Below are positions 1 to 64,000 of a stretch of 64,000 nt of DNA, piece by piece (position 1 is the stretch's first letter; each line of letters starts with the position of its first letter). The stretch spans positions 96,001-160,000 of the forward strand of contig JAYFMW010000026.1 of assembly GCA_042408215.1 (NCBI GenBank), in the 5' to 3' direction. Source of the stretch: Microcoleus sp. (GTDB lineage Bacteria > Cyanobacteriota > Cyanobacteriia > Cyanobacteriales > Microcoleaceae). The position numbers and the translations under genes were made by a program. Below the pieces are notes generated by a model. That model was not told the DNA's origin and searched no databases. It worked only from the letters and a program-made list of their open reading frames with translations.

Positions 1-7
1 AGCAATT

Positions 8-707
8 GCCGCAAAATACCTAAAACCCTATCAGGGATTGAAACGTAGTTAACTTTTCGATGGATTGGGCAATGAGAGGCGCCGCAAAATACCTAAAACC
101 CTATCAGGGATTGAAACTTTCTCTCTAAATTGAATTGCTATTTGTGAATTTTTGCGCCGCAAAATACCTAAAACCCTATCAGGGATTGAAACGCCGAACT
201 CCCTGGCAAGGCTTACGGAGGTGGCACAGCCGCAAAATACCTAAAACCCTATCAGGGATTGAAACATTGCCGGAGCTAAACACGACGCATCAATTCAATT
301 ATTAAGCCGCAAAATACCTAAAACCCGATCAGGGATTGAAACATTGCCATCGATCCACACGCAGGATTTAATTCTTGCCGCAAAATACCTAAAACCCTAT
401 CAGGGATTGAAACCGATTAGTTCAAGGTGACACGCAATTAATACTTGAGCCGCAAAATACCTAAAACCCGATCGGGGATTGAAACAGGGATTCACGCTTT
501 GTTGATAACAACACGACAGCCGCACGCCGCAAAATACCTAAAACCCTATCAGGGATTGAAACAAGCTTTTGCGGTATAGGTGCAATCATATTAAATAATG
601 GCCGCAAAATACCTAAAACCCTATCAGGGATTGAAACTTGATGGAGTTTTTATCTCTCTAAGTTTTAACTGCCGCAAAATACCTAAAACCCTATCAGGGA
701 TTGAAAC
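8..707 (+). CRISPR. CRISPR array, distal part (continues upstream of the window); 37-bp repeat, probably type I-D-like
   Basis: Repeat GCCGCAAAATACCTAAAACCCTATCAGGGATTGAAAC starts at 8, 81, 156, 229, 306, 377, 449, 526, 601 and 671, with 9 unique 33-40 bp spacers. It has a CCCT-ATC-AGGG hairpin and a 3' ATTGAAAC handle. The subtype is inferred from the repeat only. Confidence 0.97.
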
Positions 708-710
708 AAG

Positions 711-1180
711 TACATTGATTTACTGTAGCTACACGCTTGGGATTTTACCACACCCGTCGAAGAAGTCATGGGCGCTTTTGACCATTTAGTACGCGCCGGC
801 AAAGTTTTCTACATCAGCATTTCCGATACACCAGCTTGGATTATTTCTCCAGCAAATACGATCGCCCATTTACGCGACAGGACACAATTTATCGGATTAC
901 AAATAGAATACAACTATAGCAACCGCCAAGGCTGTTAAGGCGCTGGAGTCATTGCTCCCTTCGACTCCGCTCAGGGAGCAATGACTCCAGCGCCTTGGCG
1001 ACTGCTATACAAGAAAATCTCCCTTGTTTGGACTTTGAATTAACCCCGGAACAAATGCAGAAATTAGACGCATTAAGTGCGATTTAATTGGGTTTTACCC
1101 ACGATTTTTGCAAAAGTTCGATGGTACAAGATTTTGCCTTCGGAGGGGGAATAGCCAAAATTTACAATCGCCGACTTTGA
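711..1180 (+). pseudogene. Aldo/keto reductase remnant
   Basis: 711-915 translates YIDLL*LHAWDFTTPVEEVMGAFDHLVRAGKVFYISISDTPAWIIS...FIGLQIEYNY. ~1010-1150 gives QENLPCLDFELTPEQMQKLDALSAI*LGFTHDF...FAFGG. In-frame stops are present and the middle is replaced by a palindromic element. Confidence 0.85.
915..1009. mobile_element. Palindromic MITE-like element
   Basis: Ends TATAGCAACCGCCAAG / CTTGGCGACTGCTATA (14/16 inverted match). Perfect internal 24-bp inverted repeat at 937-960 / 973-996. Confidence 0.75.
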
Positions 1181-1201
1181 AATCACTTTTTTAGATATCG
1201 G

Positions 1202-1449
1202 GTAGGGACACTCCAAGAGCCCATTGGTGTCAACTTAAGGTAAAACCCAGTCATAGAATGGTGTTTGACTATTAAGGCCTGATCCCCCCTAGCCCCCCTT
1301 AAGAAGGGGGGGACAAGAGTCTTCTCAAAGTCACCCCCTACTCCCCTTCTTAAGGGGGATTTAGGGGGATCTAGACTATGGTAAAAACGAGATTTATCAA
1401 GGCTTTTAGGCTTAAGTTGACACCAATAGGCACGCTTGAGTGTCCCTAC
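1202..1449. mobile_element. MITE nested in a GTAG-type REP (copy 1)
   Basis: 17-bp perfect inverted repeat ATTGGTGTCAACTTAAG (1223-1239) / CTTAAGTTGACACCAAT (1411-1427) inside GTAGGGACAC...GTGTCCCTAC. An inverted homologue lies at 37148-37418. Confidence 0.8.
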
Positions 1450-2079
1450 TTTTTTAGCCGTGTCCCTACTTTTTTAGGGACGCTTTTTTAGTAATATTTT
1501 CCGACACTTAAATCAACGCGGATTTAAAAGTTTGATGGCTGATTTGTAAATCTTTGTGAAGTCAGAAAGACCTGTGATATAATTTAGTATAATCCGATAC
1601 AAGAATTGGCGATCGGCGATCGCGCGAGTTGAGAAAAAACACCGTAGATCCAATCAAAGGGTAACAAAAAGTAGAGCTCAACTTGTCTTTACTTGGCCAA
1701 ATACAGCGAGAAAAGGCGATCGCCATTACCGCAGTAATCGCCTGTTAAGAGCCACTAGACAAGCTCCATCGGCATTTTAAGCTGATTTTAACCCCACTAC
1801 AAGCTGCGATCGAGATCGAAGTCATCCTTAAGATAGAAGTAATAGCAGAAGAACTAAGTTATATTGATCGACAATAGCAAGTTTAATAATATCAACTTAT
1901 CTCAAACTTTCATTTCCGAAAAAAAAGCAGATCGGCGTGTTTTTCCGCAGGTAAGCAGTTGCTTGCGAAAACTGAATGTGGCGCTTGCTGGGTCAGAAAA
2001 ATTCTCAGATAGATGCTGGAATTTTTCTGCAACACACTGCTGAAAACTAGATCGTCTTGACAAATTTACGAGGCTAATT

Positions 2080-3390
2080 ATGTCCCCCTTAGAAAACTCA
2101 GTCAACAATAATTATAGCAATAACGGTGCTGGATGGGAGATCCGATTTACCTCAATAGATACAGCGCGATCGCCCTCTCAACTAGCCCCGACACCCAAAT
2201 CGCGCGCCAACTTATCAAACGAGTCTTCTTTAGATACACCCGATCTCGTTTGTCTGTCACATTTGCGCTGGAATTTCGTCTACCAGCGACCCCAACACCT
2301 CCTGAGTCGCTGCGCCAAAAACCGCCGCGTATTCTTTGTTGAAGAACCGATTTTTAGTCCTGGTACTGATTGGCGGCTTGATGTCAGCATCCACGCCAGC
2401 GGAGTTTGGGTAATAGTACCGCACCTCAGCGAAGAAATCAGCGAAGAAACAGCACAAAAAATTCAGCAAGAAATGCTGAATGACTTGTTTCAAGCAGCAG
2501 AAATTCAGCAGTACATCCTGTGGTATTACACCCCAATGGCTGTCGGTTTTACCAACCACTTAAAGCCGCTAGCCGTAGTCTACGACTGCATGGACGAACT
2601 GTCAGCATTCCAAGGTGCTCACCCCGCTTTAAAAGCTAACGAAAGTCAACTGTTAAAGCGCGCCAACGTAGTATTTACTGGCGGACACAGCCTTTACGAA
2701 GCCAAACAGCATCAGCACCCAAATATTCATGCTTTCCCCAGCAGCATCGAAAAAGAACACTTTGCTACAGCCAAGTATTTTGTAGAAGAACCGGCAGATC
2801 AAAAAGATATTCCTCACCCGCGTTTGGGATTTTTTGGTGTCATAGACGAACGCATGGATATCGAACTGCTGCGCGGCATTGCTGAAGCGAAACCGGATTG
2901 GCATTTAGTCATTATTGGCCCTGTCGTCAAGATCGATCGGGCAATTCTGCCTACTAACCCAAACATTCATTATCTCGGCGGTAAATCATATCAACAACTG
3001 CCTGAATATCTGGCCGGGTGGGATATAGCAATGCTGCCCTTTGCGATTAACGAATCGACTAAATTCATTAGTCCCACCAAAACTCCCGAATACCTGGCCG
3101 CCGGCAAACCAGTCATTTCTACTCCGATCCGCGACGTGGTTCGGCCCTACGGAGAAAAAGGCTTAGTTCGGATTGCTAGCAATGCGTCAGAATTCGTCGC
3201 CTGCGCTGAAGAAATTATGAATGAAAGTGCAGATAGCACAAATTGGCTGGACGAAGTTGATGCCTTTTTAGCAGATAACTCTTGGGACAAAACCTGGGGG
3301 GAAATGCTGGGGCTCATCGAAAGTGCGATCGCAGAAAGAAGTCAACAGTCAGCAGTCAGTAGTCAGCAGTCAGTAGTCAGCAGTCAGTAG
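2080..3390 (+). CDS. GT-B glycosyltransferase of the type found next to glf
   Basis: LSHLRWNFVYQRPQHLL, VYDCMDEL, GFFGVIDER and ISPTKTPEYLAAGKPV motifs. The C-terminus runs into a heptamer repeat. Confidence 0.88.
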   Translation: MSPLENSVNNNYSNNGAGWEIRFTSIDTARSPSQLAPTPKSRANLSNESSLDTPDLVCLSHLRWNFVYQRPQHLLSRCAKNRRVFFVEEPIFSPGTDWRLDVSIHASGVWVIVPHLSEEISEETAQKIQQEMLNDLFQAAEIQQYILWYYTPMAVGFTNHLKPLAVVYDCMDELSAFQGAHPALKANESQLLKRANVVFTGGHSLYEAKQHQHPNIHAFPSSIEKEHFATAKYFVEEPADQKDIPHPRLGFFGVIDERMDIELLRGIAEAKPDWHLVIIGPVVKIDRAILPTNPNIHYLGGKSYQQLPEYLAGWDIAMLPFAINESTKFISPTKTPEYLAAGKPVISTPIRDVVRPYGEKGLVRIASNASEFVACAEEIMNESADSTNWLDEVDAFLADNSWDKTWGEMLGLIESAIAERSQQSAVSSQQSVVSSQ

Positions 3391-3744
3391 TCAGTAGTCA
3401 GTAGTCAGTAGTCAGTAGTCAGTAGTCAGCAGTCAGTAGTCAGCAGTCAGTAGTCAGCAGTCAGTAGTCAGTAGTCAGTAGTCAGTAGTCAGTAGTCAGT
3501 AGTCAGTAGTCAGTAGTCAGTAGTCAGTAGTCAGTAGTCAACAGTCAGAAGTCAGAAGTCAGAGGGAAGAAGTCAGAGGGAAGAAGTCAGAGGTCAGAAA
3601 AACAATTGAACTTTTTAAGTTACCAATGCCCCATTCCCAATTCCCCATTCCCAATGCCCAATGCTCTTCGGCCCAATGCCCCATTCCCAATGCCCCATTC
3701 CCAATGCCCAATGCCCAATTCCCCATTCCCAATTCCCAATTCCC
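3340..3744. repeat. Heptamer tandem repeats (CAGTAGT-type, then CCCAATT/CCCCATT-type)
   Basis: Directly visible tandem arrays. Confidence 0.95.
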
Positions 3745-3756
3745 AGAGGTATTTTA

Positions 3757-4974
3757 ATGTTTGATTACTTAATTGTCGGAGCCGGATTTGCAGGTAGCGT
3801 CATTGCCGAACGGCTAGCAACTCAAGCCGGAAAAAAAGTATTGATAATTGACACCCGCAATCACATCGGCGGCAACGCCTACGATCACTACGATAACCAC
3901 GGCATCCTGGTACACAAATACGGGCCCCACATTTTTCATACCAATTCCCGCCCAGTTTTCCAGTACCTTTCGCGGTTCACCGATTGGCGGCCCTACGAAC
4001 ACCGCGTCTTGGCCAGCGTGGACGGTCAACTATTACCAATTCCCATCAACCTCAACACCGTAAATAAACTTTACGGACTCAATCTTACATCATTTGAAGT
4101 CGCAGATTTTTTTGCTAAATTAGCAGAACCAATGGAGTATATTCGCACTTCGGAAGATGTTGTCGTCAGCAAAGTGGGTCGCGAACTTTACGAGAAATTT
4201 TTCCATAATTACACTCGCAAACAGTGGGGAATAGACCCGTCGCAACTCGATAAATCAGTGATTGCGCGCGTGCCAACTAGAATTAATCGGGACGATCGGT
4301 ATTTCACAGATACCTATCAAGCAATGCCGCTGCACGGCTACACTCGGATGTTTGAAAAAATGCTGGCTCATCCAAACATTAAGGTGATGCTGAATACAGA
4401 CTACCGCGAGATTGAGGATATTATTCCTTACGGGGAAATGATTTACACCGGGCCGGTTGATTCCTATTTCAATTATTGCTACGGCAAACTTCCTTACCGT
4501 TCTTTGGAATTCAAGCATGAAACGCTCAACGTACCCGTACACCAAGTAGCACCGGTGGTAAATTACCCCAACGAGCATTTATATACTCGCTGCACGGAGT
4601 TTAAATATCTCACCGGACAAGAGCACCTAAAAACTAGCATTGTCTACGAATATCCTCAAGCTGAGGGAGACCCTTACTACCCTGTTCCGCGACCGGAAAA
4701 TGCCGAAATTTACAAGAAATATAAGGCTTTAGCTGACGCAACTCCGGGAGTTTCTTTTGTAGGGAGGCTGGCAACTTACAGGTATTACAACATGGATCAA
4801 GTTGTAGCTCAAGCCTTGACAACTTACACTCAAATTATTACCAAGCCGGTGATTGAATTGGCGGGGCATCTTAACGGTTCCGCCTCGAATTTAAGCTTGA
4901 ATGGAGTTGCCGCAGCCACAGCACCTCTAGAAGTCGCTGTTGCTAACGGCAATGGCAAATCTGTTAGCCATTAG
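3757..4974 (+). CDS. glf: UDP-galactopyranose mutase
   Basis: [16 protein letters not shown] site, [16 protein letters not shown] and [13 protein letters not shown]. True start 3757 follows AGAGG; the upstream ORF extension is repeat-derived. Confidence 0.96.
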
Positions 4975-5092
4975 CTTAGCTGGCAGGATTTTGTAAGAGC
5001 TGGTCAAAAAGTAGGGTGTGCGAAAGCGCACCTTACTGCGATCTCCTTTCATCCCACTTACAAAAAACAATCTAATAAGTATCGAGGTAAAA

Positions 5093-5479
5093 ATGAGCGC
5101 GATCGTGAAAATTGTTTTGTCTGGTGAAGTTTTGGAAAGTTCTCAATTTTTGCAATTTCACAAAGAAATAGAGCGCCTGATAGAAAACGGTGGCAAAATT
5201 CTGATGCTCGATTTCTCAAAGATCAATTCTCTGAAAAATTCCGAGTTGATGGCTGTAGTGGCGATCGTGAAATTAGTGAGAGATAGCGATTGCATTCTTT
5301 TGATATCTTCTATGAGCGAACAAGTTAGAATGCTATTTGAACTCACGGGACTCGAACAAATATTTCAGTGTTTGTCGGCTCCTGAAGAAGTCGCTCTCAA
5401 AACAGAAATAATCGATCCGTTAGGAGGTCTGCCAAGATACTCGGCGATTGAAATCGCTACTACACAAACGAGAGATTGA
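5093..5479 (+). CDS. STAS-domain anti-sigma-factor antagonist-like protein
   Basis: LMLDFSKINSLKNSELMAVV and QVRMLFELTGLEQIF; GAGG RBS before ATG 5093. Confidence 0.8.
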   Translation: MSAIVKIVLSGEVLESSQFLQFHKEIERLIENGGKILMLDFSKINSLKNSELMAVVAIVKLVRDSDCILLISSMSEQVRMLFELTGLEQIFQCLSAPEEVALKTEIIDPLGGLPRYSAIEIATTQTRD

Positions 5480-5763
5480 GGGTTTTCAATAGGGATTTAG
5501 TGTAGTTTTTCCGATCGGATCATGTCCGGCAAATCACTTACTATAAACGCTTATTTGTCATTCTTCGCTTCTCTCAGAATGACAACTACTCAAGGGGACT
5601 TGATATCATTTGTCCGCTGAAGGCTCAGTCTGTTTGACTTAAATCTCAGGCTGTTTGAAGTGAAAAGTTTTGATTTTTTAGCGGAAAATTAACTCGCTAA
5701 AAACTTGTCAAAGTCGGGACAATTGTCGCTAACCTATAAATATAACTTAGGGTAGATGTCTGG

Positions 5764-7644
5764 ATGAGTTGGTTAGGTAGAGAACTAGAAAATTGCGAGA
5801 TAGAAGAGTCTGCAACTCTTGATAGCAAGGTGACTATTAGAGGGCGAAAAACTGGTTATCCGCGCCCCCAATTGCGCCGGAGTAACTGGATTTGTCTCAA
5901 CGGTCAGTGGAGGTTTGCTTATGACGATGGGGGACGCTGTGTGCAGCCGATCGACATTACCGAGTGGACTCACACCATCGAAGTCCCCTTTGCTCCAGAA
6001 TCGGTCAAAAGTGGCATCGGCGACACGAGTTTTCACGCTAACTGCTGGTACGATCGCGAATTTGACCTGCCGCACACAGAAAGCAGAGTGCTCCTGCACT
6101 TCGGGGCCGTAGACTACCGCGCCCGCGTCTGGGTGAACGGTCAGTTTGTCATGGAACACGAAGGCGGTCACACTCCTTTCAGCGCCGACATTACAGCAGT
6201 TTTAAACTTACTAGGGCCGCAGCGGGTGACAGTCTGGGCCCAAGACGACCCCCAAGACTTGGCGAAACCCCGCGGCAAGCAAGATTGGCAGGTGGAACCC
6301 CACAGCATCTGGTACCCGCGCACGACTGGCATTTGGCAGACGGTATGGGTAGAATTGGTGCCTCATACTTATATCGATCGCATCCGGTGGACTCCGCAGT
6401 TCGAGCGCTGGGAAATCGGTTTTGAGGCGTTGGTCGCGGGCGATCGCCAATCGGGGATTCAAATTAAAGTTAAACTGTCGATCGGCTGCTTACTGCTAGT
6501 CAACGACACCTACGAAGTCATCAACAGCGAAATCCACCGGCGCATCGCCCTCTCAGACCCTGGTATCGACGACTACCGCAACGAATTGCTGTGGAGTCCC
6601 GAAAAACCGACATTAATCAACGCTCAAGTGCAGTTGTGGGCGGACGGCAAATTGCTCGACGAGGTAAAATCTTATACCGCCATGCGGACGGTCAGCATCC
6701 AGCGCGATCGCTTCATGCTAAACGGCCGCCCCTACTATTTGCGACTGGTACTCGACCAAGGTTACTGGCCAGACACCCTAATGACGGCCCCCTCCGACGA
6801 GGCCCTACGCTACGATGTCGAATTAGTCAAAGCAATGGGTTTCAACGGCGTCCGCAAACACCAGAAAATCGAAGACCCCCGCTTTTTGTACTGGGCTGAC
6901 TTGCTGGGGCTCTTAGTTTGGGAAGAAATGCCCAGCGCCTACCGCTTCACTCCCAAAGCCGTTGACCGGCTGACGCGGGAGTGGACGGAAGCGATCGATC
7001 GCGACTCCAGCCACCCCTGTATCGTAGTCTGGGTGCCGTTCAACGAATCCTGGGGAGTTCCGAATTTAGTCGAAGCGGCAGCCCACCGCCACTACGTGCG
7101 ATCGCTATATTTTTTGACAAAAACCTTAGACCCCACTCGCCCCGTAATTGGGAACGACGGCTGGGAAAGCACAGATACCGATATCCTCGCCATTCACGAC
7201 TACGACAACAACCCCACAACTCTGGCCAAACGTTACGGGCCCGAAGTCCAGCTAGCCGATTTGTTCGATCGCAGGCGTCCCGGCGGGCGGGTACTCACCC
7301 TCGACGGCCACCCCCACCAAGGACAGCCCGTGATGCTGACCGAATTCGGCGGCATCGCCTGCGCCGGCCGCGAAAACCCAGATTATCTCAGGGTTTGGGG
7401 CTACGTGCGGGCGTCCGACACCCAGGAATTGCAACAGCGCTACAGCGCGCTGCTGAAGGTGGTAAATCGAGTGGAAATGTTCAGCGGATTTTGCTACACG
7501 CAGTTGACCGATACTTTCCAAGAAGCTAACGGTTTGCTGTATGCCGATCGCACTCCCAAGTTTTCCATAAAGGCGATCGCGGCGGCAACTCTCGGTTGGG
7601 ATATTCCAGAAGAAAGTGTACAGCAAGCAATTACTCAGTGTTAA
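5764..7644 (+). CDS. Glycoside hydrolase family 2
   Basis: [42 protein letters not shown] and LTEFGG. Confidence 0.92.
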
Positions 7645-7868
7645 TGGGGAATTGGGAATTGGGAATTGGGAATTGGGAATTGGTAATTGGGAATTGGTAA
7701 TTGGTAATTGGGAATTGGTAATTGGTAATTGATAATTGCCCGCAGTTCCAAGTTATTGGATATAGCAAGTCTCAATCATTTATGAACCTCTTCCCCATTC
7801 CCCATTCCCCATTCCCCATTCCCCATTCCCCATTCCCCATTCCCCATTCCCCATTCCCCATTCCCCAT
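7644..7868. repeat. Heptamer tandem repeats (GGGAATT/GGTAATT, then TTCCCCA)
   Basis: Directly visible tandem arrays. Confidence 0.95.
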
Positions 7869-7880
7869 TACCTAGATATA

Positions 7881-8999
7881 ATGTTTCAAAGTTTTTTCAT
7901 GGGCGGATTTGAATGTTCAACCCACCGATTGCTTTCTGGAAAACGCCTCGATGTCACAGCCGCCACCGGCCACGATAAATTTGCAGTCGCCGACTACCAA
8001 CGCTTGCAACAGCAAGGCATTTACACAGTCCGCGAAGGCCTCCGCTGGCACTTAATTGAACAGTCGCCCCAAAAATACGATTTTTCCAGCGTCCTGCCAA
8101 TAATCCGCGCCGCCCGCGACATGAAAATGCAGGTAATTTGGGATTTGTTTCACTACGGCTGGCCCGACGATATTGATATTTTCAGTCCCGAATTTGTGCC
8201 AAGGTTTGCAAACATGGTGCGCGCTTTTATGGAAGTGCTGGCTAACGAAACCGACCAAACACCTTTCGTGACACCTGTCAATGAAATTTCATTTATTGCT
8301 TGGGCGGGCGGCGATGTTGCTTATATCAATCCTTTTGGAAAAGGGCGGGGAGACGAGCTGAAAATCCAGTTAATCAAAGCATCGATCGCCGCGATAGAAT
8401 CAGTTTGGGAAATCAATCCCCGCAGTCGCATCGTTCAAATCGACCCAGTAATTAACATTATTGCCGACCCGAAAAGACCGCAGGATCGAGACGAGGCGGA
8501 AGGTTATCGCTTATCTCAATATCAAGCTTGGGATATGTTGGCGGGACGTTTTCGCCCCGAACTCGGCGGCAAGGAAAAATATCTCGATATTATTGGGGTT
8601 AATTATTACGATCGCAATCAGTGGATTCACAATGAAGAACCGATGAAATACACCGATCCGCTGTACCGCCCATTTCGCGCCATCCTGCAAGAAGTTTTCG
8701 ATCGCTACGGCCGCCCCTTATTCATCGCAGAAACAGGCACTGAAGACGATTTTAGACCTGTCTGGTTGAATTATGTGTGCACGGAGGTAGCGGCGGCGAT
8801 TAAAGCCGGAGTTCCGGTGGATGGAGTCTGTTTGTATCCGATTGTCAATCATCCGGGTTGGGATGACGATCGCCACTGCTACAATGGTCTTTGGGATTAT
8901 TGCAATGAATTGGGCGATCGAGAAATTTACCAGCCTTTGGCGGATGAATTGCAGTTTCAAAGGCAGCAAATTGAACCGTTGATGAAGTTGCAGAATTGA
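7881..8999 (+). CDS. GH1-like beta-glucosidase
   Basis: MFQSFFMGGFECSTHR start, WDLFHYGWP, TPVNE acid/base, IGVNYY and IAETG nucleophile. Confidence 0.88.
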   Translation: MFQSFFMGGFECSTHRLLSGKRLDVTAATGHDKFAVADYQRLQQQGIYTVREGLRWHLIEQSPQKYDFSSVLPIIRAARDMKMQVIWDLFHYGWPDDIDIFSPEFVPRFANMVRAFMEVLANETDQTPFVTPVNEISFIAWAGGDVAYINPFGKGRGDELKIQLIKASIAAIESVWEINPRSRIVQIDPVINIIADPKRPQDRDEAEGYRLSQYQAWDMLAGRFRPELGGKEKYLDIIGVNYYDRNQWIHNEEPMKYTDPLYRPFRAILQEVFDRYGRPLFIAETGTEDDFRPVWLNYVCTEVAAAIKAGVPVDGVCLYPIVNHPGWDDDRHCYNGLWDYCNELGDREIYQPLADELQFQRQQIEPLMKLQN

Positions 9000-9314
9000 C
9001 AATAAGTTAGTTATCCCGTTTGTGAAGGAGGCGATTGAAAAATCGGCGATTGAAATCGCTTCTACACAAACGAAGTCCGCCTGCGCGGACTAAGAGATTG
9101 AGGGGTATTTAAGCCGGATTTGGGATTAGATCTAAAAGGGCGATCGATCTCCCCCTTTCCCCATACTTCCCGCCACCAAAATTGACTAATTTCTCGCTCA
9201 CTGCCAAACTCTAGGCGTAACCACACCCGTGCGAGTATTCCAAGCATGGGTGAGAAATTAATAAAAAACATGAACCAAATTTATCGCTGAAATATAGATA
9301 ATGACAGCGCCGAA

Positions 9315-9590
9315 TCACATATCCGTTTTCGCAAACTCTTCTTCTAAGGCATTTAATGCTTGTTGGACTGATAATCTTAGTTCAGCTTCATCAATATCAA
9401 ATTCAGGATCGAATAAATCAGAATCGCCACAATAAGCATCTACATCACCAAACAACTTGTCTAAAATTTGGAACTCCCTTTCTGAGTCGAAACGTTTTTC
9501 TTTTTTAAATATCTCCAAAAATCGGAACTCAAATTCATTGCTGCTGATTTTATTATTAACAAAATCTTTCAGCAATCTAATATATTTCAT
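9315..9590 (-). CDS. Colicin-D-type immunity protein
   Basis: Acidic helical 91-aa protein (F..NKIS..EF...F, LDKLFGDVDAYC, IDEAELR) directly downstream of a ColD-like toxin. Confidence 0.8.
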   Translation of the reverse strand: MKYIRLLKDFVNNKISSNEFEFRFLEIFKKEKRFDSEREFQILDKLFGDVDAYCGDSDLFDPEFDIDEAELRLSVQQALNALEEEFAKTDM

Positions 9591-9591
9591 A

Positions 9592-9695
9592 TATAGCAAT
9601 CCTAAATGATTTGCAAAATTATACGCGAGCAAAGATGCTCACACTGCAAGGATTCTGGTCTCGATCGATTTTGCGACTGATTTAGGATCGCTATA
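9592..9695. mobile_element. TA-flanked MITE
   Basis: Ends TATAGCAATCCTAAAT / ATTTAGGATCGCTATA (15/16 inverted match). Confidence 0.8.
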
Positions 9696-9759
9696 TATGA
9701 ATTTTTTACAATCTAGTATTTTTAGAAGGGCAGGAAAAAAGTTCCAGCCCTTTTTATTA

Positions 9760-10185
9760 TCAGCCTCCTCCAATATTACCAGTATCTATAATCGCCTTAA
9801 GTTGGTTTTCCTTCAATTTCCAACCACTGATAAAATATCCCTTATCATCAAAAAAGACATTTAAAGCTGTTTGCGGATCAAAATAATGAACTACTGGCAT
9901 TCTTCTGAAAGTTCCCCTCCTCACTTTCGTAGTGCTACTTTGTAAATGATTTTCTATAGCGATTTGAAATTTTGTTAAATTCTGTAAACTCCAACTTTCT
10001 TGAATACCAAAATCACTAGCGTGCTTAAATTTTTCTTGAAGTTGCTTATTTTGAAAATATATGCGTTTTTTTATACTTTGTTTTATGTGTTTTCTAGATT
10101 TTTTTCCAGATTTTGTTATACATTTTTTTCCAGATTTTATTATTTTAGATTTTTTGGGAGTAGATTTTTTTCTAAAGTTCATCAT
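9760..10185 (-). CDS. Colicin-D-like tRNase toxin domain with Lys-rich N-terminus
   Basis: KQLQEKFKHASDFG...KFQIAIENHL...GTFRR...YFDPQT...GYFISGWKL parallels the colicin D C-terminal domain, with the catalytic His retained. Confidence 0.88.
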   Translation of the reverse strand: MMNFRKKSTPKKSKIIKSGKKCITKSGKKSRKHIKQSIKKRIYFQNKQLQEKFKHASDFGIQESWSLQNLTKFQIAIENHLQSSTTKVRRGTFRRMPVVHYFDPQTALNVFFDDKGYFISGWKLKENQLKAIIDTGNIGGG

Positions 10186-10403
10186 TCTAGAGAGTAACTA
10201 TTTTTTACACAAACAAAATACTGATAGTATTCTTGTAAAAAATTTGCTCTGTAGTCTTGTGTAGTCCTGTGGCAGTTTTCAGGCTTGCGGGCCATCGGAA
10301 TAGTCTCCGGCGTCTGCGGCATCAGCAGTTTGCCCTCTGTATCCAGAGCGTGTTATTCAATTGTCTTCTATTAAGTTTAGCATACGAAAACTACCTTGTC
10401 AAT

Positions 10404-10441
10404 TCAAGCTATATGGCTCGTGGTAGAGTCATATAGCTTGA
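10404..10441. terminator. 16-bp inverted repeat downstream of the 481-aa gene
   Basis: TCAAGCTATATGGCTC / GAGTCATATAGCTTGA (15/16). There is no clear U-tract, so its role is uncertain. Confidence 0.4.
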
Positions 10442-10519
10442 CTAGGTGACCATCAAGAAAAAAAGCTTGCTAAACAAAGGTTTTAAGGGTATTTAGGCTT
10501 TTTATCATGTAATCGAGGA

Positions 10520-11965
10520 TCAACTCAGCATAAAAGAGTCAAGCTCATCTACATTGTGAATAATCTTGGAATCAGGAACGCCATAAGCTTCAGCTAATTC
10601 GATACTAGCTTGCAATCTCAATTCAAGGTTTAAGTTAGAGTCAAAAGCTGCTTCCGCTAAGTTACCTAATCGTTCATAGGTAGCAACAAGATTAGCAACG
10701 GCTGCCTTATAAGCGCGGTCAATTTTAGCGAGGGACTGTTGATAATATTGTTCCACTTGTCGAGCAAGATGAGTATCTTGTCCCAATAACTGCTTGCAAA
10801 AACCAGTCACCATTCGACCTGCGATCGCACCAATGACTGCGCCAACAACAGGAATCGGAATCAAAGCTTGTCCGATAGTAGCTCCAGCAGCAACAATGGC
10901 TGAATCAGCACAAGCAAATAAACTTAATTCAACGAATTGCTCGCGAGTAATTTCCCTTCGATTCAAACTGCCGACCAAGCTAGCAATTTCCATACCAGCA
11001 CTAACAAAAGCACCAGCTAAAGGTGCAGACATTTGGGCAAAATTAGTTAAGCCATAAATAGCCGTTGCCGATATACCACTAAGCGCAGATCCTTTTGCGG
11101 TATCAAGTCCAATTTCTTGCCAATCTTCGAGGGTTAACTCACCCTTAAAAACGTTTTTACCTTGCTTATACTTGGCGTAAAGCTTAGTAGCAAATCGAAT
11201 ACTACCCCCAATAACCGCGCCTTTAACAGCAACGTGACCAAAATCAGCCAGAGTAGGTTGAGCGTCGTTGCGTATCCCATCCTTAATTTGTTTGTTTTCT
11301 TGCTTTAATTCATGCTCTTTGCGGTCTAGCGTATCGTCAACTTTGCCTATTTGCACATCTTCATAGTTAGACGATCCAGCTTGAACAGTCTGACTGAAAG
11401 GACGACCAGACATCTGCTCTATTTCTTGAGCTTTTTCTTGTATTTTTTGAGCAGTACGACTTGTTATTCCCTCGACTTGTTGCCCTTTCAATATTTTATC
11501 AATAACTTCATATTGGTTTTTAGGGATATGGTAATATGACCCATCTCTGCCAAAGTTTTCGTATTTCTTCATGTGGTCGAGAACGTGGTCTAAATTATTT
11601 CCAAGTCCATTAACAAATTTAGACTGTACTTTAATACCATCAATTAAATAATCTTCCGGTGCTGTTCTACCCACTCCCTCAAAAGTAGCGCGAGTTTCAG
11701 AGGAGTTCAAAAGAGATTTTGCATTGCGAATACCAACTTCCACTTGTTCCGCAATTTCACCATGTTTTGTGCTTGTGTTTCCCAGAATTTTTTCGGGACT
11801 ACCTACAAAATCACGAACTCGATCAATCTCTCCGACCGCTGCAAAAAACGCTCGGTCTTGTTTACTGAGTTCCGTTGCAAGCTGTTCTGCATGGCGCAGA
11901 TTTTCCTGGGCTACTATTGCAGCAACGAATTGAGTTGTCAGATGTCTATCTTCTCTTTTTTCCAT
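10520..11965 (-). CDS. Hypothetical protein: possible PD-(D/E)xK-like N-terminal domain plus hydrophobic Gly/Ala hairpins
   Basis: 481-aa ORF with HGEIAE...EDYLIDGIKVQSK, then GAVIGG and GATIGQALIPIPVVGAVIGAIAG glycine-zipper segments. Confidence 0.75.
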   Translation of the reverse strand: MEKREDRHLTTQFVAAIVAQENLRHAEQLATELSKQDRAFFAAVGEIDRVRDFVGSPEKILGNTSTKHGEIAEQVEVGIRNAKSLLNSSETRATFEGVGRTAPEDYLIDGIKVQSKFVNGLGNNLDHVLDHMKKYENFGRDGSYYHIPKNQYEVIDKILKGQQVEGITSRTAQKIQEKAQEIEQMSGRPFSQTVQAGSSNYEDVQIGKVDDTLDRKEHELKQENKQIKDGIRNDAQPTLADFGHVAVKGAVIGGSIRFATKLYAKYKQGKNVFKGELTLEDWQEIGLDTAKGSALSGISATAIYGLTNFAQMSAPLAGAFVSAGMEIASLVGSLNRREITREQFVELSLFACADSAIVAAGATIGQALIPIPVVGAVIGAIAGRMVTGFCKQLLGQDTHLARQVEQYYQQSLAKIDRAYKAAVANLVATYERLGNLAEAAFDSNLNLELRLQASIELAEAYGVPDSKIIHNVDELDSFMLS

Positions 11966-12028
11966 GTTTAAAAAATTGCAGCATTACTCCCTAATTGCTA
12001 GAGCATAATGCTGCACTCCAAATTCTAA

Positions 12029-12880
12029 TTACATTTTCAGGTCTACGGTCTTTTTAATAGACTCGCTCAGGGAAGTAATGGAATTGATTAAAGTCCCCAG
12101 CCTTTGTTTGAGAGCTTGGCTAAAATTCAGGTAATTCAAAGGTGCATTCTGCTTGAAGTATTGCAGTTCACTTTGAATAAGGTTAGCTAGTTTGACAGTT
12201 TCCCCCTCAAGAAGATTGACTTCTTTCTTTGTTATGTTGACTTTAGCTGTGTCACCTTCAATTTCAAGAGCGCGGTTGTTGGCTTCGTCACCAATTTTTT
12301 CATTCTCGCTACTTTTCCACAAAGCACTACCAGCCAAAGCTACACCACCAATCCCCCAGCCAATCGGTCCCGCGAGTGCCAGCAGTGCATTTCCAGCCAC
12401 CATACCGCCACCACCCACAGTAAGAGCGCCACCTCCTAACCAAGCTAAAGCAGCATTAACGGCGGCTGCACCGGAAAGAGAAGCAATCGCAGTACCCGTT
12501 GAGGCTGTTCCGAAAGTTGTGGCAATTGCCATTGCTGCTGCTGGCCCAAAACAGGCAACTCCTGCTCCAGCCATGACTCCTGCACCACCTGCTGCTGCTA
12601 CATTGCTGTTATGAGCCGAATAAATTAGATCCCAATCTTTGCCAGTAATTTCCTTGAGCTGAAACTTCAGTTTTGTAACGACTTTGCTAAACTCTTTTGG
12701 CGAATTGGCCAACGTGTTAATGTAATTTTCGCATAGTTGGATAATCTCAACCCCACGATTGACTCGCGTTTGATAAAGACTTCCAGCGGCATTTTGTAAA
12801 TACTCACAATCTCTTTGGTACTTTTCTACTGCACGGCGCAGTCTATATTGTGCCTCTTTTTTGTATTCGTGGTTAAACAT
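12029..12880 (-). CDS. Hypothetical coiled-coil protein with a long Gly/Ala-rich hydrophobic core
   Basis: 283-aa ORF. A ~95-aa uncharged segment (ASTGTAIASLSGAAAVNAALAWLGGG...GPIGWGIGG) lies between helical arms. Confidence 0.78.
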   Translation of the reverse strand: MFNHEYKKEAQYRLRRAVEKYQRDCEYLQNAAGSLYQTRVNRGVEIIQLCENYINTLANSPKEFSKVVTKLKFQLKEITGKDWDLIYSAHNSNVAAAGGAGVMAGAGVACFGPAAAMAIATTFGTASTGTAIASLSGAAAVNAALAWLGGGALTVGGGGMVAGNALLALAGPIGWGIGGVALAGSALWKSSENEKIGDEANNRALEIEGDTAKVNITKKEVNLLEGETVKLANLIQSELQYFKQNAPLNYLNFSQALKQRLGTLINSITSLSESIKKTVDLKM

Positions 12881-13102
12881 TTACGGGTAAATACCTAATT
12901 ATGAGGAGTTTGTGTTGATAACTCTGTCGAGCAGAAAACCCCACCCCGCAAGAAGTGAGCCTTTCCGGGATTCCAGGTGTAAAATTAATCACGATCCTGC
13001 TTTCCCTGATACTAATCTAACTACCTTTAAAAAAGAAACTAATAAGCACTAGGAATTGTGTTAGACTTTGATTAGGAAAAATCCAAAAACCTATCTCCTC
13101 CA

Positions 13103-13594
13103 ATGGCATCCTCTAACGATCGCTTCCCCGAAGCCGCCCGCGACTGGGACTTAGAAACCCTTTACACAGACCTCGCATCCGCCAAAGGCAAGCGTCTCAC
13201 GCCCACAGAGAAACAACATCTACGGGGTCTACTCTGCGGCCACAGTCCCACCGAAATTGCCGAAACGCTCAGTAAAAACCCCAAGGGGATTGCCGTAGAC
13301 TTTTGTAACACCTTATACCACTATGTAAAAAGTCTTGTAGGCAAAGCTGATGAAAAGGTAGAAAACTGGAGGAAAATTTGTGAATGGCTGGAGGACGCAG
13401 GATATAAAACTCTGTCGTCTCCCGAACCTGAATCAGGCGATTGTTTACCCATAAAATTTTTAATAAAAAAAGCAAATATAATTCTAGATAAAAATCAAAT
13501 CATAGTTGATATAAACCTGCGAATAGTAGCATCCTCAACTTCAGAAATTCCCATCATAGAAAACTTCGATATCAATGGTAATGGTTCAAACTAA
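13103..13594 (+). CDS. HTH-domain protein, divergent from the toxin locus
   Basis: LTPTEKQHLRGLLCGHSPTEIAETL is a LuxR/sigma-region-4-like helix-turn-helix. Confidence 0.7.
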   Translation: MASSNDRFPEAARDWDLETLYTDLASAKGKRLTPTEKQHLRGLLCGHSPTEIAETLSKNPKGIAVDFCNTLYHYVKSLVGKADEKVENWRKICEWLEDAGYKTLSSPEPESGDCLPIKFLIKKANIILDKNQIIVDINLRIVASSTSEIPIIENFDINGNGSN

Positions 13595-13918
13595 CGAAAG
13601 TGCGATCGCACGCATCATACCAAATCATGCTTAAATACCCCCTTTATTCTTCAGTCCGCGAAGGCGGACTTTGTTTGTGTAGACGCGGTTTCAACCGCCG
13701 AGTAAACTTTTTAACATAAATTCCGACTTTAGATAGGGGCGAATTCTCAAAGCACGAAGTTATACTCCTAATATCTCTACTCCTAGACGCAGCCGCAGTC
13801 AGAAACCGGGTTTTTTACGAAAATCTTTAGTTGTAGCCTGTAAATTAAGTAAAAACCCGGTTTCTTTGGTCTTAATGCGTAAGTCCCGATCTATTAAAAA
13901 CGCCCGCCCCTACAAAAA

Positions 13919-15005
13919 ATGTACATCCAAACATTGCGAAAACCAGACGGCCGCCCACTGACACTCTACAGCCGCTACCCAATCCCAGAAGGTATCGCGG
14001 CCGTAAGTCCTAGCCATGAACCCGTACAAGCAAACCCGCACTTTAGGTGGCATCCTTTGCGCGGAGAATGGGTAGCATACGCCAGCCACCGTCAGGGAAG
14101 AACTTTCATGCCGCCGCCAGAATACAACCCGCTGGCTGCTACAATTAACCCCAAATTTCCTACAGAATTGCCGCCCGGAGATTACGATGTCGCAGTGTTT
14201 GACAACCGCTTTCCCTCGATGACTTTGCAGGTAAATAATGCACCTGTAAGTATTGTGGAAACTTTGCCCGCTAAGGGCATTTGCGAAGTCGTAGTTTTTA
14301 CTCAAAATCCGCTGGCTTCCCTGGGTTCTTTGGAGTTATCTCACTTAGAATTGTTGTTAGAAGTATGGGCAGATCGCACTTCAGTTATTGGCAGTAATCC
14401 CGAAATTCAATACGTCTTACCCTTTGAAAATCGCGGCGTCGAAGTAGGAGTGACTTTGCACCATCCCCACGGTCAAATTTACGCTTATCCCTTCGTGCCA
14501 CCGGTGCCGGCGCGGATGTTAGAATGTCAGTCAGTTTACTATCAAAAAAATAGTTCCGGTTTGCTGCAAGATTTGATTCAAAAAGAGATTGCTGACAAAC
14601 AGCGAATTCTTTATTTGGACTGAAGAGGCGATCGCCTTTGTCCCCGCTTGCGCCCGCTACCCTTACGAAGTTTGGATTGCGCCCATAACTCCCGCTGCTA
14701 CATTCATCGATCTTACCGAAAAACAGCGCCAATCCCTCGCCAAAGCCTTAAAAACCGTCGCCCTCAAATATGACGGTTTGTGGCACCGCCCATTCCCTTA
14801 TTTGATGGCTTGGTTTCAAGCGCCCACAGACGGAAAACCGCACCCAGAGGCGCATTTGCACGCCCAATTTTATCCGCCCTATCGATCGCGCGATCGGCTA
14901 AAATATCTAGCAGGAACCGAACTAGCAGCCGGAATGTTTGCCAACGACGCATTACCCGAAGAAAAAGCCCAAGAATTGCAAGCAGTATCAGTCAATCTAT
15001 TTTAG
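13919..15005 (+). pseudogene. galT: Galactose-1-phosphate uridylyltransferase, split by a +1 frameshift near 14620
   Basis: RWHPLRGEWV, FENRG and HHPHGQ in ORF1; PYEVWIAP, HLHAQFYPP and KYLAGTE in ORF2. Removing 1 nt from GACTGAA fuses ...ILYLD-EEAIAF. Confidence 0.85.
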
Positions 15006-15214
15006 ATTTTAGATTTTAGATTTTAGATTGTAGATTGTAGATTTTAGATTTTAGATTTTAGAGATTTACCGTGGAGTGGGGGCGGGTTTAGGAGACGAGC
15101 ATTTTTAGGCAATTATTGTTGGTAAACCCGCCCCTACAAGATTGCGGTTAATCGACCAGACATGATATTACATCCGTTACATCCGTTACACAATCCGCTG
15201 CCGAACTTTCATAT

Positions 15215-16312
15215 ATGACAAACTCATTCAACAAAGAAGTCGATCGCAAACTCGAATTAATCCGCCAAACCTTAACAGAAACAGGAGCGATCGCCCTTCG
15301 ATTGCGAGGCACGGACTGGTTTGCTTGGGCCACAGCCGGCGGTTCCAACACAGTATTGCTCACCGCAGAAACCGGAGTTGCAGAACTCTTAATCACTGCC
15401 GAAAACGCTTGGGTTCTCACCGATCAAATCGAAGCTCAACGCTTGCAAGATGAAGAATTGCCAGACAACTTTCAAATGCACATCTATCCTTGGGCAGATC
15501 TAGCACAGCGCGAAGCTTTTGTCAAGGAAATTACTGGTGGCGGTAACGTGATGAGCGATCGGCCAAATTCCCAAGAAACACCAATAATCGCATCTTTACA
15601 ATCCCACAAACAGGTAATGATGTCAAGCGAATTAGAGCGATATCGGCGAGTGGGACGTTTAGCCAGCGAAGCGATGACAGAGGTACTTTCAGCCGCCAAA
15701 CCAACATGGACAGAATATCAGCTAGCGGGAGCAGGTGCTGAGGCATTGTGGGCGAGAGGCTTGCATCCAGCCCTTACTTTAGCAGCAGGAGAAAGGCGTT
15801 TGCCGATGTACCGCCACAGCACCCCAACGGGCGAACAAATCGGGCGGCAAGCAATGTTAGTATTTTGCGCCAGGGGATACGGTTTGTATGCGAATTTAAC
15901 CAGGTTTGTCTGTTTCGGTTCCCTTGAGGAAAAGCATTCTGAGTTGCACCGAAAAGTCAGAGAAATTGAAGCCGCAGCGCTGAATTTTTGCCAGCCCGGA
16001 GTATCGCTGAATGCTGTTTACTATGCGCTGAAAACAGCTTACGAACAGCACGGATATTCTCAAGCAATTCGGGAACACCATCAAGGCGGAACTACTGGAT
16101 ATTTGGCGCGGGAAATTGTCGCAAATCCGACTACTTCAGATATCTTAGCCCCGAATATGGCTGTGGCTTGGAATCCGAGTTTGTCGGGAGCAAAAATTGA
16201 GGATACGTTTGTAATTCACAGCGATGGAAAATTGGAAAATTTGGCATTCGATCCGAATTGGCCGAGTGTAGATGTAGAGGGAAGGTTGCGCCCAGTGCCG
16301 CTGGAAATATAG
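15215..16312 (+). CDS. M24 family (Xaa-Pro) peptidase
   Basis: YANLTR, EHHQGGTTGY and AWNPS...AKIEDT. Confidence 0.85.
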   Translation: MTNSFNKEVDRKLELIRQTLTETGAIALRLRGTDWFAWATAGGSNTVLLTAETGVAELLITAENAWVLTDQIEAQRLQDEELPDNFQMHIYPWADLAQREAFVKEITGGGNVMSDRPNSQETPIIASLQSHKQVMMSSELERYRRVGRLASEAMTEVLSAAKPTWTEYQLAGAGAEALWARGLHPALTLAAGERRLPMYRHSTPTGEQIGRQAMLVFCARGYGLYANLTRFVCFGSLEEKHSELHRKVREIEAAALNFCQPGVSLNAVYYALKTAYEQHGYSQAIREHHQGGTTGYLAREIVANPTTSDILAPNMAVAWNPSLSGAKIEDTFVIHSDGKLENLAFDPNWPSVDVEGRLRPVPLEI

Positions 16313-16358
16313 CAGAAGGAAAGCACGAGGCTGATTTTGACACGGATACAGGGATTAA

Positions 16359-16811
16359 TTATACTCTCAATACAGGTCTTTCGGGATTTTCAGGATTGGG
16401 AACTAGACGCTGATTCTTACAATCTACCAGCAAATCTAATGTTTCTAACACAGTTTGACCGATGAGCACCATATCGCCTAAAACCATTGCCGCCTCAATC
16501 GTCTCCCGCCCTTCTATTTCAATCAGAATAGGCCCTGTCAATCCCACTATTTCTTGTCGGCCATCAGCATATTTGGCTATTTCCTGACTCCGAATTCTTA
16601 AGCCCAAATGTTCGCAGACTTCTAAAGGAATTGCTGTGCGTACTGCACCAGTATCTATCAGTGCTTCTGCTTCGTACACGCGCAACAAATTTGGATTGAG
16701 CAATCCTCTCTTGACTAACTCTTCATCAATTGCATTCGTTAGCTTGACTTTGACTCGAACTGCAACCTTATTTTTGCTGACTTGAATTCGATCGCGATCG
16801 AGATTTATCAT
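16359..16811 (-). CDS. Clan AA (retropepsin-like) aspartic protease
   Basis: ALIDTGA catalytic motif and LIGQTVLETLDL. Confidence 0.85.
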   Translation of the reverse strand: MINLDRDRIQVSKNKVAVRVKVKLTNAIDEELVKRGLLNPNLLRVYEAEALIDTGAVRTAIPLEVCEHLGLRIRSQEIAKYADGRQEIVGLTGPILIEIEGRETIEAAMVLGDMVLIGQTVLETLDLLVDCKNQRLVPNPENPERPVLRV

Positions 16812-17028
16812 ATCGCCTCTTTTCGTCTAGAAAGTCTACCTTTGATTCTAGCTTTAAATTGGTGCAGCCACAGGTTTTAACCTGTAGGCTGCAACCGCAC
16901 CCAGAATATTAGAACTAAGGCAAAAAAAACCCGGTTTCTCTAAAAGATTGTCCATCGAACCGAGAGATATTGACGCAGAAACCGGGTTTTTGACCCTGGG
17001 TGCTGACCGGACTGAATATATCTAAAGA

Positions 17029-18066
17029 TTACTCATCTTCAGCATAGATAAACCGATACAATTCACTAGGATCTGGCTCGGCGCTTTTCTCAGCAAAATC
17101 CACCGCATCATCAATTACTGCTTCAATCTTTTTGTCGATCGCCTTTAATTCTTCAGCAGTCGCCAAATTGCGATCGATCAAATCAGCAGCCAACTTCTTA
17201 ATCGGATCGCGAGGGAACCAAAATTCCTTCTCTTCCTTAGAACGCAACTCATCAGGATCGGCCAAAGAATGCCCCCTAAAACGATAAGTCAACGCCTCAA
17301 TCACCGTCGGTCCCTCACCAGCCCGCGCCCGCGCCACAGCTTCTTTAGCTACTTCTCGCACCGCCAAAACATCCATCCCATCAACCTCAACCCCAGCCAT
17401 ACCAAAAGCATGAGCCTTCTTGTAAATCAATGGGTCAGAAGTAGCACGTTCATGGGACATCCCGATCGCCCATTTGTTGTTTTCCACCACATAAAGAATC
17501 GGCAACTTCCACAAAGCCGCCATATTCAAACACTCAAAAAACTGACCGTTATTCGCAGCACCATCGCCAAAAAAACAAGCAGTCACACCATCGGAGCCCT
17601 CATCTCCCAAAGCTTCACGGCGATACTTAGATTGAAAAGCCGCCCCCGTAGCCACAGGAATCCCCTCAGCCACAAAAGCATAACCTCCCAACAGTCGATG
17701 TTCCGCCGAAAACATATGCATCGAACCGCCACGGCCCTTCGAGCAACCTGTCTCTTTCCCGAACAACTCCGCCATCACTTCCCGCGCCGGCACTCCGGCG
17801 CTCAAAGCGTGTACGTGGTCGCGATAGGTGCTGCTAACATAGTCCGTGTCATCCCGGCGCATCGATCGAATCACCCCAGTAGAAACAGCCTCCTGGCCGT
17901 TGTACAAGTGAACAAAACCGAACATTTTGCCCCGGTAATACATCTCGGCGCACTTGTCCTCAAAAAAGCGCCCCAAAACCATATCTTCGTAAAGCATCAA
18001 ACCTTCATCACGAGAAATACTGACGCTTGTTGCGTCAAAAACTGGCAAAGTCCGTTCCTGAACCAT
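17029..18066 (-). CDS. pdhA: Pyruvate dehydrogenase E1 alpha subunit
   Basis: [26 protein letters not shown] motif GDGA...ENN and [12 protein letters not shown]. Confidence 0.97.
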
Positions 18067-18102
18067 AAATCTTTAATACCCGATCGGCTTCCTAGACATC
18101 AT

Positions 18103-18568
18103 AAAAAAGTTCGGTAAGTGGGAAACTCAGAGTCTTTAGACCTGAGAGGGAAACGACGCGGGTGGTTTTAACCACCGTGAATCTTTTTTTTCATCACCGC
18201 CTTGGGATTGCTTAGCTTGGGGTACTTTTGTAATGCACTTTCAACGGGACACTTCGGCTACGCTCAGTGCATCGCAATTACCGTTTCAAGCTTCACAACC
18301 CGCGATCGCATGATGTTTGCCCTTGTGAGGCCTCCCTTTCGGGGTAAAGTTCGCTTCGTCAATGCGATCTGGGCTTGTTAGGTTGGCAACACTGTAAAGC
18401 GTGACTTTAGAACTGTTTAATTGACAACGACAGAGCAAGGAACTAGCGTCGCATCAAGCGGGTGTCGTGACCCAAATAACGGAGTTTTTTCAAACTGAGA
18501 CTGGTCAATATAGCTTGGTTTGAGCATGGCTCTTACAAGCTCAGTGGCTTTAGCCCTGAGTTATTGAC
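18103..18568 (-). mobile_element. Non-autonomous IscB-type IS200/IS605 element (iscB deleted)
   Basis: Matching subterminal hairpins on the minus strand, CTCAGGGCTAAAGCCACTGAG and CTCAGGTCTAAAGACTCTGAG (covarying pair). Starts GTCAA; ATGA follows at the far end (18099-18102). Confidence 0.78.
18331..18568 (-). ncRNA. HEARO / IscB omega-RNA scaffold
   Basis: The minus strand reads GTCAATA..hairpin..TATTGACCAG..CTCCGTT..ACACC..GATGC..GCTAGTT..GCTCTGTCG..TAAACAG..CAGTG..ACAAGC..CATTGACGAAGCGAACTTTACCCCGAAAGGGAGG, the motif order I recall for HEARO RNAs. Confidence 0.78.
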
Positions 18569-18588
18569 TATTTAAACGCAGATGAGAC

Positions 18589-18887
18589 TTGACACTCCCC
18601 GGTCTAAAGACACGGGGATGCTTAAGGACAAACTTTGGGGGATGAATCCACCCAAATCTTGATGCTTAAAGGGTTTGTCAATAACCCACTACCCACTCGC
18701 CCATTGCTGAGTCTATGGCTACTTGTGGTAGGCATTTGCTGGTATAGACCTGCGTCTGTGTATCCATCCCACATTTTTATGGTAACAGAATGTGGTTTGT
18801 GTCTTGCATAAAGAGGGCTGGCTGGATAAATCCTGCAACGCCCTTTCATCCCTGGACTAAAGTCACAGGGTTTTCAGGGTATTCTTT
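18589..18887 (-). mobile_element. Non-autonomous TnpB-type IS200/IS605 element with omega-RNA end
   Basis: Covarying hairpins at 18597-18617 and 18850-18870. The minus strand ends CCCCGTGTCTTTAGACCGGGGAGTGTCAA and TTAT precedes the left end. Internal remnant RVGSGLLTNPLSIKIW resembles TnpB C-termini. Confidence 0.75.
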
Positions 18888-19089
18888 ATAAGCGCAGCAG
18901 AAAATGGTCGAACATTTTCAAAGCAGGTCACAAATCTTTGTTAAAATCAGCTTGAATAGGCGATTTCACCAAGACTCGGACAACCAAATCTCGTGTCAAG
19001 TCGGTTAAGTTGTCCATAATGCTTTTGTTAAAAACCAACCTTAGTTAAGATAGGCTAATTCAGTTGCTAGCGCTTTGGGGAAGTGGACA

Positions 19090-21413
19090 GTGTTAATTCC
19101 ACTAGATTATTACCGGATTTTGGGTCTACCGATTCAAGCTACTGCCGAACAGTTGCATCAGGCTCATCGCGATCGCACTTTACAGCTTCCACGCAGGGAG
19201 TATTCCGAAGTTGCGATCGTCGCCCGCAAACAACTGCTCGATGAAGCCTGCGCCGTTCTGTCAGACTCAGACGGGCGCAAAGCTTACGATGCCAGTTTTT
19301 TAGCCAAAACTTACGATCGCGAGTCAGAAGCCGGAAGTTCAGCCCGACCCCTGTCTAGGTCAAAAATCCTTGACTCAGGTACCGGCACAGTTTTGCAAGA
19401 CTCAGAAGAAACCTCGGAGCCAGAATCCAGGGCTTTAGACGCCACTCCCGACCCCCACACTCCAAGTATAGAAATCGATGACAACCAATTCGTAGGAGCC
19501 CTGCTCATACTGCAAGAACTGGGGGAATACGAAATCGTACAGAAGCTGGGTCGCCCGTATCTCAACAATGGCAGCATCGCGATCGCCGAAGGTCGTTTCG
19601 GCGACAAAGAACTCGTGCGGCCCGACATAGTTTTAACCGTAGCCCTAGCCTACCTAGAACTCGGTCGCGAACAATGGCAGCAAGGTCAATACGACTCAGC
19701 CACCAAATCATTAGAAGCAGGTCAAGAACTACTGCTGCGCGAAAGCCTATTTCCAAGTGTGAGGGGTGAAATGCAAGCCGACATATACAAACTCCGTCCG
19801 TACAACATTTTAGAGTTACTGTCCCTCCCCGAAGAAAAAGTCGCCCAGCGTCGCCGTGGACTGCAAATCCTGCGAGAAATGCTCCAAGAACGGGGCGGCA
19901 TAGACGGCTCAGGGGACGATCGATCGGGCTTGGGAATAGAAGACTTCCTGCGCTTCGTCCAGCAACTACGCAAGCACCTAACCAGCAGCGAGCAGCAGAC
20001 CCTATTTGAAGCCGAAGCCGGCCGCCCCTCCGCAGTCGCCACCTACCTCTCGGTCTACACCCTATTAGCCCAAGGATTTGCAGCCAGACAGCCCTCCATG
20101 ATCCGCCGCGCCAAGCTGATGTTAATGCAGTTGGGCCGCCGCCAAGACGTTCACCTCGAAAAAGCCGTGTGTTCCCTGCTGCTCGGCCAGACAGAAGAAG
20201 CCAGCAGAGCCCTCGAACTCAGTTCCGAAAAAGAACCCCTCGCCTTCATTCGCGAAAATTCCCAAGATTCTCCCGATTTGTTGCCCGGGCTGTGCTTGTA
20301 CACCGAACACTGGCTACAAGAAGAAGTGTTTCCCCACTTCCGCGACTTGGTAAACCAATCCGTCTCCTTAAAAGATTACTTTGCCGACCCCAAAGTACAA
20401 GCCTACCTAGAAGCATTACCCTCAGACGCAGAAACCGCCAACGAATGGGTAGTCGTGCAGCCCCGTGACCGCAAGCCCCAACCACGACTGCAATCGAGCA
20501 GCACACTCCAACCCGCCGCCACAGCTTCACCACGAGCAGGTACTGTCACCTTGACCCCGGTAGCAGCAGGCGCCGGAACCCCACCTGGACGCCCCAAATA
20601 CGAGGGGAAGGCTGCCACGCACCTCCCCCCCACAGCCACCAAGAGCGCCACAGCAGCCACGACCTTGCGCCCGTCGCCAACGACCTCAAAAGAGCGCAGA
20701 CGCCCAAATTCATCCCGCCGCTGGGCGACAGGCGCTCTTTCAACGGGTGCCCTGGTCGATCGGGCCCGCACAGCCAGAACACAAATTTCAGCCAAACTCA
20801 AGTCCATGCCTCGCAATAGGCTGGCTCTGTTCGTAGTCGCAGGTGTTCTGGGCTTCTTAATCCTGTGGTGGATACTCAGTCTTTTGGCCAACGCCCTACA
20901 AGCCGTGTCAGGCCCATCCAGCCCATCCCCGCAAGGAGAGCCAACCCAAATCAGCCCGGAAGCCCCACCCAGAGAAATCCCCGCACCCGCAGCCACTCCC
21001 CCAGAGCCTCCCGCCCCAGCCCCAGCTTCTGGCCCAATCACAGAGGAAGTAGGCGGGCAAATAATTAAAAGCTGGCTGGCCGCCAAAGCAGCAGCCTTGG
21101 GCCCCAACCACGCTGTCGATGAATTAAAGCAAGTGCTGACAGAACCGGCTCTATCTCGCTGGCAATTGATGGCAGAAGCTCAACAGCGAAACAACGCCCA
21201 CCAGCAATACGAACACACCCTCGAAGTTAAAGAAGTTCGCCCCAATCCAACCAACCCCGATCGGGCAGAAGTAGAAGCCCAAGTAACAGAAAAAGCCGAT
21301 GTCTTCGAGGGCACGAGCCAAACTACTTCCCGCAACGAAAACCTGCGGGTGCGCTACGAATTAATCCGCCAAGATGGACAGTGGCGAATTATGGATTGGC
21401 AAGTTATGAAGTA

Positions 21414-21414
<1 letters not shown>
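19090..21414 (+). CDS. ftn2: Cell division protein Ftn2/ARC6 (J-like domain, transmembrane helix, IMS domain)
   Basis: IPLDYYRILG start (GTG), LPRREYS, DLLPGLC...WL..EVFPHFRD, a TM helix and C-terminal LRVRYELIRQDGQWRI. Confidence 0.93.
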
Positions 21415-21730
<316 letters not shown>

Positions 21731-21785
21731 TGCCTTCTTCCTGATAATTATTTGAATTTTTAATGGCTGAATAGGGGGTTGTAAA

Positions 21786-22255
21786 TTGCAGGTTATTGTT
21801 GAAGGCTGGCGTTTTATCGATCGCTCCTCTTGCGTAGCAAATCAATTTCAACTGCTGGAAATGCTCGATCGCCCTGAAGGAGAAATTTTCCACCGCGATC
21901 TGCCCTATATAGACCCAGATTGGCAAACAACAACCAGTTTATTCGATCGCCCAACTGATATCGTTGACCGTTGCATCGGTATTGTTCAAACCATCAACAG
22001 TCAACAGCCAACAGCCAACAGTCAACAGTCAACAACCAACAGTCAACAGTCAACAGTCAACAGTCAACAGTCAACATCACCTGACGGTGCAACCGGAATT
22101 GATATGAAACATTACTGCACAGCATTCCCAGCCCTTCCCCAAATCAGTTTGCCCATGTCACCCTCCGAATGTCTTACCCTTGGAACTTTGCAGCATTAAC
22201 GAGCGCCAAAACATGGGTATTTGCACCTACTGAATGGGTAATTATTACTCAGGTC
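21786..22255 (+). pseudogene. Truncated paralogue of the downstream GT4 gene, interrupted by a MITE
   Basis: IVEGWRF...NQFQLLEML...EIFHRDLPY, then after the insert LLHSIPSPS...VTLRMSYPWNF...VFAPTEW, collinear with the gene at 22415. Confidence 0.85.
21959..22104. mobile_element. 146-bp MITE with TGA target-site duplication, carrying a GTCAACA array
   Basis: TGA at 21956-21958 and 22105-22107; imperfect inverted ends TATC..GTTGCA / TGCAAC..GATA. Excision restores the reading frame (PTETLL). The same right end recurs near 32305-32335. Confidence 0.8.
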
Positions 22256-22414
22256 GAAACCAAGGGAGAGAACCAGAATATTTTAAATGGTGACTGTTAA
22301 ATTATGAATAGCGAGCTCTTTAAAATAAAACTAAAAACTTCCCTCTTCCTAAGGACAATTAACTAATAACTAATCACCAATAACTAATAACTAATAACTA
22401 ATAACTAATAACTA

Positions 22415-23590
22415 ATGACTAATGACTTATTCTGTATAGTTGAAGGATGGCGTTTTTTGCCACATTCCTACGCCATCGTCAATCAATTTCAGCTACTAGA
22501 AATGCTGAAATACCCCAACTTAGAAATTTTCCACAAAGATATCCCCTATCTCGACGAAAATTGGCAGCCAGCAACCGGTTTGTTAGACGCAACTGCTGAA
22601 GCAGCAATCAAAAATATTCCTCACCCTTCCGAGTCTCTAGAAGCAGACGCTACCTTACGGATATCAGTACCTTACAATTTTGCACCCTCAAATACAAAAC
22701 GGACGTGCTTGTTTGCCACCACAGAATGGGGAATTCTGCACAACGAAAAGTTTAGAATAACAGGGGCGGCTTCCCTCCGCAAAGGACACAGCAACTCCGA
22801 TCTAATTATTATTACACCTTCCCATTGGTCGAGAACCGGATTTATCCGCAGCGGTGCAAATCCCGATCGCACAATTGTCATACCCTGCGGCATCGATCCA
22901 AATATTTACAAACCTTTAACAAAATTAGAGCGCGAAGCTTTGCGAAAACAGCTAGGATGGGACGGATTTGTATTTTTGAATGTTGGCGCAGGCACTCCCA
23001 ATAAAGGCATCGATTTATTGTTAAAAGCTTTCGCAGTTGTAGTTGAAAGTTATCCCGAAGCCAGATTAGTATTGAAAGGAGAAGAATCAGTATATGCGTC
23101 GGATTCTCTGCTCGCTCAAAACATAGACGAACTAACCTTTGACGAAGCCGAAAAAATTTTGCCTCGCATGGCATACTTGGGAGAAACATTGCCTTTTGAT
23201 AAAATGGCTCAACTCGATCAAGCCGCCGATGCTTACATCTCTCCTTATTTAGTAGAAGGGTTCAATTTGCCAGCACTAGAAGCAATTGCTTGTGGCTTGC
23301 CGGTCATCTGCACCAAAGGCGGCCCGACGGATGATTTTACAACTCCAGACTTTGCTTTGCACGTCGAAAGTACGCTTCAAGAAGGTACTTCTAACGATCG
23401 GCCGATATTTCGCCTGATGCCGAATTTAGAACATTTGATCGCCTTAATGAAAAATATTATAGAACAGCCGGAATTGTGCGATCGCGCCGGCGTTGCAGGC
23501 CCCAAATTTGTAGCTGCTGGGTTTACCTGGAAACAGGTTGTAGACCAATTGCTAGAGGTACTTTTGCCAACAATTCGATCGCAAAATTAA
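22415..23590 (+). CDS. Glycosyltransferase family 4
   Basis: NKGIDLLLKAF and EGFNLPALEAIACGLPVI. Confidence 0.9.
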   Translation: MTNDLFCIVEGWRFLPHSYAIVNQFQLLEMLKYPNLEIFHKDIPYLDENWQPATGLLDATAEAAIKNIPHPSESLEADATLRISVPYNFAPSNTKRTCLFATTEWGILHNEKFRITGAASLRKGHSNSDLIIITPSHWSRTGFIRSGANPDRTIVIPCGIDPNIYKPLTKLEREALRKQLGWDGFVFLNVGAGTPNKGIDLLLKAFAVVVESYPEARLVLKGEESVYASDSLLAQNIDELTFDEAEKILPRMAYLGETLPFDKMAQLDQAADAYISPYLVEGFNLPALEAIACGLPVICTKGGPTDDFTTPDFALHVESTLQEGTSNDRPIFRLMPNLEHLIALMKNIIEQPELCDRAGVAGPKFVAAGFTWKQVVDQLLEVLLPTIRSQN

Positions 23591-23760
23591 AATAGTGCGA
23601 TCGGGGGCCCAGAAACCGGGTTTTTCAACAGTATTAAACGCTCACATCCAGTATTTTCGTAAAAAAACCCGGTTTCGACGAGTCGGAGTGCGTCCAGGAC
23701 TGTATAAGATACAATAAGAACCACCAGTTCAAGCGATCGACCTTATTTGACAGTCAAGCT

Positions 23761-24930
23761 ATGCAATCTACAACAAATCAGTCCGAGACAGCACCGGCAA
23801 TGGACGCGCCCAAACACGGCTTACCAGTTACAATCATTACAGGATTCCTCGGCAGTGGCAAAACAACCCTGCTCAACCATATCCTGACCAACCAGCAAGG
23901 TTTAAAAACCGCAGTTCTGGTCAACGAATTTGGCGAAATCGGCATCGACAACGAACTCATTGTCAGTACCGACGACAACATGGTAGAGTTGAATAATGGC
24001 TGCATCTGCTGCACGATTAATGAAGATTTGGTAAATGCAGTTTACAAAGTCTTAGAACGTCAAGAAAATCTCGATTATCTAGTAGTAGAAACAACCGGAC
24101 TCGCCGACCCGCTACCAGTAGCTCTGACTTTCTTAGGCACTGAATTGCGAGACATGACTCGTCTCGATTCAATAGTTACAGTAGTAGACGCGGCCAATTA
24201 CAGTTTGGATTTGTTCAACTCTCAAGCAGCTTACAGTCAAATTGCTTACGGCGATATTATTATCCTCAACAAAACTGATTTGGTGGAGGAAGCAGATTTA
24301 GATTTGTTGGAAGTTAAGATTCGCGATGTCAAAGATGGTGCTCGTATTCTGCGAACAGTAAAATCGCAAGTTCCCCTGCCACTCGTCCTCAGTGTAGGAT
24401 TGTTTGAATCTGACAAGTATTTCCAATCTGAAGAAACTGCTAGCAGTCACGACCATCACGACCATCACGACCACGGACAGGACCACGACCATCACGACCA
24501 CGGCCACGACCATCACGACCACGGCCACGACCATCACGAACATCACGAACATCACGAACATCACGAACATCACGACCACGCTCATCACGACCATTCCGAC
24601 CATTTGGAAAATGACGGATTTACCTCATTGTCATTTCAGAGCGACAAGCCGTTTTCTTTGAGAAAATTTCAATATTTCTTAGACCACCAACTGCCAACAA
24701 ATGTGTTTCGGGCGAAAGGGATTATGTGGTTTGAAGAAAGTCCCAAACGGCATATTTTCCACTTGAGCGGCAAGCGATTTTCCATCGACGATGATGAGTG
24801 GAAAGGTGAACCGAAAAACCAGATTGTCCTCATCGGTCAGGGTTTGGATATCGAGAGTTTGCGATCGCAAATCGAAAACTGTATCTGTATGCCTTCACCT
24901 AATCGCGGCAAAGGGTTTGGGAAAAACTAA
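23761..24930 (+). CDS. CobW/COG0523 metallochaperone GTPase with His-rich insert
   Basis: GFLGSGKTT, NEFGE, GCICC, ETTG and NKTD; His/Asp/Glu repeat at ~24448-24603; CobW_C FRAKG. Confidence 0.93.
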   Translation: MQSTTNQSETAPAMDAPKHGLPVTIITGFLGSGKTTLLNHILTNQQGLKTAVLVNEFGEIGIDNELIVSTDDNMVELNNGCICCTINEDLVNAVYKVLERQENLDYLVVETTGLADPLPVALTFLGTELRDMTRLDSIVTVVDAANYSLDLFNSQAAYSQIAYGDIIILNKTDLVEEADLDLLEVKIRDVKDGARILRTVKSQVPLPLVLSVGLFESDKYFQSEETASSHDHHDHHDHGQDHDHHDHGHDHHDHGHDHHEHHEHHEHHEHHDHAHHDHSDHLENDGFTSLSFQSDKPFSLRKFQYFLDHQLPTNVFRAKGIMWFEESPKRHIFHLSGKRFSIDDDEWKGEPKNQIVLIGQGLDIESLRSQIENCICMPSPNRGKGFGKN

Positions 24931-24998
24931 ACACAAGGCGATTTAACTGGTTCCCAGGCCTGGAGTCTGGGAACCAGTTAATTATCAATTACCGATTA

Positions 24999-25163
24999 TA
25001 CCAATTTAATGGGTCGTTGCATATATCTCGATCCCCCTAAATCCCCCTTAATAAGGGAGTAGGGTGTGAGTAGGGGTTGACGAAAGAGCAGAATCTTGTT
25101 CCCCCCTTATTAAGGGGGGTTAGGGGGGATCAGATTCTATGCAGCCTCATAAAAAACTGGTAT
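24999..25163. mobile_element. ~160-bp MITE family (further copies ~32090-32248 inverted and ~47527-47679)
   Basis: Ends (T)ACCAATTT / AAACTGGTA with shared internal GATCCCCCTAAATCCCCCTT...GGGGGATC in three copies. Confidence 0.8.
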
Positions 25164-25210
25164 TACTAATTACCGATTACCAATTACCGATTACCAATTA
25201 CCGATTCTGA

Positions 25211-25666
25211 ATGCGAATCATCATCCAGCGAGTTAAATCGTCTCAAGTCGAAGTCAACGATCGCATTATTGGCAAAATTGGCCGCGGACTCAACCTGCTG
25301 GTAGGTATTGCAGATACTGACACCGAAGCAGAACTAGACTGGATGTCTCGCAAATGCCTGGAATTGCGTTTGTTTCCTGACTCAGCCAGGGACACTGGCC
25401 GCTGGGACAAATCTGTACAAGACATCGGTGGCGAGTTGCTCGTAATCAGTCAATTTACGCTTTATGGCGACTGCCGCAAAGGTCGCCGTCCTTCCTTTGA
25501 TAGATCGGCGGCTCCTGAACGAGCCGAAATTCTTTATGACAAATTTGTCAAAATGTTGCGCGAGAGTGGCTTAAAGGTCGAAACAGGCTTGTTTGGAGCT
25601 ATGATGCAAGTTTCGATAGATAATGACGGGCCGGTGACTTTGGTGTTAGAGAGAGAAGCAGGGTGA
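25211..25666 (+). CDS. dtd: D-aminoacyl-tRNA deacylase
   Basis: [20 protein letters not shown] and NDGPVT. Confidence 0.96.
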
Positions 25667-25828
25667 ATTATGAATTTATAATAAAAATAGTTGCAGTGAG
25701 TATTGTCACAATTAAAGGTGATTATTGTCATGTAACCGCTAAGTTAATTGTGAGATGATTACTTAAATTTAGTCAATTTGCATAGTTTATGCCAGTCTGA
25801 CTCATTTAAACATTTTATTTTTAAATTT

Positions 25829-28800
25829 ATGTTAACCCCAGTAACTAAACCATCTGTTCGAGTTACCGAAATCGGTGAGTACATCCATTATCAATCTTGC
25901 GATCGCCGCTTTAAGCTAGAGCATAATAACCGACAGCTTGCCCGAGAGCTTCCGTTTGTAGAACGCCTCTTCAACTCCTTAGATCCAGTTCTCCAAGAGG
26001 CTGGGCGACTGAGAGAGAACGAATGGGAAACTTCTCTCCAAAAAAATGGTCTTATTGACCTCACTTTGTACAGCCAAAAGTCTGCTGATAAAAAGAAGAC
26101 ACCCTGGACTACCTTTGTCGCGCAATTGCAAGGTATAAGTTCAGGACAAAGAGCATATGGACGCGAAATTTCCATTCAAGGAGACGAGGGAGCTTTCCAG
26201 ATCAAAGGCCAAATTGACTTTGTACTAATTCTGTGGGAAGCCGATCGACCAAAGCTGCGAATTGTTGAATGCAAAGCCAGTCGTCGAGACCGTACCTACC
26301 ACCGCGTGCAGGTTGCTCTATACCGGATGCTAGTACGGCAGCTTATTCAGGTGAGTCCAGTGGCTCTTGGTGGCGTAGAACTCAGACCAGAAGATATCGA
26401 GTGCGTGGTTGCTAGGATTGATGAGAGTACAAATAAAAGTCAGCTCATCCTCGATCTAGAACCGTTTAAGCTAGATACAGAAGAAGCAGACATTAATCGC
26501 CTCCTGGCATCTGAGGGTTCCCTAAACCGGGTAGTTCAGGCTGATTTAGCCGATTTGGACTATCAAATCGATCCCAAGTGTGATGGCTGTGTTTTCAATA
26601 TTCACTGCCTATCCGAAAGTGCTCGATTCCGTCGTCTTGAACTAATTGGCTTAGATCCATCAGCAGTAAGAGTCTTGCGAGGGGCCGGGATTGACAAAAT
26701 CGATGACTTGGCTGAACTCGACTTACATGGACAGCAGGCGGTTCAAGTGCGGCAAGATCCAAGCTTTAGCGATAACCTAGAACTTATCCAGTTAAAAGCA
26801 AAAACTCGCAGGCGTACACTTCCAGGCGGAAATATCAACCCAGATTCCTATGAAGTGGAGTTGTTACCTTATGCTGGTCAAGGTCAACTTCCAGAACACG
26901 TAATTAATAGTGAGCGGCTGATTCGCGTTTATCTTTCTGTGGATTACGACTATGTAGAAAACAGGATTGGAGCGCTGGCAGCTCATGTGACCAAAAGCGA
27001 GGGACAATTACATACAAGCTTCACGCAGGTAAATGGACATTGGCAGCCAGACCCCACAGTCAAGGAACGGTGGGAGGTAGGGCGCGATCGAAATAATCGC
27101 CCAGTCTATGAAGAGCGTTCGCTCCAAGGTAGAGAAGTTATTGAGTTTCAAACTTCCCCGTGGACGGGGGAATACAGAGAAGACACAGGCGCTGAGAAAC
27201 AGCTAATTCAAGGGTTTCTAATGAAGCTGGTTGAGGCTATTCATGAAGTAGCCGAGGCCGAAACGGCTCCCATTCACTTTTATGTTTGGTCTCGATCAGA
27301 GATGACTCAGTTGCTCGAAGGATGCTCCCGCGTCAGCTCGCAGTTGCTCGGCAACCTCCGAGAACTGCTAGGATGCCGTGAGAGTTTGGAGCAACTCATC
27401 TACTCTTGCTTGCACGATGAAGTCGATCGGCGTTTTGCTTTGGGATGGACAGGCAGAGGCTTAGCTGTCGTTACTTCTCTGTCGTGGTTTGGGAGGCGCT
27501 ATCATTGGCGGCGGCGGGTGTCTGGTGCCGAGGTCGATCTAGAGCAAGCTTTTACACAGGATATCTTCGATTTTAAGACTGATTTGGATTTAGATGCTCA
27601 GGGGCAGTGGGCAGCTAAACCTTCTGAGCAAGTCAGCAAGCACAAGTTTGAAATCCGCAGTCGCTTTTATGATTCCTTAACAGCACCCTACTGGCGCGCT
27701 TACTGGCGAAAATTGCCAGATCCAACAGACCCAAATCTATCGCCAGCAGTTGCTAAGGCAATTGAACGCTACAACAGCGCCCGGAAACCTAACTATCTCA
27801 AGGATTATTTTCGCGCCCGCGTACACGCGCTGCGGTGGGTTGAAGAAAGCATTCGTTCTAAGAACTCAGAGATAGTAAAACCATCTCTTGTCATCGCTGA
27901 TTTACTGGAATTTACGCTTGGAGTAGATAATGCGGCTCAGGCGGGGATTGACTATCTCCGACTGGATCAGCACGTTAAAGTTACAAACTGGATTGCTACT
28001 CACTTAGTCCCACCTGTCTATCGCGTCCCTCTAGGGCGCACTATTCCTATTAGTGATGTTGTCTCGCACGGCAACAATAAGCTGACAGCCACTATCAACC
28101 TCGATCGGTATGGTATTAACTATGAAGTTTTCGAGACTAACTGCACGATCGAAAAAGGCAATTTTGTAAGGATTAGCCCTTGTTTTAACGATCCGCATTG
28201 CGGTCAAACATTCGGTCAACTTCTACGCGGTGGAAGTACGTGTGTTGTGGATAATATTGACTGGGAGACTAGACAGATTGAGCTTTCAGTAATACAAACA
28301 AATAAACCAGACCGCTATCAACTCCCCGGTCGGTTTTATAACCAAGAGGAAGACATTTTTTCCTATGCTACTTTAGATGAAAGTCCTTCTGATTTTGTAG
28401 CCGGAAAGGTTGACAACAGACTAATAAGTCGTTTGGGAAATCATGTATGTCAGTGGTTCGATCCTGAGCGTCCTCAGATTCCTCCGCAACAGGCTCTAGC
28501 AGCACAGAAGCTAGAACAATACCAGAATCTACTGGAGTCCTTGACATTGCCTAACGGACAGAAATTGGCTACCGATCAAGTAGCTGCTGCTGTCAGCGGC
28601 TTAACCGCTAGAATTCAACTTTTACAGGGGCCTCCAGGAACTGGCAAGACACAGACAACTGCGATCGCTACTTTTTTAAGAATTTTGGCGCGTTGTTCGA
28701 TCGGAGATATCGTTCTCATTGCAGCGCCTACCCATACGGCTGTAAACAACTTGCTGTTGCGCCTCGATAGCCTCTTGCCAATCCTTCAGCAACAGGCAGA

Positions 28801-29929
28801 TCGATCGGGATTAACAGTACCGCCAATAAAACTTAGCCGAGTTGACCGTAAAGAGGGTGAGTATTTTATCGAAAAAAATGTTGAATGTTTTCCCTCTAAG
28901 CCTTGTGCAGCCAAGTTGAAGAAAATGCGTTCAGATGCTGTCTTGGTCATCGGCGGTACAACCAGTGCTCTTTTGAAATTATCGCTGGAAATGAAAGGTA
29001 TCCAAGTGCCTATACTAATCGTTGATGAAGCAAGCATGATGGTGTTTCCACACTTTTTGTCACTGGCTACATTAGTAAAAAGTGACGGAGAAATCATGCT
29101 AGCCGGAGATCATCGGCAGCTCTCACCAATTGTTGCTCATAATTGGGAGCAGGAAGACCGTCCCCCCATTCAATTATACAAGCCTTATGTGAGTGCATAT
29201 GATGCGGTTAAAAATATTAAAATTACAGGAGTTTCAGATTTAGCTATTCTGAGTTCTGCGTTGAGTTTTACTTTCCGTTTGCCACCGCTAATTTGTAATT
29301 TAATTTCCCGTATTTACAGACTGGATAATATTGAACTCAAAGGAAGGTTGCCGGATTCAAATAGTCTTTTACAGGAGGAGTCAAGAGGTCTAATTCTTGT
29401 TCTTCATGCTGAGCGCCAGTCAAAACGCAGCAATATGCTTGAGGTGCGGATTATTGAGAAAATTATTGCTGCGGCCAAAACTAAAAGAGCAATAGAAAAC
29501 GAATCTGTTGCTATTGTCACTCCACACCGAGCGCAGCGAACACTGCTTAAAAATTATTTGAATGACTCCGGCGACCTCATCGATGTAATTGATACTGTTG
29601 AAAGCTTACAAGGTGACGAGCGACCTTATATAATTGTGTCGGCAACAGCCAGCGACCCCTCAGCAATTAGTAAAAATGTGGAATTTATCTTAGACCTCAA
29701 TCGGTCTAATGTGGCTTTTTCTCGGGCTCAGAAACAATTGATTGTGGTCTGCTCTAAGACGCTGCTAGATCACATTCCAGCCGAATTGGAACATTACGAG
29801 GAGACAATGCTTTGGAAGTCTTTGCGAGCTGTGTGTTCGCAGCTCATCGGTACTGAGATTGTTGATGGGCATCAGGTACAAGTTTTTATGCCACCACCCG
29901 ATATTCTAGAAAACCTGTCGCGCATTTAA
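25829..29929 (+). CDS. Cas4/RecB-like nuclease fused to a Dna2/Upf1-like SF1 helicase
   Basis: GQIDF..IVECKAS..QVALY; an N-terminal Cys plus CDGCVFNIHC; helicase motifs GPPGTGKT, DEAS, GDHRQL, QGDE and NVAFSRA. Confidence 0.88.
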   Translation: MLTPVTKPSVRVTEIGEYIHYQSCDRRFKLEHNNRQLARELPFVERLFNSLDPVLQEAGRLRENEWETSLQKNGLIDLTLYSQKSADKKKTPWTTFVAQLQGISSGQRAYGREISIQGDEGAFQIKGQIDFVLILWEADRPKLRIVECKASRRDRTYHRVQVALYRMLVRQLIQVSPVALGGVELRPEDIECVVARIDESTNKSQLILDLEPFKLDTEEADINRLLASEGSLNRVVQADLADLDYQIDPKCDGCVFNIHCLSESARFRRLELIGLDPSAVRVLRGAGIDKIDDLAELDLHGQQAVQVRQDPSFSDNLELIQLKAKTRRRTLPGGNINPDSYEVELLPYAGQGQLPEHVINSERLIRVYLSVDYDYVENRIGALAAHVTKSEGQLHTSFTQVNGHWQPDPTVKERWEVGRDRNNRPVYEERSLQGREVIEFQTSPWTGEYREDTGAEKQLIQGFLMKLVEAIHEVAEAETAPIHFYVWSRSEMTQLLEGCSRVSSQLLGNLRELLGCRESLEQLIYSCLHDEVDRRFALGWTGRGLAVVTSLSWFGRRYHWRRRVSGAEVDLEQAFTQDIFDFKTDLDLDAQGQWAAKPSEQVSKHKFEIRSRFYDSLTAPYWRAYWRKLPDPTDPNLSPAVAKAIERYNSARKPNYLKDYFRARVHALRWVEESIRSKNSEIVKPSLVIADLLEFTLGVDNAAQAGIDYLRLDQHVKVTNWIATHLVPPVYRVPLGRTIPISDVVSHGNNKLTATINLDRYGINYEVFETNCTIEKGNFVRISPCFNDPHCGQTFGQLLRGGSTCVVDNIDWETRQIELSVIQTNKPDRYQLPGRFYNQEEDIFSYATLDESPSDFVAGKVDNRLISRLGNHVCQWFDPERPQIPPQQALAAQKLEQYQNLLESLTLPNGQKLATDQVAAAVSGLTARIQLLQGPPGTGKTQTTAIATFLRILARCSIGDIVLIAAPTHTAVNNLLLRLDSLLPILQQQADRSGLTVPPIKLSRVDRKEGEYFIEKNVECFPSKPCAAKLKKMRSDAVLVIGGTTSALLKLSLEMKGIQVPILIVDEASMMVFPHFLSLATLVKSDGEIMLAGDHRQLSPIVAHNWEQEDRPPIQLYKPYVSAYDAVKNIKITGVSDLAILSSALSFTFRLPPLICNLISRIYRLDNIELKGRLPDSNSLLQEESRGLILVLHAERQSKRSNMLEVRIIEKIIAAAKTKRAIENESVAIVTPHRAQRTLLKNYLNDSGDLIDVIDTVESLQGDERPYIIVSATASDPSAISKNVEFILDLNRSNVAFSRAQKQLIVVCSKTLLDHIPAELEHYEETMLWKSLRAVCSQLIGTEIVDGHQVQVFMPPPDILENLSRI

Positions 29930-30568
29930 ATTGCATATTTCAACTTGAAAGGATTGATCACCTTTAATATTTAATTCGATCGACTCAGCATCGCTGTTGT
30001 CAATTTTCGGGTCTAAACTTCTGTAAGGACTTACCGCCGCCATCAAAGCAACCGGGCTTATTTAATAAAATACATCGCTTCGGGCCTCGCTTTGGAGCTA
30101 GAAATCTGGCTTCGGTCAATCAACCTGCCTTCTGTCAGACCAATTTCTGAATTAACCGGGTTTCCCAACTGCTGTGGCGTAGGTTGAGAATACATTGCGG
30201 CTCACTACATTCCCGCTACTGGCGATTCCACAATCTCCAACCCCCAAAACCACCTCAAACAGCCAGTTGGTAAATTGTCCACTCAGAGGCCTTCCAGCAC
30301 CCTGAGCTCAAAGAGCGATCGCGATCGCTTCACAAAAGCTCAGAATGCTTGTACAGTATGGGTTTAAGGGCAATAAAAGCAATCCCCCACAGCCAAAGAT
30401 TAAAATCCAATGAAGCCGCCAAAACTGTCACCTGAGAGTGTGGAACATCGGCTTCACTGTACTATTTGTACCTCCCGTACATTCAATGTATTGAGAGTTG
30501 AATCAGCGCAACGAGCGAAACCGCCAGCAACTGCAACACTCTCTGACACCTACTACCCGATCAAAGCC

Positions 30569-31807
30569 ATGACTGTCAAAACTGCCACCAACTCCCTTAA
30601 CTGCACGCCCGTTTCTACCATCAACTCGCTTCAAGTCGCAGTCAGCGAACAAATCGCCGAAATCAATAGCGTTCCCAGCATCAATATCCTCGCTTTGGCT
30701 GACTTCGCCCTCAAAGAATTGCAAGCAGAAATGAAAACTCCCAGCCGTAGCGCTCAATCCGTGGCGATGCGGATTGCTAAGGAAGTCGAACGGATTTGCC
30801 AAAAAAGCGATCGCATCCAAATTTCCGGCGAAGTTCAAGCTTGGCAAATTACTCTAGCCGAACACCGCTTGCAAAAAACCTTGGAATTCTATCGCCTCGG
30901 TTCCAGACAAGGCCGCGTCGAACTCCACTCTCACCTCGCGGCGATGATTTACCGCCATGTTGCTTCTTTTCGATCGAACTTGAACTTCCAAGCTCGCTAC
31001 AACATGATTGAAGACTTTTTGCAAGGCTTTTACATTGAATCTCTGCGAGCTTTCCGCCGCGAACACCAGCTCGATGTCACATACCAGCCCCGCACACAGC
31101 TAGAATTGGCTGAGTACATGGCTTTTACCGAACAGTACGCCAAACGCCAAATCGGCTTACCGGGCCGCAACCGCCAACGCCTGATCGTGCTCCGCGCTCA
31201 AGGATTTGCCAAGGGCCAACCTCCCGAAACTGCGATCGACATTGAAATGGCTGTAGAATCTGGCAAGGGTGAAGATGCCGAAATGCACAGCCGCTCTCCG
31301 GCGCTGCAACAAGTGCGCGAGCAAATGGTGGCTGAAACTGTCGATCCGGCTGATGCTGTGTTGCGCGATCGAGTAGTCTCAGAATTGATCGCTTATCTGG
31401 AATCGCAAAATCAGCCAGAATGCGTGGACTACCTAACTTTAAAATTGCAAGACCTTTCTGCTTCTGAAATCGATCGCGTTCTCGGTTTGTCTGCTAGACA
31501 ACGCGACTACTTGCAACAACGTTTCAAGTACCACGTCGAAAAATTTGCCCGCACTCAAAACTGGAAATTAGTTCACGAATGGCTTGGTGCTGATCTCGAT
31601 CAAAAGCTGGGAATGACTTCGGACAAGTGGGAAACATTTCAAGCTCAACTTTCCTCGGAACAACAACAACTGTTAGCGATGAAGCGGAATCAAGAAAGCG
31701 ATAGTGCGATCGCCACTGCCATCAAATGCACTCCCAAACAAGTCCAAAAACGCTGGGCGCAACTGTTGGATCTGGCTAGCCAGACTCGCAACAATAGCCA
31801 AGGTTAA
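30569..31807 (+). CDS. HetZ-related protein
   Basis: YRLGSRQGRVELHS, IEDFLQGFY, ELAEYMAFTEQYAKR and RQRDYLQQRFKYHVEKF. The start could be further upstream (30410). Confidence 0.75.
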   Translation: MTVKTATNSLNCTPVSTINSLQVAVSEQIAEINSVPSINILALADFALKELQAEMKTPSRSAQSVAMRIAKEVERICQKSDRIQISGEVQAWQITLAEHRLQKTLEFYRLGSRQGRVELHSHLAAMIYRHVASFRSNLNFQARYNMIEDFLQGFYIESLRAFRREHQLDVTYQPRTQLELAEYMAFTEQYAKRQIGLPGRNRQRLIVLRAQGFAKGQPPETAIDIEMAVESGKGEDAEMHSRSPALQQVREQMVAETVDPADAVLRDRVVSELIAYLESQNQPECVDYLTLKLQDLSASEIDRVLGLSARQRDYLQQRFKYHVEKFARTQNWKLVHEWLGADLDQKLGMTSDKWETFQAQLSSEQQQLLAMKRNQESDSAIATAIKCTPKQVQKRWAQLLDLASQTRNNSQG

Positions 31808-32648
31808 CGGGTACTTTACCATGAATGTAACCGTTTTCTTGAGGCTGGAAAATGCGATCGGGTGCGGCTGACTGCAAAGAATGTCCGCCCCTGTCCCCTC
31901 TCAAATCTACAAGACCTGCTGCTAAATTATGACTGCTTTTGATCGAATTCAATATATTAAAAAAACATTACTTTTTTTGAAGATTTCTCTTTCCCAAGTT
32001 ATGCTTGGGATTTTTTTTTACTTCCAGGCTCTGGCTGGGAATGCCTTTTGAGATCAAGTCCGTTAGCATCGGAATAGTAAATTTGAGTTATACCAATTTT
32101 TTATGAGGCTGCATAGAATCCGATCCCCCCAGCCCCCTTAAAAAGGGGGAGCAAGAATTCAAAGTCAACCCCTACTCACACCCTACTCCCAAGGGTGCGG
32201 GGGATTTAGGGGGATCGGGATATGTGCAACGACCTATTAAATTGGTATTAACAGCTGTAACTGTTAACTGTTAACTGTCAACCGTCAACCGTCAACCGTC
32301 AACAATCACCTGACGGTGCAACCGGAATTGATATGAGATCAAGTCCGAGCGATCGCACATATTATATCCAGTCCGGTGGATGAGTGATTGTATAATTTCC
32401 GCAGACCTAGGGGCGGGTTTTACCAACCAGAATTGTTGAAAACTAACTATCTCGTAAACCCGCCCCCACCAGACGATAAAATCCTTGATTGAGAATTGTG
32501 GAAGATGTGCGATTAAATTAAGATCTTGTGCCGATCGCAGTCCGCTGTCGAGTTTAAACCCCACTGCGGACTGCGACTAGGGCGACAAGTGCAACATTTG
32601 AATTTATTAGATATATTGAACAAGGCTAGGTCTTTTATAATAACCCTT

Positions 32649-33365
32649 ATGAATGTCAATCTCGCTCCCTCCCCCACTTCTAGTCTCAAACCCGCAGCCC
32701 AAAATGTTTCGGCACTCAAACAAGTCTTCCAGACAATTGATGCCGATAGCTGTCCGAGTTCCTACAACTTCCATATGCACACAGTGTACTCCGACGGGCG
32801 CTTGCAGCCAGAGGAATTGCTCTCTCAAGCGATCGCGATCGGTCTCAAAGGCTTAGCTATTACAGACCACCACAGCACCAACGGCTACGCTCAAGCTCAA
32901 ATTTGGTTGGATAATTGGAAATTCAACCATCCCGACAACAGCGCAACACCGAGTCTCTGGACAGGGGTTGAAATTAATGCTGAATTACTAAACAATGAGG
33001 TACACATTCTCGGTTATGGATTCGAGCCACAACATCCCAGTCTCCAACCATACTTACGAGGTAGAAGCACGGTCGGTAGCGATCGTTATCCAGCAGCCAA
33101 GGTAATTAAAGCTATTCAGCAAGCAGGAGGTTTAGCAGTTCTCGCACATCCTTGCCGATATCGATCGACCGCAGATAAATTAATCCCAGAAGCTGCTCGT
33201 TTCGGCATAGACGGCGTAGAAACCTACTATGCCTATGCTAACCCCAATCCTTGGAAACCAAGCCCCAAACAAACTGTTTTAGTCAAAGAATTAGTAGAAA
33301 ATTACGGTTTGCTTGGAACTTGCGGAACTGACTCTCACGGCCTCAGTATTCTAGTCCGAGTCTAG
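32649..33365 (+). CDS. PHP-domain phosphoesterase
   Basis: HMHTVYSDG, AITDHH, GVEI, VHILGY, LAHP and GTDSHG. Confidence 0.92.
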   Translation: MNVNLAPSPTSSLKPAAQNVSALKQVFQTIDADSCPSSYNFHMHTVYSDGRLQPEELLSQAIAIGLKGLAITDHHSTNGYAQAQIWLDNWKFNHPDNSATPSLWTGVEINAELLNNEVHILGYGFEPQHPSLQPYLRGRSTVGSDRYPAAKVIKAIQQAGGLAVLAHPCRYRSTADKLIPEAARFGIDGVETYYAYANPNPWKPSPKQTVLVKELVENYGLLGTCGTDSHGLSILVRV

Positions 33366-33648
33366 ATATAGCAACCGCGCCCGGTGGCGCCGGACGCAAA
33401 GCGCCAGAAATCCTCGATCGCCAAAACGTAAACAACTAAACCGATCGATTTTTTTGCGGATTCGACTCTTTAACCAAGACTCTTCTTTGCTCAATCAAGT
33501 TGCAGTCTCTGCCCAGACCTGCTGGATTAGTTTGGGGGCCAGAAATCCGATCGCCTCTTAATTAAAGTGCATTCAGATCGCCTCCTCTCAAACGGCGATC
33601 GCACTTAATTCCACTCAAGTAGGACTCACAAAGCCCACGCTACAGAAA

Positions 33649-35331
33649 CTATGCTTCTGGCACAAAAACACTTGCCGTAAGCTCGCTTTGAGCAACCCCT
33701 TGAACGATACCCAAATAGTTAGTACCGAGTTTAATTGCCGTAGCACTAACAGCAGCTCCTCCATTCAGATTCAAACTTACAGTTTCCAAGGTGAGGCTAG
33801 CAAATACACTCCCGCCAGTTAGACCAATTTTGTCCCCAACAGTAAAGTCTGTAATCACATCTGCCTCTGCTAAGCTGGCAGCCGTCGCCGCCCCTCCGGT
33901 TAAGATAAATGTATCGCTTCCGCCGCCACCTGTGAGAATGTCTTGACCGCGATCGCCACTCAGTCTGTCGTCGCCGTTACCGCCAATCAGGACATCGTTT
34001 TCTTTACCACCGGTCATAATGTCATTGCCATCTCCTCCGGTGAGAGTATCGTTGTCATTGTTGCCTAGGATCGCGTCGTCGCCAACACCGCCGTCAATCT
34101 CATCCGACCCTTTACCGCCTGGTAAACAGTCGTTACCTGCCCCTCCGTCGATTGTATCGGCTCCTTGCATTCCGTTAATGATATCAGAGCCACTTGTCCC
34201 GGTAATATTGTCGTTGCCAGATAGCGCAAATATTGGTTTGCGAGCATCAGCCGGAGGAAGTGATGAAAGCAAAATATTGTCATTATTGTCGGAGAGGTTG
34301 TAAAACCCATTGCTAACAGTGTTTGCTGGTTGTCCAGTAGGACTACCAGGGCCCGAAGAATTGATTGCAGGTGCCGCGATCGTTACAGGCGTACCACCAG
34401 CCGTTGGTGTTGGAGTTGGTGTTGGAGTTGGTGTTGGAGTTGGTGTCGGTGTTGGAGTTGGTGTTGGAGGTGTGACCACAGGTGTTGGAGGTGTGACCAC
34501 AGGTGTTGGAGGTGTGACCACAGGTGTTGGAGGTGTGACCACAGGTGTTGGAGGTGTGACCACAGGTGTTGGAGGTGTGACCACAGGTGTTGGAGGTGTG
34601 ACCACAGGTGTTGGAGGTGTGACCACAGGTGTTGGTGTTGTGGAAGTAGCAAATGCCAAATTCAGATTGTATTTGCTACTGTTATTCTTACCCTGACCTT
34701 CACCAGCACCAGGATTAGCATTGACGTGCTTAACTTCCAAAAAATATCTTTTTCCCGGTGTAAGGACCTCAAATTCCAATTTAGCGTCAGGCTGACCCTT
34801 ATTATTTTGTGTTGTAGCAACTGGAAAATTAGGGTTGCTGGGGTCCACTAAATTTGCAGTGACAATACCATCTAGATTTCCCAGAGTTGCCGTCAACTTA
34901 CCCAGACTCGGCCCTTCAATGCGGTAGTAGTCAATAGGGTCAATCTTACCTACCCACCCTGAATAAGTTCCGGGGTTAACGGCTGGAGTATCACCATTTC
35001 GTTCGTTGTTAAGATCGTTCGGCTCTAAATTAACTTCGACTGTGTACGCCGTTAGCTCAGTAGCAGCGGCCGCCGGTTTGTTGTCCCTAACAATCCCCGT
35101 GAAAGTACCGCCTACGATGGGGGTAAAAATGACTTTCTGAGCAGCTTTAGTTTCACCACTTGCAACCTCGACGCTGTTAGGATTGTTGACCCGTAAAAAA
35201 GGCTGAAATTTGCTATCATCGGCACTTATTACAGAGATTTGAGTACGCTGATTTGCGACTATGCTCTCCAAAGGAAAATTAACATTTGAATCAGTTGGTG
35301 TGATTTGTCTAAATAAACTGTAACCGCTCAT
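33649..35331 (-). CDS. Secreted RTX/haemolysin-type Ca-binding protein with Pro/Thr linker
   Basis: Multiple GGxGxDxL nonapeptides and C-terminal ADVITDF; N-terminal beta-sandwich-like region (DPIDYYRI). Confidence 0.88.
   Translation of the reverse strand: MSGYSLFRQITPTDSNVNFPLESIVANQRTQISVISADDSKFQPFLRVNNPNSVEVASGETKAAQKVIFTPIVGGTFTGIVRDNKPAAAATELTAYTVEVNLEPNDLNNERNGDTPAVNPGTYSGWVGKIDPIDYYRIEGPSLGKLTATLGNLDGIVTANLVDPSNPNFPVATTQNNKGQPDAKLEFEVLTPGKRYFLEVKHVNANPGAGEGQGKNNSSKYNLNLAFATSTTPTPVVTPPTPVVTPPTPVVTPPTPVVTPPTPVVTPPTPVVTPPTPVVTPPTPVVTPPTPTPTPTPTPTPTPTPTPTPTAGGTPVTIAAPAINSSGPGSPTGQPANTVSNGFYNLSDNNDNILLSSLPPADARKPIFALSGNDNITGTSGSDIINGMQGADTIDGGAGNDCLPGGKGSDEIDGGVGDDAILGNNDNDTLTGGDGNDIMTGGKENDVLIGGNGDDRLSGDRGQDILTGGGGSDTFILTGGAATAASLAEADVITDFTVGDKIGLTGGSVFASLTLETVSLNLNGGAAVSATAIKLGTNYLGIVQGVAQSELTASVFVPEA
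34403..34627. repeat. Coding VNTR: 8 x 21 bp (34460-34627) plus a PT repeat
   Basis: GGTGTTGGAGGTGTGACCACA x8 exact, encoding the PTPVVTP repeat. Confidence 0.95.
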
Positions 35332-35909
35332 TGTTTTATTCCTCAATCAAGTTTGCTTGGATGGTTAGGCACTGGTTTAGTGACTAAATTTAATCAGTTA
35401 TTCCGTAAAAATTCCTGAACTTACGCAGCGTAAAACATTGGTAGGAGTAACTCATAAATTGCCCTACATAAAATAGACTTTACAACTTAGTTTTGCGCCC
35501 GTCCTAAATTCTCTTCCTAGGAGCACCTCTCATAGAGTGAAGTTTGCATGAATCAGTTTATTTTTGGCTGATTAACTAACACTTTACTGTTTTCCAAAAG
35601 CAAGTTCAAGAGTTTATTTATTTGATTTATTTGTGTTTAATAAGAAAACTATAAGTATAACTTATTTAAGTTGCGATCGCCCTATTGATTGAGTTCAGAC
35701 AGATTAATTTTTTATAAAAAATAGTCGCTACTTTTTCCCCGCACCAGCAAGCAACTTTTTACCGGGTGCGTGACAGTCCGCAGTCGCAAGTTGCGAGTCA
35801 AATATTTCTCGCTGCCTGTGCACCCTACAATAGACATCTCCCAAAAAGCTTGTCAAGAACAGGCAGGATGCCTGTTCCACAATAATTATGGGAGATGTCT
35901 AATTACTAT

Positions 35910-37076
35910 CTACCGTTCAGGAAAAAGTTGGCAAGACCGATTAGTTGGCTGATTAGCCCAATTTAAGCGAGAATTGCCAAACCGATCCATCCAACCTTCC
36001 AAATAAGCCCGATTAGCCTTTCTTTCTTCAGAATCCGATGTATTCATGGGATGAGGTGCTAAACCAAAAATAGTCGCCGTCGTCACGCAAAACATCGACT
36101 TTTGAAAACTCTGACAAATTTGCACCCGCACATCATCTTCACCCCGACAGCTAGTGCGATAAACTTCGTGCAAATACTCCGGCAAAAAATGCCGCATATC
36201 TTGCATCAATTGAGTTGGCGGAATCCCTGCACCTCCAATAGGTAAAGGATCTGCAAACAAAGCACCGTAGTTAAAGTCTCTTTGTTCTGCTGGGATTTGA
36301 TGGGCTTGCGCGTTGTAGGAAACTACTCCAAAAAATGCAGTACCCCGAAAGAAAATTGACTCTACATAGGGAATCGCTACATCTGCTAAAAACGTCAAGT
36401 TAGCCGCCGCTGGAATGATATCGTAGACTTGAGGGCCAATCTTCACGCTGTAGGTAATCGGTAAACTGGCGGCGGATACTAAGCCGGCTTTGATCAAATC
36501 AACTATATCAGAAATAGACTTAGTTTCTCCTCGATCGTAGGAATCAGATAAGTCCATAAACAAATCGCTCATTACCCGCCAAAACTGACCGAGACCGGTG
36601 TAATAAGCCAGCATCCGCACTTGTTCCGGCAAAAAATTAGGAAATGCTTTGTTAAGTCCCTGCATGAAAAAATTGCCTTTCAGTTTAGCAGCGATCGCCT
36701 TTTCGGCCAAACTGCTAAATTCCGGCGAATCCAAATAACTATCCAAACCGCCGCCGCCATGCCAAAGCATAGTTTTCATGCAATATTCGGCATACTCAAA
36801 ATTTATGCGATCGTGCCACAAATAGCGCATTAATTTCGGCAGAGTGACTTCCCCATTGAAATATTTAAAAAACGGGAACAGCACTAAAAACTGTGATTCT
36901 GCAATATAATTGAGATTCCGAGAATAGGCATCTAGAACAATAGCGTAACTTTTGAGAACGCCAACAACTTCTACTACATTTTCCTCGGATTCAGGCAGTA
37001 AAGCTTGGCCTGATTCCAAGATGTCAATGTATGCTGATAGGGGATGAGAAGATGGTTTTAATACGGTACTTGTCAT
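35910..37076 (-). CDS. cupB: CO2 hydration protein CupB/ChpX
   Basis: WHDRINFEYAEYCM, GLGQFWRVM, GAGIPPTQLMQDM and SFQKSMFCVT; in an operon with ndhF4/ndhD4. Confidence 0.92.
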   Translation of the reverse strand: MTSTVLKPSSHPLSAYIDILESGQALLPESEENVVEVVGVLKSYAIVLDAYSRNLNYIAESQFLVLFPFFKYFNGEVTLPKLMRYLWHDRINFEYAEYCMKTMLWHGGGGLDSYLDSPEFSSLAEKAIAAKLKGNFFMQGLNKAFPNFLPEQVRMLAYYTGLGQFWRVMSDLFMDLSDSYDRGETKSISDIVDLIKAGLVSAASLPITYSVKIGPQVYDIIPAAANLTFLADVAIPYVESIFFRGTAFFGVVSYNAQAHQIPAEQRDFNYGALFADPLPIGGAGIPPTQLMQDMRHFLPEYLHEVYRTSCRGEDDVRVQICQSFQKSMFCVTTATIFGLAPHPMNTSDSEERKANRAYLEGWMDRFGNSRLNWANQPTNRSCQLFPER

Positions 37077-37147
37077 TTTAATTTAACCTTAAATGAAGGA
37101 AGTTCGGCAACGGATTTTTTAACGGATTTAACGGATGGATGGAATAG

Positions 37148-37418
37148 GTAGGGACACTCAAGGGTGCCCATTAGTGTCAACTTAAGCCTGAAACTCTTGG
37201 TATCTCTCGGTTTTACCTAAGTCTAGATCCCCCTAAATCCCCCTTAAGAAGGGAGTAGGGTGTGAGTAGGGGTTGACTTTGAAAAGACTCCTGTCCCCCC
37301 CTTCTTAAGGGGGAGTAGGGGGCAAGAATGCGGGGGGATCTAGATTTAATAGTCAAACAAAAGTCTCTGACTGGGTTTGACCTTAAATTGACACCTATGG
37401 GCAGTGCCGTGTCCCTAC
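37148..37418. mobile_element. MITE nested in a GTAG-type REP (copy 2, inverted relative to 1202-1449)
   Basis: GTAGGGACAC..CATTAGTGTCAACTTAAG ... TTAAATTGACACCTATG..GCCGTGTCCCTAC. Confidence 0.8.
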
Positions 37419-37432
37419 AGATAGGTCATATT

Positions 37433-38947
37433 TTATTTCAAGTTTTGAGCGATCGCATTAACTTGCGGAGGCACATTAGCTACCATTGCGATCGCAGTTT
37501 TCTCGCTCAAAGCAACAATAACTCCCGGCTGCACTCCCATAATCAGAATAATCACAGCCAATACCAGAGAAGGAATGCGATCGCCCCAGCGCACTTGTGG
37601 TAAACTAACCACCAAATCCGAAAGGCGGCCAAAAAAGACGCGGTTGATCATAATTAAAAAATACACTGAAGTCAAACCCGTCCCGATCATGCACAGCAAA
37701 GTTTGCACCGGAAACACTTGCAAACTACCGCGAAATACCAAAAATTCAGCAATAAATCCAGCCAAACCCGGAATTCCCGCACTAGCCATCACGCCGACAA
37801 TCATTAGACTACCAATCATTGGCAAACCTCGATCGGGATTAAACAAACCTCTAAGCACGTCTAAATTGCGACTTCCTGATTTTCTGTAAACAACGCCGAC
37901 ACTCAAAAACAGCAGTGCCGAAATTAAGCCGTGGCTTACCATTTGCACAACAGTACCCAACAAACTCACCGGAGTAGCAGCGGCGCTAGCCAACAAAATG
38001 TAACCCATGTGGGCGATCGAACTATAAGCTACCATTTTCTTCATATCTTTTTGGGCGATCGCGCAACTCGCCCCATAAAGCACGCTAACAACAGCCCAAC
38101 TCGCCAACCAAGGCGCAGCCACCGCCCACGCATCAGGAAACAAACCCAAACCGAAGCGCAGCATCCCATAGGTACCCAACTTCAAAAGCACCCCAGCCAG
38201 CAACACCGAAACCGGAGTCGAAGCTTCTACGTGAGCATCAGGAAGCCAAGTATGAAAAGGCACCAAAGGAATCTTAATTCCAAAAGCCAGCAAGATCCCA
38301 GCCAGCAAAACAATTTGCCTCACCAAAGGCAAAGGTAAACCACCTTGTAAATGTGATGCACCAACAGCACCAACCATGTCAAAACTAGAAGCACCACTCA
38401 GCCAAACTACCCCCAAGAAAGAAGCCAACAGCACAATTCCCGAAAACGCAGTATAGATTAAAAACTTAGTCGCAGCATAACCCCGACGTTCGCCTCCCCA
38501 AATTGCAATTAACAGGTAAAGCGGTATCAGTTCCACCTCAAAAAACAAGAAAAACAGCAGCAAATTTTGAGTCAAAAAAGCCCCAGCCACGCCGCCCGTA
38601 ATCAGCAAAATCAAAGAATAATAAAGTCTCGGTCTGCGAAGAGACTCATCTGTACTGTAAATAGCCACCCCTGTCAGCAGACAATTTAAAATCACCAAAG
38701 GCAGAGACAAACCATCAACACCGAGATTGTAGTTCAATCCCAAAACATCTATCCAAGGAATAAATTCAGCAAACTGCAACTCACCGGTACTCGTATCAAA
38801 CTGAGTAGCCAAAATCACCGATAAAATCAAAGTTATACCTGCAATGGCGATCGCAGAATTCCGAACAATTTTAGAACTCACCGAACCAGGCCAAAACCCA
38901 ATCAGAGCCGCCCCCAAGATTGGTATCCAGATTAAAGCACTCAGCAT
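37433..38947 (-). CDS. ndhD4: NDH-1 subunit D4
   Basis: NuoM-like: GVDGLSLPL, FHTWLPDAHVEA and VAYSSIAHMG; next to cupB. Confidence 0.92.
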   Translation of the reverse strand: MLSALIWIPILGAALIGFWPGSVSSKIVRNSAIAIAGITLILSVILATQFDTSTGELQFAEFIPWIDVLGLNYNLGVDGLSLPLVILNCLLTGVAIYSTDESLRRPRLYYSLILLITGGVAGAFLTQNLLLFFLFFEVELIPLYLLIAIWGGERRGYAATKFLIYTAFSGIVLLASFLGVVWLSGASSFDMVGAVGASHLQGGLPLPLVRQIVLLAGILLAFGIKIPLVPFHTWLPDAHVEASTPVSVLLAGVLLKLGTYGMLRFGLGLFPDAWAVAAPWLASWAVVSVLYGASCAIAQKDMKKMVAYSSIAHMGYILLASAAATPVSLLGTVVQMVSHGLISALLFLSVGVVYRKSGSRNLDVLRGLFNPDRGLPMIGSLMIVGVMASAGIPGLAGFIAEFLVFRGSLQVFPVQTLLCMIGTGLTSVYFLIMINRVFFGRLSDLVVSLPQVRWGDRIPSLVLAVIILIMGVQPGVIVALSEKTAIAMVANVPPQVNAIAQNLK

Positions 38948-39349
38948 CAATTAAAACTTTCCTTTACTACAGATTTTTAAACTATATTTAAGATTAGCGC
39001 AAAGCCAGAAATTATAAAAGCGATCGGCTGATTTTTTTACATAGGTTCAAATATCAATAAATTCATCTGCGTTCATCAGTATTCATCTGCCTGCATCTGC
39101 CTTGAAAAGTTGTCTTGAGAGAAGGCGAAATTATTTCACTTCCCGAACTTTTACCCGGTTCGCAAGTTCCGGTTGCCGAATTGTGGTCGATCGAATTTGA
39201 ATAACATCCGAGAAAAGAGCAGACAAACCCCGAATAAAAACATCTGCGTTCATCTGTGTTCATCTGCCCTCATCTGCGGTGAAAAATTAAATAAAATTAG
39301 ATCCAAAGCAGACCAACCCATCATAAATTCATCGGCCGACCTCCGAGGT

Positions 39350-41224
39350 TTAAAACTGCCAAATTATCAACGCCAGCAACACCGCCACACCCCCCGCAAT
39401 AGTCAACACATAAAACTGCGACTGACCGGTGCCGCTATACTTCAACCCTTCACCGCTGAAAATTGTCGCAAAACCAAACAAATTAACCGCCCCATCCACC
39501 ACATACCTGTCAGTCCAAGCGCTGATTTTAGCAATAGAAGCAACAGCCCAAACCACAGTCAATCGGTAAATGCGATCGATATAAAAATCGTAAGCCAACA
39601 AATCCTGCACAGCCGGAATCGGTAATCGCACCGGCCGAGGTAAAACCCCATACCAATAAATCGCCACCCCGATCGCACAACCAATCAACCCAGATAACAG
39701 CAACAGCGGTGTATCCAGCGTCTTCAACAGCAAATTTAAAGCATCAAAATCTCCAGTCTCAGCCGAAGGCCCACTCCAACTAATTAATAATTGCCACCGC
39801 TGCAACATCCAAGGCACTAACAACCCGGTAACAGTCAAAATTACCATCGGTAAAGCCATTAGCCATCCCACTTCTGGAGTTCTGCGAGTTTTCGCCTGCG
39901 GTTTTCCTGCAAACACTAAACCGAATACGCGAGTTAAATTGAGCGCTGTCAAACAATTAACTAACAGCAGCACAACTACCAACCACAAAGGTACTGTCCA
40001 AAAACCGTTAAGCCAGCGCCGCATCGCCCAAAAATTCCCCAGCGGCAACAGTGCTACCATCCCCGCAGCGCCTACTAGAAAAGCCGTAGTCGTGGCTGGC
40101 ATTCTCGACCACAATCCCCCCATTTCTGTTAAAGTTTGAGTGTTGGTAGTCGAAATAATTGACCCAGCGCTCATAAATAATAGTGCCTTGGAAATCGAGT
40201 GCGCGAACAGCAACAGCAAAGCAATGTCAACTTGATTTAGCCCCACTGCGATAAACACTAAACCTAAAGAAGCGCTTGTAGAATGCGATAATGTTCTTTT
40301 CAGGTCGATTTGGGCGATCGCCACCAGAGAAGCCCCAACAGCCGTCACCACACCCAAAACCACCAGCACTCCACCAGTCATCGGCGAAAGCGCCAAAACA
40401 GGCTGAAGTTTAATCAAAACATAAGCCCCAGCACCCACAACCACCGTATTCCGCATAATCGAAGCCGGGTTAGGTCCCTCCATCGCCTCATCGAGCCACA
40501 AATGGAATGGAAACTGAGCACACTTAGCCGTAGGTGCCGCAATTAAAGCCAAACCCAAAAGAGTCCCGAATACAGGAGACAAAGTTGCAGTTTCCGCCCA
40601 TTTCTCCAAATCGGAAAAATTCAAACTTCCGGCGATCGTCGAAAGCGTTACTACTCCCATCAACAGCGGCACATCTCCCACACGCTTCGTTAAAAACGCA
40701 TCTCTAGCCGCTGTTACTACCAGCGGTTGAGCGTACCAAAACCCTACTAGCAAGTAAGTTGAAAGCGTCAGCATTTCCAACAAAGCGTAAGTTAGAAGCA
40801 GCGAGTCACTAATCGCAATACCACTAATTGCCGCTTCAAAAAAACCGAGCAACCCGAAAAATCGAGCCATCGCCCAGTCTTTTTCCATGTAGCCCAAAGC
40901 GTAAATTTGTGCTAGCAAACTCAGAAATGTCACTAACTCCATTGCTCCCACGCTCACCGTGGATATTTCTAGTGAAAAAGACAGATCTAAATCTGCTGCT
41001 TGCACCCAGTGTACGAGCAATTGTTGGGGAGGTCGATCCCAAGTTGCTGTGAAAATCACTGACCCGTGTATAAAAGCCAAGACAGTCATCAGCAAATTGA
41101 AGTAAGCCGCCGGTCTTGGCCCTGTTTTACGAATGGTTCCAGTAGACCAGGGCAAAGTTAAAATTGCGCCAATTAAGCCATATAAAGGCACCCACCAACA
41201 GGCTTGGAGGAGAAATTGAGTCAT
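39350..41224 (-). CDS. ndhF4: NDH-1 subunit F4
   Basis: TGPRPAAY, AARDAFLTKRVGD and QFPFHLWLDEAMEGPNP. Confidence 0.92.
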   Translation of the reverse strand: MTQFLLQACWWVPLYGLIGAILTLPWSTGTIRKTGPRPAAYFNLLMTVLAFIHGSVIFTATWDRPPQQLLVHWVQAADLDLSFSLEISTVSVGAMELVTFLSLLAQIYALGYMEKDWAMARFFGLLGFFEAAISGIAISDSLLLTYALLEMLTLSTYLLVGFWYAQPLVVTAARDAFLTKRVGDVPLLMGVVTLSTIAGSLNFSDLEKWAETATLSPVFGTLLGLALIAAPTAKCAQFPFHLWLDEAMEGPNPASIMRNTVVVGAGAYVLIKLQPVLALSPMTGGVLVVLGVVTAVGASLVAIAQIDLKRTLSHSTSASLGLVFIAVGLNQVDIALLLLFAHSISKALLFMSAGSIISTTNTQTLTEMGGLWSRMPATTTAFLVGAAGMVALLPLGNFWAMRRWLNGFWTVPLWLVVVLLLVNCLTALNLTRVFGLVFAGKPQAKTRRTPEVGWLMALPMVILTVTGLLVPWMLQRWQLLISWSGPSAETGDFDALNLLLKTLDTPLLLLSGLIGCAIGVAIYWYGVLPRPVRLPIPAVQDLLAYDFYIDRIYRLTVVWAVASIAKISAWTDRYVVDGAVNLFGFATIFSGEGLKYSGTGQSQFYVLTIAGGVAVLLALIIWQF

Positions 41225-41369
41225 TAATTTATCCCGATCAATTGGAAATTTACTACTGTCTTTATGAAACTCTCAGCTCTTTCATACATAGACTGAGTTT
41301 CTCACATCCCGTGCTATGTTTTATGTAAAAATCAATAGTTTTGGCAAAATAATTTGCACTGACATTAAC

Positions 41370-41507
41370 TATAGCGGTTTTCTAGAAAGTCAGGTACGCC
41401 CAATTCAATTCGGCTCAGGAAAAGGAAGCATTAATGACCTAGACCCTAGGCCCTAGGCCCTAGGCCCTAGGCATCGGGAGCAGCTAATTTACCTGAGAAA
41501 GGCTATA
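41370..41507. mobile_element. TA-ended MITE with CCCTAGG x4 (relative at 61929-62059)
   Basis: TATAGC...CTGAGAAAGGCTATA ends shared by the two copies. Confidence 0.7.
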
Positions 41508-41872
41508 TACATTAAAGCACTCTAGCTGAGAATTCGATCGCTGAAAAATTAGCTGTTACCGCAAAAGCGGACTCTACTTGACAAGTATTTTTACTCAGCG
41601 GACTCTCCAATTGCCACCGCCCTCTACTCCTTTTCATGTTAAGTTTATTAAAAAAATATTAAGTTATTTTAAATAACATAAAAAAAATTAATTTTTTTTA
41701 TTAAACATTATGATGTTAGTTTATATTGTCAAGGTACACCGCTTACTCTATTCTTAAAGGATAGGAAGCTTTAAACCGTTGTTCTAAAGAATCTGGGCTC
41801 CCCCGTCCAATTTTTTAAATTGGTCAAAGATTTGTAACGGTAATTCCACTAATCCTCAAAGGAGATTCAACA

Positions 41873-42184
41873 ATGTCAATTGCTGTGGGCATGATTGAGA
41901 CCAAAGGTTTTCCCGCTGTTGTGGAAGCTGCCGACGCGATGGTCAAAGCAGCCCGCGTTACCCTGGTGGGCTATGAAAAAATCGGCAGCGCCCGCGTCAC
42001 AGTAATTGTGCGCGGCAACGTGTCGGAAGTCCAAGCCTCAGTAGCAGCAGGAGTGGAATCAGTGAAGCGGGTGAACGGCGGAGAAGTCGTCTCTACCCAC
42101 ATCATCGCTCGTCCCCACGAAAACCTGGAATACGTTCTGCCGATTCGCTATACCGAAGCAGTAGAACAGTTCCGAGGCTACTAA
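41873..42184 (+). CDS. ccmK2: Carboxysome shell hexamer CcmK2
   Basis: BMC domain, YEKIGS pore, [15 protein letters not shown]; short C-terminus. Confidence 0.93.
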
Positions 42185-42433
42185 GTCCTCACGATAAAAT
42201 TGGTACATCTGGACCACCAATGCCGTAAGCGAAAACCAAGCTCATAGGTACGTGTTACCAGAAAAAGTGTGGGTCTTGGGAACCAAGACTCCTGCCCTTG
42301 GAGGCAATGTAAGACCAATAGAATTAGGGAGTTCGCCCTTGGCTGTTGCCAATGAATTGGGAAGCCCGTGCTGTACCTCTATGTCAGCGTCGGGTAGTTC
42401 ACTTCCCCAAATATTAAATCAGGAGTAGAAAAA

Positions 42434-42775
42434 ATGGCAATTGCAGTTGGTATGATCGAAACTTTAGGCTTCCCGGCAGTTGTAGAAGCCGCCGACGCGA
42501 TGGTCAAAGCTGCCCGCGTCACCCTAGTAGGTTACGAAAAAATCGGTAGCGCTCGCGTTACCGTGATTGTCAGAGGTGATGTCTCCGAAGTGCAAGCTTC
42601 CGTTGCCGCCGGAGTAGAGTCAGTGAAGCGCGTTAATGGCGGACAGGTGATGTCCACCCACATTATCGCCCGCCCTCACGAGAACTTGGAGTACGTGCTA
42701 CCCATTCGCTACACCGAAGCTGTTGAACAGTTCCGGGAAGGCGTGAGCGGCATTCGCCCACTCAATAGATCTTAA
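42434..42775 (+). CDS. ccmK1: Carboxysome shell hexamer CcmK1
   Basis: Same BMC domain with a ~10-aa C-terminal extension. Confidence 0.92.
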
Positions 42776-43072
42776 GACAGACGATCGATCGTGGGGCTTT
42801 TGGTAATTAAAAATTAAAAATAAAGAATTAAAAATTGTGATGATTTTTGATTTAGCATTTTTAATTTTTAATTGAGGAGGTGATGGGAGATTGGTTATTA
42901 GTCAGGAGTCAGGAGTCATTAGTTATTAGTCATTAGTCATTAGTCATGAGTAGACAAATAACTCTAAAAGACGGCAAGAAAAATGATGGAGGAAGGCTCA
43001 TAAAAAAAAGACTAATGACACCGAAAAAATGACTGTTACCAATTACCAATTACCAATTACCAATTACCTAAA

Positions 43073-43378
43073 ATGCAAATGGCCAAAGTTCTCGGCACTG
43101 TTGTCAGTACCCAAAAAGAGCCTAGTCTTAGAGGCTCGAAATTTTTACTGCTGCAATTCATCGATCGGGAAGGTTCCCCAGTCCCCGGATATGAGGTGGC
43201 CGCTGACTGTGTGGGCGCTGGTGCTGATGAATGGGTGTTAGTGACCCGCGGGAGCGCTGCCCGGATTGCCCCCGGAAGCGAACACCGTCCGATCGATGCT
43301 TTGGTAGTAGGTATCATAGATACTGTCAATGTAGAAAACCGCCTCATTTACAGTAAAAAAGACGACCCGTACCGCTAG
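43073..43378 (+). CDS. ccmL: Carboxysome vertex pentamer CcmL
   Basis: GTVVSTQKEPSLRG, VGAG and GSAAR. Confidence 0.96.
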   Translation: MQMAKVLGTVVSTQKEPSLRGSKFLLLQFIDREGSPVPGYEVAADCVGAGADEWVLVTRGSAARIAPGSEHRPIDALVVGIIDTVNVENRLIYSKKDDPYR

Positions 43379-43547
43379 TTGCAACCGTTAGTCATTAGTA
43401 GAAGTTGACAGTTAACAGTTGACAGTTGACAGTTAACAGTTGACAGTTGACAGCTAACAGTTAACAGCTAACAGCTAACAGTGAACAACTAACAACTAAC
43501 AGCTAACAACTAACAAAAATTTTTTTATGTTCAGGAGCACTTAATTT

Positions 43548-45179
43548 ATGGCAGTCCGCAGTGTTGCGGCTCCCCCCACGCCTTGGTCGAAAAACTTGGC
43601 TGAGCCCAAAATTCACGAAACCGCTTACGTACATTCCTTTTCTAACATTATAGGGGATGTGCATATCGGTTCTAAAGTGCATATCGCCCCAGGGACATCT
43701 ATCCGCGCTGATGAAGGAACTCCTTTTTATATCGGAGAAAGTACCAACATTCAAGACGGAGTGGTGATTCACGGTTTAGAACAAGGCCGAGTCACAGGAG
43801 ACGATGGCAATTCTTATTCGGTTTGGGTAGGGAAAAATACTTCCCTCACTCACATGAGTTTAATTCACGGCCCGGCCTATGTAGGCGACAACTGCTTTAT
43901 CGGCTTTCGCTCTACGGTGTTTAATGCCAGGGTGGGAAACGGTTGCATTGTGATGATGCACGTACTTATTCAAGATGTGGAGATTCCCCCTGGTAAGTAC
44001 ATCCCTTCGGGAGCCGTCATCACTAACCAGCAGCAGGCCGATCGCCTACCAGACGTTCAAGATTCTGACGTTAAATTTGCTACCCACGTCATCGGAGTTA
44101 ACGACGCTCTGAGAACTGGTTATCGCTGCGCCGACAACATCGCCTGTCTGGCACCTATTCGCAATGAACTTTCTAAACATTCGGACATGACTCCAATCAC
44201 TTATTCTACCCAATCCACCAGCAAATTGAGCAATTCGCTAGTCGATAGCGTCCGCAACCTGCTAGCTCAAGGTTACAGCGTTGGAGCGGAACACGCCGAT
44301 GCGCGTCGCTTCCGCACCGGTTCTTGGCGTACTTGCGGGCCCATCTCGTCAACCCGCGAATCTGAAGTAATCAATGCTTTGTCGGCTTGCATGAGCGAGC
44401 ACCAAGGAGAATATGTCCGTTTGATCGGCATTGATATCAAAGCCAAGCGCCGCGTACTTGAGGAAATTGTGCAAAGACCGGGCGACAATGGCTCTAACGG
44501 TTCTAACGGCGCGAAAACTCACCAATCTAACGGTAAAGTTGCCCAAGCTCCTTACCAGAATGCTGCTGCGGTGTCAAGTGGTAAATTGAGTGGGGAGCTC
44601 GTGGCGACTGTTCGCAACTTGCTGGCTCAAGGCTACAAGGTGGGGACGGAACACGCTGATGCGCGCCGCTTCCGCACTAGCTCTTGGCAAAGTGGGGCTT
44701 CTGTGCAAGGGAATAATGAATCTCAGGCGATCGCCACTTTGGAAGCTGTGATGCAGCAGTACCCAGGAGAGTACGTGCGTTTGATCGGGATCGATCCGAA
44801 AGCTAAACGCCGGGTGGTTGAAGAAATTATTCAGCGGCCAGATGGCCCCGTTGCTCAATCTGCTCCACCGGCTGGGACAGCATCCTATAAAGCTGCTCCG
44901 ACAGTGGCTGGTAGCGGGCAGTTGAGCCAAAAGACTGTCGAACAAATCCGCAATTTGCTCTCCCAAGGCTACAAAATTGGTACGGAACACGCCGACGCCC
45001 GTCGTTTCCGCACTGGTTCTTGGCAGAGTTGCGCGCCGATCGATTCGAACCGGGAATCGGAAGTGTTTGCGGCTCTAGAAGGCTGTATGAAAGAACATAG
45101 TGGCGATTATGTCCGCTTGCTGGGAATTGACTCTAAGGCTAAGCGCCGGGTTCTCGAAGAGATGATCCAGCGTCCTTAA
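43548..45179 (+). CDS. ccmM: Carboxysome assembly protein CcmM (gamma-carbonic anhydrase domain plus 3 RbcS-like domains)
   Basis: IRADEG and NIQDGVVIH, then three [10 protein letters not shown]...YVRLIGID repeats. Confidence 0.97.
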
Positions 45180-45434
45180 TCGGAAGCTAATTAGCATTCT
45201 GAGCCCGTCAATTTGTCTCTGAGTTAACGGGTTCAGAATGCTCTAGCAATTCTCAGTAAGCTCAGGTACGCGAGGCGATTGGTAATTGGTAATTGGTAAT
45301 TGGTAATTACTGAATTGGTAATGGGTAATTGGGAATTACTGAATTCTTCAAAATTAGGCATTTTATCTATCAATTAATACAGTCAAAAATATCGGTGTTA
45401 AACCTAAATCCTAAATCTAAAATGGTTAAGTTGA

Positions 45435-46139
45435 ATGCATTTATCGCCACTGCAATTAAGTAGCAATTCTCAGGTTTGTATCAGTGGCGATGTGGTGGTG
45501 CATGAGGGTGCTGCGATCGCCCCTGGAGCGATCCTACGAGCAGATCCAGATAGCCGGATCTCGATCGCCCCAGGTGCCTGTATCGGTATGGGTGTAATCA
45601 TTCATGCCCGTCAAGGTACTCTGGAAGTGGGAGCGGGTGCGATTCTAGGTGCTGGGGTGTTGATAGTGGGTTCCGGTGCGATCGGCGCAAATGCCTGTAT
45701 CGGCGCGACATCGACGATAATTAATCCTTGTATTGACAAAATGCAAATTTTGCCAGCAGGTTCTTTGATTGGAGATGGTAGCCGCCAAGTCACAGCAGAA
45801 GCAAAACCAGAACCAGAAACCCCCGCAGCCAGTACGCCACCAGTCGCACCACCAGTCGCACCACCAGTCGCACCACCAGTCGCACCACCAGTCGCACCAC
45901 CAGTCGCACCACCAGTCGAGCCACCAGTCGCCGATCGCACAAAGCCTCAAACGCAACCGGAGACAGCCTCAACGCCAGAATCAACGGCCACAGAGCAAGC
46001 TCCTCAACCCGGAGAAATGCCAACGATTTTGTACGGACAAGCTCACATCAATCGGCTGCTGGGGACGCTGTTTCCGCACCGACAATCTTTTAACGGATCG
46101 CCCGAAAACGGTAAAACTTTCTCTGGGGGTTCGGAGTAG
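45435..46139 (+). CDS. ccmN: Carboxysome protein CcmN
   Basis: Hexapeptide repeats, a PPVA-type linker (8 x 12 bp, 45837-45932) and encapsulation peptide YGQAHINRLLGTLFPHR. Confidence 0.93.
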   Translation: MHLSPLQLSSNSQVCISGDVVVHEGAAIAPGAILRADPDSRISIAPGACIGMGVIIHARQGTLEVGAGAILGAGVLIVGSGAIGANACIGATSTIINPCIDKMQILPAGSLIGDGSRQVTAEAKPEPETPAASTPPVAPPVAPPVAPPVAPPVAPPVAPPVEPPVADRTKPQTQPETASTPESTATEQAPQPGEMPTILYGQAHINRLLGTLFPHRQSFNGSPENGKTFSGGSE

Positions 46140-46343
46140 TCGTTTTTTCGGCAAAAAGCAGCTATGCTAAGGGCAGAAAGATGAAATATAAATAGGTAAT
46201 TTATTATTCTTGGTCGCCCAGCAATTTTTAATGCCTTGTAGCAGAAATATGTGTCTTTCAGCTCATGCAATCATTCTTCTCATTTGACCAACTAAAAGTA
46301 TAGACAAATTGCTATTTTTGGAAGTTTCTAAGGGTGATAGAAG

Positions 46344-47117
46344 ATGAACGGACAAACCAATAATCGTGGTAGCGAATCCCAATCGCAGCGCCAGGAATAC
46401 TTCAAAGACACTGCTTTGGGTTTGGTATCCACCAAAAGTTTTCCGGCAATTGTTGGGACTGCTGACATGATGCTGAAGTCGGCTGGGGTGATTTTAGTAG
46501 GATACGAAAAAATCGGTTCCGGTCACTGTACGGCGATCGTCCGGGGTAGAATTGCTGATGTCCGTTTGGCTGTAGAAGCAGGAGCTCAGACAGCCCAACA
46601 GTTCGGTCAATTTGTTTCTAAGTTGGTGATTGCTAGACCTTTAGCTAATTTGGAAGTGGTTTTGCCGATCGGCTTTCGGCTGACTCAACTGTCTGAAAGT
46701 GGCAGTTATTCTCGTCTGAGCAATCAAGCCGTCGGTTTGCTCGAAACGCGGGGATTTCCGGCAATGGTCGGTGCTTGCGATGCTATGCTCAAATCCGCAG
46801 ACGTACACTTGGCCGCCTATGAGAAAATTGGCGCTGGTTTGTGCACGGCAATTATTCGCGGTGCGGTGGCCGATGTGGTGGTGGCTGTTGAAGCAGGGAT
46901 GTACGAAGCTGAGCGAATTGGCGAGTTGAACGCGGTGATGGTAATTCCGAGGCCTTTGGAGGATTTGGAACAAACTTTACCACTGGCGAGTTGCTGGATT
47001 GAGCAGCGTCAGCCTGTGATGATGCCGATGTCGGTTAAGGAAAAGGAACAAGAATTGATCAAACTTCCAGATTTGCAGAAGTTGACAGTTTCTGTGGAAG
47101 AAGAAATCAATTGGTAG
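46344..47117 (+). CDS. ccmO: Tandem-BMC shell protein CcmO
   Basis: Two BMC domains (YEKIGSG, YEKIGAG) after ccmN. Confidence 0.93.
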   Translation: MNGQTNNRGSESQSQRQEYFKDTALGLVSTKSFPAIVGTADMMLKSAGVILVGYEKIGSGHCTAIVRGRIADVRLAVEAGAQTAQQFGQFVSKLVIARPLANLEVVLPIGFRLTQLSESGSYSRLSNQAVGLLETRGFPAMVGACDAMLKSADVHLAAYEKIGAGLCTAIIRGAVADVVVAVEAGMYEAERIGELNAVMVIPRPLEDLEQTLPLASCWIEQRQPVMMPMSVKEKEQELIKLPDLQKLTVSVEEEINW

Positions 47118-47743
47118 TTGGGAGTTGGTAATTGGTAATTGGGAATGGGGAATTGGGAATTACCAATTTGGCCATCCACTTGCGGAAAATACTTAGACGC
47201 AGTTTATGAAAAAGATATAAATTTTACTATCGGGGACTGCGTACAAGAATTTATACTGAGTTGCTGACTCAAGTTGAATGTTGTGTTAGAGCCGATCGCA
47301 CTTCCAGAATCAGACACAAAACAGCAGCTAAAATCAGACTTTTGCGTGCAACTGGAGCTTGTAAATAATCGAACATGGGAAGTAAATCGAGCCGAGGTGC
47401 TGGCTTTCTCCACAGGTTCAAAGTGCTGTTAAAATAAACCTAAAATCCTGTTTAGGGTAGATTTCCTGGAATCAAGGGAGTGTCAATATAGAACTAGCTG
47501 CGATCGGAAAGTTTAACGGTTGTTAGACCAATTTAATGGGTCGTTGCATATATCTCGATCCCCCTAAATCCCCCTTAATAAGGGGAGTAGGGGTTGACTT
47601 TGAGCAGAATCTTGTTCCCCCCTTATTAAGGGGGGTTAGGGGGGATCAGATTCTACGGGGCCTCATAAAAAACTGGTATTAGACCCAAAAATGACTGCCA
47701 ACAAATCAACCACTAGAATCAAGCAATCCTGCAAGTTTCACCT

Positions 47744-48787
47744 ATGAATCTTAAGCAATTTTACAAGCGCGGTTTGCATAGCGCCAAGAAAGGAAACTAC
47801 TTCGAGGCGATCGGCGACTTCGATCGCATACTGCAACTCAACCCAGCCGACGCCAAAGCCTACAACAATCGCGGCTTGGTGTATTATTACATGAAAGATT
47901 ACCAAAAAGCAATTGCTGACCTCAGTCAAGCACTGGCTCTCAATCCTAATTTGTTTGAGGCCTACTTGAATCGAGGGAATGCTTGGCGACATCTCGGAGA
48001 ACACGAAAAAGCTATTGAAGATCTCAACTGCGCTTTAGCAAATAATCCTGACAGCCACGCTATCTACAACAACCGTGGACTGGTACTTGCTAATTTAGGA
48101 CATTACGAAGAAGCAATTCAAGACTACGATCGAGCAATATCGATCAATTCCCATAATTATAAAACCTATTACAACCGAGGACGCGCTTACTACCTTTTGG
48201 GAGACAAGGAAGCCGGAATTGAGAATTTCAACGAAACGCTGCGGCTGAACCCTAGATATATCAAAGCTTACATAAATCGCGGTCTTTCTTATCACCAATT
48301 AAAAGACAATACCCAGGCGATCGCAGATTATGACACAGCACTCGGTATCGATCCAGGAAATGTCTATGCGTATTATAACCGAGGTTGCGTGCGCTACAAG
48401 CTAAAACAGATGAAGCTTGCCATTGAAGACTTTAACAAGGCAGTCGAAATCGATCCAAACTATATTAAAGCTTATCTCAACCGGGGTTTAGCGTTGTATA
48501 AACTTGGAGATGTTACGGCTGCGAACAAGGATTTTTACCACGTAATGTGCATTAATGCTGAAGCTTATTCATACTATCAAGCACAGCGCTGCACCCCTGA
48601 CATTAATGTTTATTTTAAGGATGCGCCGCAGATGGAATTGAATAATGCTGTAGAATACTACAACACAACATTAAACAATACAATTTCAACTTCATTAAGT
48701 TCCGCAGCATTAAACTCGATCTGGAATCAAGAAGATTTGGACAAAAGAGACTCGATTATCTGTGAAGGTGAATTTATGAATGATTGA
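47744..48787 (+). CDS. Tetratricopeptide repeat protein
   Basis: Repeated AYxNRG...AIxDxxxA 34-aa units. Confidence 0.93.
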   Translation: MNLKQFYKRGLHSAKKGNYFEAIGDFDRILQLNPADAKAYNNRGLVYYYMKDYQKAIADLSQALALNPNLFEAYLNRGNAWRHLGEHEKAIEDLNCALANNPDSHAIYNNRGLVLANLGHYEEAIQDYDRAISINSHNYKTYYNRGRAYYLLGDKEAGIENFNETLRLNPRYIKAYINRGLSYHQLKDNTQAIADYDTALGIDPGNVYAYYNRGCVRYKLKQMKLAIEDFNKAVEIDPNYIKAYLNRGLALYKLGDVTAANKDFYHVMCINAEAYSYYQAQRCTPDINVYFKDAPQMELNNAVEYYNTTLNNTISTSLSSAALNSIWNQEDLDKRDSIICEGEFMND

Positions 48788-48984
48788 TTTAGTTATTAGT
48801 CATTAGTCATTGGTCATTAGTCATTGGTCATTAGTCATTAGTCATTGGTCATTGGTCATTAGTCATTAGTCATTAGTCATTGACGGTGCCGGCTCAGCTT
48901 CGTCGAAGAGTCATTAGTTGATATGTAGGTTGGGTCTAGATCGCGAAACCCAACCTACTTTTAAAGTCCTGACTACGAACCGAA

Positions 48985-50283
48985 CTAAATGCTGCTCATT
49001 ACTTCACGAGCAGCGGCCAAAGTGCGATCGACATCTTCGTCTGTGTGAGCCAAAGAAGTAAATCCAGCTTCAAACTGCGAAGGAGCCAGATAAATACCAT
49101 GCTCCAACATTCCCCGGTGAAAGCGGCCGAACTTTGCCACATCCGACTTTTTCGCATCATCGTAATTGTGAACCGGACCGGCCGCAAAAAACAAACCAAA
49201 CATCCCGCTAATTTGTCCACCACAAACGGCGTGTCCAGTTTCCTTAGCAATTTGCAACAAACCGTGAGACAGTTTTTTGGTAATCCGATCCAACTGTTCG
49301 TAAGTACCAGGTTTTTGCAACAATTCCAAAGTCTTAATCCCAGCAGTCATCGCCAAAGGATTACCCGACAGCGTACCAGCTTGATACATCGGCCCAGCAG
49401 GAGCCACCATCCCCATAATATCGCGCCGTCCGCCGTAAGCTCCCACAGGCAAACCGCCACCGATAACTTTACCCAGAGTAGTCAAATCTGGAGTGACACC
49501 GAATTTTTCCTGAGCTCCGCCGTAGGCGATGCGGAAACCGGTCATTACTTCATCAAAAACTAACAAAGCACCGTTATCTTTAGTAATTTCCCGTAAACCT
49601 TCGAGAAAACCTGCATCCGGCACAATAAATCCAGCATTACCCACAACAGGCTCCAGAATTACGCCTGCGATCTCGCCCGGATTTTCGGCAAACAAAGCCT
49701 TTACGGCTTCCAAGTCATTGTAGGGAGCGTTGAGGGTGTTTGCGGTAACAGATTTAGGTACACCAGGGGAGTCAGGAAGGCCGAGAGTGGCGACACCAGA
49801 ACCGGCTTTTACCAAGAACATATCAGCGTGCCCGTGATAGCAGCCTTCAAACTTAATCAGTTTGTCGCGCCCGGTGAAGGCACGCATCAGGCGCAAAACG
49901 GCCATACAGGCTTCGGTGCCGGAATTAACAAATCGCACCATTTCGATGCTGGGAACGGCATCTATGACCATTTCAGCGAGCACATTTTCCAAGAGCGAGG
50001 GTGCTCCGAAACTGGTACCTTTTTCTAAAGATTCGTGAAGAGCTTTGATGACTTCAGGGTGGGCGTGGCCGCAGATAGCCGGGCCCCAAGTACCTACATA
50101 GTCGATGTATTGGTTTTCGTCAACGTCCCAAATATAGGCTCCTTTGACGCGATCGAATACAATAGGTTGTCCGCCTACAGATTTGAAGGCGCGGACGGGG
50201 GAACTGACGCCACCGGGCATCAATTTCTGGGCGGCGGCGAAAATTTCTTCTGATTTGGTCGTTTTCAAGGTTGTGGAAACCAA
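48985..50283 (-). CDS. hemL: Glutamate-1-semialdehyde 2,1-aminomutase
   Basis: [35 protein letters not shown] and PSQFEA. Confidence 0.97.
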
Positions 50284-50638
50284 AGTTTTCTCCTTAGTGA
50301 ACGTCTATTGTTGGTAGAATACTTTAATAGCGACTTCAAGATAAAGGTTAGGTCGATTCAAGGAAACTATGTTAGTAGATTTTAGGATACAAACCAATGA
50401 GTAGCAATACTATTTTGAGTTTTTCAGGCTTTGTGGTACTAGCACCGTGAAGCGAAGCTATCCCGTAGGGAATCGCCCGAAAGTGTAATATTTTGTAAAA
50501 TAGTTCTTGACAATTTGCCCACCACTTCCTCAATCTCCTCTCTTCTCTAACTCTGCGTCCTCTGCGCTCTCTGCGGTTAATAAAAAAAAATATCCGTCAA
50601 GAAAGCGTAAATGTATATTACAAAGTTGAAATAAAATT

Positions 50639-51289
50639 ATGTCTGCTACGGATTTATCTAGTTTGAGCCGATCGATCCCAATTGAAAAGATCCGTTACGA
50701 CGATCGAGGTTTAGTACCAGCGATCGTCCAAGATTACTTAGACGGTACAGTGTTGATGATGGCATGGATGAGTCGGGAGTCGCTGCAAAAAACCCTAGAA
50801 ACCGGACAAACTTGGTTTTGGAGTCGATCGCGCGCCGAATTGTGGAACAAAGGGGCGACTTCGGGACACCTTCAAAATGTCAAAGGGCTGCGCTATGACT
50901 GCGATAGCGATGCGTTGCTACTCACTGTCGAACAAGTGGGAGATATTGCTTGTCACACGGGAGAAAGAAGTTGTTTTCACCAAGTTGACGGGGAAATTGT
51001 AGCGCCGCCAGGGGATATGTTATCTCAATTGTTTGCGGTAATTTGCGATCGGCGCGACAACCCTAACGAAAGTTCTTATACTTGTAAATTGTTCGCGGGT
51101 GGCGACAACAAGATTCTCAAAAAAATTGGCGAAGAATCGGCCGAAGTCGTGATGGCTTGCAAAGATGATGACAAAGATGGAATTGCTGGGGAAGTTGCGG
51201 ATTTATTTTATCACGCTTTGGTTGCTTTAGCTCACCATCAAGTTGATTTGAGAGAAGTCTATCGCAAATTGGGCGATCGGCGAAAATAA
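50639..51289 (+). CDS. hisIE: Bifunctional PR-AMP cyclohydrolase / PR-ATP pyrophosphatase
   Basis: WSRSR..W.KG.TSG, DCDSD, CHTG..SCF and KKIGEE. Confidence 0.96.
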
Positions 51290-51529
51290 TCAAAAATTGG
51301 TAATTGGGAATTGGGAATTCGGCGTTACCAGGCTCTTTAAATCTCTCCCATAATTATTGTGGAACAGGCATATTGCCTGTTCTTGACTATCTTTTTGGGA
51401 GATGTCTTTTGTAGTAAGGACTAAAGTCCTTAGTTGCCTAAATTTATGAAAAAGGACTGAAGTCCTTACTACAAACAGATGAAGGACTGAAGTCCTTACT
51501 ACAAACAGATAATAGTATCGTGACTTTCT

Positions 51530-53692
51530 TTAGAAAGTAAAAGTCGTGCGGAGGACTCCCACCCCTACTGTGTCATTATCCTTAGTTCCTTCAGGATTGA
51601 ACAGCACAAAAGCTCCGGGTGTAATGCTGATATTATCGTTGACTTTGAAGCGATAATAAGCTTCTAAATGATAAGGAGTTGCTTTATTTTGCTGAAAGCG
51701 AGCACCGCCACTTACCGAATCGCGATCGAGCGGCTGTCCAAACAGAATACCTGCATTATTGCCCTGTGCGAACAAATCTCGGAAATGGAAACCTACCATC
51801 CAACTGTTGAAAGTTGTAGAAGCATTACTTCTTTCAGCGTCAGCAATTATCCAACCTCCATAGGTAGAAACAGCAATTTTCGGAGTAACCCGCCAAGTTA
51901 AAGTACCGCCAAACGAATTCATCGTCACACCGCCGCCAACAGGTTCTCTATTTGTTCCCAAAATTGAACCCAAATCGGCATCACTTAATCCTGTAGCCAA
52001 AATATTCAATTTGTGACGACTATGAGCGTAATTTAAACCTATGTCGATACTGCTGGTAGGCTTAATAGTTAACTGCGCCGCAGCAACGGTACTACCATCA
52101 AATGCACCCGCTCCTAAAGGCGTAGCAGGAAAGCCTAAATCAGCCGGCAAAGCTGCATTTACACTGCCGTACAATGCTGTGAGATTAACTTTTTTGGAAA
52201 CGTTCCAAATAAACCCACCTGCTGATGCCAAACCGCTGCCAGAAGTGCCGCCGGATACGCGAACTACAGGGTTGTAAGCTGCAAACCTAGAGACAGCTTC
52301 TTGCCCTTCTCCAGCAAAGGGAGTAATTGCTTGAAAAGCATCGGAAGTTTCGGCTTTCGGGCCGGCAAATAAAGTGATGCTGTTAGTAACTGGGAAGACG
52401 TAAAGCAGCTTATAAAGTTCAACAGCATTGGCGTCAATGCTCGATAAAGTCTGAGGATTGATTCCCGGAAATTGCGGTTCAAAACTCAGCTTTGCTTGAC
52501 TGTCAGACAAACCGCTAAATGCCCCTGTTGACAAACCTAAATTCGGGCCGAAACTGCGAATGTTGTAAGCTTGCAAGCCAGTTATCAGCGTATCTTTGCC
52601 TGTAAAACTGGTCAGCAGATTCAAGCGCAATCGGTAGTTTAAGACTGTTTCAGTCTCCCTGTGATTGTTTTTGGTAGTATCAGCCACGCTAAAAATTGCT
52701 TCGCCGCTGAGTTTAGTTGTTGTCGAAAATTGATTCGCTTCGAGTTCGGAAGTACGAGCTTCTAACCCATCGACTCGACCCCGCAAAGTGGCTAATTCTG
52801 CTGCAAATTCTTCTTGCAATCTTTGCAGTTTTGTTAAGTCTTCCTTGGTGGCTAAGTTGGTTGTACCTGCTTTAATTAGCTCAGTAACTTTATCCAAGCA
52901 AGCGTTTAAACCGGCGGCAAATTCGTAGCGAGTCATGGCCCGATTTCCTCGGAATGTGCCGTCGGGATATCCCGCTATGCAGCCGTATCTTTCTACAAGA
53001 GATTGCAGGGCTTGAAATGCCCAGTCTGTCGGGCGCACGTCGGAGAGTTGAGATACAGATGTTACTTGTTGCAGTTCCCTTGAGTCTGAAGTTTCGCTGT
53101 TGGTTGCTGCGGGTTCTAAGGAACTACTGTTTTCGATTTCGGCTAACTTTTGGGAAGTAGAAGTTTCTGTTGGTACTGGCGTAGATGTGGCTGTTTGGGC
53201 CATAACTGGTGCTAGTGGGTTTTGAGCAGGAATGACTGATGTTTGGGCCTCAATTTCTGCTGCTGTCTGCGGGCTTTGGGGCGAAGTAGCAGATGTTTCT
53301 GCTGTAAGTGTTGCTGGTTCTGGGTTGGCTGGTTTGGCTGCTAAATTTAATGAGTTTTCCGGCGGATTTTCGGCGGTAAATGCTGCTGTTTGCGGGCGAT
53401 CGCCTTTAGCGCTGTCTTCGGGGAGATTGGCGAGTTCCCTAGCTGTTGAGAGGGGATGACCCGTGTTTTCAACTTCCACCGCATCGGCTGGTTTTAACTC
53501 ACCTATTCCCGGACTTTTGACCTGATTATCAACTGTTTGAGCCGGGCTTATTTCAGTTTCTAATTGTTTCAACTGTTCAGTAGCTAATGTCTCTTTCTCT
53601 GCGACGGGAGGCATCGCTGCCAATGGTAGAGAACCGACAAGTAAATACAGTAAACCTATGCCACCAGCACTAAATAGTAGACGTCCTTTCAT
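51530..53692 (-). CDS. SLH-domain outer-membrane porin (cyanobacterial OprB/iron-uptake type)
   Basis: QVTSVSQLSDVRPTDWAFQALQSLVERYGC SLH domain, FSTTTKL and C-terminal LRTTFTF. Confidence 0.93.
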   Translation of the reverse strand: MKGRLLFSAGGIGLLYLLVGSLPLAAMPPVAEKETLATEQLKQLETEISPAQTVDNQVKSPGIGELKPADAVEVENTGHPLSTARELANLPEDSAKGDRPQTAAFTAENPPENSLNLAAKPANPEPATLTAETSATSPQSPQTAAEIEAQTSVIPAQNPLAPVMAQTATSTPVPTETSTSQKLAEIENSSSLEPAATNSETSDSRELQQVTSVSQLSDVRPTDWAFQALQSLVERYGCIAGYPDGTFRGNRAMTRYEFAAGLNACLDKVTELIKAGTTNLATKEDLTKLQRLQEEFAAELATLRGRVDGLEARTSELEANQFSTTTKLSGEAIFSVADTTKNNHRETETVLNYRLRLNLLTSFTGKDTLITGLQAYNIRSFGPNLGLSTGAFSGLSDSQAKLSFEPQFPGINPQTLSSIDANAVELYKLLYVFPVTNSITLFAGPKAETSDAFQAITPFAGEGQEAVSRFAAYNPVVRVSGGTSGSGLASAGGFIWNVSKKVNLTALYGSVNAALPADLGFPATPLGAGAFDGSTVAAAQLTIKPTSSIDIGLNYAHSRHKLNILATGLSDADLGSILGTNREPVGGGVTMNSFGGTLTWRVTPKIAVSTYGGWIIADAERSNASTTFNSWMVGFHFRDLFAQGNNAGILFGQPLDRDSVSGGARFQQNKATPYHLEAYYRFKVNDNISITPGAFVLFNPEGTKDNDTVGVGVLRTTFTF

Positions 53693-53732
53693 TACAAATC
53701 CTCACCAAATAAATTGTAAAATTGCTATTACG

Positions 53733-53827
53733 CAGTCCTGGACGCACCTACTCTATAGGTAGGGTGAAGCAAACCGCACCTTACCGCTATAAATAGCGTG
53801 TCAAACCACTTGGGGCGTCCAGGACTG
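53733..53827. mobile_element. 95-bp MITE upstream of the porin gene
   Basis: Perfect 13-bp inverted ends CAGTCCTGGACGC / GCGTCCAGGACTG; the same end recurs at ~23690 and ~57420. Confidence 0.75.
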
Positions 53828-54048
53828 TTACATTTACCAAATTATAAATCTATTTGGGAGCGCAACTAAAAAGTTTTGAATTAACAATTTTTAGATCTTT
53901 CATCCATCATATAAGTACAACCAACTAAGCTGTCGTGGATTTAAATTTTAGGTTGTGGGCTCTCCGGCCCACCCCACAAGAGTTTGATTGTTTTTTAACA
54001 GACAATTTAAATGCTCTTGGGCCGATCGCCAAACAGGTAGTTAGACAA

Positions 54049-55302
54049 CTATTTTTTCAACCTGCGATCGACAATCTGCAAAATCAAGATAGCAACACCA
54101 ACACTCGCAGCCAAACCCAACCAAAAATTATCCGCTGCAAACTTTCCTTTATCCAAAGCCCAACCACCCAAAGGTGGCCCGATTAAATATCCGATCGCCC
54201 AACACTGAGAATTAATTGACAAATACACGCCCCGCAAAGACTCTGGGGCTAATTCCACCACCAAACCAGAAGCAAAAGGAGTGTAAGCAACAGTAGCAAC
54301 GGACAAAAAGAACAAGCCTAAAGCAGCCAAAAACAGATTACCAGTTGCAGCCATTCCCGTCAAGCCGATCGCCATAAATCCCATACCCCAAAGCCAAGCA
54401 GAAATCATCAAAGCTCGCGGACAAGAAAACCGCCTCAGCGCCCTAGCAATCGGCATTTGCAAGACCACAGTCAAAAAAGTGCTAAAAGCAAACAAAACAC
54501 TAATTGTAGCCGTAGAAAAGCCTTTTCCCGACCCTTCCACCGAGACAAAGTTGCTAAAGTACAGGGGCATAGTGGTTTGGGTTTGGGCAATATATAAAGT
54601 AAACATAGTATTGACAACAACATAGACTAGCAAAGTGCGATCGCCCAGCGCCACCATCCAGCCATTTTGCTTGCCCTTTTTTCCTGTATTCACTGAAGTA
54701 GATGGTTTGTAGGTTTCTGATATCGCGCCCCAAACCACCGCAAAAAGTATCAAAAACGAGATAGCATCAATAATAAAAAGCGAGCGATAATTCCCAGTTA
54801 CCGCAATCAAAAAACCGCCCAAAATAATCCCCACCTGCAAACCCAAATTATCAGCCAGTCGCGTCAAAGCAAAAGCCTCCTGTCGCTGTTCGCCCTCTCC
54901 TAAATCCGCCACCAGAGTTTCCGTTGCGGGCCAATATAAACCAACACCAAAACCCATCAGTAAATTCGCCACAACTAAGCTGGAGAAATCATTAGCAGCC
55001 GCCAGCAGGAAACAAGCCACAGCAGAAATAATTGCCGAAAGTAATAAAGTTCGCCGCCTTCCCCAAAATTTAGAATCACAAAAAGAACCGCCTAAAATCC
55101 GACCAAATATCCCAGAAATCGAACCGCTTCCCAAGCCAATCCCCACAGCAGTAGCAGATAAACCGACTTGAGAGACAAAATATATAGGTGCGTAAAATAG
55201 AGTAAAACCAGTGCCGCTTTGGGAGAGGAATCTGCCGGCGGCGAGAATCCAAACTTGAGGAGGAAGACGGGGAAACCAAGATGGTAATTTAGGTTTAGGC
55301 AT
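54049..55302 (-). CDS. MFS transporter
   Basis: About 12 hydrophobic segments, GGSFCDSKFWGRRR motif A and APESLRGVY. Confidence 0.9.
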   Translation of the reverse strand: MPKPKLPSWFPRLPPQVWILAAGRFLSQSGTGFTLFYAPIYFVSQVGLSATAVGIGLGSGSISGIFGRILGGSFCDSKFWGRRRTLLLSAIISAVACFLLAAANDFSSLVVANLLMGFGVGLYWPATETLVADLGEGEQRQEAFALTRLADNLGLQVGIILGGFLIAVTGNYRSLFIIDAISFLILFAVVWGAISETYKPSTSVNTGKKGKQNGWMVALGDRTLLVYVVVNTMFTLYIAQTQTTMPLYFSNFVSVEGSGKGFSTATISVLFAFSTFLTVVLQMPIARALRRFSCPRALMISAWLWGMGFMAIGLTGMAATGNLFLAALGLFFLSVATVAYTPFASGLVVELAPESLRGVYLSINSQCWAIGYLIGPPLGGWALDKGKFAADNFWLGLAASVGVAILILQIVDRRLKK

Positions 55303-55764
55303 TACAGTGCGATCGTCACAGCTATCATAATATAGCGCTCATAAATCATTGATGAACCTCTCTCTTCTCTGACTCTGCGTTCTCTGTGTTCTCTGTGGTT
55401 AATTGAAAGAAAAAATCTCGTTCACAAATGTGTAGAAGATGGCTACATTGAACGCGCCTTCCCAGTTCGGTAAAAAAATCTAGTTCACAAATGTGGGGAA
55501 TTGCATTTTCACATCGACTTCTGACCGATTTCCTATATAACTAAAGCCTTCCGCCTTCTGACTTCTGCCTTCCGCCTTCTGCCTTCTGACTTCAACATCC
55601 GGCTATACGATCGCCATTTCCATCGCTCCTGGGGACTTTCAATAAAAATTATTACTCAATTATACACAAAAGTTAGCATTAATTTAAAAATACTTAACAC
55701 GATTTGAGCCAAAAATTGGTTAAGGTAAAAAAGAGACAAAAAAGGTTTAGAGGCTTGAAATTTT

Positions 55765-56268
55765 ATGACAGCTATTACATCAAGAGTAGAATCTATCAGA
55801 CCCCGCTGGCAAGCAATTGTCATGGTAGCATTAATTTTCTGGCTCAGCGGCAGCCTGATTTTGGATCTAGTAATTATGCCCAGCCTGTACGTGTCTGGAA
55901 TGATCGCATCTCCCGAATTTGCAACGGCGGGAAACTTAATGTTCTGGGGATTCAACCGCGTTGAGTTAATTTGTGCAGGCTTGGTGGCGACGGGTTTGAT
56001 GGTTTTGAGCAATTTATCCAACGGCTTCGGCAAGGATCAGCGCACAGCAATTATATTATCTTTGGTACTTCTGGCGATCGCCCTGATTGACACCTACGCT
56101 CTGACACCCCAAATGAGCGCCTTGGGAATGCAGCTAAATCTGTTCGACGCCACAGCCGAAGTGCCCACCGGGATGAATCTACTCCACCAAGCTTATTTCG
56201 GTTTGGAAGCAGTCAAGTTGGCTGTCGGTGGCACACTGCTGAGCTGGTGCTATCAGCATCAAGCTTAA
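55765..56268 (+). CDS. Four-TM membrane protein (DUF4149-like)
   Basis: Four hydrophobic helices, FNRVE and LHQAYFGLE. Confidence 0.7.
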   Translation: MTAITSRVESIRPRWQAIVMVALIFWLSGSLILDLVIMPSLYVSGMIASPEFATAGNLMFWGFNRVELICAGLVATGLMVLSNLSNGFGKDQRTAIILSLVLLAIALIDTYALTPQMSALGMQLNLFDATAEVPTGMNLLHQAYFGLEAVKLAVGGTLLSWCYQHQA

Positions 56269-56291
56269 TCGACAATAAAAATTAGAGACAA

Positions 56292-56395
56292 GTAGGGACA
56301 CGGCACTGCCGTGTCCTACAATGAATTGGGGTAGGGACACGGCACTGCCGTGTCCTACCATGAATTGGGGTAGGGAAACGACTGTCTTGTCCTCT
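56292..56395. repeat. Tandem GTAG-type REP palindromes
   Basis: GTAGGGACACGGCACTGCCGTGTCCTAC x2 plus a degenerate third copy. Confidence 0.85.
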
Positions 56396-56697
56396 TATTC
56401 GGATTCTTGTGGCACATCAGATAATTCAGCTTTGGGCCACAGCAAACGCAGGCCCATCACAGCAAATCCGATCGCCGCCATCCCCTTTACCAGACGTGCC
56501 GGCAATACCTCAGCCGTACCTTGCCCGATTAAAACACCGATTAAAGTCGCCAGCAGCAGCGCCGACGCCGTGCCGAAAAATACAGCCCGCGGCGAAGAGG
56601 AACTACTACCAAGGGCGATCGCAGCTAATTGACTTTTGTCTCCCAATTCTGACAAAAACACTGCAATAAAACTTATTCCTAAAAGTTGCCAATCCAT
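56395..56697 (-). CDS. UPF0016 (TMEM165/GDT1) half-transporter
   Basis: ELGDKSQ motif and 3 TM helices. Confidence 0.92.
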   Translation of the reverse strand: MDWQLLGISFIAVFLSELGDKSQLAAIALGSSSSSPRAVFFGTASALLLATLIGVLIGQGTAEVLPARLVKGMAAIGFAVMGLRLLWPKAELSDVPQESE

Positions 56698-56817
56698 GTT
56701 TTTTGGATATAGTTCTAGAGGTAGAAACCGGGTTTTTTACGAAAACACTGGATTTGAGGCATTAACACTGGTGAAAAACCCGGTTTCTTTGATATTTATG
56801 TGTCAATCATCAGACAA

Positions 56818-57291
56818 TTAACCAAGCACTTCCCACACAAGTGCCACCGAAATCGCTAGCAAAATCCCTCCGGCTACTCTCTCCAAAGTTCTCGGAGCAA
56901 TCCGACTTGCTAGCCACCTTCCCAGCAAAACTCCCAACAAACTCGTTGCAATCAAAGCTGAACCAGCACCGGCAAAAACGATCCAAGGATTGTGAGATTC
57001 AGCAGTCATCAGCAGAACCGCAATTTGGGTTTTGTCTCCAATTTCTGCCAAAAAAATAGTTACAAAAGTCGAGGCAAAAACTGCCCAATGCTTTTGCCTC
57101 CATCCTTTTTGTTCTTGACAAACATCTGGATTAGAACTAATTGAAACTTGAGCTGGTTCCGAAGTAACAGCCGGAAAACTATCAGAAACATCTTGTACTT
57201 CTAGTTTGACCTCTTGTGGTAAATCGGAATTGGGGGTAACAGACTCAGAATTAGACAAGCTTGGTAGCACAGAATCAAGTTTCACTGGCAA
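56818..57291 (-). CDS. UPF0016 (TMEM165/GDT1) half-transporter
   Basis: EIGDKTQ motif and 3 TM helices. With its neighbour it probably forms a heteromeric Mn/Ca exchanger (inference). Confidence 0.9.
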   Translation of the reverse strand: MPVKLDSVLPSLSNSESVTPNSDLPQEVKLEVQDVSDSFPAVTSEPAQVSISSNPDVCQEQKGWRQKHWAVFASTFVTIFLAEIGDKTQIAVLLMTAESHNPWIVFAGAGSALIATSLLGVLLGRWLASRIAPRTLERVAGGILLAISVALVWEVLG

Positions 57292-57493
57292 TCTTGCTAA
57301 ACGCTATTTTTTTTTTGACTTTCTTAGGACTTACAAATACCAAAGAAACCGGGTTTTTTACCGATTCAAGGGCTGTCACGAAATATTCTCGCAAAAACCC
57401 GGTTTCTGAGCATCCGTGTGTCCAGGACTGTTTCTCTTTTAATCTTAACCATCATTTTTGAGCAACTCATTCCTGAAACCACTTACTGGCTGG

Positions 57494-58144
57494 CTAAGTG
57501 CCGTAAGTTCGATCGCCCGCATCGCCCAACCCAGGCACAATAAAGCCCTGTTCGTTGACTATTTCGTCGATCGTCGCCGTGTAGATATTCAAAGTCGGAT
57601 AGTCTACACTCAGGCGTTTCAGAGCCGGAGGAGCAGCCACTACAGAGATAATCCGAATCAAGCTCGGATCTACTCCCCGTGAAGTCAATTCCTGCATCGT
57701 CGCCAAAATCGTCCCGCCAGTCGCCAGCATCGGCTCGCTAATAATCACCCGTGTTTCCGGGTTAAACTGCGCCGGCAACTTGTTTAAATAACAAATCGGT
57801 TCCAGCGTCTCCTCATTCCTTACCATACCCAGGTGGTACACCGACGCCAGCGGCACTACCGTCTGAATTCCCTCCAGCAGAGCCAAACCCGCCCGCAAAA
57901 TCGGCACCACACATAAGGGAGCTTCTGGGTTGATAAACGTCGCCGGACATTCGCCTAAAGGAGTCTGCACCGTTGTTTCCACTGTCGGCAGCCAATCTCG
58001 AATGGCTTCGTAGGCCAGCCACCTTCCCAATTCTGTCATTGCAGAACGAAAAAGTACCGATGGGGTGCCGGAGTCGCGGGCGACAGCCAGCCAGTGCTGA
58101 ATTAACGGATGGGGAGGAACGTAAACGCGGAGTTGCAGGGACAT
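57494..58144 (-). CDS. upp: Uracil phosphoribosyltransferase
   Basis: HPLIQHWL, VPILRAG, PMLATGG and IVPGLGDAGDR. Confidence 0.96.
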   Translation of the reverse strand: MSLQLRVYVPPHPLIQHWLAVARDSGTPSVLFRSAMTELGRWLAYEAIRDWLPTVETTVQTPLGECPATFINPEAPLCVVPILRAGLALLEGIQTVVPLASVYHLGMVRNEETLEPICYLNKLPAQFNPETRVIISEPMLATGGTILATMQELTSRGVDPSLIRIISVVAAPPALKRLSVDYPTLNIYTATIDEIVNEQGFIVPGLGDAGDRTYGT

Positions 58145-58277
58145 TGGAAAATTGGGGGAATTGTAAGGTTTTAGGGATTTTGTGCGGTGCGATCGATCGC
58201 ACTGTGAACCGATCATACCCTGAAGCGTATACAAGCCGTCCATTAGAACCCATTCACCACTCAATTTATGTCAATTT

Positions 58278-58329
58278 ATTGAAAAAGTTTTCCCAAAGTA
58301 TTGACAACTATTAGCAATAAGACTATATT
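58278..58329 (+). promoter_or_regulatory. Sigma70-type promoter overlapped by Fur-box-like sequence
   Basis: TTGACA (58301-58306), 17 bp, TATATT (58324-58329); ATTGACAACTATTAGCAAT is an imperfect palindrome. Confidence 0.72.
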
Positions 58330-58334
58330 GATTT

Positions 58335-58405
58335 CAGTGTTCTCCTCTCAAAGGATCGGCAGACGGGGGCAGTCGGCAATGGTAGACTGTCCCCGCATTT
58401 TTTTT
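58335..58405 (+). ncRNA. isaR1: Iron-stress sRNA IsaR1 homologue
   Basis: 5' CAGTGTTCTCCTCTCAAAGGATCGG seed, terminator CGGGGGCAGTC/GACTGTCCCCG plus T-run, next to upp as I recall for IsaR1. Confidence 0.82.
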
Positions 58406-58549
58406 GAAAGGCGCACGGGGCCGAAGAGCCGAAGAGCCCAAGAGCATCGTTAGCCACTAACAAATAACTAATGACTAATGACTAATGACTAATGACTTCT
58501 TCTGGGCGATCGACTGTAAAATTATAAAAACATTAAGATTTTTAACCTA

Positions 58550-60094
58550 ATGTCAGCCCCCACCCAATCCCAGTTATTCTCTGCCAACTCCCGCGCGACA
58601 GCACAAGAGTTTGATGTGATTGTCATCGGTTCCGGCATTGGCGGACTCGTCACTGCAACCCAGCTAGCCGCTAAGAAAGCTAAAGTTCTCGTCCTCGAAA
58701 GCTACCTGATTCCCGGAGGTAGCGCTGGATATTTCGATCGAGAAGGCTACAGATTTGATGTCGGCGCCTCCATGATTTTTGGATTCGGACAGCGCGGCAC
58801 CACCAACCTCCTCACCCGCGCCCTCGAAGCAGTCAATGTCAGCCTAGAAACCATTCCCGATCCCATACAACTTCACTATCATTTACCCGCAGGTCTGGAA
58901 CTTGAAGTTCCCCAGCCTTATGAGAAATACTTGCAAGAACTGACAGACAGATTCCCTCACGAAAGCGCAGGAATCACCAAATTTTACGGCGAATGCTGGA
59001 AAGTCTTCAACTGTCTCAATGCAATGGAATTGCTTTCCCTAGAAGAACCGCGATATTTAATGCGAGTCTTTTTCCAAAATCCTTTTGGCTGTTTGGGATT
59101 AGTAAAATATCTGCCACAAAATACAGGCGACATAGCGCGGCGCTACATAAAAGACCCTATTTTGCTGAAATTTATCGACATGGAATGCTACTACTGGTCA
59201 GTAGTACCCGCAGATTTGACACCCATGATTAATGCCGGAATGGTATTTTCCGACAGACATTACGGCGGAATCAATTATCCCAAAGGCGGAGTCGGACAAA
59301 TTGCCCAAAAATTAGTCGAAGGATTAGAAAAATGCGGCGGGAAAATTCAATACAAAGCTAAAGTGACAAAAATTCTTACAGAAAAAGGCCGCGCTGTCGG
59401 AGTCGAGTTAGCAACCGGCGAAGTTTATCGCGCAAAGCGGATAGTTTCTAATGCAACTCGCTGGGATACTTTTGAGAAATTTTTACCCGCAGCAGAAATG
59501 CCAGCTAGTGAGAAGAAATGGCAGCAGCGCTATCAAAAAGCACCCAGTTTCTTGAGTTTGCATTTGGGAGTGGCCGCAGATGTAATCCCTCCTGGTACGG
59601 CTTGTCATCACATTTTGTTGGAAGATTGGGAGAAAATGGAAGCGCCTGAGGGAACTATTTTGGTGTCAATTCCAACGCTGTTAGACCCAGATTTAGCGCC
59701 GGAAGGATATCACATCGTCCATGCTTTTACTTCCAGTTGGATGGAAGAGTGGGAAGGGCTTTCGCAGCGGGAATATGAGGATAAAAAGGAAGAAGCAGCA
59801 GGCAGAATTATCGATCGCCTAGAGCAAATTTTTCCCGGTTTAGATGCCGGTTTAGATTATATGGAAGTTGGTACAGCGCGATCGCACCGTCGGTTTTTGG
59901 GCCGCGAAGATGGAACTTACGGGCCAATTCCGAAACAAAAGTTAATGGGTTTGTTGGGAATGCCGTTTAATCGAACTTCTCTTCCTGGTTTGTATTGTGT
60001 GGGTGACAGCACGTTTCCGGGACAAGGTTTAAATGCGGTGGCGTTTTCGGGGTTTGCTTGCGCCCATCGAATTGCGGTGGATTTGGGTTTGTAG
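58550..60094 (+). CDS. crtH: Carotenoid isomerase
   Basis: GSGIGG FAD site, [23 protein letters not shown] and [17 protein letters not shown]. Confidence 0.94.
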
Positions 60095-60160
60095 GAGGAG
60101 TGTGGCAATAGTTATAGTAGTAAGGTGCGCAGCGCGCACCCTACGAAAGAAGAAAAAGCT

Positions 60161-60238
60161 ATGCTTGCTGAGGATCGAGTTCTTGAACTTGCACAGGATT
60201 GGGTTGAAGCCTGGAATTCTCGCAACCTCGATCGCATC
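60161..60238 (+). pseudogene. N-terminal fragment of a SnoaL/NTF2-like protein
   Basis: MLAEDRVLELAQDWVEAWNSRNLDRI, after which the similarity stops at the relE stop codon. Confidence 0.6.
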
Positions 60239-60563
60239 AAATATCTAACAGTTTGTCTAGGATCGAGTAAATGTCTTTTTTGTCACCATCTTTACGTCTC
60301 CCCAGTCCTACAACAACCACCATAACTCGATCTTGCTCGACTTTGTAAACAATGCGATAGCGTTGTCCAACGGCTCGGATGCTGCGAAATCCAGATAAGT
60401 TATCAACAAGTGCTTTGCCTTGCTTCTCTGGTTCAATTTTGAGTTTATCAATGCGATCGCGCAGTTTCTCCTGTTCTCGTCTATCTTTGACTTCCGCCAA
60501 CATTTCCAGTGCCAGCGGCGTAAGTTGGATGTCGTATTCGATTGAATTTGCTTCGCCTTTCAT
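60237..60563 (-). CDS. Type II toxin, RelE/ParE family
   Basis: GKALVDNLSGFRSIRAVGQRYRIVY; 4-bp overlap with the antitoxin gene. Confidence 0.9.
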   Translation of the reverse strand: MKGEANSIEYDIQLTPLALEMLAEVKDRREQEKLRDRIDKLKIEPEKQGKALVDNLSGFRSIRAVGQRYRIVYKVEQDRVMVVVVGLGRRKDGDKKDIYSILDKLLDI

Positions 60564-60823
60564 AGTCCCAGTTTGGCTTTAGCATTTTCCCAGGAAACCG
60601 TTTTGCCTTCGCGTGCTTGGGTGATGCTTTGGCGCAGTTTGGTAACGAATTCAATATCGGTGAGAATATCCAAGGTTTCCAGGAGTTCAGTCAAATGGTT
60701 GTAGCTGATTGCCGCCATAACGGGAACACCATCTTGAGTGATGACGATCGGCTCATCAGTGAGTTCCTGAGGTAGGTTGGGAAGCTGCTGCTGTGCTTGG
60801 GCAATGGTGAGTCGTTTCGACAT
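60560..60823 (-). CDS. Type II antitoxin, Phd/YefM family
   Basis: LTIAQAQQQL, PIVITQDGVPVMAAIS and LLETLDIL. Confidence 0.88.
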   Translation of the reverse strand: MSKRLTIAQAQQQLPNLPQELTDEPIVITQDGVPVMAAISYNHLTELLETLDILTDIEFVTKLRQSITQAREGKTVSWENAKAKLGL

Positions 60824-60979
60824 GGCTGTATTGTCAAACTTTATTAAGATTATAGCAATACTAATTTTAAATTTAGCACCTGGGCTCAAATACGGCGAAT
60901 CAATTAAAAACCCGGTTTCTGAGTAGAAACCGGGTTTTTTAACTGAAATTTAGCGGTTAGCATTTTGCAACTTGACTAT

Positions 60980-61420
60980 TTATTGATCGTAGTTGCCGCC
61001 GACGCCGATTTGGGTATTGTAGATTTTGGCATCAGTGATTGTCATATCTTCCATTGAGGCGCCGGATACATCTGCGGTGTTAATGATGGCTGCGGTCAGA
61101 TTTGCCCGATCGAGGTCTGCGTTATTTAAACTAGCATTGGTCAGAAAAACTGCCGTCATGTTAGCACCCGTCAAATCAGCACCAGTCAAGTCAGCGCCTT
61201 CGAGGTTGGCCTGAGACAGATTTGCACCTTGCAAATTGGCCGATCTCAAATCAGCACCGATTAAATGAGCGCCTTTCAAATCCGCTCCTGACAAATCGCA
61301 CTGAAAACATTGGCCTGTGGACAGCAACTGCTGGACCTGAAGCGGATTTTCGGCGCGGGCGGGGCCAACTAATACTAGGGGAGTAACTAACAGAGTAGCA
61401 GCTAAGATATAGCGTTTCAT
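60980..61420 (-). CDS. Exported pentapeptide-repeat protein
   Basis: Signal peptide (PARA), CFQC and A(D/N)Lxx repeats. Confidence 0.92.
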   Translation of the reverse strand: MKRYILAATLLVTPLVLVGPARAENPLQVQQLLSTGQCFQCDLSGADLKGAHLIGADLRSANLQGANLSQANLEGADLTGADLTGANMTAVFLTNASLNNADLDRANLTAAIINTADVSGASMEDMTITDAKIYNTQIGVGGNYDQ

Positions 61421-61928
61421 AATCGCTCTTCCTCACTTGATAGGGTGATTAACTTCTTTTATTTATACCTACAATATTAGCATACTTTTTCGCGGAATAT
61501 GCGAGGGAATTCACAGAATATTTGTAACAGTTGCCCCCGCCTGCTTGGCCACCTAGGACCCTGCTAATTTTCACAAAAATTAACACGCAATTTTTGAGTA
61601 ATGTTCCTTTCAAAGCCTAACTGGGAATGGGAAGAGGCTAGTATTTCTGAAGGTAGATGTGAAGGGCGATCGCGCCTGATACCATTATAGACCCAAAGGA
61701 TTAGATTATTTTTAATAAAACTGTCACTTCACTGAGACTTTAGACTTAAAATAGAGATCAGCTTATAATAAAAAAACCTATTGCCAGAACAGTCGCCAGT
61801 GTCCTCGACAAGACGACAGCCCCAACCCTTCCCTAACACCAGGGTGCACTCTTTGATAACATCTCACAAAAAACCTTAATGAGCTGTTCTTCAGTAGTAT
61901 CTTTAAAAACTTAGCTGCTGCAAACAGG

Positions 61929-62059
61929 TATAGCAGTTCTCAATGTTGGTGAGGTATGCCCTATGCCCTATGCCCTATGCCCTATGCCCTATGCCCTATG
62001 CCCTATGCCCTATGCCCGCTTATCAAGCGTGCACCGCACTGTTACTGAGAAAGGCTATA
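61929..62059. mobile_element. TA-ended MITE with TATGCCC x9
   Basis: TATAGCAGTTCTCA ... CTGAGAAAGGCTATA; relative of 41370-41507. Confidence 0.7.
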
Positions 62060-62113
62060 GTGCCTTTCTCAAAACTGGTATACCCCAAGAGCGATCGCCA
62101 AAATGAATTAACT

Positions 62114-64000
62114 ATGCTCAAAAACGATTCCTCCAAGTATTTGCCAACCTTAGATCAAGTAATTGACCTAACCCCCTTGACAGTTGCGCCCGATACCCCA
62201 CTAGCGGAAGTGATTACCCTGATGGGTCAACGACGGGGAAGTTGTCCTTTGGAAACAGAGGCTCCAACAACTATCTACCGCCAACTAACAGCAATCACAA
62301 CTCCCCTCACCTCAAGCGAACTTCGAGACGTCAGAGGTAGCTGCGTCTTTATCATCCAAAAATCTGCCTCAGCATCTGCTAAAAATGCTCAGTTGCAAGG
62401 CATATTTACAGAGAGGGATCTCGTCGATCTGATTGCGTCAGGCAAAAACTTAAAAGGTGTGAAAATCGCAGAGGTAATGAGTCAACCAACAACGACTCTC
62501 ACAAAATCTCAGGCTCAAGATATTTTCAGCGCCCTAATTCTGATCCGCCAACAAAAAATTCACCACTTACCAATATTAGACAATACAGGTCAACTCCTAG
62601 GAGTAATTACCCCCGAAAGCATTCGCCAAGCTATGCTGCAACCGGCCAATATCTTGAAAATGCGATCGGTGAAAGAAGTAATGACAACTCAAGTCATTCA
62701 AGCACCAGTTACAGCCTCAGTCATCAGCTTAGCCGAGTTGATGGCGAAACACCGCGTTAGCTGCGTGGTAATTACAGAAAAAACAGGCTCACTAATCAAT
62801 TCGCAATTCCCAATTCCCCTAGGCATCGTCACAGAACGAGATATTGTCGAATTTCAAGCTTTAGATATAGATTTGTCAAAAACGATCGCCCAAACAGTGA
62901 TGAGTACCCCCTTATTTAGTCTCAAGCCAGAAGACTCACTGTGGGTAGCTCATCAAGAAATGCAGCAGCGTTTAATCCGCAGGTTGGTAGTAACGGGTGT
63001 ACAGGGAGAACTCCTGGGAATAGTTACCCAAACCAGCTTGCTGGGCGTACTTGACCCGATGGAAATGTCCGGCATCATCGATGTTTTACACGCTTGTGTC
63101 GAAGCACAAACTAGCGAATTGCAAAAAGCGATCGCCTCCCTCAGCTTGACTAACGCCCGATTGGAAAGCGAAATTGCTACTCGCGAAGCGGCTGAGGCGA
63201 GGCTCCGTCTTTTAGAATCGGCTGTAGTTAACGCCAATGATGCGATCGTGATTATGGATGCGGGATCTACCGATATCTCCGACCCTACCATTATCTACGT
63301 CAACGAAGCTTTTACCCAAATGACGGGCTATCTTCCCGAAGAAATCGTCGGACAAACCCCTAGTTGTCTGCGCGGGCCAGACAGCGACAGCGCCCAAGTC
63401 GCCAAAATTCGCCGTGCTTTCTCTCGCCGCGAACCCCTGCGCTTGGAATTGATTAACTACCGCAAAGATGGTTCGACTTATTGGGTGGAACTTAACAGCG
63501 TACCTGTTGCTAATGAAGCCGACAAGCTTACCCACTGGGTATCTGTGCAGAGGGATATTAGCGATCGCAAGCTGATGGAACAAGCCTTTTTTCAGGAAAA
63601 AGAACTCGCTCAAGTTACTCTACAATCGATCGGCGACGCCGTAATCGCCACGGACGCTGGGGGCTACATTTCTACCCTCAACCCAGTTGCCGAAAAACTC
63701 ACAGGTTGGTTAACTTCGGAAGCTAAAGGTTTGCCCCTCGCCACCGTGTTGAACATAGTTGATGAAACGAACCGCACGCCGATCGAAAATATCGCTCAAA
63801 TCGCATTGTCCGAAGGATTGATCAGCGACGAAGGACAGAACAGTTTATTAATTGCCCGTAACAACCGTGAATTTGCGATCGATCATTGTGTCGCCCCCAT
63901 CCACTATCGCAACGGCGAAATCATCGGGGCTGTCGTTGTCTTTCGAGATGTTACCCAAGTGCGCACCCAAGCGCGCCAACTCACCTGGCAAGCCACCCAC
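62114..64000 (+). CDS. CBS-CBS-PAS-PAS signalling protein, probably GGDEF(-EAL); partial, runs off the window
   Basis: Not in the ORF track. The frame from ATG 62114 gives LTVAPDTPL, GIFTERD, GIVTERD, YVNEAFTQMTGY, NYRKDGS and TLQSIGDAVIATD, and ends LTWQATH, a typical pre-GGDEF linker. Confidence 0.85.
   Translation, partial: MLKNDSSKYLPTLDQVIDLTPLTVAPDTPLAEVITLMGQRRGSCPLETEAPTTIYRQLTAITTPLTSSELRDVRGSCVFIIQKSASASAKNAQLQGIFTERDLVDLIASGKNLKGVKIAEVMSQPTTTLTKSQAQDIFSALILIRQQKIHHLPILDNTGQLLGVITPESIRQAMLQPANILKMRSVKEVMTTQVIQAPVTASVISLAELMAKHRVSCVVITEKTGSLINSQFPIPLGIVTERDIVEFQALDIDLSKTIAQTVMSTPLFSLKPEDSLWVAHQEMQQRLIRRLVVTGVQGELLGIVTQTSLLGVLDPMEMSGIIDVLHACVEAQTSELQKAIASLSLTNARLESEIATREAAEARLRLLESAVVNANDAIVIMDAGSTDISDPTIIYVNEAFTQMTGYLPEEIVGQTPSCLRGPDSDSAQVAKIRRAFSRREPLRLELINYRKDGSTYWVELNSVPVANEADKLTHWVSVQRDISDRKLMEQAFFQEKELAQVTLQSIGDAVIATDAGGYISTLNPVAEKLTGWLTSEAKGLPLATVLNIVDETNRTPIENIAQIALSEGLISDEGQNSLLIARNNREFAIDHCVAPIHYRNGEIIGAVVVFRDVTQVRTQARQLTWQATH

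Follow-up and report, generated by a model that had tools for sequence, protein, structure and literature searches.

The window analysed here is a 64,000-nt stretch of a Microcoleus sp. contig (JAYFMW010000026.1, positions 96,001 to 160,000). Within it, a pdhA-like gene and a divergent ARC6/Ftn2-like division gene enclose an intergenic region that holds two protein-less mobile elements (Table 1). Read along the minus strand, TTAT is followed by element 1 (299 nt), 20 nt of leader sequence, element 2 (466 nt) and ATGA (18891-18099), which confirms to the base the layout claimed in a first-pass annotation of this DNA. Both insertions sit in the leader of the pdhA-like gene, whose ATG lies 33 nt downstream of ATGA. 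Element 1 terminates in GGGGAGTGTCAA at 18589, its family ending in GTGTCAA, and element 2 (18568-18103) opens with GTCAATA. As the annotation had also stated, neither element retains an intact nuclease gene: the ORF list contains none within 18099-18891, where the only overlapping ORFs encode 50-75 aa.

Subterminal hairpins can be read directly from the sequence at all four ends, at 18870-18850 (left) and 18617-18597 (right) in element 1, and at 18560-18540 and 18146-18126 (3′) in element 2. In their loops, the element 2 hairpins show the reverse complement of the element 1 sequences, which fits elements lying on opposite transposase strands. The annotation had described these hairpins as covarying pairs; the hairpins are all present, and covariation is visible, by eye only, in the 3′ hairpin of element 2, whose copies carry either GTC/GAC or GGC/GCC.

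Table 1. Features of the pdhA-like leader and its surroundings (positions in the window)
Feature	Position	Strand	Basis
TTAT, target/TAM 5′ of the left end of element 1	18888..18891	-	Directly precedes 30/30 copies; kept in the empty site of the closest relative (G008)
Element 1, 299-nt protein-less TnpB-type IS200/IS605 derivative (PATE/MITE)	18589..18887	-	Repeat family, shared ends, absent in G008
20-nt ancestral leader sequence GTCTCATCTGCGTTTAAATA between both elements	18569..18588	-	Contiguous with TTAT and ATGA in G008
HEARO / IscB omega-RNA scaffold, 5′ part of element 2	18344..18568	-	Rfam RF02033, 114.1 bits
Remainder of element 2, no IscB ORF, conserved end ...CCCACTTACCGAACTTTTTT	18103..18343	-	3′ end common to 45 copies
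ATGA, target/TAM 3′ of element 2 (HEARO strand)	18099..18102	-	Follows 42/45 family ends; kept in G008
pdhA-like gene (E1 dehydrogenase alpha)	17029..18066	-	Pfam E1_dh, 2.7e-86
ARC6/Ftn2-like division gene, divergent, bounds the intergenic region	19075..21414	+	Pfam ARC6, Arm_PDR, ARC6-like_IMS, DnaJ

Element 1 belongs to a family with 30 full-length copies in this genome, 14 of them at least 96% identical to it and 16 at 74-77%, and all 30 end in GTGTCAA. Two stretches of it, 1-68 and 161-299, correspond to the opposite ends of ~1.5-kb elements whose product is a 405-aa TnpB with OrfB_IS605 and Cas12f1-like TNB domains. Like the PATEs of IS200/IS605 elements, it has a fixed 5′ tetranucleotide, no target duplication and hairpins at both ends. 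Element 1 is a genuine repeat and a non-autonomous TnpB-type IS200/IS605 (OMEGA-type) element. A covariance-model search returned no Rfam family inside element 1 at E<=10; four other matches of the search lie outside the element and far below the cut-offs. The single-sequence fold of element 1 has a z-score of -3.4, and a consensus fold of 121 distinct TnpB-type right ends retained only three pairs from a poor alignment spread to 300 columns. By homology, the right end is predicted to carry a TnpB omega-RNA scaffold.

The same covariance-model check, which the annotation had proposed for both elements, gave a clear answer for element 2, whose HEARO part matches the full RF02033 model (1-211) well above its gathering score of 83. 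This part corresponds to the transposon right end on the transposase strand, and the 70 nt upstream of it vary among the 69 genomic copies of HEARO. No iscB ORF (RRXRR and HNH) adjoins it; IscB is encoded only in trans, including by full-length relatives of element 2 of 1.5-1.7 kb, in which both domains are found. Element 2 has the 5′-GTCA terminus, the insertion point exactly upstream of ATGA and the lack of target-site duplication that characterize ISC elements. These features support its assignment as a non-autonomous ISC/IscB-type derivative that has lost iscB while keeping the HEARO scaffold and both ends. The TnpB and IscB types claimed in the annotation are thus borne out, and the TAMs, derived from the flanks of family copies as it had suggested, are TTAT and ATGA (Table 1).

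The genome holds unusually many copies of both element families. Matches to TnpB number 30 at 86% identity or more, 24 of them without stops. IscB has 28 matches (Pfam RRXRR, 3e-72, and HNH), 18 of which are free of stops over at least residues 20-421 of the query (423 aa), and Y1 TnpA has 20. The closest uninterrupted frames lie at C17:348719-349933 for TnpB and C8:37060-38328 for IscB. A search for intact iscB, tnpB and tnpA, also suggested in the annotation, therefore finds that uninterrupted reading frames of all three exist, and these would be available to the two elements in trans.

The uninterrupted leader is preserved in the closest relative, G008, whose flanks are 98-99% identical. 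This genome carries neither element and reads TTAT-GTCTCATCTGCGTTTAAATA-ATGA, letter for letter the empty allele that had been predicted. The site as a whole reads ...GCGCTTAT-GTCTCATCTGCGTTTAAATA-ATGATGTCTAGG, with ...TTTAAATA joined to ATGATG at the position of element 2. Because this site has neither insertion and no target duplication, the boundaries of both elements are exact.

We next considered what the position of the 20 nt implies for guide RNAs. In TnpB-only IS200/IS605 elements of the ISDra2 / IS608 type, the target is a 5′ tetranucleotide, the right end reads ...TCAA, the omega-RNA scaffold runs from the end of tnpB through the right end, and the guide is taken from the 3′ flank. 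In HEARO / IscB omega-RNA, the variable 5′ flank provides the guide, which means that transcription must start outside the element (10.1101/2023.03.14.532601). Two right ends that face each other across 20 nt unavoidably have the same 20 nt as guide, and GTCTCATCTGCGTTTAAATA (18588-18569) would accordingly serve element 1 as its 3′ guide and element 2 as its 5′ guide. The annotation's proposal of one guide for both scaffolds therefore holds by the known geometry of the two systems. The shared guide is real as geometry, with RNA production, loading and cleavage as putative steps. The guide is unique in the genome, as its other best sites all have at least four mismatches.

By sequence logic, an allele that has lost element 1 would read TTAT, the 20 nt and GTCA, a target for TnpB only; one that has lost element 2 would read TCAA, the 20 nt and ATGA, a target for IscB only. 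Neither element would shield the other, and each appears to have just the ordinary retention logic of its own family. For this reason, the selected 'mutual lock' that the annotation had envisaged is not supported.

Tail-to-head junctions of a TnpB-type right end with HEARO recur in this genome, at 4 of the 69 HEARO copies against about 0.28 expected (P about 2e-4, rising to about 3e-3 when the discovery locus is left out, under a rough null that takes its gene map crudely from ORFs and assumes 6300 genes). Beyond these four, just two right-end/HEARO pairs lie within 150 nt of each other in any orientation. The four spacers measure 20, 22, 27 and 35 nt, and spacers and flanks all differ. Across 60 other genomes of the genus, none of seven pattern matches is HEARO, giving no verified junction where about 1.5 were expected; for all 61 genomes together, four are seen against 1.8 expected (P about 0.11). 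A wider species collection yielded 51 pattern matches. Twenty were tested with the HEARO model, the remaining 31, all with non-cyanobacterial titles, being left out, and one was verified: a junction with a 17-nt spacer in a record of the cyanobacterium Microseira. These scans fix one right-end motif and one HEARO start, with other TnpB families outside their scope. For the most part, the enrichment elsewhere that the annotation had asked about is not seen. Full-text literature searches, at the level of titles and abstract openings, returned no description of a TnpB-right-end/HEARO junction or a shared guide.

All four junctions, as well as that of Microseira, occupy a gene leader or a start codon, and in 4 of the 5 there are 17-27 nt between the right end of the element 1-type partner and the start of the element 2 target. 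Element-2-type ends abut an ATG opening an ORF of at least 60 aa in 28 of 45 cases, compared with 20% of 3000 random ATGA sites, and 26 of 137 TnpB-type right ends are followed within 60 nt by an ORF of at least 100 aa on the same strand. Relatives provide empty sites for all four junction loci, including those labelled C1, C5 and C8. The order of insertion is readable at C1 and C8 only, and at both the TnpB-type end came first; at C8, the spacer was 55 nt at insertion. The element-2 copy at C1 is 68% identical to that of the window, and G008 carries element 1 alone at this locus.

The differing spacers and flanks, the divergence at C1 and the empty sites at all four loci point to independent events. 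The spacers and outer flanks at the four loci, the identity at C1 and the lone element 1 of G008 also led us to reject a composite element that moves as one unit. As for a general hot-spot for repeats, these occur in 28 of 68 regions upstream of HEARO and in 157 of 400 gene-upstream regions taken as controls; there is no difference, so that this measure does not discriminate. We think it probable, if far from certain, that two unrelated protein-less elements of the IS200/IS605 family inserted independently and recently into one leader, that of pdhA. Their adjacency most likely arose through both families aiming at gene leaders, rather than as a purpose-built device. The within-genome excess of junctions is real, and can be explained by both families settling in leaders. 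Of the possibilities raised in the annotation, its alternative of a chance insertion at a hotspot comes closest to the evidence. Counting against independent insertions are the 4 of 69 junctions, the mere two further pairs within 150 nt, the order at C1 and C8, and the bridging RNA contigs described below.

For two independent insertions, we propose the following course of events. Y1 TnpA would have pasted the TnpB-type PATE/MITE (element 1) 3′ of TTAT, and an ISC/IscB-type PATE (element 2) would have been pasted just upstream of ATGA on the opposite transposase strand. In both families, insertions would tend to collect in leaders and to point the same way as the gene: N|ATGA, in many cases the very start codon, would receive the IscB-type family, and a TTAT some 20-60 nt upstream the TnpB-type family. 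At such leader junctions, the host promoter may already transcribe the guide. Excision of an element would rejoin its own motif to the 20 nt, allowing the matching nuclease to cut in trans, and recombination following the cut could restore the lost element.

An alternative that we regard as possible but rather unlikely is that the two elements are coupled by transcription, with the TnpB-type right end, read outward, supplying an external transcript for a HEARO just downstream. HEARO mini-elements in this position might be retained more reliably, or driven more effectively to every copy of the chromosome, and one scaffold-guide-scaffold precursor could feed either nuclease. In its full form, which we hold to be slightly more doubtful still, HEARO mini-elements would become established by preference directly downstream of a TnpB-type right end of the same orientation, read-through would make a guide-plus-HEARO transcript, and the one precursor would arm two unrelated nucleases against the same 20 bp, such that one selfish element exploits the guide transcription of the other. 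The preprint 10.1101/2023.03.14.532601 lends this some weight, as IscB omega-RNA biogenesis needs transcription from outside the element and shows an orientation bias with upstream genes. The excess in this genome, the earlier arrival of the TnpB-type end at C1 and C8, and the further junction in Microseira are also in its favor. RNA-library contigs (four runs, three studies) bridge 18138-18618 (X1) and 18510-18618 (X3); those of X1 and X3, from two studies, run from HEARO across the spacer and reach 30 nt into element 1, but show neither strand, ends nor RNA level. All four runs lack coverage at 18928-18974, and element-2-specific contigs have 2-5 times the word depth of pdhA contigs; given these limits of contigs, and as DNA may be present in the libraries, we draw no conclusion from coverage or depth. 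Were the 14-fold excess general, however, about 21 junctions would be expected in the 60 genus genomes in which none was verified. Furthermore, every case lies in a host gene leader, where a host promoter could provide the transcript. A scan of 17950-19150 for sigma-70-like promoters, a weak test that gave no more hits than shuffled sequences, found none on the minus strand and one on the plus strand.

A selected dual-OMEGA cassette, in which a mutually locking pair is maintained because the shared guide lets both TnpB and IscB attack the empty allele, seems to us very unlikely. Such an allele does exist and has one protospacer between the two motifs, repair of a break inside the 20 nt from a doubly occupied copy would be expected to copy both elements at once, and the junction recurs four times in this genome. 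Yet the single losses described above show no reciprocity, each exposing that element's own target only. The spacer lengths of 17, 20, 22, 27 and 35 nt vary, element 1 alone at C1 in a relative indicates that the pair is not a unit, the arrangement is absent from 60 genus genomes that hold both families, and expression and cleavage remain putative. Most improbable of the readings considered is that a break induced the second insertion. TnpB cuts about 20 nt from TTAT; following excision of element 1, a cut at that distance in the rejoined site, with resection, could bare the opposite strand with TCAT as single-stranded DNA, a substrate for the Y1 transposase acting on element 2. The opposite transposase strand of element 2, the distance of 17-27 nt between its target and the element 1 right end (4 of 5 cases), and the TnpB-type end being first at two loci are all consistent with this series of events. 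The 55-nt spacer of C8 at insertion, the lack of a junction excess in the genus and the need for several unobserved steps argue against it.

If incidental, as we judge it to be, this locus provides a clean, datable example of two known kinds of guide-RNA mini-transposon whose empty site is exact, and illustrates the accumulation of leader-targeting families ahead of genes. Were transcription coupling true, TnpB- and IscB-type elements would cooperate, or one would parasitize the other, through the transcription of guides, and the locus would provide a natural RNA with one guide between two different nuclease scaffolds, of interest for the origin of CRISPR effectors and for compact genome editors.

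Among known systems, element 1 resembles ISDra2 / IS608-type elements in its 5′ tetranucleotide target, its ...TCAA right end and its 3′-flank guide. It differs from them in having no tnpB, keeping instead about 131-139 nt of the 3′ region with a putative scaffold. Cyanobacterial ISC elements have been described as targeting N|ATGA (Kapitonov, Makarova, Koonin 2016, PMC4810608), and the same source describes TnpB-only counterparts of ISC on the opposite strand with related targets, including ATAA, the reverse complement of TTAT. ISC1-1_MA of Microcystis aeruginosa, from that paper, shares with element 2 the 5′ GTCA, the position upstream of ATGA without duplication, the subterminal hairpins and mobilization in trans by a Y1 transposase. 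Compared with the ISC elements described there, element 2 lacks iscB, consisting of only the HEARO scaffold and both ends in 466 nt, and 28 of the 45 family ends here lie at apparent start codons. Its full-length model match and the use of the variable 5′ flank as guide are those of HEARO / IscB omega-RNA (RF02033; 10.1101/2023.03.14.532601). In contrast to a typical HEARO, however, element 2 has no adjacent IscB ORF, and its 5′ flank ends 20 nt upstream at the right end of another element. PATEs, protein-less derivatives of IS200/IS605 mentioned for ISGst1/5 (10.1101/2023.03.14.532601) and in PMC4810608, likewise consist of transposon ends without coding capacity, present in many copies and inserted precisely at specific targets. 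Relative to the PATEs of these accounts, elements 1 and 2 appear by homology to keep a guide-RNA scaffold, and here two nuclease types abut the same 20 nt.

Read on the minus strand, positions 17700–19300 bore out the layout described in the first-pass annotation: TTAT, a 299-nt TnpB-type mini-element (element 1), 20 nt, a 466-nt IscB-type (HEARO) mini-element (element 2) and ATGA follow one another in the leader of a pdhA-like gene, whose ATG at 18066 lies 33 nt past the ATGA. An ORF search found only ORFs of 50–75 aa overlapping the two elements. The empty allele that had been predicted also exists. In the closest relative searched, G008, the locus (flanks 98–99% identical) reads ...CTGCTGCGCTTAT GTCTCATCTGCGTTTAAATA ATGATGTCTAGG..., exactly TTAT–20 nt–ATGA with neither element and no duplication, which fixes all four element boundaries. 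None of ten other genus members inspected has TTAT at this locus, and only G014 keeps ATGA. From these comparisons, it was only in the lineage of G008 and the genome holding the window (G000) that the site came to admit both families, and both insertions postdate the split between the two.

Features of the pdhA leader and related loci in G000 (C1, C5 and C8 are its contigs; other positions are window positions)
Feature	Position	Strand	Remark
TTAT	18891-18888	minus	directly 5′ of element 1
Element 1, 299 nt	18887-18589	minus	terminus GGGGAGTGTCAA; direct reading
20-nt spacer	18588-18569	minus	GTCTCATCTGCGTTTAAATA; direct reading
Element 2, 466 nt	18568-18103	minus	begins GTCAATA; direct reading
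ATGA	18102-18099	minus	directly 3′ of element 2
pdhA-like gene	17029-18066	minus	Pfam E1_dh
Divergent gene	19075-21414	plus	Pfam ARC6/DnaJ; flanks other side
Junction locus	window
Junction locus	C1:90967/90990
Junction locus	C5:595816/595844
Junction locus	C8:83915/83951
Start-codon insertion	C5:596343		IscB-type mini-element, example
Start-codon insertion	C8:84300		IscB-type mini-element, example
Start-codon insertion	C1:91451		IscB-type mini-element, example

The pdhA leader near the insertion, TTTTCTGCTGCG...GTCTAGGAAGCCGATCGGGTATTAA (18040–18110 and 18888–18930, minus strand), is well conserved in 11 genus members, and in G000 and G008 it contains a short 9-codon frame with an ATG start. 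It could be a regulatory leader, now divided by 785 nt of inserted DNA.

BLAST recovered 30 full-length copies of element 1 in G000, every one preceded by TTAT and ending in GTGTCAA. The right-end 12-mer GGGGAGTRTCAA occurs 116 times in this genome; the median count in 60 other genus genomes is 17. Positions 1–68 and 161–299 match both termini of ~1.5-kb elements, whose ORF carries OrfB_IS605 and a Cas12f1-like TNB domain; element 1 is of the TnpB type but lacks tnpB. Both tnpB and tnpA, sought elsewhere in the genome, were found, with 30 TnpB matches at ≥86% identity (24 stop-free) and 20 Y1 transposase matches. The homologous 3′ part of element 1 runs from ~17 nt before the tnpB end through the right end, and the Meers preprint describes TnpB guide RNAs as encoded across the tnpB end to the right end. 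Because no Rfam family was found to cover element 1 and the alignment fold was unusable, its putative omega-RNA scaffold is called by homology of position, not by a model. The 14 copies at ≥96% identity (the other 16 are at 74–77%) point to a recent burst of this mini-element in G000.

Element 2, which had been called HEARO-like, matched the Rfam HEARO model (RF02033) over the full length of the model (18344–18568, minus strand; 114.1 bits, gathering score 83), one of 70 matches in G000, 64 of them over the cut-off. The final 88 nt of element 2 occur at 45 places in G000, and at 42 of these ends ATGA comes within a few bases, with unrelated sequence beyond. A HEARO start could be paired with a matching 3′ end for 30 of 69 copies, yielding 25 elements of 348–579 nt and five of 1.5–1.7 kb; the product of the long ones is a 423-aa protein bearing RRXRR and HNH domains. 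Element 2 is of the IscB type but lacks iscB, and the search for iscB elsewhere in the genome returned 28 matches to the 423-aa protein, 18 stop-free over at least residues 20–421.

Elements 1 and 2 occupy opposite transposase strands: on direct reading, the element 2 hairpin loops (GTCTAAAGAC) are the reverse complement of the element 1 loops (GTCTTTAGAC). This agrees with PMC4810608, where ISC elements and their TnpB counterparts are described on opposite strands, and with the Meers preprint, which places the HEARO scaffold at the transposon right end. Both right ends thus face each other.

Junctions of this kind, a TnpB-type right end (GGGAGTRTCAA) on the same strand upstream of a HEARO 5′ end, occur at four of 69 HEARO copies in G000, with spacings of 20, 22, 27 and 35 nt; the next-nearest pairs in any orientation are 45 and 137 nt apart. 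The four are independent events, because their spacers and flanks differ, the C1 copy of element 2 is 68% identical to that in the window, and relatives with empty sites were found for every locus. At C1, G008 has element 1 and the spacer joined straight to ATGA, and three other relatives have neither element (TTAT–22 nt–ATGA); at C8, G014 and G020 carry the right end and spacer, with element 2 absent. Wherever insertion order is readable (C1, C8), the TnpB-type end thus came first.

The C8 spacer is 35 nt in G000 (C8:83916–83950) and ~55 nt in G008 (C235, locus L041, ~146–200) and G020, the ~20 nt abutting the HEARO 5′ end, at the guide position, being deleted in G000. The C5 TnpB-type end is part of a 731-nt block (C5:595085–595816; locus L025, 781–1511) absent from G020, G009 and G012; it is preceded by CTAT, not TTAT, and a second right-end-like sequence lies within it, which marks it as a nest of several mini-elements. 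At C7:188813–188858, a reversed TnpB-type right end precedes a HEARO start by 45 nt, and this pair may be an IscB-type element nested within a TnpB-type element.

All junction cases lie in gene leaders. At C1, C5, C8 and in a Microseira record, the next gene apparently starts at the ATGA that follows element 2, and the spacer contains GGAG at C1 and in Microseira. Across G000, 28 of the 45 ends of the element 2 type directly adjoin an ATG that begins an open frame of ≥60 codons; for random ATGA sites the share is 20%. An IscB-type mini-element inserted exactly before a start codon separates the leader and ribosome-binding site from the gene, and the sequence now upstream is the element's own 3′ end, ...ACCGAGCTTTTTT. 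Among 137 TnpB-type right ends, 26 have a same-strand ORF of ≥100 aa starting no more than 60 nt downstream, and 18 of the 137 cluster 20–47 nt upstream of ORF starts. Both leader-seeking families are unusually abundant in G000 and will at times occupy one leader; the geometry of the families then imposes a tail-to-head, right-end-to-right-end junction that encloses a short leader stretch.

Under a rough null built from right-end leader positions and an assumed 6300 genes, 0.28 junctions are expected among the 69 HEARO copies versus four observed (P ~2 × 10⁻⁴; ~3 × 10⁻³ without the discovery locus). The excess is not general. In 60 other genus genomes, a scan for right end–N10–60–HEARO start gave seven hits, as did the reversed control pattern, and none of the seven genus hits contained HEARO at the Rfam cut-off. 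These genomes hold 1121 right-end motifs (mean 18.7 versus 116 in G000) and 15–138 first-look HEARO candidates each (versus 94); HEARO was found in all 60, with up to 31 candidates per genome scored. Scaled by the product of right-end and HEARO counts, the same null predicts ~1.5 junctions versus none seen, and ~21 would be expected if the 14-fold excess of G000 were general; all 61 genomes together give four versus 1.8 expected (P ~0.11). A one-genome-per-species scan (~186,000) returned 51 hits. HEARO scoring covered 20 of these, made up of every one of the 11 with cyanobacterial titles plus nine others, and one was a true junction, the Microseira record, with a 17-nt spacer.

By geometry, the same 20 nt serves as guide for both scaffolds, as had been proposed, and no other near match to it was found in G000. 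Were element 1 excised, TTAT would rejoin the 20 nt and TnpB with element 1 RNA could cut; were element 2 excised, the 20 nt would rejoin ATGA and IscB with the guide and HEARO could cut. The element would then be restored by recombination with a chromosome copy that is still occupied, and the occupied allele would be immune, neither motif being adjacent to the 20 nt. These steps are inferred from published work on the two families; the anatomy, targets, insertion history and presence of trans-acting genes are observed here. Each excision exposes its own family's target, so the pair amounts to two adjacent locks of the ordinary kind rather than the mutual lock first envisaged.

The two elements might alternatively be coupled through transcription, an outward-read TnpB-type right end supplying an external transcript for the IscB guide RNA; the Meers preprint describes these guide RNAs as requiring transcription from outside the element. 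Such coupling would explain both the local excess in G000 and the TnpB-type-first order, but in every junction case the host leader is transcribed anyway, and no excess is seen across the genus; we consider it unlikely. In two studies, RNA-library contigs span HEARO, the spacer and the element 1 edge, though such contigs lack strand, end and level information. Coincidence within a shared leader is the account we lean towards, and the shared-guide junction is probably a neat but incidental configuration. The element identities, the TTAT and ATGA targets, the empty allele and the shared guide all stand, but a selected mutual lock is not supported. The two elements belong to known kinds, and element 2 resembles the cyanobacterial ISC transposons described in PMC4810608 in its 5′-GTCA end and its insertion immediately before ATGA.
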